From Octopus sinensis (Eukaryota), in NCBI RefSeq assembly GCF_006345805.1, contig NC_043003.1:117476061-117540060 (forward strand): DNA of 64,000 nt. Direction: 5' to 3'. Below, piece after piece: positions 1-64,000 of this stretch. Numbering within the stretch: position 1 is the first letter of the stretch; each line of letters begins with the position of its first letter. The notes beneath the pieces were generated by a model. It did no database searches. It was not told the DNA's origin and saw only the letters and a list, made by a program, of their open reading frames with translations. The translations under genes and the position numbers were made by a program.

Positions 1-11083: not shown

Positions 11084-12076
11084 TATATATATATATATAT
11101 AAAGATTAGGTTGCTATAGTTGGCATGTTTTTGGCCCTAACTCAACTGGATCCGGTTTGACATGGCGTTATACACCATCAACCACATCTCCATCCCCTTA
11201 TCTCATATGAAACCTTGACCTTAACCACCATCTCCCTAACAGAAACACTTCACCACACTATGACAGTGAATGTGGCCATTTAGCAGAGGTCAGAGCTTTA
11301 AACTGTTCCGGCTACCTACGCTCCAAGTTCAAATCCTGCCGAGGTTAACTTTACTTTTCCTGCCTTTATTCGATAAAGAAAATATCAGCGACTAGGGTTA
11401 ACGATTTCTATCTTCGTTCTACCTGTCGGAATTGGCCAGGTGAATTTGCCAAGAAAGAATTTCACATTGCAGGCCTAACAAGCCCTTCAGCACCATTCTG
11501 TGAATTGAACAAGCATGTAAGAACTGCAGTCATTCCAGGCCAGCATCGACTGGAACCACCACTAGCATCACACCACTTCTCCACAGCCATTGCCAATTCC
11601 ACGTTATAAATAACGAAATATCATGCGATGTTCGGTCTCAGAAAACAAAGAATATTGAATGCAAACAAAAGCTATGTTTAGTATTGAAAAAGAACAGAAA
11701 ATCGTACGCACGCGCACACACGTATACAGATACATCACGGACAGACACATACAGCGATACGCAAGCATACATCCATACGGCATTAATAAAATCAGTTTTA
11801 TGTTCATTTTAATTAAAGATACATCATCTCATTGGAGTCAGTAAAATAAATATAGAAGTTTTTCTGAACGCCGAAGGAGAATAACAACAAACGCAATTAT
11901 GTAAACGTATAGCCTTACACATATACAATTACATACACAAACACACACATAACAAATATGGCGCACAAACTTACAAGCTTGCTGAAATGTTCGTTCAAAT
12001 GAGTGTGGATATATAAAAGCGCTTATGAGTATAAATAATGTATATATTATTTATTAGGCATTGTGTATGTGTGTCT

Positions 12077-12119
<43 letters not shown>

Positions 12120-12730
12120 GTGGTGGGGTGTTTGTTTTAGATGATGTGTCTACACATCCCGGTCAAAAGGCTGAATACATTGATAAAAATAGTGCTTTAT
12201 ATTGCAATTCAGGATGTAGATGACAAATAAGCAATGCATTTCATTATAAAATAAGGAGATAAACAGTTAACAGTTTAAAAAATGCAAATGTTACTGCCAT
12301 ACGGTTGCATTTCTTTAGAGTTGCCGTTAATGCAGCAGCAATGCAATTTAGCGTTCTCGACCAAATATTGACTAGATCTAGAGTTACCTCCCGTGTCTCC
12401 AAGCCTTTCCAATCTAAGACAGACTAAACTCTGTAAGTTACAATTTTTTCTTAATATAATCCCAAGAATATGGTCAGTTCAATTCTGGGGAGTGATCAGG
12501 AAAATAATCCTAACCAATAGATTAATTATTAGATTCAATTCTTAATTAGATTAATTATTAGGTTTAATTCTTAATCTTTCATGGTTGCGCCAACATATTA
12601 GAATATAGTGTTATTCTGAAGGATAAAGAGGGTCTGTAATTTCATCTTCAAAATGTTAAAAGAGGTTTTAAAGTTCATGGTTTTACCTTGGAAATTCGCC
12701 AAATAGCATCTTTTCATTTGTAGAAATGCC

Positions 12731-12961
12731 TATTTCTTTACTACCCACAAGGGGCTAAACGCAGAAGGGACGAACAAGGAAAGACAAACGGATTAAGTCT
12801 ATTACATCGACCCCAGTGCGTAACTGGTACTTATTTAATCGACCCCGAAAGGATGAAGGGCAAAGTCGACCTCGGCGGAATTTGAACTCAGAACGTAGCG
12901 GCAGACGAAATACGGCTACGCATTTCGCCCGGCGTGCTAACGTTTCTGCCAGCTCGCCACC
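12731..12961 (-). mobile_element. Family C SINE with ~13-bp TSD
   Basis: Full-length reverse copy; TSD ttgtagaaat(g/a)cc at 12718-12730 and 12962-12974. Confidence 0.92.
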
Positions 12962-13480
12962 TTGTAGAAATACCGCCGCCTCCATACCACAATGGATGGG
13001 TATTGCTTGACTTGTGAAAGTATCTACCTGGATCCCACCTTAGCGTTGATGGACAACAAACAAATGGAATATTTGATACAAATTAATGGATGTGATGTCA
13101 CTAGAGAGGCTTTTAAATGTAAACCCATATAAATGTATATTTATACATGAATAATTTTGAAATTCATTCATATGTGTTTTAGAATACATAAAATGAGATA
13201 TTCATGCCCGGGCATATTTACTGCAATATGTTCCTGCAGCTTTCTCTGTTAATTACTTTTTCCTGCCGCTTCTAAGAAGACAAAATCCCATTAGTTACAC
13301 ACAACACAAATATCGCTCATCCTATTTCATCTCCTTCCAACTCAACAGAATATTCTACATATTTCTGCCATTCATTAAAATTGGCAGAACAAATGTTCTT
13401 ACCTTCAGTTTGATTTGGAGGTTGCTGTACTTCTTCAACCCAAAATTCACGCAAAGTCTATCTAATCAGTATTAACGTTT

Positions 13481-14072
13481 CGAGCTGGCAGAAACGTTAG
13501 CACGCCGGGCGAAATGCTTAGCAGTGTTTCGTCTGCCGCTATGTTCTAAGTTCAAATTCCACCGAGGTCGATTTTGCCTTTCATCCTTTCGGGATCGAGA
13601 ATTAAGTACCAGTTACGCACTGGGGTCGATATAATCGACTTAATCCGTTTGTCTGTCCTTGTTTGTCCTCTCTGTGTTTAGCCCCTTGTGGTAGTAAAGA
13701 AATAGGTATTTCGTTTGTCTTTACGTCCTGAGTTCAAATTCCGCCGAGGTCGACTTTGCCTTTCATCCTTTCGGGGTTGATAAAATAAATACCAGTTACG
13801 CACTGGGGTGGATATAATCCACTTAATCCGTTTGTCTGTCCTTGTTTGTTCTCTCTGTGTTTAGCCCCTTGTGGGTAGTAAAGAAATAGGTATTTCGTCT
13901 GCCGTTACGTTCTGAGTTCAAATTCCACCGAGGTCGACTTTGCCTTTCATCCTTTCGGGATCGAGAATTAAGTACCAGTTACGCACTGGGGTCGATATAA
14001 TCGACTTGATCCGTTTGTCTGTCCTTGTTTGTCCTCTCTGTGTTTGGCCCCTTCTGGGTAGTAAAGAAATGG
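13481..14072 (+). mobile_element. Family C SINE trimer (one head, three ~183-bp bodies)
   Basis: Body repeated three times with junction aaagaaatag|gtatttcgt. Confidence 0.92.
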
Positions 14073-14740
14073 GTATTAACTTTCGTAAGCATACTGTTGA
14101 CTTTATCGTCACTAGAGACAACCTTTGAATGAGGACTGCCAGGGTATATTAACAGGACAATGACAATTTGAGCTGGATCTTCATTGTGGCTGTAGCAGCT
14201 GCATACTCCATAGCGTATGTGAGGCTGGTTGATAAATAGTTTTGCTAGTTTTAGTGTTAGCGGTTTGATAGACATTATCGTAAGCAGCCGTGAATCTGTT
14301 CATTCACTAATTTAGTCTCAGTATCTCATACACTGAACTTAAAAGATAAACGTCATCTGCAATCAAAAACCTACACACAGTGCCTTCCTTCTATTACGTT
14401 TCGATTCACAGGAGCCTGCTATCAAAACCATTAGATATGGTGGGGCCATCTTCTATGTTCTGCAACACAACGCTTAGTTAAGATTTTTCCCTTCTTTCAA
14501 ACTGATTTACGTAGCAGTTCCCCGGCGATTCCCAGCAGAGTGAATTTAGCGAACTAGTCAACTGTAGACATGTAACTGCCAGCACTAGTGTTCACACATA
14601 GCTTCGTATAAAATAAACAGAATAAGTGTTATTACTAACAGCTGAAAGACGAATGAGAAAACAGTTGTGTATATTTTATATAAATTTGGCGGCAGTGTTT
14701 GTGTGTGTGTGTGTGTACATGTAGGTTGTTGTGTATTATA

Positions 14741-14904
14741 GGCGTACGCGTGGCTGTGTGGTAAGTAGCTTGCTTACCAACCACATGGTTTCGGGTTCAT
14801 TCCCATTGCGTGGCACCTTGGGCAACTGTTTTCTACTATAGTCTCGGGCCGACGAAAACCTTGTGAGCAGATTTGGCAAATGAAAACTGAAAGAAGCTCG
14901 TCGC

Positions 14905-14968
<64 letters not shown>

Positions 14969-15170
14969 TTGTGTATTTGTGTTTGTCTCCCACCATCGCT
15001 TCACAACCGAGGTTGGCGCGTTTACGCCTCGTAACTTAGCTGTTCGGCAAAACAAACGATAGAATAAGTACTAACTTACAAAGAATAAGTCCTGGAGTCG
15101 ATTGATTTTTTTCAACTAAAGGCGGTGCTCCAGCATTGCCGCAATTAAATAACTGAAACACATAAAAGAA
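14741..15170 (+). mobile_element. Family A SINE, full length, diverged
   Basis: Head ggcgtacgcgtggctgtgtggtaag, internal (TG)n, tail. Confidence 0.88.
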
Positions 15171-15999
15171 TATATTTTATTGTGAGGTTGTGCAATATAT
15201 GCATTGATGTGGGTATGCTGTGTTTGCGCTGAAAAACTTGTTTCAGTTCAGTTTCAAAAGCTAATTCTAAAAATATTCAATTTTGTTTTCTGTTCTGAAA
15301 CTTCTGCGACTGAATCCACAGCCAAACTATTTGACCCTCTTCGGCCCAGCCCACCTCTCTAGAAAACAAGCTTCACAGAGTGTTAATAGTACAGTGCACC
15401 GTTACAGCACTGTAAGCAATGTATATTTAATGAGCTTTATTTTTTGAAAAAATTCAAATCCATTTGTGAGTGTTGTTTTATACAGAGATAGACAGGGAAA
15501 GAGAGGAAAATGCAAGCAAATTGCCATTTGAATATTATTGTATTCAAACACACATGGATACTGTTGTGTGCGTATTTACATATGATCGAAATTATAGATG
15601 CATATATGTAAACAAAATATCGAGCAGAATGAATAATACATAAATCCTACTGTGTGTGTGTATCTACTTCTATATAATCATGTATATATATGCGTGCATG
15701 TATGTATATTTGGTTCGTGTATATTTAGATATGTTGTGCATTTGGAATCGCATTAGTATTATACAAACAAGATAGATATATAAGCACACGCACAAACTCA
15801 CGTCTTTGTAAGTACACACAAACACACGTACACACACATCCACTCGTGAAAAAATTATGTATATGTGCATAGATAGATACGTACGTAGGAACGTGCGTAC
15901 ATAAGTAAATATAGATAATATATATTTATCGAGAGAGAGAAAAAAGTGGGAGAAGACATAGGAGAAAAATATAGATGTCGATAAATATATAAAAATCAT

Positions 16000-16024
16000 T
16001 ATCATATATATATACACATACATG

Positions 16025-16059
<35 letters not shown>

Positions 16060-16115
16060 TATATATATTCATACATACTATATAAATATATATACGTATA
16101 TATATCCATATGTGT

Positions 16116-16162
<47 letters not shown>

Positions 16163-16207
16163 ATTTATATACATACATATTATACATATATATACGTATA
16201 TATATCC

Positions 16208-16243
<36 letters not shown>

Positions 16244-16351
16244 ATATATATATAATATATATATATACATATTATACATATATATACATTAGTATATATA
16301 TAATATATATATATATATATTATATATACATATATATATACTATATATGCA

Positions 16352-16387
<36 letters not shown>

Positions 16388-16606
16388 CATACATAATATA
16401 CATATTATACGTATATATATCCATTATATCTATATATATAGAGAGAGAGAGATACATAATATAGACATATATAGCAGATATATATACTATATATATATAT
16501 ATATAATACATACATATATGTATCGTCATTATTCATGGGTTTACTATCATCTTCATCCTCGTTATCACTATTATGATTGTGATCGTCATTATTATTATTA
16601 TTATTA

Positions 16607-16655
<49 letters not shown>
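16000..16655. repeat. (TA)n-rich array followed by (ATT)n
   Basis: Direct inspection. Confidence 0.93.
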
Positions 16656-16656
<1 letters not shown>

Positions 16657-17248
16657 GCAGCTTTATTAATGCTATTTATATCATTTTTTTAATGTTTATA
16701 TTACTGTCATTATTAACGTTTCTGCCTATTATCGAAGCCGCTGTCACGCCAGTCATGTTAACTACAATTAAAACTTGAATATTAATGTCGGTAAAAGCAC
16801 ATTTTTTTTATAAATCTAATCACAATAATTAAAAGTGATGCTAGATTCTAGATTAAACGTGATTTCAGGAAAAGAATTCTTACAGCCATTCCCATTAACT
16901 CGTTCCGATGACAGATTGCTATGATATTACCCAAAAGTTATCTCCCAATATCTTCACCCACAGAAAATGGCGCTTCAATTGTTTCTGTTCAAGTTTAGAA
17001 AACACTTTTTTCCTAAATTTCAGCCGTGTTGTCTTCCACTGATGCTGAATATATTCACACACACAATGACAGCAAATTGGATAAGTTTACCGAGGTATAC
17101 CACAGGAAGAAAATAACTTGTATCCTTAGACAGATACCGTTTCCACATAATGCAGCTCTTGTTAGCTACATCCTTGACGTCTTTCAACACAACATAGTTT
17201 AATTTTCCAATCTATGCAAAGTTGGCCCTGCTTATCAAGAATTTCTCA

Positions 17249-17665
17249 GGCGTGGCTCTGTGGTAAGAAGTTTGCTTCCCAACCACAAGGTTCCGGGTTC
17301 AGTCCCAGTTGCATGGCACTGTGAGCGACTGTCTTCTATTATAACCATGAGTTAACCAAAGCCTTGCCAGCGTTTTTGGTAGACAGAAATTGAAAGAAGC
17401 ATGCCATTTTATACATATATGTGCGAGTAAGAGAGATAGGGGGAGAGTGTTTGTGTGTATGTGTGTGTCCACCACTGCTTGATAACTCTTGTTGATGTGT
17501 TTACGTCCGCATAACTTAGTGGTTCGACAAAAGAAGCCGATACAAGTATCACCAAGTTTAAAGATAAAACATAAGTACTAATGGCGATTCGTTCGATTAA
17601 AATTCTTGAAGGCTGTGCCCCAGAATGGTCGCAGTCTAATGACTGAAACAAGTCGAAAATAAAAC
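17249..17665 (+). mobile_element. Older, diverged family A-like SINE
   Basis: ggcgtggctctgtggtaagaagtttgcttcccaaccacaaggttccgggttcagtccc...gatgtgtttacgtcc...gcagtctaatgactgaaacaag. Confidence 0.8.
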
Positions 17666-18099
17666 GATCAGAATTTTTTTCAGTACTTATGTCGTGTGAT
17701 CCATGGTCATACCTGGCTGAAAAAAAAACTATCATCAAAGGTATTGCAACCATTAACATCCAGATTCCCACAATCTGTTAAGCCTTCTTCCTTTAATAAA
17801 GTGACAGGTAGTGATAAGAGGGACATTTGGCTGCTATTTCCAGCAGGTATAGCTACCTCATTGCTCAATCATCCCATTTTTGTTTATAGTACCTCAAACT
17901 AACATTATCCAACATGTTCCTCTTTTTTTAATCAGTAAGGTGATTAGGTTTTTAATTTTTGCAGATGAACCTCCACTCGGTTCCATTATCTGATCATTCT
18001 CATAAATATTAATGAGGCAGCGTGGAAATGCAACAACGGCAGTGTGTTCTACTAGACTCCATATAATTTTGGGTTTTGTACATGTATATTGTAAGTTAA

Positions 18100-18486
18100 G
18101 GAGGCGCAATGGCCCAGTGGTTAGGGCAGCGGACTCGCGGTCGGAGGATCGCGGTTTCGATTCCCAGACCGGGCGTTGTGTGTGTTTATTGAGCGAAAAC
18201 ACCTAAAAGCTCCACGAGGCTCCTGCAGGGGGTGGTGGCGACCCCTGTTGTACTCTTTCGCCGCAACTTTCTCTCACTCCACTCTTACTTCCTGTTTCTG
18301 TTCTACCTGTATTTCAAGGGGCCGGCCTTGTCACTCTCTGTGTCACGCTGAATATCCCTGAGAACTACCTTAAGGGTGCACGTGTCTGTGGAGTGCTCAG
18401 CCACTTACACGTTAATTTCACGAGCAGGCTGTTCCGTTGATCGGATCAACCGGAACCCTCATCGTCGTAACCGACAGAGTGCTTCC
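18100..18486 (+). mobile_element. Family B SINE (tRNA-Arg(TCG)-like head) with 12-bp TSD
   Basis: Head TGGCCCAGTGG (A box), GACTCGCGGTC (TCG anticodon arm), GGTTTCGATTCC (B box); TSD ATTGTAAGTTAA at 18088-18099 and 18487-18498. May correspond to a published Octopus OR-type SINE (not verified). Confidence 0.92.
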
Positions 18487-18974
18487 ATTGTAAGTTAAAA
18501 TTACCTTTCAGAGTTGAATCAAATATTTACCTGCCAGGTGTGGCGTCGATTGAATAGAACACACCATATCGCTACAAACAAAGTCTTAATTTTGCACCAA
18601 ATTGATGTTATTTCTAAAATACAGATCAGTCTTTACAGAGCAACCCAATCCCTAAAGTTATTCTCGTCATGACGAGCCCATGCTACAGCAACCTTTCTAA
18701 TGTGTTCTTTCTTTCTTGAAGAGAATGGGGTAGAAGATAAATAAAATTTCGCCGTTATTTTAAGCAGTTCGACATAATGTCTCGCTCAGTGCCTCATGGG
18801 TGCACAGATCGATCGTATTATGAGACTGAATACTTTGAAAAATTTTCAGTTCCAAATATCTCTAATCGGATTTCAAATCCAACTGAAGTAGCTCTGGTCT
18901 TTCAACAACAGAGTGACGGGAAGCTATAGCAGCTGAATGTTCTGCACAGTAATTATATATGCTTCATTTAAAAG

Positions 18975-19089
18975 CAGCAAAAATATAACTCAGAGTTTCG
19001 CGTTTCCGCTCGTCGGACAGTTTTGTTTTCTATTTTAACAAAACTGTCCGATGAACGGGAACGTGAAACTCTGCGTAACAGCTTTTGTT
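18975..19089. ncRNA. Back-to-back inverted pair of type I hammerhead-ribozyme-like motifs
   Basis: Plus: AACAAAA-CTGT-CCGATGA-ACG-GGAA-CGT-GAAAC-TCTGC-GTA-ACAG-C-TTTTGTT (19037-19089). Minus: AACAAAA-CTGT-CCGACGA-GCG-GAAA-CGC-GAAAC-TCTGA-GTT (19027-18987). Confidence 0.6.
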
Positions 19090-19698
19090 ATATTTCTACT
19101 GCTTTTCAATAAAGCATATTACTCTACCTCTGGAATTTGAGTACTCTTTTTTTCCACCTTGTTTCACATTTATATGCTTACTCCGGTAATTATATATATA
19201 CAGTTGTGCGTTATTCGAGTTAACTCCATTGTTTTTTTCTTTTAAGCCTATCTTGTGCAAGTTTTTGACTACTAATAGCATAGATTATATCGAATTTTTC
19301 AAACCACTAATATATACACACACATATATGTACATATATATATATATGTATGTGTGTGTGTATACATGCACACAGGGCCGTCGCTAAGCCCTTGTAACCC
19401 CTGCGGTTGAGGGACCCCACGTTAAGATCAAACTACATAGATGAACCATGTATTTACTTTGGTTAAGATGTTAACTGAAAATTTCGAGTCAGACAAGGAA
19501 AAAAAGATACGAGGGTGCACCGTAAATAAATTTAAAAGAAACGAAAGAAAGTAAATGGAAAAGGCTTTCAACGAATTCCCTAGGGAATATATATATATAT
19601 TGTAAATGTAATATGTGACAATTGTCACATATTACATTTACAGATAAGTTCCTCTATGTAAATAATATCTAGGTCTCTTTCATTCTTTTGTTGTCTTA

Positions 19699-19740
<42 letters not shown>

Positions 19741-20262
19741 TATCATTTAGATATAGTAGGCCCCTTCATCTCACCATATAAAAAAGAATTTTTATTTTAA
19801 ATACCTACTGTTTTATAACTTGGCTACACGTGTTTCATGTGGTACATTTCCCGGTTCCTAAACCACTCCGTGTTTTGCTGGAACCCTTCTTAAAATGTCA
19901 CCCCAAACATCAGGTCCTTATATCACTTTATCATCGGTCAATACTATAAACTATATTTTATTTTTTTTAAACCCATGAGTATGTGTAAATAAGGTTCGCT
20001 GGACCCTACAGTACAAGCCATAATTCAGATAAAAAATTCAAATAAAAAATTACAAAAATAAAAATAAAAATTACAAAAATAAAATAAGAAATAAAAAGGC
20101 GAAAAAATACGAAAAATTTACAAAATCTATGTTAGTAATATATAGGGTTAAAAATAAAATATATACTTGTGATAATATAAAATGATATAAAATGAAAGGA
20201 ATGGCAAAAAAGTATATACGAATAAAAATAAATAAAAGTATATAAAAGTATATATATGGCGT

Positions 20263-20365
20263 CCTACAGTGTGGCACCTTGGGGAAGTTCCTTCTACTAT
20301 AGCTTTGGGCCGACTAAGGACTTCTGGGTGGAACTGGTAGACGGAAACTGAAAGAAGCCTATCGC

Positions 20366-20396
<31 letters not shown>

Positions 20397-20605
20397 CTGA
20401 GTGTCTGTGTTTGTCCACCCCCAACATCGCTTCACAACCAATATTGGTGTGTTTACGTGCCGTAACTTAGCGGCTCGGCAAAAGAGACCGATATAATAAG
20501 TACTAGGCTTACAAAGAATAAGTCCCGGGGTCGATTTGCTCGACTAAAGGTGGTGCTCCAGCATGGCTGCAGTCAAAATGACTGAAACAGGTAAAAGGAT
20601 GAAAA
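20263..20605 (+). mobile_element. 5'-truncated family A SINE
   Basis: Starts at cagtgtggcaccttgggg; body and tail present. Confidence 0.85.
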
Positions 20606-20672
20606 AATTATATGAAGCGCAATATACTTGAAAACTATTCCCAAATTTCATTTTTAGCCATAGATTTCCTTT

Positions 20673-20710
<38 letters not shown>

Positions 20711-21215
20711 TTCTTTCTTTCAATCTCACATTTATGTATTTAAGCTTTTATGCATTCATTCTTTCTTTTAATCAATCATTTTCTTTTATTGGCTCATTGT
20801 ACGATTTCTCGAGTAAATTTTAGTGTTTCGTTGTCTCAACAAAATTATGGCGCTTTCATGAATAATGAAAGCAAATTTCGTTCGGGACATCGCCCACTAT
20901 GTAAATAGTTCGAGGCATGACTTTGATTAAATCAACCAATTTCTACACATCGACTTCTACTTGAAATTATATTACAAACCGCAATTTCTGATGTTTATCA
21001 ACTTAATAACATTGCTTCCGGAAATCAGCCATAGCTTACGGGCTAAGGCAGTAATTTTTAATAAAACAGTGAAACACCTTGTTCAAACGCAGCTTCCATA
21101 TACATTCTATAGTTAAGTCTGACAAAATATTTATAGCACACACACGCTCTCTAACTCCCATTAGTGAACATATGTAGCATGTATATATACATATGCAGTA
21201 TATATATAATATGTA

Positions 21216-21255
<40 letters not shown>

Positions 21256-21289
21256 TATATATATATATATATATTCTACTCTAGCCACA

Positions 21290-21480
21290 ACGCCTTTCGG
21301 GGGAGGTTGAGCTAACCGATTAGATCGATCCCAAGTACGCAACTGGTACTTAATTTATTCGACCACGAAATGATGAAAGACAAAGTCGACTTCGGCGGAA
21401 TTTGAACTCAGAATGAAAACACAGACGAAATACGGCTAATCATTTCGCCCGGCGTTGCTAACGTTTCTGCCAATGCGCCT
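21290..21480 (-). mobile_element. Family C SINE, diverged
   Basis: gatcgatcccaagtacgcaactggtacttaatttattcgaccacgaa...gaatttgaactcag...gctaacgtttctgcca. Confidence 0.8.
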
Positions 21481-21664
21481 GTTACATACAAAAAGAAATT
21501 TTAGAATAGAGTACGGTAGATAATTATCAGACCATGTATGTATACATATACCTATATATAATATGTGTGTGTGTGTGTGTATTTTGTTTTGTATGTATAT
21601 ATATATATATATATATATATAGATATATATAATATATATATATATATTTATATATTATATATTA

Positions 21665-21734
<70 letters not shown>

Positions 21735-21847
21735 CGCGAGAGCGAGCGCTACTAATGAATGTATCCCAAAAGGCACAAATCGAAATATCTCAATTCAGAT
21801 ATTGTTATTAAATGTAATCGATAGAGTGCACAATAATACAATAAATA

Positions 21848-22250
21848 AGGCGGCGAGCTGGCAGAATCGTTAGCACGCCGGGCGAAATGCTTAGCGGTAT
21901 TTAGTCTACCGTTACGTTCTGAGTTCAAATTCCGCCGAGGTCGACTTTGCCTTTCATCCTTTTGGGGTCGATAAATTAAGCACCAGTTACGCACTGGGGT
22001 CGATGTAATCGACTTAATACTTATGTATGTCCTTGTTTGTCCTCTCTGTGCTTATCCCCTTGTGGGTAATAAAGAAATAGGTATTTCGTCTGTCTTTACG
22101 TTCTGAGTTCAAATTCTGTCGAGGTCCACTTTGCCTTTCATCCTTTCGCGGTCGATAGATTAAGCACCAGTTTCGTACTGTGGTTGATCTAATCAACTGG
22201 CCTCCTCCTCTAAAAATTTTGGGCCTTGTGCCTAGAGTAGAATAGAATAT
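21848..22250 (+). mobile_element. Family C SINE dimer
   Basis: Full unit, then aaagaaatag|gtatttcgtc junction and a second body with the alternative tail (ggcctcctcc...gggccttgtgcctagagtagaa). Confidence 0.88.
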
Positions 22251-22604
22251 TAAAGTATGGTGCCGCGGCGATCGTTTGTAAACGACTATAAACATGCGAA
22301 GAAATAATGGGATGAGGACAGCGATCCCTTTTTATTGTGAGCCCTTTTAAAAGTGCAGTAAGGTACATACAAGCGCGTGCATACACACACACACACTTAA
22401 AGACTCACACAGAGGCCCACACACGCACACTTTCACATACACACCTCCGACACGGGTAAGTTTCCGGAAAAGGAGAAAAAAGAAAATTGGAGACTAGCCC
22501 CAGTGGCCCTTTATCAGGGCGCTGTGTGAAAAGTTTGCTAGATGCGGAGGAAATTTAGCTATCACAGACAGGTATAGGTAGCCTAATAAGATTTATATAT
22601 ACGC

Positions 22605-22635
<31 letters not shown>

Positions 22636-22706
22636 CACCACACCCATATATATATAGATAATTATATATATATATTATATTATTATATATTATATATGTG
22701 TGTTAA

Positions 22707-23003
22707 GGCGCAATGGCCCAGTGGTTAGAGCAGCGGACTCGCAGTTGTAGGATCGCGGTTTCGATTCCCAGACCGGGCGTTGTGAGTAAAAACACCTAAA
22801 GCTCCACGAGACTCCGGCAGGGGGTGATGGCGATCCCTGCTGTACTCTTTCGCTACAACTTTCTCTCACTCATTCTTCTGTTGGCCTGCTCGCTTAGCCA
22901 GTGAGGTGGCGTCATTTGAAGGCTAAAGCAATGCGAAACGCATTGTGACCAGCGATATGTAGCAACATCTCATAGCCTGGTCGGTCACGTTGATCACGGT
23001 GAT
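22707..23003 (+). mobile_element. Family B-head SINE with alternative RTE-like 3' tail
   Basis: Same tRNA-Arg-like head and middle as 18100; diverges after ctctcactc into ...gcgaaacgcattgtgaccagcg.... Confidence 0.88.
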
Positions 23004-23296
23004 ATGTATATATAATATATATATATATATATATGTTCTACCCTACTGATCATATTATGTATATTTGTAGTGACTTTACGTAAGTAAATTTCCTTTCGAC
23101 TAAATCATATACCCCCTAGAAACTACAAAATCATACAATAACCCCTGTTACATTGCAAACCTCATCAGTCCGAAAACTCCTAACTGCCCTCGCTACACCC
23201 ACACCTACTTCCTCCTCTTTTCGGGTTCAATTTTTCTCTTCCCCACCTCGAATTTTAATCCCCTGTCTCTTTAAATGTAGGTTATATGTATTTCTT

Positions 23297-23668
23297 GTGG
23301 AGGCGCAATGGTTAGGGCAGCGGACTCGCGGTCGTAGGATCGCGGTTTCGATTCCCAGACCGGGCGTTGTGAGTGTTTATTGAGCGAAAACATCTAAAGC
23401 TCCACGAGCTCCGGCAGGGATGGTGGTGATCCCTGCTGTACTCTTTCACCACAACTTCTCTCACTCTTACTTCCTGTTTCTGTTGTACCTGTATTTCAAA
23501 GGGCCGCCTTGTCACTCTCTGTGTCACGCTGAATATACCCGAGAACTACGTTAAGGGTACACGTGTCTGTGGAGTGCTCAGCCACTTACACGTTAATTTC
23601 ACGAGCAGGCTGTTCCGTTGATCGGATCAACCGGAACCCTCATCGTCGTAACCGACGGAGTGCTTCCA
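23297..23668 (+). mobile_element. Family B SINE with 14-bp TSD (source of the 3' transduction)
   Basis: TSD TATATGTATTTCTT at 23283-23296 and 23669-23682; ~8-bp deletion in the A box. Confidence 0.92.
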
Positions 23669-36685: not shown

Positions 36686-38532
36686 ACAGATTATATCGAC
36701 CCCAGTGCTAAACTGGTATTATGTTATCAACACTTGTACTCAAATGGCCCTTATTATATCGACCCCCAAAAGAATGAAAGGCAAAGTTAACCTCGGTGGC
36801 ATAAGGTTATATGACACTCATGCCTTTCTCAGTCGAGAATTGAAATCGCTTTGCTTGTATACAAGACTTGTTCTTAATAAATCAGCTTATCCTAGAAGTG
36901 AGCCTCCCCTCCACACACGCAAAAGGAAAACCTTATTAACACCTTATCTATTTATGAAAATATTTTTTTAATGAAATATCTTTCTGAAAAATTATTGTGT
37001 ACTCGTAAATATAATAAAAAGTAAATGTCACTGCACATGCGCAGAAGCAAAACGATATTTATTTTAAATATTACATTAAAGGCAGAAATAAGAAATTTTA
37101 TGAAAATTGCCTGTGTAGAGATAATATGCCAATATGGAATTTTTGATACAACCAAATATAAGACGATTTATTTATTTATTGGATCAAATTTATTCATGGC
37201 TTAAATGTAAATATTGAAATTTGATATTCGGGTTTTAGCCCAATATCTACATATGTTAGCTGGAAAGCTTCAACAGGTAAATACAGGGGGGAAATTTCGT
37301 TGTTATTTTATATTTTGTTTTTATTCATATATGAAATTATGAAATTATGAAATTTTCTGCGCTCTTTCTTTTTCCTTTATTTTTCTCCCTTTTTTCTTTT
37401 TTTTTTTTTTTGTCTTTTTTTGGCTTGCTTTTCACAGCTTCTATAGCGAGAAAGAAAATACAAATTATTGGCTATTTTACCGTTTATATTGAAGAAAACT
37501 TACATTGATACAAACACGCCAATATAACTTCCATAAATATTGATTCCTTTTCACTGGTCATATGACGAGTTTGTTTTTGTCTTTTGTTTTGTTTTTTTCT
37601 GGGAAAAGCGTAAATTTATTGGACACGGTGCAGGAAGTTCTTTTATCCATCTCGAGAGTGAAATAAAAATCAAAGTCGATTTAAAGGTAGATTTGAACTC
37701 AGCACATTGACTTTTGCTTGTTCAACCATCCATTCTACATTCCTCAGCTTGTTATGTGAAGTTTCTATTTGGTCGCTCAACCAGCTAGAAAGAGCAACCA
37801 AATTTCCTTCTTAATGAGAGATGCGTTGGATAATGTAACCTTCGTTCCCTGACTGGGGAAAATGGGAGGATCATGAATATGGTGCCATTGGCCAAAAATT
37901 TCCTCGAGTTGATCTGAGGATATGCGACAAATCCTCGATAGAGAAATGAAACGCAAGATTTAAGAATTGGACTCAGTAAAATATGCAAGACAAACACTTT
38001 AATCCAACATTTCACTAGTTATACAAACAAAATTACGACTCCCATACATTAGCTTCGGCTCATAGACGATTAGTAATTTCAAGGGAGACGGGATGAGTCG
38101 ATTACATCAGCCCCAGTGTTTCACTGGTACTTACTTTATCGACCCCGAAAGGAAGAAAGGCAAAGTTGACCATGGCTGAATTTTCAGTTAATTTTGCATG
38201 GACTTATATAACCTCTCTATAATTTCTACAATTTTTGCTTTTATGATCTACCATTTTGCTTCATGTATTAATTTCTCTAGTATCTAAACGACCGTAACTA
38301 ATTAATAAGCATAATGCTGCTACCGTTATTCTTTTGATCGTTTGTTTCTTTTTCTATTCTTCTTGTCGAGAAGAATATTTTCTCTCTGTATGTACAGTGG
38401 TTGGGCTTTGTGGTGTTAAAAGACACTAAATTAGCATGTCCCCTGTTAAAAGGTATTTTCTAGGTCGCTGCCATTGCAGGCAGAGGAGATTTGACAGGCG
38501 ATATCTAAGTTGCATGTAGCTATGTGTTCAGA

Positions 38533-38915
38533 GGCAGTTTTTAACATAATTTCTAGGTAACTAAAAAATTTTAAACTTCGTATACTGGTAGAATGTGTTT
38601 ATAAAGTATCTTTTCTCTTGGCTTTATTGAGAAAATTCTATAGTTTCTAAGATTTTTTTTTTCTTCAATTTCTGCAATTTCAACCAATCAGTGACGTCTA
38701 TTGAGTTAAAAAGCATTCTGTGCCGTATGAATATGTCCCTCGTTTAAGAAACAGATTGGGTTTATTTACATTTGTGAAGAAAAAAAGATACCCCTCACCC
38801 CTAACCCCTAACCCTAAAAGAGATTGAAATGCAATAGATAGATTCTAGGGTCATAATTATGGGTGACAATTTCATATGACACCGCTAGAAAAAACTGCCG
38901 TTCAAACCGAAAAGA
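38533..38915 (+). mobile_element. Non-autonomous element with subterminal inverted repeats and internal (CCCTAA)n, HINE/Helentron-like
   Basis: GGCAGTTTTT at 38533 and AAAAACTGCC ending at 38899; ccctaacccctaaccctaa at ~38798-38816. Confidence 0.55.
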
Positions 38916-39150
38916 TCCCATCTGTGTTCTCTTTTTTATAAAGACAAATGTTTTTGTTTGTAGGTAGACTGTTCGTTGTTTGCTAGAAATTATAGCAATC
39001 AGGATGTGAATATTCGTGAGGAAGAGTCGGGTGACATAATCAAAAGCAGAACACGTTGGATTTGATAGATTACAAGACAGAGAGAAACTGGTAGCAAACA
39101 AGTCGTTATAGTCTGGTCTGACAACAAACTTCTTATCAAGAAATGAAAGA

Positions 39151-39204
<54 letters not shown>

Positions 39205-39928
39205 ACACACACATATATATATAAAGGCGGAAATGAGACAACTCAGGTCAACGGATTTGCTGGTGTCAAATGACAACATTGCGCTTACCGAAATTGTCAA
39301 GATTGGGGGGCCTTGGTGCTTGACATATTAGAGCAGGTTCCGAGTTGATCGGCACTTATGGATCACTTAGAATAAATAAAAACTCGAAATTATGCAAATT
39401 ATCATAATGCCTGTTTCTATTATATTTTAAATTGGAAGTCAGAGTGTGAAGGTTCATCATAAGCAGAGTTACAGAGGTTTCCTTTCCGATGGCTGAGATA
39501 TATTTTCCTATGTGCATCCGAACATATACAAATATTTGACGTAATGTTTGAGCGTGTATATGTGTGTAATGTGTGTGTGTGTGTATGTGTGTGTGTATGT
39601 GTGTGTGTGTGTGTGTGTAATAAGAAACGTGGGATTCAGGAAATTAATTCGAATATTTCAGTCCTTATTACATGAGAAACCGTGGATAAGGGGATGAATA
39701 TAGAAGTAAAACAGCCAGTTACCCCAAAAATGTTTTGCATAAACTGGAATTCGAGAAATGTATCGATCGTAAGAATAATGCATCCATCCCAGAATAGAAA
39801 AAGAAACAAACGATCAACAGAATAAAGGTAGCAGCATTATGCTTATTAATTAATTACGATCGTTTAGATACTAGAGAAATTAATACATGAAGCAAAATGG
39901 TAGATCATAAAAGCAAAAATTGTAGAAA

Positions 39929-40385
39929 TAGGCGCAGGAGTGGCTGTGTATAGGCGCAGGAGTGGCTGTGTATAGGCGCAGGAGTGGCTGTGTGGTAAGT
40001 AGCTTGCTAACCAACTACATGGTTCCGGGTTCAGTCCCACTGCGTGGCATCTTGGGCAAGTGTCTTCTGCTATAGCCCCGGGCCGACCAATGCCTTGTGA
40101 GTGGATTTGGTAGACGGAAACTGAAAGAAGCCTGTCGTATATATGTATGTATATATATATATGTATTTGTGTGTGTTTGTGTGTCTGTGTTGTCCCCCTA
40201 GCATTACTTGACAGCCGATGCTGGTGTGTTTACGTCCCCGTCACTTAGCGGTTCGGCAAAAGAGACCGAGAGAATAAGTACTGGGCTTACAAAGAATAAG
40301 TCCCGGGGTCGATTTGCTCGACTAAAGGCGGTGCTCCAGCATGGCCGCAGTCAAATGACTGAAACAAGTAAAAGAGTAAAAGAGT
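39929..40385 (+). mobile_element. Family A SINE with triplicated 5' 22-mer
   Basis: taggcgcaggagtggctgtgta repeated twice before the normal head; full body and tail. Confidence 0.93.
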
Positions 40386-40642
40386 AAATTATAGAAAGAT
40401 TATATAAGTCCATGCAAAATTAACTGAAAATTCAGCCATGGTCAACGTTGCCTTTGTTCCTTTCGGGGGTCGATAAAGTAAGTACCAGTGAAACACTGGG
40501 GTTGATGTAATCGACTCATCCCCCCTCCCTTGAAATTACTGACCTTGTGTCAAACTTTGAAACTAATATTAAATGAAAATACAATAACACACATCATCAC
40601 GACTGTCAACAATGTGATACAATGAATATATGCAGATATACT

Positions 40643-40858
40643 CTTTACTTTTTTACGTGTTTCAGTCATTTGACTGCGGCCATGCTGGAGCACCGCCTCC
40701 AGTCGAGCAAATAGACCCCGGGACTTATTCTTTGTAAGCCCAGTACTTATTCTATCGGTCTCTTTTGCCGAACCGCTAAGTGACGTAAACACACCAGCAT
40801 CGGTTGTCAAGCAATGCTAGGGGGACAAACACAGACACACAAACACACACACACACAC

Positions 40859-40889
<31 letters not shown>

Positions 40890-40899
40890 TATATATATA

Positions 40900-40940
<41 letters not shown>

Positions 40941-41105
40941 TATATACGACAGGCTTCTTTCAGTTTCCGTCTACCAAATCCACTCACAAGGCATTGGTCG
41001 GCCCGGGGCTATAGCAGAAGACACTTGCCCAAGATGCCACGCAGTGGGACTGAACCCGGAACCATGTGGTTGGTTAGCAAGCTACTTACCACACAGCCAC
41101 TCCTG
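40643..41105 (-). mobile_element. Family A SINE, near full length
   Basis: Reverse complement of the family consensus; inverted relative to the 39929 copy ~260 bp away. Confidence 0.93.
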
Positions 41106-41502
41106 GTCCTATAAAAAGAATAAGAACATAGCAATAAATAATATTAAGTTGGCGTATATTAGAGAAACTGGTAAGCAAGAGAACTCTGAAAAGAAAGTGT
41201 TTCGTTATTCTCCTAGATAATATAGACTGCAACATCAATGTCATTAGCGCTGACACAATAAAAAAAGTCGCGATTTACAGTGTACAGATAGGAGAAGAAT
41301 GATAAATGTCAAGATGCCAACAGCAGCAGCAATTATTACTGTATTCTCAGAATTGTCACTAATAGGGGGAAGAGAAACATTTTAAAGAAATAACTAAGAG
41401 AAAGAAGAAAAAAAGGACTTGGAAGATAAAAGTTAGGATGCATGGTTGAAGAAACTACGTGCTTCCCAGAGAATCATGCTAAATACCGTATTATTAAATC
41501 AG

Positions 41503-42083
41503 TACCCAAAAGTAACCGGAAACGTCCTCTGTAGAACAAGCCCGCTGTAGTTCAGGCTTCCGCCGCTAGATGCCACTTGAGGCAATCCTCAGGCATCAGC
41601 CTGCCGACCGGCGTCGTCAGCTGCGGTCGTACTGTCACGTGGTGCGTTTATGTTTTAAAGTGCTTCTCACCTATTCGTCGATTTTTGCGATGGCTGAAAC
41701 GAAGGAACAGCATGCTTCCGTGAAATTCTGTTTTTCTGCTGGGGTAAATGGCGGACGAAACAGCTGAGATGCTTCAAACGTCTTCCAAAAACGCTGCCAT
41801 GAGCAAAAGATAAGTTTACAAGTGGTTTTCACAATTCAGGAATGGTCACTTGTCGTTTGAAGACCAAGCTCGTCCAGGGTAATTGTTGACCTCCCGAACG
41901 AATGAAAACATCATGAAAATTCATGAACTGATTTTGGAGGACCATCACCGAACAATTGACGAACTTATTGATATGACCGGTGTGTCCTGGAGCCCCTGCC
42001 AACGAATTGTGAGTGATGAATTGCAGATGAAAAGAGTTGCAGCGAAATTTGTGCTTCGTTTGCTCACGGAAGATCAAAAGCAG
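41503..42083 (+). pseudogene. Mariner transposase remnant (5' end and N-terminal HTH region)
   Basis: From ATG 41690, with frameshift and stops: MAETKEQHASVKFCF...VYKWFSQFRNGHLSFEDQARPG...RTIDELIDMTGVSWSPCQRIVSDELQMKRVAAKFVLRLLTEDQKQ (WVPREL-type motif). TIR-like gtacccaaaagtaaccggaa near 41505. No DDD domain. Confidence 0.88.
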
Positions 42084-42298
42084 CCACGACATTACCCTCT
42101 TTCGGTTTACAAATGTAACTTGTATGTTTAGTGACAGCAGGTTTTTTCAGCGTATTAGGATTTTGAAAGATTTTTGTTTGAACTTCCCCCGGCCCATATC
42201 CATGTAATGTTTCCTGTGGCTGATTAGTGCAGTATGTTTGAAGAAATTTCCACTCCAGATGTTACCGACTTGGTGTTGCATGCTTGCTTTAACTGGTA

Positions 42299-42686
42299 CT
42301 AGCAGTATCGCCCAAGGTTGCTCGGGTTTGTTTCGACCCTTTAGAATTGGAATTTTTGAAAAGTGAAAATTGTGCATTATGTAACTTGTTATTCTCTTTT
42401 AGTGAACATTTTTCTGGTTGGAATACACAGAAAAATGGTGATACAGCAGTCAAAAAATCGTAAAAAAATAGGGATTTTCATTGAAAAAAAGAACCTTTTT
42501 GACGTAAATAATTTTTGGTGTTAACATGGTCCGATTTGAATTTTTTTTTTCTACGGAAGGAAGAGCAAGCCTTCTTCTATAACACTCTCAATTTTGGTCA
42601 ACTTGCGCCGCAGGGTCTCGGAGGAGATAGTGTTGAAGGCTACCAAACCTGCCATACACAGACAACTTCAGCTTTATATATAGAGA
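42299..42686 (-). mobile_element. Non-autonomous Helitron, second family
   Basis: Minus strand A|TCTCTATATATAAAGC...CCCGAGCAACCTTGGGCGATACTG-CTAG|T: TC/CTAG ends, A|T target, same 3' terminus as the 3367 and 58338 family but a different interior. Confidence 0.85.
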
Positions 42687-43319
42687 TTTACAACCTAACA
42701 ACGTGAACAATTTTGAATTGAGTATTTGACGAGTTTCCTAATAATGAGGGTCTTCAGATTTGGGAACGCAACAGCCGTTTATTTTAATGATTATGCTATT
42801 GCGTATCTTCATATAAAGATGGTTTACCGAAACATGCTTGTCTTCTGGACAAGATCTTAGTTACCAGTATTTGACTTGACATGTAAAGAAAATGGAGGCA
42901 CAAGCAGCTTATTTATTGAATTCTTTACCTGAATTGTAAAGGTTCTGGGTTGGAGATATGAACTTGTTTCTCTTTGGAATCTTTCGCCCTTTCGGGGGTT
43001 GATAAATAAAGTAACCAAAGAGAAGAATCCCTTTTTCCTTTCTTTCACACTTGTGATACAGAGACCCAGATTGTGATAGTGGATCATGCTGAAACGGTTT
43101 GGAATCTGAGCTCAGGCCACGGGTCGAAGGCTTGCAGAGTACTCAACCGCTTATATGTTCCTTCAATCTGTTTGTCGAACAACTCGGTGTTCATCGTCGA
43201 AACCGACGGAGAGTCTAGTATAAACGAACACACACGCACACACACACACGCACACACACACACACATAGCTTGAAATTATCACTATTTAATTTGACTTCA
43301 TCTTTACAAATAAATATAT

Positions 43320-44071
43320 ACATACACAGACACACAGACACATAATACATGCATACATATATACATGGATACATACATACATACATACATACACACACAT
43401 ATACATACGTACATACATACATACATACATGCATACATACATACACACATACATACATACATACATACTTACATACATACATACATGCATACATACATAC
43501 ATACAGACATACATACACACACACATACATGCATACATACATACATACATGCATACATACATACACGCATACATACATACATACATACATACATACATAC
43601 ATACATACATACATGCATACATACATGCATACATACATGCATACATACATAAATACATGCATACATACATACATGCATACATACATGCATACATACATAC
43701 ATGCATACACACATACATATGTACACACATGCATACATACATACATACATGCATACATACATACATACATGCATACATACATACATGCATACATACATAC
43801 ATACACACACATACATACATACATACATACATGCATACATACATACATACATACATGCATACATACATACATACAGACATACATACACACATACATACTT
43901 ACATACATGCTTACATACATGCATGCATGCATACATACATGCATGCATGCATACATGCATACATACATACATACATACATACATACATACATGCATACAC
44001 ACATACATACATGCATACACACATACATACACACATGCATACACACATACATATACACATACATACATACA

Positions 44072-44104
<33 letters not shown>

Positions 44105-44680
44105 GCATACATACTTACATACATACATACATACACACATGCATACACACATACATACATACATACATAATACATACACACATACATACTTACACATATA
44201 CATACTTACATACATAATTACATACATACATACATACATGCATGCATGCATACATACATACATACATACATACATACATACATACACACATGCATACACA
44301 CATACATACACACATACATACATACATACATACATACATACATGCATACATACATACTTGCATACATACATACATACATACATACATACAGACATACATA
44401 GACACACATACATACTTACATACATACATGCATACATACATACATACATACATGCATACATACATACACGCATACATACATACATACATACATACATGCA
44501 TACATACATCCATACATACATACATACATGCATACATACATACATGCATTCATACATACATACATACATGCATACACACATACATACATGCATACACACA
44601 TACATACACACATGCATACACACATACATACACACATACATACATACATACATACATACATACATACATACATACATACA

Positions 44681-44713
<33 letters not shown>

Positions 44714-44996
44714 GCATACATACTTACATACATGCATACACACATACATACTTACATACATACTTACATACATACATACACATATACATACTTACATACA
44801 TACTTACATACATACATGCATACATACATCCATACATACATACATACATGCATACATACATACATGCATTCATACATACATGCATACATACATACATGCA
44901 TACATGCATACATACATACATGCATGCATACATACATACATACATACATGCATACATACACACACACATACATACATACATACATACATACATACA

Positions 44997-45026
<30 letters not shown>
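43320..45026. repeat. Large (CATA)n array with CATG, CACA and CTTA variants
   Basis: About 1.7 kb; all overlapping ORFs are artefacts. Confidence 0.97.
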
Positions 45027-45027
<1 letters not shown>

Positions 45028-45132
45028 GTGTATGTATGCAAAGTCATTCGTTGTAAGGCACCAGTAGAGCTTCATCTCAACAATTTCTTCTTATAGCCCA
45101 AAGACACAACCTTACATCACAAGTGAGGTTCC

Positions 45133-45171
<39 letters not shown>

Positions 45172-45319
45172 CTCTCTCATTTGAATAATGTGCTTTAGAG
45201 GGAAATTCCCATCTGGTTCAAACAGAAAGTTACAAAATAAATATATTTTCTCATCAGAATTTCGAACGTCAACATAAATTTCTCATAGGTTTTTTGCACA
45301 AAATAATCTCTTTTATTTT

Positions 45320-45352
45320 ATTATTATATTGATGATGATGATGATGATAATG

Positions 45353-45407
<55 letters not shown>

Positions 45408-45490
45408 CAACAACAACGATAATAGATCATTATAATAATAATAATACATAAGAAGACAAAATAATACCAATAATAACAATAACAATAAAA

Positions 45491-45545
<55 letters not shown>

Positions 45546-45643
45546 TGATAAAATAATAAAATAATAATAATAATAATAACAACAACAACAAAAATAGTAA
45601 TAATAATAATAATAAATAAATAAAAATAATAATAATAATAATA
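45320..45643. repeat. (GAT)n/(AAT)n/(AAC)n array
   Basis: Direct inspection. Confidence 0.93.
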
Positions 45644-46563
45644 AAAGATACTTCTGTTATTTTTTGTGTTAAATATTTTTATATCTGTTGTGAAAATATT
45701 TTTTATCCAATAATTTTACAAAAACAAACTATAAATTATCATAAATATGCATGAGTTTATAGTGATAATGGTGAGGCTCACTTGTAGAGATGCTAATGTA
45801 AAATGTAGCTTATACATCTGTATTGAAAAGTCCATGGAAACTATGTAGTTAGTTTGTATTATGCTTTTGGTTTTCATTGAATTATTCGAAGGCGGGTTTG
45901 CTCTAATTTTTCGGGGGTCCAATGTGAGGAGTTAAGTCCCCTTTAAACTCTTCTCAAGAATCTCTTTCATTTGCATTGCTCTACATAAGTCAGTTAATTC
46001 GGTTAAATCAATCAGATGGAACTAAATCCCGCTTTATCCAGTCGGTACAATTAGCAAACAGATTGGTGTAAAAAAAGTCAATTACATGTAGGAATCGAAC
46101 CCGCAATGCAGATGCAGCAGGCTTAGATTTTGCTATCACTCTGAGGCATTCGCGTATGTTTTTTTCATGGTTAACTTATATGTAGGTATTCCTGAGAAAG
46201 TAAACGTTTTGGCTTCACAATTTGGCACAAAACCAGCAATTTCGTGGAGGAAGTGGGTAAGTCGATTAGATCGATTCTAGTTCTTGTTTTATCGATCTAG
46301 TAAAATCGACTTCGATAGAATTTGAACTCGGAACGTAAAGACGGACGAAATGCCCCTGAGCGTTTTGCTCGGAGCCGTAACAATTCGGCCACTTCACCGC
46401 CATAGGGGTGAGTAAATATTGGTAATCTGTTCTTTCGGTAAGACTCATCTGCCAAAGAACTGAGACCTGTTGAGACGAACTTAGAGAATACCATTTGTGT
46501 GTGTATCTACTGTTTACATATGTGTCTATGTGTACGTGTGTGTGTGCGTGTCTATGTGTGTGT

Positions 46564-46564
<1 letters not shown>

Positions 46565-46647
<83 letters not shown>
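46565..46647. repeat. (GATA)n
   Basis: Perfect tetranucleotide run. Confidence 0.97.
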
Positions 46648-46869
46648 TTATAGCATAAAGAAGATGGCTAGACGCAATATAAGACCCAAAAATAAATTCA
46701 ATAGTCACTAACAGTGACTGAGGATACAGAGTAACAGCTACATCGCTAGAAACAAGAGTCAAAGACTCTTTTAGCCACAAAAACATATTGTCTATGCACA
46801 GACAGGGGAGATAAGCACCCCACAGCGAGAGCGAGTTCACTATACTAGCAAGCTAGTTTCGCTTCGAAT

Positions 46870-47080
46870 ATATGTGACTGCGTGTGTTTCGTTGGCGATT
46901 TTTTTCTTCCGTCTTCCCTTCCTTGGATCTTTCCTTTTCCTATGTTTCTGACGAAGAGCTCCGCTGGAAACGTTAAATCGCCTTCTTTCTTTCCTCCTGA
47001 GCGTCCAAAATACTAGATTTGTTCCACGTCCTCCAGTGTGTTTTTGTGTTTGCTCTGTGTTTTCATGTTTGGATTAACGA
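46870..47080 (+). mobile_element. Penelope-type pLTR fragment with minimal hammerhead motif
   Basis: gttt-CTGACGA-A-GAGC-tcc-GCTG-GAAAC-GTT-aaat at 46944-46978; the downstream ...gagcgt...aatac... resembles the sequence following the 5940 motif. Confidence 0.62.
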
Positions 47081-47407
47081 TATATATATATACAATAAAG
47101 GCTCCTAAATATTGTATAACTACATGAATAATATTTTTCTATATGAATAATATTTTTGTCTTATGACTAATTCGTCTTTTGTGAGGGGCACCTGGTAGTA
47201 AATAATATTACTACCCTCTTGTTATATTCGCATATATATATATATAATATATTATTATATAATATATATATATATATATATATAATTATATTACTTTATT
47301 TTAAGCAGCAGAAAATTCAAAAATCTGTTACTCTGAGTTTCTCGTTGCCGTCATCAGACAGTTTTTGTAGAATGGAACTAGAATGTTTTGCTAGAATGTG
47401 TTACTCC

Positions 47408-47442
<35 letters not shown>

Positions 47443-48500
47443 AAATGAAGAAAATGCTGACAAAATAATTTAAGTAAGGGAGAGTGTATTTAATTAGGTG
47501 AAAGTTCTTTTTACCGGTTGTGCATTTGTTATGCTTATCAAAAGATATTTTTTAAGAGAGATAGAGTTCCTTTCTGATAGATTTTTTTCTCTAATCTATA
47601 TATATAATAGATTATAACTGAAAGTCTCTGATTTCCAGTAACCAGAGTTGCTCATTTCTAATCATCAGCCGGTAAACTGAGCCTGGTTTACTTTTTGGTA
47701 GCCACTGTATGAATAGTTTTTGAAATATGAAGTGAAAGCCGAAATGAAACGCTTATCTTTATGTCCTTCAGTTTGTATATTTAAGATGGCTTCCAAACGG
47801 CTTCTGTCTACTCACAAGACATTGGTGGGGCTGGGACTACAGTAGGAAACCCTTGCCCAAGGTTATGTTCAGTGAGACTGAACCTAAGTTTCCTATTTAT
47901 TCTATCTTATCATTGGCCGAACCGCTAAGTTACAGGAATGTAAAGCGAACTTCCTAACTACACAGCCAGGCCTAAAGTTTGAAAACATTAACTGAGGTGT
48001 TGTTGTTTATAGACAGGTCAGCCCTGATTGAGCTACATCCGTGACCATCTCACCTTACTTTCAAATATAGTATACCTGGCGATACCTTATTGACAGTGAG
48101 ATCAGGAAATTGCTTCGCAACCACCGGTTCTAATTCCAATGTCAGAACACTTAAGAAGTGTCTTTTTACAATAGCTTCAGCAGATTAATGCATTTTATAT
48201 GCAAGTTGGAAGACGCAGTATGTATAAATATTACGTACCAAGCTTCATATATCAGTACTGAAGAAAATATGCCCTTCTCCATTTTAAGCATTTGGTTTGA
48301 GGTAGATCAGGCTGCTATTTCTAACGAGCCCAACGACCTCGTAGAGGCTTCTTCCTTGGCTTGTCATATATAGTTATACAGCATGGATCACATGCTAAAC
48401 GTTTAAAACCTTTGAATGGTCTGAATGATCTGCTGATTTTGTATGTTTGTGTGTGTGAATATACATACATATATATATATACATATATATATATTATATA

Positions 48501-48532
<32 letters not shown>

Positions 48533-48647
48533 GCTGTGATATATGTTTAAACACATACAGTCATTTATGTGTATGTTTTGTATGTTTGTACTTCTGTGTA
48601 TACGTATGAATTTTTGAAAGATAGATTCATACGTTCATATTTAAACA

Positions 48648-48711
48648 GATAGATGGATAGATAGACAGACAGACAGACAGGTAGATAGATAGATAGATAG
48701 ATAGATAAATG

Positions 48712-48777
<66 letters not shown>

Positions 48778-48807
48778 CAGATAGATAGTTAGATAGATAG
48801 ATAGATG

Positions 48808-48873
<66 letters not shown>

Positions 48874-49095
48874 GAGATAGAGAGATAGATGAATGGGTGG
48901 ATTGGTAGATATAGGCACATGCATGGATATGTATATAAATGTATATATAATATCTATATATATGTCGTATATGTACACCATATATATATATATATGTATG
49001 TAGCGAGAGAGAGATAGAGACAGAGACAGACAGACAGGCAGACAGGCAGACAGACAGACAGACAGACAGACAGGCAGACAGGCAGACAGAATGAT
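48648..49095. repeat. (GATA)n/(GACA)n arrays
   Basis: Direct inspection. Confidence 0.95.
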
Positions 49096-49810
49096 AGACA
49101 GACACATCCCGAAAATATGTTCAATATTAAGAATATGTGACCGAGTCACAAATAAAGAACACCATATTGAAAAGGCAACGTGATGGTCAAAATAATATAA
49201 TGGTCGGCCGGAAATTACTGAAAAACTTTGCAGAGAGAGCTAACATGGCGTGTTTCTTTCAGAATTATTTCATTTCCGGTTTCGATGGCTTCATCACAAT
49301 TTCGCTCCGTTCGGACAAATTTAGTTACAGATAAACAGTTCGCTTTGGCTTGTTTATAGTCACCTTTGCTATGTCACCATTATTACCGACACCTACCGAC
49401 CACCACCTCAGACACTTTTGCTATTTTCTTCAAACTATCACTCTATTACGAGTGTCACCACATTCACCAACATCGACCACCACAACAACAACAACAACAA
49501 CAACTAGCAATGTTGTTCATGTGGCTATTGACAGTAACTTGTCACCAACATTATTATTAGAACCGGCACCACCAGAAATTGTCACTGCGACGACTGCTAC
49601 GCGCATTGTTGGTGATACGGCCATTTTCAATGCCTTTCCCAGCAACACCGCCGCCAGCACCACGCTGGATATCATTATGATTACCACCAATAACTCAGTA
49701 ACACCACAACAACTACTACTACTACTACTACTACTACTACCATTATCTCTATCCCACTACCACTACATCTACACACTACTACTAGTAGTACTAGTTTGAC
49801 ACAAAGTTTG

Positions 49811-50004
49811 ACACAAGGCCAGTAATTCTGGGCTTAAGTCGATTATATCGACCACAGTGTTCAACAGCTACTAATTTTATTGACCCCGAAAGGATAAGAG
49901 GTAAAATCGACTTCGGGGGAATTTGAACTCAGAACGTAAAGACAGGCGAAATGCCGCAAGGCATTATTCCCGACGTGCTAACGGTTCTGCCAGTTCGCCG
50001 CCTT
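49811..50004 (-). mobile_element. Diverged family C SINE
   Basis: gtcgattatatcgacc...gaatttgaactcagaacg...ctgccagttcgccgcctt. Confidence 0.8.
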
Positions 50005-50011
50005 ATACGAA

Positions 50012-50557
50012 GCAGTGGCTCTCATGGCTTCTGATTGGAAGTGTTATCAAGTACAGTGTTTTGTCTCGGCGTAAAAGATGGGCTACAACAAATGTTCTGC
50101 TCAATACCACAGATTTGCTTGTCAGTTGTTTGACCTTAAACAGTTGAGTATGTCCCTTAGTGGCTGACGATATGTGCATTTTTGATCACGAGCAGAAATA
50201 CTGGGGGGGGGACATCGTAGCCGCGTGTTGAGAGGAATTCTTTGGGGTTTGAATAATTCATCCCTGCAAATATGAGTGTTTCTTCCATCATCCTTAAACA
50301 ACCATCATTCAGGGACCACTTGAGCGGAGTAGACTACTCGACCTAAACAAAATTCTAACTGGGTCCCACCTGCAAGGTCATGCACTGTTTATCTTGGTAT
50401 GAAGTCACCATGTCGCGCACATACGGTTGTGATGCATGAGCCTAGTGTACCCTTATCAGACGGATAATCATGATAGGTATATTGAGCTTCGTATATTTGT
50501 ACCCCAGTGTCACTTTAAAAGCGTCTTCTGCTCCCTCACTCGATAATGATAATAATA
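50012..50557 (+). mobile_element. Family D element, 5'-truncated, with (AAT)-type tail
   Basis: Reverse complement of the 7669/8256 copies; ends ctccctcactc-gataatgataataat; no microsatellite at the 50012 end. Confidence 0.85.
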
Positions 50558-51129
50558 GATACACAGAAATGAGGTTTCTGCAATTTTTTGTCAAACAATC
50601 TGCACGCAAATCATTTGTTTATAGTGATCAAATGTTTGAGTTGTACATTAGCTCATCCTCTTCATCACCTCGACTTTGTCTGTATGGTGTGCATGGTGTC
50701 TCTCACGTCAGATGTTGAAGTGACCCCAGAACAATGAAAATGAAGTGTTTAGCTCAAGACCACAACGGATCTCCCAGTCCGGGAATCTTGGGATCGTGAG
50801 TATTATAATGTGTGAAACACCCTAACCTTTGGGTCACGCGCCTTTCTGACATACTGGTTTGTTATTTAAGCAATTATTGTTGTGTCTCAGGAGGGTCATT
50901 GCACCAACAGTAATAACACACACACTGATTCAACATCACTTCTTTCTAAGCAGACCTTGACTAGAGGGGGTAAGTCACTGAGGTCACGAATAGCGACGAA
51001 AGAACTGTTACTAACAACCAACCGACTGATTGTTTAACCAACACGTTAAACAAATGATCCATCAGTTAGCTGGTTAGATCTTTAGCAATAAAGAAGTGAT
51101 ACTGGACCAGTGCGTGTCTTGTTTTTATT

Positions 51130-51830
51130 ATTTTTTTAAATAAAATATGGTCCGTTGTCTTCTGCTGAGCCGGGATCATCCCTTGACCCTAGGGTCACAG
51201 CAGGTCCTCATCTCATGGAGAGTACACGGCGTGAAATGTGTGCGGAATCTAGCAACACTACTTTCTGAAGTTCTCCCACGTTACCACTGCAAGGGAGTTT
51301 GATGTGCTACTATCAAGGCCCTAACGCTCCAATCACCACTAGTGCCGTGCTGCTTTTCATTTTTCACATCTTGGTCACTTCTATTTCTAGGTCTTTGTAC
51401 TTAAATAACTTCTCAACTTCTTTAATGGACACATTTCTCTCTGGTGGTACTGTCACATCTATCATTAAGCATTTCTTATTCTTCTCATCTTTGATGACTA
51501 TATCCGGCCTGTTTGCCTTTATTTCTTTATCGGTGTTGATTGATATGTCTCAGAGTACTGTTACTTCATCTTTTCCGGTCACAGTTTCAGGTTTATGCTG
51601 GTACCATCTTTCTGATGTTGGAAGCTGGTAGTGTTTACATATCTTCCAATGGATATATTGCGCTACTCTATCATATCTATGAATATATTCGGTTTTTGCA
51701 AGCGCTGTGCATCCAGTTAAGATGTGGTCCACTGTTTCATCCTGCTCATGACACATTCTGCATTTCGGGTCAGTGCCATCGCTCATTATCTTGTTGTGGT
51801 AAACCCTGGTTGCCAAGCTTTGATCTTCTT
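51130..51830 (-). pseudogene. 5'-truncated R4/Dong-type non-LTR retrotransposon: CCHC zinc knuckle plus RLE (PD-(D/E)xK)
   Basis: CRMCHEQDETVDHILTGC; then L*DISINTDKEIKANRPDIVIKDEKNKKCLMIDVTVP...EKLFKYKDLEIEV...VVIGALG...LQKVVLLDSAHISRRVLS*. Stops at Trp codons; 5' end abuts (AAT)n, consistent with TAA-repeat targeting in Dong elements. Confidence 0.9.
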
Positions 51831-51837
51831 ATTATTA

Positions 51838-51916
<79 letters not shown>

Positions 51917-52258
51917 TATCATCATCATCCTCATCATCATCATCATTATCATCATCATTATTATTATTATTATTATTATTGGCATAATGACCCACCCAAG
52001 ACGCAAGATTTGTTACAACGAATCTTACAAACGAAAACCGAAGTATTTAAGCAATTATTGATGAATAAATTAAGGACGTAAATCCCACCATATTCTGTGT
52101 GGGCTTTTGATGATTTTGCTATTGTTTGATACTGTTATTTATTGCTAACATAGCATATCATTTGGCAAAGTCACTCATAGTCTTCAGGTAGCATTTCATC
52201 TCACATATTGAAATAAATCAAAACTTTCTCATAAGCCCAGGAAAGAAGTTCCTAAAAT

Positions 52259-52844
52259 GTGGGGTGGTGTGGAAGCACTCCGTCGGTTACTACGACGAGG
52301 GTTCCGGTTGATCCGATGGATATCGTATAACCATCTCGCATAGACTTAAGTAACTGAAAAATCTATTTAAGAACAAGAAAAGTAACAATTTATAAGGGAT
52401 AAGAGGCTGAAAAGTAAGGATATCAAAATAAGAAAACGAAATAATAAGAAATATATATATGGAAGCACTCCGTCAGTTACGACGACGAGGGTTCCGGTTG
52501 ATCCGATCAACGGAACAGCCTGCTCGTGAAATTAACGTGTAAGTGGCTGAGCACTCAACAGACACGTGTACCCTTAACGTAGTTCTCGGGGATATTCAGC
52601 GTGACACAGAGAGTGACAAGGCCGGCCCCTTGAAATACAGGTACAACAGAAACAGGAAGTAAGAGTGAGAGAAAGTTGTGGTGAAAGATTACAGCAGGGA
52701 TCACCACCATCCCCTGCCGGAGCCTCGTGGAGCTTTTAGGTGTTTTCGCTCAATAAACACTCACAACACCCGGTCTGGGAATCGAAACCGCGATCCTACA
52801 ACCGCGAGTCCGCTGCCCTAACCACTGGGCCATTGCGCCTCCAC
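52259..52844 (-). mobile_element. Composite insertion: full family B SINE, 145-bp transduced flank and duplicated SINE 3' end, inside a 12-bp TSD
   Basis: TSD AGTTCCTAAAAT at 52247-52258 and 52845-52856; 52316-52460 is the reverse complement of 23669-23812. Confidence 0.92.
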
Positions 52845-53603
52845 AGTTCCTAAAATAGTATCGAAGAAGAGTTAACCATTAATAACTCGGCCCTTTCTAC
52901 TGAATGACGGCATCTATAAATCGTAGCTGCAAAGAGTAAGAGAAATTCTTCAATTCAACCGAGAATTAAATCTGTGTCACTGACTCAGATAGTCCAAAGA
53001 TTTCCGCCATTCTGCAATGTCCCTACATTGGAATTTCCGTTTTTTATATATCCATCGAATGCTATGAGACACACACAGCCGTTGACATCCAATTTTGTGG
53101 CACTGATTGTCTGTATTGTGTATCCTACGGAAGCTACTTCCTGGCTCGACGCCAAATTCTTCATTCTTCGCTTAAATCCTCTCTTCCCCGCGGTCAGGTC
53201 AGGTCTGATGTATGCAGCATCGTGTCCTACTACTGGTAAACTGTAAACCAGTACAACCTGTGTCAGTGGGGTAGAAAGGGCTCCTTAGCCGTAGTGAAGG
53301 CAATCTATCTAGGGAGATAACCTTACAATAAATCACTCGGTCCGTAGCTTAGAAATACTGGGTTGAGGTCCAGTGGGAACAGCTTTGTTTCATGGAGGAG
53401 GAAAGATCTTCTTTAGTACTTGGTTGTACAATGCTTTCCAATGTGTGTAGTAGTGGCGCGCGCACACATTATTAGCCATTTGAAAAGACTATGGAATTTA
53501 CAATTAACTGCACCAGGGTTCCTCTTCCCCAGGGAACCAGACCTAATGGTATACCTGTGGATATAGGTCCAGCCCCTACTTTGCTGGGTCCTGTCTCTGA
53601 TCA

Positions 53604-53727
53604 CGTTCTCCAGGGATACAGACATCCAGCAACAGGACCTCCATAATGCCATGATGGATCATGAAGTCTGGCGTAGCATGGTAAATTCCATTGTCTCGAC
53701 CACGGTCGAACAATGATGATGATGATT
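53604..53727 (+). pseudogene. RTE-clade LINE 3' terminus
   Basis: SRDTDIQQQDLHNAMMDHEVWRSMVNSIV (L..AM.D..VWR end motif) followed by a (TGA)n tail. The ~350 bp upstream may be element-derived (unverified). Confidence 0.6.
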
Positions 53728-54144
53728 ATTCATAAAACTACGCACAGTGGCAAACTCTGATCCGTTATGTGCACAGACTCTAACCGAATGGGTAAGAATT
53801 TTGTTTTGTAATCATGTGGTTTCGTTTTCGATCTCCCTACGCAGCATTTTGATCAAGTGTCCTTAACCTTAGTAGTCGATTGAGGGGGACTGTTTGGAAA
53901 CCTGTTAGATGTGCTGAACTACAATTCAAAGGGACGCAGTGTGACGCCGAATCTGCGGCAGAATCACGTCAATTGGTGTCTGTGGAATACACAAGACTTT
54001 TAACTTTATTTCGAGGGTCGAAGTGTTGCGTTGTTTTTAGATTGACTGGAATATTTACTTCACAGAATCTGAGGAATCCATTTACTTGTTAACAAAACTG
54101 TGGTTACTGTATGTAGTTAGGGTAACTGGCTGTTTATAGATGGT

Positions 54145-54245
54145 AATGATGATGATGATGAGGAGGAGGAGGAGGAGGAGGAGGAGGAGCAGGAGCAGGA
54201 GCAGGAGGAGGAGCAGGAGGAGCAGGAGGAGGAGCAGGAGGAGGG
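54145..54245. repeat. (GAT)n-(GAG)n-(GAGCAG)n compound repeat
   Basis: Direct inspection. Confidence 0.9.
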
Positions 54246-54352
54246 GGCTATTATTATGTTGCTAAAATCCAACGTAATCCAAATTCCGTATAATCCAATA
54301 GTTAAGCTGTTCTATTAGTGTGGTAAATAATTTATTTATATTTATATAATTT

Positions 54353-54461
54353 ATATCACGTTGAAAGCACCGGATCTCGTCCGATCACCGAAGTTAAGCA
54401 ACATAGAACCTAGTTAGTATTTAGATGGGTGACCGCTTGGGAAACCTAGGTGCTGTAAGCA
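54353..54461 (+). pseudogene. 5S: 5'-truncated 5S rRNA copy (lacks ~10 nt)
   Basis: ATATCACGTTGAAAGCACCGGATCTCGTCCGATCACCGAAGTTAAGCAAC...TTAGTATTTAGATGGGTGACCGCTTGGGAAACCTAGGTGCTGTAAGCA: A and C boxes recognisable; ACCTAG/CTAGGT helix intact; TTTT follows at 54467-54470. Confidence 0.9.
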
Positions 54462-54470
54462 TTACCTTTT

Positions 54471-54593
54471 AGACCGATAGAATAAGTACTAGGCTTACAA
54501 AGAATAAGTCCTGGGGTCGATTTGCTCGACTAAAGGTGGTGCTCCAGCATGGCCACAGTCAAATGACTGAAACAAGTAAAAGAGTAAAAGAGT
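54471..54593 (+). mobile_element. Family A SINE 3' end fused to the 5S copy
   Basis: agaccgatagaataagtactaggc...gtaaaagagtaaaagagt, essentially the family consensus tail. Confidence 0.9.
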
Positions 54594-54779
54594 ATCAGGA
54601 ACAAAGCAAATGAAACGAAAAAAAAGCAAAAGACAGGTGAAAAATACTATCCAAGTTAGTATTTGTTTTTACGATGTAAAGAAGAAATAAGAGAGAGTTC
54701 ATTCGATGTTTCGAACAATCGTCCTTTGACGAGTGAATGAGAGGAAAACTTTTCACAAGAGAACAAAAATTGTGAATTT

Positions 54780-55005
54780 CATTAACATCTCACAGACTGG
54801 CCGGCAGAAACGTTAACAAGCCGGGTGAAATGCTTAGTATTATTTCGTCTGTCTTTACGTTCTGAGTTCAAATTCCGCCGATGTCGATTTTGCCTTTCAT
54901 CCTTTCGGGGTCGATAAATTAAGTACCAGTTGCGTACTGGATCGATCTAATTGACTGGCCCCCTCCCCAGAAATTTCGGGCCTTGTGTCTAGAGTAGAAA
55001 AGAAT
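54780..55005 (+). mobile_element. Family C SINE (alternative tail)
   Basis: ggcagaaacgttaac...gttctgagttcaaattccgccg...ggccttgtgtctagagtagaaaag. Confidence 0.85.
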
Positions 55006-55309
55006 ATCTCACAGACTGAAAATATGAAAGTGAAGGAAGATGAGAAAAAGAAGAGAGATCTTGAGAGATGAGAACGGAAAAGGTGAAAGGTAGACGGAGA
55101 GAATAATTAATGTAATTTGTAGTCTGTTTGGAAATGTGTACAAAGGTGTATAAAGGTGGGAGTGTATAAATGTGTATAAATGTTGGAATAACTATGGTCG
55201 GAGGCCTATATTTGTAGAAGGATCTTTGTATGAGTGGTGATATTTGAGAGCTTGTTACCCAGACATGCGTATATAAGTATAGTCAAGAAATATATATATA
55301 TATAGATAC

Positions 55310-55344
<35 letters not shown>

Positions 55345-56367
55345 AGAGACAGACAGACACACAGAGACTGTGTCAGACATTAGTTAAAGTGAAAGAGAGG
55401 GAGGTATAATGTTTGTTCTTTTTTCTCCCATTTAATTGTATTCATATGTAACAAAAGGTGGCACTCGAAGACTATCAGAGATTTTATCAATGAAAATACG
55501 ATGTTAATTATAAAAGACAGATACACGAGCACATAATGTATTTCTGTGTTTAGGTCACTTCAGAACCCTACCAAGTACTCGGTAGCCTACTTAACCTTCT
55601 AGTTCATTCTCTGAAAATCTATTGAAGCAGAAAAAGCTTGGAACAAAAGCAATGACAAAACACCATAACGACGAGAACAAACGCAACAAAAATTACTATA
55701 AAAGGCAATATTCATTTTAAAGAATAAACCGTATTCAATGGCGGTTATAAATAATCACTTGTACAACTTCATTGGAGAGAGGGGGAGGTACAATAGCGCC
55801 ATTATAACCTTTTTATTATTGGTTTATTTTTCTTGATTTTCGTCTAATTTATTGAATCTGTTTGAAGCAACAATTGCTATTTGCTATTAAGTGAGAGACG
55901 TTCGTTTGAAAGTTTAAATTGCCTCAATTGAAATAGTCTCAACAATGTGAATGTTTGGCCATTATTTGAAATCTAGTATCATTGGCCTTTAAATGGACAC
56001 ATGTACGGCCATTAAATGGCTTCTCTGGGTTCCGTGAAGGACAGATCTTTATTTTTGAAAAGAAGATATAAAAGAGAAAAAAAAAGCTACCTACGCACAC
56101 ATGTCAGCACCAAACTCTCACAAACACAAACACAAGAAAATATAAACACACACACACACACAAATATCCATATACATTTACATCCACAAAATACCTCACC
56201 AGTTTCAAAAACGAATATTTCTATTAGAAATGATTTGAAGCTTAATTAATGAAAAGGTTGTCTCTTTTAATAATGCTTGCTTTACTCTACGAATATAAAA
56301 CATCATAAATTTAAAATCCATCAAACAAAGAATTGATAGAAAATGGATTTAACTAAGATACAAAAAA

Positions 56368-56399
<32 letters not shown>

Positions 56400-56444
56400 T
56401 AATAATAATAAATAATAATAATAATAATAATAATTTTTCTTTGA

Positions 56445-56812
56445 TCTTTATTCCTCACTTGTTTCAGTCATTGGACTGCAGCCATGCTGAGGCTTAGTCC
56501 AACAAATACACCCCAGAAAAATTTTTTTTTTTTTTTAGATTGGTACTCATTCTATCGGTCTCTTTTGCCGAACTGCTTTGTTACAGGAACGTAAACACAC
56601 CACCATCGCTTATCGAGTGGTTGTAGGTGAATTAGTGCATACACAAAGAAACACTCACGTACATATATGAACATATATATACGAAGGGGCTTCTTTCAGT
56701 TTCTGTCTACCAAATCCTCCTCTCACAAGGATTTGGTCAGGACTGCAGCTATAGCAGAAACACTCGGCCAAGGTGTCAGGTGGTGGGACTGAAACTGGGA
56801 AGCGAACTCCTC
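56445..56812 (-). mobile_element. Diverged family A SINE
   Basis: cacttgtttcagtcattggactgcagccatgctg...ttctttcagtttctgtctaccaaatc...ccaaggtg. Confidence 0.75.
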
Positions 56813-56821
56813 GGCACAGAG

Positions 56822-56859
56822 CAACGCCTGCGCCAAGAGTAGCAGCAGCAGTAACAGCG

Positions 56860-56930
<71 letters not shown>

Positions 56931-57092
56931 GGTGGTGGTGGTGGTGGTAGCAGCAGCAGCAGCAGTAGTAGTAGTTGTAGTAGTAGTAATATTAGTAGAA
57001 GTAGTAGTAATAGTAGAAGCAATATTAGCAGTAGTAATAGTAGAAGCAGTATTAGCAGTAGTAATAGTAGAAGCAGTATTAGTAGTAGTAGT

Positions 57093-57174
<82 letters not shown>

Positions 57175-57175
57175 A
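56822..57175. repeat. (AGC)/(AGT)/(GGT) compound trinucleotide array
   Basis: Direct inspection. Confidence 0.93.
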
Positions 57176-58337
57176 TTAAATGTTAAAATATTCTGACGTT
57201 AATGATTATAAATGATCAATGATTTTCTCTTCCTGCAAATTCCTTTAGACTCTTCTTCCTTCGATGCATCGTCTACAATATTTTAACTGGAATTTTCCAA
57301 ATTTCCCATATAAATCTCTAGAAATTGCGGAGTCTACTCTCGTTAATCTCCCGATCAATATCCGCAACAAAGATTTCCGATAAGATTATAAAATGTTAAA
57401 GTTTATGTGAGTCAGTTCTTAAGATTAATGTTTTCAACTGATAAATGTGAAATCACTGAATATTTATTTAACAATAGAAGCTGAAATAAGCATAAATTAT
57501 ATCGTGTGTGTGTGTGGGGGGGGTATGTGGGTGTGGGTATCTCGGCATACACAAAACCTGAGCTCTTATCATACCTGAGAAACTGAGAATTTTATTTTTA
57601 TTTTATCTTTTTCACATTATTATTGTTGTCAAAAACTTCTACGGAGTTGTTAGGAGTCGATGCTTACCGCTGCTTTTTACGACGTGAATCTGTGGATGAA
57701 ATCTCCCTCTTGGCAGTGGCAGTAAATAATCTCAGATAATTTGGTGCCTGTCTCAATGCAACTCAGATGCATTAAATTTAATATTACGACCGAAATGCAA
57801 AACGAAACTTGGTGAGTTCTAAGAGATGTTCGTCTAAATATTATTACTGTTATTTTAGATAAAAACTTGTAAAGGCTGAAGCATAAAAATGAAATACGAA
57901 GTAAAAGCAATAGTTTATGTCTCTCCGATATTTCGGTTAGGACAACTTCATTAAGACACGTGGAGAAATTAGAGGTTACTTAGATAAGTAGGAGAGGGCA
58001 GTAACATGCGCAGACTGGTGTGGCTGCCATCTTGGCCAAACGTGTCCCAGTGGACCGGTCCTAACAACGAAATATCGAAGAAACACAAAGAAAAACTTCA
58101 ACTGTTGTTCAGTTTTCACTTTTGTTTCCTTGTTTATATTGTTTCAGCCTTAACAAGTTTTCGTCTAATATTATACAATGCTTTAGATTCCTCCGAGGTC
58201 GACTTTGCTTTTATCACTCGGAGTCGATAAACTAAGTACCAGCTGAACACTGGGATCCATGTAATCGATTTAACCCCTCCTCCGAAATTGATAACCTTTT
58301 CCATTTAGAAACAATATTATTATTTAAATAATATATA

Positions 58338-58735
58338 TCTTTATATATAAAAGTAAGGTTGTGTGCTGTATGTCTCCTACGATTTAGATTCCTAACTACT
58401 CCCACATTTTGCGTTGCAGTTTAACCAAAACCGGGTATCTTATAGTCGTGATTCATATCGAGCCCTTCTGGGTATTAGCGCGCGTCTACGATGAGTCTAC
58501 GATTTTTTAAAAAATTACCATCATTTTTTCCATTTTAATGCATTTTTTCACTATTATATAAGGGAAGTAACTCTCTAAAATGTCTACGATGAGTCAACGA
58601 TTTAAAAAAAAATTTACCATCATTTTTTTTCCATTTTTAATGCATTTTTTTGCTATTTTTTGGCTATAACTCTCTAAAAATGCTTATATAGTTATTTCCC
58701 TTACAAACCCGAGCAACGCCTGGCGATACTGCTAG
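58338..58735 (+). mobile_element. Non-autonomous Helitron, complete
   Basis: A|TCTTTATATATAAAAG...CCCGAGCAACGCCTGGCGATACTG-CTAG|T; internal direct duplication of the tctacgatgagtc...gcatttttt block. Confidence 0.88.
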
Positions 58736-59825
58736 TATTTATATAACGCTATTGTTGGATATTTGAAAGCTTTTGCTGTGGAGGTTACAGATGATGTGAA
58801 AAACATTTTCTCTTTTAGGAGAAGCGAAGTCTTTCAAATGAATAATAGCAGATTTATCTCTATCATATAGATTTCAGATATTATTTCTGGGAATTATCCA
58901 ATGCTTTCCTAATGGAATTATCAAATTGTCCACGATTCAAAAATGATAGTGAAATGTTTCTGTTTAAGTTTGTGTTAACATATTTCGTGCAGGTCCTGCA
59001 TCTAAACACACACAGAGAATAATATGCGGTGCGAAAAAAATAACGGTATTAGTCGTTGAGTATATTTATCCTAATTCTTGGAGCAATCATGGAAGACAAC
59101 TCTGGACAATCTCGGAGAAGCATAGACTTCACTATAATTGCAAAAAATAACCCTAAGTAAATGCGTAATTGTGTATTTATAAGTGCAAAAAAAATTATTA
59201 AAATTGTTTAGAGAATAAATCCCAGATAGTTCCATCTGCCTGAATACCTTTGGTTAAGCTACAGTTAACTGCATTAAACTAAACAATGTTTTCTAAGTGT
59301 GTGGTTTCTCGGTGTAATTTACTAAAACGACCGTTGCGATTTTCGAACTGCATCATTCCTAAAATTCTATCATTTTTTTATGAACAAAAATTGCGAAGAA
59401 AAAAGCACGCAAGTATTTAGTCTTCTGATGCTCAAGATTTCTCCAGTGGCATTAGCAGTGTAATCGAAGTTTACGAAGAACACGAGTATATATATTCTTC
59501 AAAGTTTACTTGGTACATCCAGGAGAAGTGGAACTTGGTTTTCTATTTGTTTCTCTGTTTATATACGCTACTTTCATTATTATCAATACAATGAAAGAAC
59601 AGCGAAAACAAGGAATGAGCGATGATTTAGACAAACAAGATTCGGTAGGATCTAGGATTATATTTGAATAACATGTGGCATCGTTGGAGGAGTCACTGTA
59701 ATATTTACATGATGTTCGCCATGTAGTCATGTCATTCGTGTATATAAAATGTGATCTGGGTTCGATTACCAATTATAGGAACTTGGTTTCATCTACAAAA
59801 TTAATCCCAGTATCACAGTATTGAC

Positions 59826-60190
59826 CGGATCATTAGATACAATTGTACACCGCTGGTCACAATGCGCTTCGAATTCTGTTTTGATTGCGCCATTCTTTTC
59901 CATCTTGACCTAAATCGTTTGTTTTTTTTCTAAATCGTCTTCCCATCATCGTGGAGGTCTTCTAAAATGACTTTTCCGATTTCTTGGTATCCGTTGACAA
60001 GTGCACGGGCCCCACCTGTTCTCTGTGAACCTTGCATCCTGTCCGTCCCAGGAGAAATTGTGCTTTCGGTATTCTGCGATCACATCGTTCACTCCGTTCT
60101 GTTCTTGAAATATTTCATTTCGAAATAGGCTCTTGTAATGATGGATCTTTCTATGGCTCTTGCAAAATGCTTCAACATTAGATCTTCGAT
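59826..60190 (-). pseudogene. RTE-clade LINE 3' end, decayed
   Basis: GVNDVIAEYRKHNFSWDGQDARFTENRW...IPRNRKSHFRRPPR*WEDDL matches the RTE C-terminal W.GH.AR...RW...P...R..GRP..RW.D pattern. Confidence 0.8.
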
Positions 60191-60594
60191 TTGTTATTGC
60201 TTAATTGGGAAGGAGATCAATATCCATTAGCTTTTTAGGAGCTCTGAGATAAGTAAGGAAGACGGTATTCGAAAACCAGAGAGCTGGCCTGAATGTCTGC
60301 AACATTGTGGACCCTGCGAAAGGCACTCAAGGAATACATGGGGAGAAGATAAAACTGAGAAAACGATTGTCTACCATCCAGGTAGGCTAAGGTGAGTTTT
60401 GAACTCAGAACGGAAAGAACAAGAACAAAACGCGCAAGGACTCCCATTCGAAACCGCAACGGTTCTCCCCAGAAGAACAATCAGCAAAAACGACCTCCCG
60501 ACCGGAATTTGATTCAGAACACAAGTCGCACAATATTTCGTCCGACACGTCTGTGATATTTGCCTCCAAATCTCCGGTTTATTCGCCACGGCAC

Positions 60595-60730
60595 CTTCAC
60601 ATATATGTACATATATACGACAGGCTTCTTTCAGTTTCCGACTACCAAATCCACACACAAGGCTCTGGTCGGCCCGAGGCTATAGTAGAAGACACTTGCC
60701 CAAGGTGCCACGCAGTGGGACTGAACCCGG
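60595..60730 (-). mobile_element. Family A SINE internal fragment
   Basis: acgacaggcttctttcagtttccg...gccacgcagtgggactgaacccgg. Confidence 0.8.
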
Positions 60731-60939
60731 CTTTCTGTCACTTGGTCACCAGGTATTGAACAGCTTCTATTGCAAAAGTCCAGCAACTGATTCGATTTAA
60801 CACACCATCGCATGTGTGCACGCATGCAGCTTCTAGTTATATTTAGAACATCCTTGTTCAATTAACCGGTTGTTAATTGAGAAACAAGTCTTTCTTTGGA
60901 ATTTAATCGACGTGTACTAAGGTCATCATCTACGTATCT

Positions 60940-61286
60940 CTTTACTCTTTTACTTGTTTCAGTCATTTGACTGCGGCCATGCTGGAGCACCGCCTTTAGT
61001 CGAGCAAATTGACCCCGGGACTTATTCTTTGTAAGCCCAGTACTTATTCTATCGGTTCTCTTTTGCCGAACCGCTAAGTGACGGGGACGTAAACACACCA
61101 GCATCTGTTGTCAAGCAATGCTACGGGGACAAACACAGACACACAAACATATACACACACACTTATATATATACATATATACGACATAGCAGAAGACACT
61201 TGCCCAAGATGCCACGCAGTGGAACTGAACCCGGAACCATGTGGTTGGTTAGCAAGCTACTTACCACACAGCCACTCCTGCGCCTA
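60940..61286 (-). mobile_element. Family A SINE with internal deletion
   Basis: Tail and head intact; ~65 bp of the body missing near 61185. Confidence 0.88.
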
Positions 61287-61668
61287 TATGGAGTCTATAC
61301 ATACGTGTTCGTGTGTGTGTGTGTGCATGCGTTTGAGTGTGTGTTTATGCTTGTTTGTTTGTTTTTTTTATGTTGAGGTATAATAAAAACAATTTTACAT
61401 TAATCTGATGGGTTACTCTATTTTTGTAGAATGCAAATGTATTCTTAAACGAGAATGTTGTTGACAGTGACGATGGCTTAGCTGGTCAAAACCTCCGAAG
61501 TTACAGAAACACATTTTTGTATAAAAATATATGTTGTGTGTGTTTGTTTGTGTGTATATGTATATATATAATATATATATATAATATATATAATATATAT
61601 TATATAATATGAATAAATGAAAGAATGGAGTCGAACGAAGATTTTAACAAAATTCCTTTACTCTCAAC

Positions 61669-61738
61669 ACATGTTTCGAAGACTGCATACTCTTAATTCC
61701 GAAGGAATAAAGGGTGCATTATGCCGTCTTCTCATCAG
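61669..61738 (-). ncRNA. Hammerhead-like motif with intact core and long stem II (Penelope-type)
   Basis: CTGATGA-GAAGAC-G-GCATA...TATGC-A-GTCTTC-GAAAC-ATGT-G; palindromic ACATGT stem III, but the cleavage triplet is GUG. Confidence 0.55.
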
Positions 61739-62200
61739 GAAATTTGCTACCCAGATTTCAATTAACCAAATTATCAATACTAGGATAATTCATTCACCTA
61801 CTTATATATATATATATACTATTCAATTGAATTGAATAGTGTTCACTTCCGGATTCTCTCACTCTGTGAAAGTTTCGAGTTCGAATCACACTTGTCTCGA
61901 GATGTGCCGAAGATTTTCTATTTTAGATATATTTGGGTTACTTAGGTCTGCTCAGGACTTAGTACTTGCTCTTTTCATAGGTATGAGTAAGTATTTCACT
62001 TATATCTCACGTATTTATCGCTGAAGAGGGGAACATTCTTATGAATTAACCCCGAAATTGGGACCAATACGGTAATAACAGATTTTTTAGTAATTTCTAT
62101 CGGTTTGTTTCGAGACGCATAAATTATAATGGTTATTGACAATTTTTGTCTTTTTTTCGGCATATTTGGCATTAGAATTTTTCTTTTGCCCTTATCTTGT

Positions 62201-62235
<35 letters not shown>

Positions 62236-62238
<3 letters not shown>

Positions 62239-62645
62239 CGCAGGAGTGGCTGTGTGGTAAGTAGCTTGCTTACCAACCACATGGTTCCGGGTTCAGTCCC
62301 ACTGCGTGGCACCTTGGGCAGGTGTCTTATACTATAGCCTCGGGCCGACCAAAGCCTTGTGTCTGGATTTGGTAGTCGGAAACTGAAAGAAACCCGTCGT
62401 ATATATGTACGTATATGTATGTATATGTGTGTATATGTTTGTGTGTCTGTGTTTGTTACCCCAACATCGCTTGACAACCGATGCTGGTGTGTTTACGACC
62501 ACGTAATCGAGCGGTTTGGCAACAGAGACCGATAGAATACGAACTAAGCTTACAAAGAATAAATCCTGGGGTCGATTTGCTCGACTAAAGGCGGCGATCC
62601 AGCATGGGCACAGTCAAATGACTAAAACAAGTAAAAGAATAAAAG
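62236..62645 (+). mobile_element. Family A SINE, full length
   Basis: Follows (TA)n; complete head and tail. Confidence 0.9.
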
Positions 62646-62929
62646 AACATGTGTGTGTGTGTGTAACATATGGTATTATTATGAAAAGGGAAAATTTTTT
62701 TGCCATTTCGCTGCTGACTGAAAAAAAATGGTTGATCAACCTTAATCGATTTTCGATCCTTATTGGGTTCTTATCAGAACCCAATATAATAGATGTGCAA
62801 TATAATTGGGTGTCTTTTCAATACATTGTCTGGTTTTAAAAGCCACATCAAACGTTATGGTGGATCTTAGGTGTAAGTACATGAGGATGGTCAGTCTCTG
62901 CATAAGGAGTAGACAACCACCACATATAT

Positions 62930-63170
62930 ATAATAAAAGATATTTCCTCCTCGAGCCATGCCAGGTTTATAAGGTCCGGTTTCCTGGTTTCACTGCCGTA
63001 TATATTTCCCACCTGGATGGGACGCCAATCCATCGCAGGGTTATTCATTTTTGCTTGCTGAATTATTGGGGCAACGCGAAATGAAGTGTTTTGCTCAAGA
63101 GCTCAACCGGGTCCAGGAATCGAAACTACAATCCTATGGTCATGAGTCCAACATCCTAACAATGCCACCA
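62930..63170 (-). mobile_element. Old SINE: B-like tRNA head, CORE-like segment and V-domain-like segment
   Basis: Minus strand gttaggatgttggactc...gtttcgattcc...cttgagcaaaacactt...aaccctgcgatggattggcgtcccatccagg; the last part resembles the V-SINE domain (from memory, unverified). Confidence 0.55.
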
Positions 63171-63227
63171 CATATACAAAAGAAAAGGCCCCTACACCAC
63201 CATATATATATACAAGAGAACAGGAAG

Positions 63228-63722
63228 CCATGATGGTCTTCTGATTGAATTTTGTACTCAGCCATCTGGATTTCTGATCCCACTTATGATCACCAAACGA
63301 TGTAAAATTAATGAGGGAATTCGAGGGGATTAAGAAGATCGATACAATGTGACATATCAGTTGAGGGAGAGACTGAAAGAGTTGAAAGTCAACTCCCAAG
63401 AACGAAGGCGAGAAGGATATGCCGCAATATACATCTGGAAAACCCTAGAAAAACTTGTTCCAAACTTTGGCATTTTCACTTACACAAACAGCAGGACAGG
63501 GCGCTACTGCTTACTACTAAAGGTGCCAACACTGCCATCAGGATACAGGACCAGATACTGCAACAGCTTGGGCGTTAAGGGCCTACAGCTCTTCAATCCT
63601 CCCACAAAGTCTGAGAGACTGGCATGGCATGGATTTAGGCTTTTCCGAAACAAAACTGGATCTCCTTCTGTCAAGAGTTCTGGATGAACCCACTACAAGG
63701 CAAGAAACACGGATGAGGACAG
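63228..63722 (+). pseudogene. CR1-clade LINE 3' coding end, decayed
   Basis: LSHLDF*SHL*SP...ERLKELKVNSQERRREGYAAIYIWKTLEKLVPNFG...NSLGVKGLQLFN...KLDLLLSRVLDEP: CR1 RT C-terminal signature with frameshifts and stops. Confidence 0.85.
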
Positions 63723-64000
63723 TCAAATTTCAGAGGAGGTTTGGTGAAAGTGTAGCAAAGTAAACGGCGATGCTCCAGCATGACCGCAGTCTTTGAACTG
63801 ATATTTAAAAGAAAAGCAATATATATAAAGTAAAGGCTATTTGCCAACATAATGTGGCTGTCCTGGAAGGGACGATGTTACTGTTTATCCCCAAAGAAAC
63901 ATAGTTTCCAGCTGGCGATACGACACATTATCTGTGTCCTTATATTTTCGAACAGGGAGTCCAGCACTCCTACCTAGCACAAAACAACATATGTGGACTA

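What the first reader, a model, noticed from the sequence alone, without database searches (positions are those of the whole stretch)
52247..52856. Daughter insertion: SINE, transduced flank and a second SINE 3' end inside one TSD
A 12-bp TSD (AGTTCCTAAAAT) brackets a full family B SINE, 145 bp of the 23.7-kb flank, then a repeat of the SINE's last ~48 nt (joined at an AT microhomology) and a short CAC/CCC tail. The unit was therefore inserted in one event. A model (inference): reverse transcription primed on a normal SINE 3' end, as a tail-recognising LINE RT would need, then switched template onto a read-through RNA. The flank contains several T4-T5 runs that should stop Pol III, so the origin of the read-through RNA is a puzzle. 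This is a route by which tail-dependent SINEs could move unique DNA locally.
Basis: partly seen in the sequence, partly recalled or inferred. Interest (0 to 1): 0.82.

Follow-up and report, generated by a model that had tools for sequence, protein, structure and literature searches.

The report
Octopus SINE carrying a neighbour's flank
A short mobile element in an octopus genome carries 144 bases of unique DNA copied from beside a sister element 29 kb away; this looks like a mobile element moving host DNA, but it is at least as well explained by ordinary break repair that copied from the nearby sister.

Summary
One exact 12-bp direct repeat (AGTTCCTAAAAT) brackets four parts on the minus strand. 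These are a full 385-nt SINE, 144 bp identical (3 differences) to the DNA just 3' of the SINE at 23.3 kb, a second copy of the SINE's last 48 nt joined at an AT overlap, and 11 extra bases. The copied DNA includes the 23-kb element's own 3' target-site duplication, so copying ran from 23 kb to 52 kb. Homology stops exactly at the SINE 5' end.

The one-event retrotransposition model is not required and has three problems:
- The source has lost its A box and carries five more private deletions that the daughter lacks, all upstream of the junction.
- The flank holds three T4 runs and one T5 run.
- Source and daughter lie 29 kb apart in a genome of gigabase size.

I favour a two-step DNA route (about 0.5). 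An ordinary SINE insertion was later broken and repaired by one-sided invasion of the nearby SINE. Synthesis ran past the homology and was rejoined by microhomology. Chimeric reverse transcription stays alive (about 0.3). An allele or orthologue with a plain SINE at the 52-kb site would decide. No other octopus DNA could be reached.

The parts
52845..52856 (-). Target-site duplication, copy at the 5' end of the element (AGTTCCTAAAAT on +)
   Evidence: Exact 12-mer present only twice in the window, at the two boundaries
52460..52844 (-). Full-length family-B SINE (385 nt). It has an A box (TGGCCCAGTGG) and a B-box-like GGTTTCGATTCC, and ends ...GACGGAGTGCTTCCA
   Evidence: BLAST and alignment to the copies at 23.3 kb and 18.1 kb; A/B-box pattern
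52491..52516 (-). 26-nt near-palindrome GTTCCGTTGATCGGATCAACCGGAAC inside the SINE. Its loop (CGG) is the point that corresponds to the junction
   Evidence: Predicted hairpin. The same 26-mer is intact in all three full copies
52316..52459 (-). Copy of the unique DNA that lies 3' of the 23-kb SINE (matches 23669-23812). It includes that SINE's 3' TSD copy and has 3 substitutions
52270..52317 (-). Second copy of SINE nt 338-385, joined to the flank copy through a 2-nt AT overlap (52316-52317)
   Evidence: BLAST 46/48; the 15-mer of the SINE end occurs here
52259..52269 (-). Eleven extra bases, CACCACCCCAC, between the SINE end and the TSD. They are absent from the other two copies and their origin is unknown
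   Evidence: unique in the window
52247..52258 (-). [quoted passage not shown]
23297..23668 (+). Donor-locus SINE. It carries an 8-bp A-box deletion, five 1-bp deletions and 3 private substitutions
23283..23296 (+). Donor SINE's 5' TSD copy, TATATGTATTTCTT
   Evidence: read directly
23669..23812 (+). Donor flank that was copied. Its first 14 nt are the donor SINE's 3' TSD copy. It contains T4 runs at about +33, +42 and +97 and a T5 run at about +118
18100..18487 (+). Third, older family-B copy with TSD (A)TTGTAAGTTAA. It ends at TTCCA with no tail and serves as the reference for a normal insertion

Best explanation
I propose two ordinary events rather than one unusual one.

Step 1 (inferred). 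A normal family-B SINE retrotransposed into the 52.5-kb site. This made the 12-bp TSD and left 11 odd bases at its 3' junction.

Step 2 (inferred). Later the resident SINE suffered a break, or a stalled fork, at or upstream of nt 337/338, which is the loop of a 26-nt palindrome.
- The left end, carrying SINE sense-strand sequence, invaded the homologous SINE 29 kb away at 23.3 kb. That copy is in inverted orientation, which does not matter for strand invasion.
- DNA synthesis copied the rest of that SINE and ran 144 bp past the end of homology into its unique flank.
- The new strand was then released and joined to the other broken end at a 2-nt AT microhomology.

The other end still carried SINE nt 338-385, so those 48 nt now appear twice.

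The result is SINE, donor flank and SINE tail inside the original TSD. This is one-sided invasion (SDSA, or long-tract gene conversion) finished by end joining. A replicative template switch (MMBIR/FoSTeS type) would give the same product.

Shown by the sequence: the anatomy, the direction of copying, the microhomology junction, and the distribution of differences. Inferred: the order of events and the DNA nature of the intermediate.
For: 1. All structural facts are met. These are the outer TSD, homology starting at SINE nt 1, donor flank contiguous with the SINE end including the donor's own TSD copy, the AT junction, and the 48-nt overlap.

2. Differences between the two loci. The 12 substitutions are spread evenly: 7 in 337 nt upstream of the junction point and 5 in 190 nt downstream. 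All six indels are deletions private to the 23-kb SINE and lie in nt 1-225, the part this model says was never copied.
- If they arose after a one-event copy and were uniformly placed, P is about 1e-3.
- Six indels against no more than 6 substitutions on that lineage is itself improbable (P about 4e-5 to 0.02).
- The daughter SINE body matches the consensus at every one of these sites.

3. The donor lacks an A box, so as it stands it cannot be a Pol III source. A DNA donor needs no promoter and no read-through of three T4 runs and one T5 run (PMC3141230).

4. The donor is 29 kb away on the same molecule. Nearby homologous copies are preferred repair templates (established knowledge of ectopic recombination). 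Random retrotransposition would land this close with a probability of roughly 2e-5 in a genome of about 2-3 Gb (genome size from my own knowledge of octopus genomes).

5. The junction falls on the loop of a conserved 26-nt palindrome. This is a plausible site for breakage or polymerase stalling, but it is weak evidence.

6. A systematic search found no Alu 3' transduction among 118,489 AluY elements (bioRxiv 10.1101/2024.04.29.591526). The RNA alternative therefore has a low prior for Pol III SINEs.
Against: - No intermediate (a plain SINE at the 52-kb site) has been seen, and no other octopus sequence could be retrieved.
- Substitution divergence is the same upstream (2.1%) and downstream (2.6%) of the junction. 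This is what a single copying event predicts. The two-step model then needs both SINEs to have been young and of the same subfamily when the repair happened.
- Daughter and donor share T at alignment column 170 (GGTGA, against GGCGA in the other copies). This could be a shared private variant. It is a CpG transition, so it could equally be parallel or a subfamily trait.
- The five 1-bp deletions sit in homopolymer runs. They might be assembly or polishing errors inside a repeat, which would remove argument 2.
- The proximity argument is weakened by ascertainment.
- The 11 extra bases hint that the TPRT event at this site was itself unusual.
Confidence: 0.5

Rival explanations
1. This is the first reader's model: one retrotransposition event with a chimeric cDNA. 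Target-primed reverse transcription started on the 3' end of a SINE RNA and copied 48 nt, after 11 unexplained nt. The enzyme then switched template at an AT microhomology onto an RNA from the 23-kb locus that began at SINE nt 1 and extended at least 144 nt into the flank. It copied that RNA to its 5' end.
For: - There is one TSD around the whole unit, and the homology begins exactly at the SINE's first base, as for a Pol III transcript.
- The architecture matches known template-switch chimeric retrocopies: a 5'-truncated element at the 3' end, another RNA copied to its 5' end, and no TSD between the parts. LINE RT template switching is the usual explanation for SINE module exchange (PMC4758252).
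- Substitution divergence is uniform, about 2.2% over all 527 nt.
- The T at column 170 is shared.
- This SINE has no internal T4 run, so every Pol III transcript must run into its flank (read).
- The 11 extra 3' bases suggest an irregular TPRT event.
Against: - The source has no A box and carries five more deletions that are absent from the daughter, all upstream of the junction. All six must then be later events (P about 1e-3).
- The flank starts with a dense T-rich stretch and holds three T4 runs and one T5 run. T4 and T5 stop nearly all human Pol III transcription in vitro.
- The copied stretch ends where there is no terminator or poly(A) signal.
- The 29-kb distance to the source is unexplained, unless template switching favours nascent RNAs that are physically nearby.
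- No Alu transductions were found in primates.
- The tail piece with its 11 extra nt cannot come from the same RNA as the flank, so two RNAs are needed.
Confidence: 0.3
2. Retrotransposition of a single read-through RNA from a locus not in this assembly. This would be an allele or paralogue of the 23-kb locus in which a 5'-truncated 48-nt SINE had already inserted 144 bp downstream. That truncated SINE's tail would have served as the recognition site for the reverse transcriptase.
For: It needs no template switch. 5'-truncated insertions joined by microhomology are ordinary. It would also explain why the daughter SINE lacks the deletions of the copy seen at 23 kb.
Against: No such truncated SINE lies at 23813 in this assembly, and the window holds no third copy of the flank. 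The model still needs read-through of the T runs and does not explain the proximity. It adds an unseen locus.
Confidence: 0.07
3. Assembly artefact: a chimeric join through the repeated SINE placed the 23-kb flank inside the 52-kb SINE.
For: SINE repeats are classic places for misjoins. The 1-bp homopolymer deletions in the 23-kb copy hint at imperfect polishing.
Against: - The two flank copies differ at 3 of 144 positions, and the two tail copies in the composite differ at 2 of 48. The copies therefore diverged as separate loci.
- The return junction is a 2-nt microhomology in unique sequence, not a repeat-mediated join.
- The TSD is intact.
Confidence: 0.04

Closest known systems
One-sided invasion / SDSA completed by end joining (coupled homologous and non-homologous repair; long-tract gene conversion), and the related replicative MMBIR/FoSTeS template switch
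   Same: A broken end invades a homologous sequence elsewhere, synthesis runs beyond the homology into donor-specific DNA, and the end is rejoined without homology or with 1-3 nt of microhomology. This produces a templated insertion and leaves the donor unchanged. The concepts and primary references are listed in PMC4888836 (Belmaaza & Chartrand 1994 on one-sided invasion; Richardson et al. 1998 on long-tract conversion; the MMBIR section).
   Different: Those cases are mostly induced breaks in reporter constructs. This would be a natural germ-line case between two dispersed SINEs 29 kb apart, preserved with every junction readable. Nothing here shows directly that the intermediate was DNA.
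Non-allelic gene conversion between dispersed SINEs (Alu-Alu conversion)
   Same: One SINE copy is partly overwritten from another copy.
   Different: Classical Alu conversion tracts stay inside the element. Here the tract left the element and imported 144 bp of unique DNA.
3' transduction by L1 and SVA
   Same: An element followed by unique DNA that maps directly downstream of a source element, all inside one TSD (background in PMC13141329).
   Different: - L1 and SVA are Pol II transcripts that read past a weak poly(A) signal and are primed on a new poly(A) tail.
- This is an A/B-box (Pol III-type) SINE without an A tail.
- The transduced piece ends in a partial SINE, not a poly(A) tail.
- The apparent source has no A box.
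- A dedicated search found no transduction by Alu.
Template-switch chimeric retrocopies (U6-L1 and similar chimeras; Buzdin et al. 2003, cited in PMC4758252; PMC4476161 listed)
   Same: A 5'-truncated retroelement at the 3' end is fused to a copy of a second RNA that reaches its own 5' end. One TSD surrounds both, and the internal junction is often microhomologous.
   Different: In those chimeras the second RNA is an abundant small RNA or mRNA. Here it would be a rare read-through transcript of one particular, now promoter-less SINE that happens to lie 29 kb away.

Membership tests
SINE inserted by target-primed reverse transcription (Pol III-type head) | Internal A box and B box near the 5' end | tested here: met
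   TGGCCCAGTGG, then 33 nt, then GTTTCGATTCC in the 52-kb, 18-kb and 22.7-kb copies. The 23-kb copy has lost the A box.
SINE inserted by target-primed reverse transcription (Pol III-type head) | Head recognisable as a tRNA (or other small RNA) gene | tested here: not met
   ARAGORN finds no tRNA in the window. Rfam gives no match at E<=1 over 52240-52860. The tRNA origin is therefore inferred from the boxes only.
SINE inserted by target-primed reverse transcription (Pol III-type head) | Dispersed copies with the same ends, each flanked by its own TSD | tested here: met
   Three full copies have TSDs of 12, 14 and 11-12 bp. Two of them end at exactly TTCCA.
SINE inserted by target-primed reverse transcription (Pol III-type head) | Partner LINE sharing the 3' tail (the 'tail-recognising' premise) | tested here: inconclusive
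   The window holds no other sequence with this tail and no LINE ORF. RTE-clade LINEs are reported active in octopus (PMC9115989), but their tails were not compared.
3' transduction (retrotransposition of a read-through transcript) | Extra DNA maps immediately downstream of a source element, and the unit lies inside one TSD | tested here: met
   The daughter even carries the source's 3' TSD copy.
3' transduction (retrotransposition of a read-through transcript) | The source can be transcribed from its own promoter through the transduced DNA | tested here: not met
   The A box is deleted in the 23-kb copy, and the path holds three T4 runs and one T5 run. The state at the time of the event is unknown.
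3' transduction (retrotransposition of a read-through transcript) | The daughter element body descends from that source (shares its private variants) | tested here: inconclusive
   None of the source's 9 private changes in the SINE is in the daughter. The only shared non-consensus state is one CpG transition. Two other shared states are also in an O. bimaculoides copy.
Template-switch chimeric retrocopy | 5'-truncated element at the 3' end plus a second sequence copied to its 5' end, with a microhomology junction and a single TSD | tested here: met
Template-switch chimeric retrocopy | The second template was RNA | not testable with these tools
   There is no intron, poly(A) or other RNA mark in the 5' part. 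Transcript data from the 23-kb locus would be needed.
Ectopic repair by one-sided invasion and end joining | Homology between recipient and donor on one side only, donor DNA contiguous with it, and a non-homologous or microhomologous return junction | tested here: met
   337 nt of SINE homology, then 48 + 144 nt of donor sequence, then the AT junction.
Ectopic repair by one-sided invasion and end joining | The recipient keeps its own variants upstream of the break | tested here: inconclusive
   All six donor-private indels lie upstream and are absent from the recipient (P about 1e-3 under the rival model). Substitution divergence, however, is no higher upstream.
Ectopic repair by one-sided invasion and end joining | A pre-repair state exists (a plain SINE at the same site) | not testable with these tools
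   No other octopus assembly or reads could be reached.

The most novel reading that the evidence does not exclude
A tail-dependent, Pol III-type SINE moved 144 bp of unique host DNA in a single retrotransposition event. Reverse transcription began on a normal SINE 3' end and then jumped onto a read-through RNA from a SINE 29 kb away, possibly a nascent one held nearby in the nucleus. This would be a first clear 3' transduction by a non-poly(A) SINE, and a hint that template switching samples local RNAs.
Probability: 0.3. Interest if true: 0.7.

Novelty: new member of a known kind. Interest (0 to 1): 0.4.

Why it matters
Whether SINEs can carry host DNA is an open point. L1 and SVA do so, and a systematic search found no case for Alu. 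A structure like this one would be counted as SINE transduction by any TSD-based pipeline.

This locus shows that the hallmark 'element + source flank inside one TSD' is not enough. The same picture arises when a resident SINE is repaired from a neighbouring copy.

If the repair reading is right, this is a very readable natural example of dispersed repeats serving as landing pads that copy unique DNA between nearby sites. If the RNA reading is right, it is a new route for moving sequence in SINE-rich cephalopod genomes. In either case the locus offers a simple presence, absence or intermediate-state test.

Tried and rejected
1. Fetching more copies or orthologous loci. All attempts came back empty:
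- Protein search with the 113-aa ORF spanning the SINE end and flank at 23.5 kb found no hits.
- Exact-pattern scans for the SINE tail and head in metagenome, prokaryote-genome and viral collections found 0 hits.
- The SINE consensus ORF hit only one UniRef protein of Octopus bimaculoides, A0A0L8H1P9 (84% identity over 64% of the 67-aa query). Its contig is not on record.

The hit names the host genus, but the species of the window is not determined. It also showed that two variants shared by daughter and source are family-level.

2. tRNA identity of the head. ARAGORN and Rfam were both negative.

3. Partner LINE. The window has no LINE-like ORF and no other carrier of the tail.

4. Origin of the 11 extra bases. 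They are unique in the window. A weak resemblance to the reverse complement of an internal SINE segment was dismissed as chance.

5. Segmental duplication. Rejected, because homology stops at SINE nt 1 and at flank nt 144.

6. Reverse direction (52 kb to 23 kb). Rejected, because the 23-kb SINE has both copies of its TSD in place and the 52-kb unit has only the 3' one.

7. Intramolecular jump on one read-through RNA. Disfavoured, because the 11 nt after the tail do not match the 23-kb flank.

8. Structure-based support for a recognition hairpin at the SINE 3' end. The fold is not better than shuffled sequence (z = -1.2), so no claim is made.

Full report
**What is there**

The window is repeat-rich, AT-rich animal DNA. 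The only protein-level relative of the SINE's longest ORF is an uncharacterised protein of Octopus bimaculoides (sequence). The host is therefore an octopus, species not determined.

Family B has three full copies in the window, at 18100-18487 (+), 23297-23668 (+) and 52844-52460 (-). There is also an element at 22706-~22990 that shares only the first ~196 nt. Intact copies carry an A box and a B-box-like motif at tRNA-gene spacing. Neither ARAGORN nor Rfam recognises a tRNA.

The 18-kb and 23-kb copies end at exactly ...GAGTGCTTCCA and are followed directly by their TSDs, (A)TTGTAAGTTAA and TATATGTATTTCTT. So normal insertions have no A tail or repeat tail. This fits an enzyme that recognises the 3' end, although no partner LINE is in the window.

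**Checking the observation**

Read on the minus strand, 52856..52247 contains, in order:
- TSD
- full SINE (385 nt)
- 144 nt matching 23669-23812 (3 substitutions)
- SINE nt 338-385 again, overlapping the flank copy by AT
- CACCACCCCAC
- TSD

The 12-mer TSD is exact and occurs nowhere else in the window. Homology to the 23-kb locus begins at the first SINE base and ends at flank nt 144. Nothing else around the two loci is similar, so this is not a segmental duplication.

The copied flank begins with the 23-kb element's own 3' TSD copy, while the 5' TSD copy stays only at 23 kb. The 23-kb type of locus is therefore the donor.

The two flank copies differ at 3 positions and the two tail copies at 2. 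These are diverged loci, not an assembler's duplication.

**Why the single TSD does not prove a single event**

A resident SINE whose interior is later altered keeps its TSD, its 5' end and its 3' end. Suppose the resident SINE broke near nt 337/338 and the left end invaded the SINE at 23 kb. Synthesis would then copy SINE nt 338-385 and continue into that locus's flank. Release and end joining to the right-hand end, which still starts at about nt 338, gives exactly what is seen: SINE 1-385, donor flank, then SINE 338-385. This includes the 2-nt microhomology.

Such one-sided invasion with a non-homologous finish, and long-tract conversion, are established outcomes of break repair (PMC4888836). 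Both non-allelic recombination and RT template switching are already invoked for SINE module exchange (PMC4758252).

**Evidence that separates the models**

(a) Indels. Daughter and donor differ by 12 substitutions, spread evenly: 7 in 337 nt upstream of the junction point and 5 in 190 nt downstream (Fisher p = 0.76).
- All six indels are deletions private to the 23-kb SINE and lie in nt 1-225: the 8-bp A-box deletion and five 1-bp deletions.
- At each of these sites the daughter agrees with the 18-kb copy and, at all but one of the sites where it can be aligned, with the family-A element.
- If the daughter were an RNA copy of this SINE, all six would have to be later events on one lineage and in one part of it. 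P is about 1e-3 if uniform. Six indels against at most 6 substitutions has P between about 4e-5 and 0.02, depending on the assumed indel rate.
- Under the repair model this part of the daughter never came from the 23-kb copy.
- Caveat: the 1-bp deletions are in homopolymers and could be consensus errors.

(b) Promoter and terminators. The 23-kb copy has no A box today. Its flank opens with ATTTCTTATTATTTCGTTTTGTTATTTTG and contains three T4 runs and one T5 run. In human assays T4 and T5 stop almost all Pol III, and even T-poor variants terminate (PMC3141230). The copied stretch ends at a place with no terminator or poly(A) signal.

(c) Proximity. Donor and recipient are 29 kb apart. Random reinsertion would do this with a probability near 2e-5 in a 2-3 Gb genome (size from my own knowledge). 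Repair favours nearby homologous templates.

(d) Shared variants. Three states shared by daughter and donor against the 18-kb and family-A copies looked like private markers. Two of them (ATG and CAC CAC in the ORF) are also in the O. bimaculoides copy. Only one CpG transition remains. This is weak support for the RNA model.

(e) Junction position. The junction corresponds to the loop of a 26-nt near-palindrome that is identical in all three copies. This could mark a break or stall site in DNA, or a stop for a reverse transcriptase. I do not count it for either side.

(f) Prior. A search of 118,489 AluY elements found no transduction.

**Verdict on mechanism**

I put the two-step DNA route at about 0.5. 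The rest is unassigned.

The equal substitution divergence on both sides of the junction is the best point for a single copying event. The indel pattern, the missing promoter, the terminators and the distance are the points against it.

The 11 extra bases at the 3' junction are unexplained under every model. They could be untemplated additions, or a few bases of read-through from the master copy that supplied the resident or tail RNA.

**Comparison with known systems**

The structure looks like L1/SVA 3' transduction and like template-switch chimeric retrocopies. It passes their structural criteria but fails or leaves open the criteria about the source (see the membership table). It matches the structural criteria of ectopic one-sided repair, but the pre-repair state cannot be shown here.

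Under the favoured reading it is a natural, unusually legible member of a known class of repair products. Under the rival reading it would be a new variant of transduction, for a Pol III-type SINE without a poly(A) tail.

**Limits**

Only three family copies were available, and no second assembly, reads or transcripts. All attempts to reach further octopus sequence failed. The decisive test is the state of the 52.5-kb site in relatives.

Noticed in passing
window 54342-54594 (+): A full-length 5S rRNA match (79.6 bits) is followed after 9 nt by the last ~120 nt of the window's most abundant ~410-bp SINE family. It looks like a 5S-headed SINE that shares its tail with another SINE family, that is, a head swap.
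   Followed up: partly
window 38072-38360 (+) versus 40540-39791 (-): A ~290-bp unit, made of part of the ~200-bp repeat family plus ~135 bp of unique DNA, is present twice in inverted orientation about 1.5 kb apart. The 40-kb copy is interrupted by a ~455-bp SINE at TCTATAA|TTTCTACAA, so the 38-kb copy serves as its empty site. This is a second local, inverted copy of 'repeat plus unique flank' in the same window.
   Followed up: partly
window 22706-~22990 (+): This element shares family-B nt 1-196 (about 86%) but lacks 11 nt of it and has an unrelated 3' half. It is evidence of module exchange between SINE families. It lies only ~300 bp upstream of the donor SINE, in the same orientation.
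   Followed up: no
window 2655-3135 and about 15 further copies (e.g. 34323-34739, 39971-40388, 62233-62646): The abundant ~410-480-bp SINE family contains a segment (…CACTTGCCCAAGATGCCACGCAGTGGGACTGAACCCGGAAC…, seen) that resembles the CORE domain. Octopus OR2 is described as a CORE-SINE (PMC4758252). The resemblance is judged by eye only.
   Followed up: no
window 13481-14077, 31720-32318, 21847-22198, 33596-33971: A ~183-bp unit occurs in short tandem arrays and as inverted pairs at many places. It is either a satellite-like or a MITE-like family.
   Followed up: no
window 28.8-29.7 kb, 43.0-45.1 kb, 0.5-1.8 kb, 51.9-52.0 kb: There are kilobase-scale microsatellites (GAT/GGT-type, CATA/CATG-type, ATC-type) with extreme strand skew.
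   Followed up: no
window 52491-52516 (-), 23612-23637, 18431-18456: A 26-nt near-palindrome in the SINE 3' region is perfectly conserved in all three copies, although they are 4-8% diverged overall. It may be the recognition hairpin for the partner reverse transcriptase. The fold energy of the 3' region is not significant against shuffles.
   Followed up: partly
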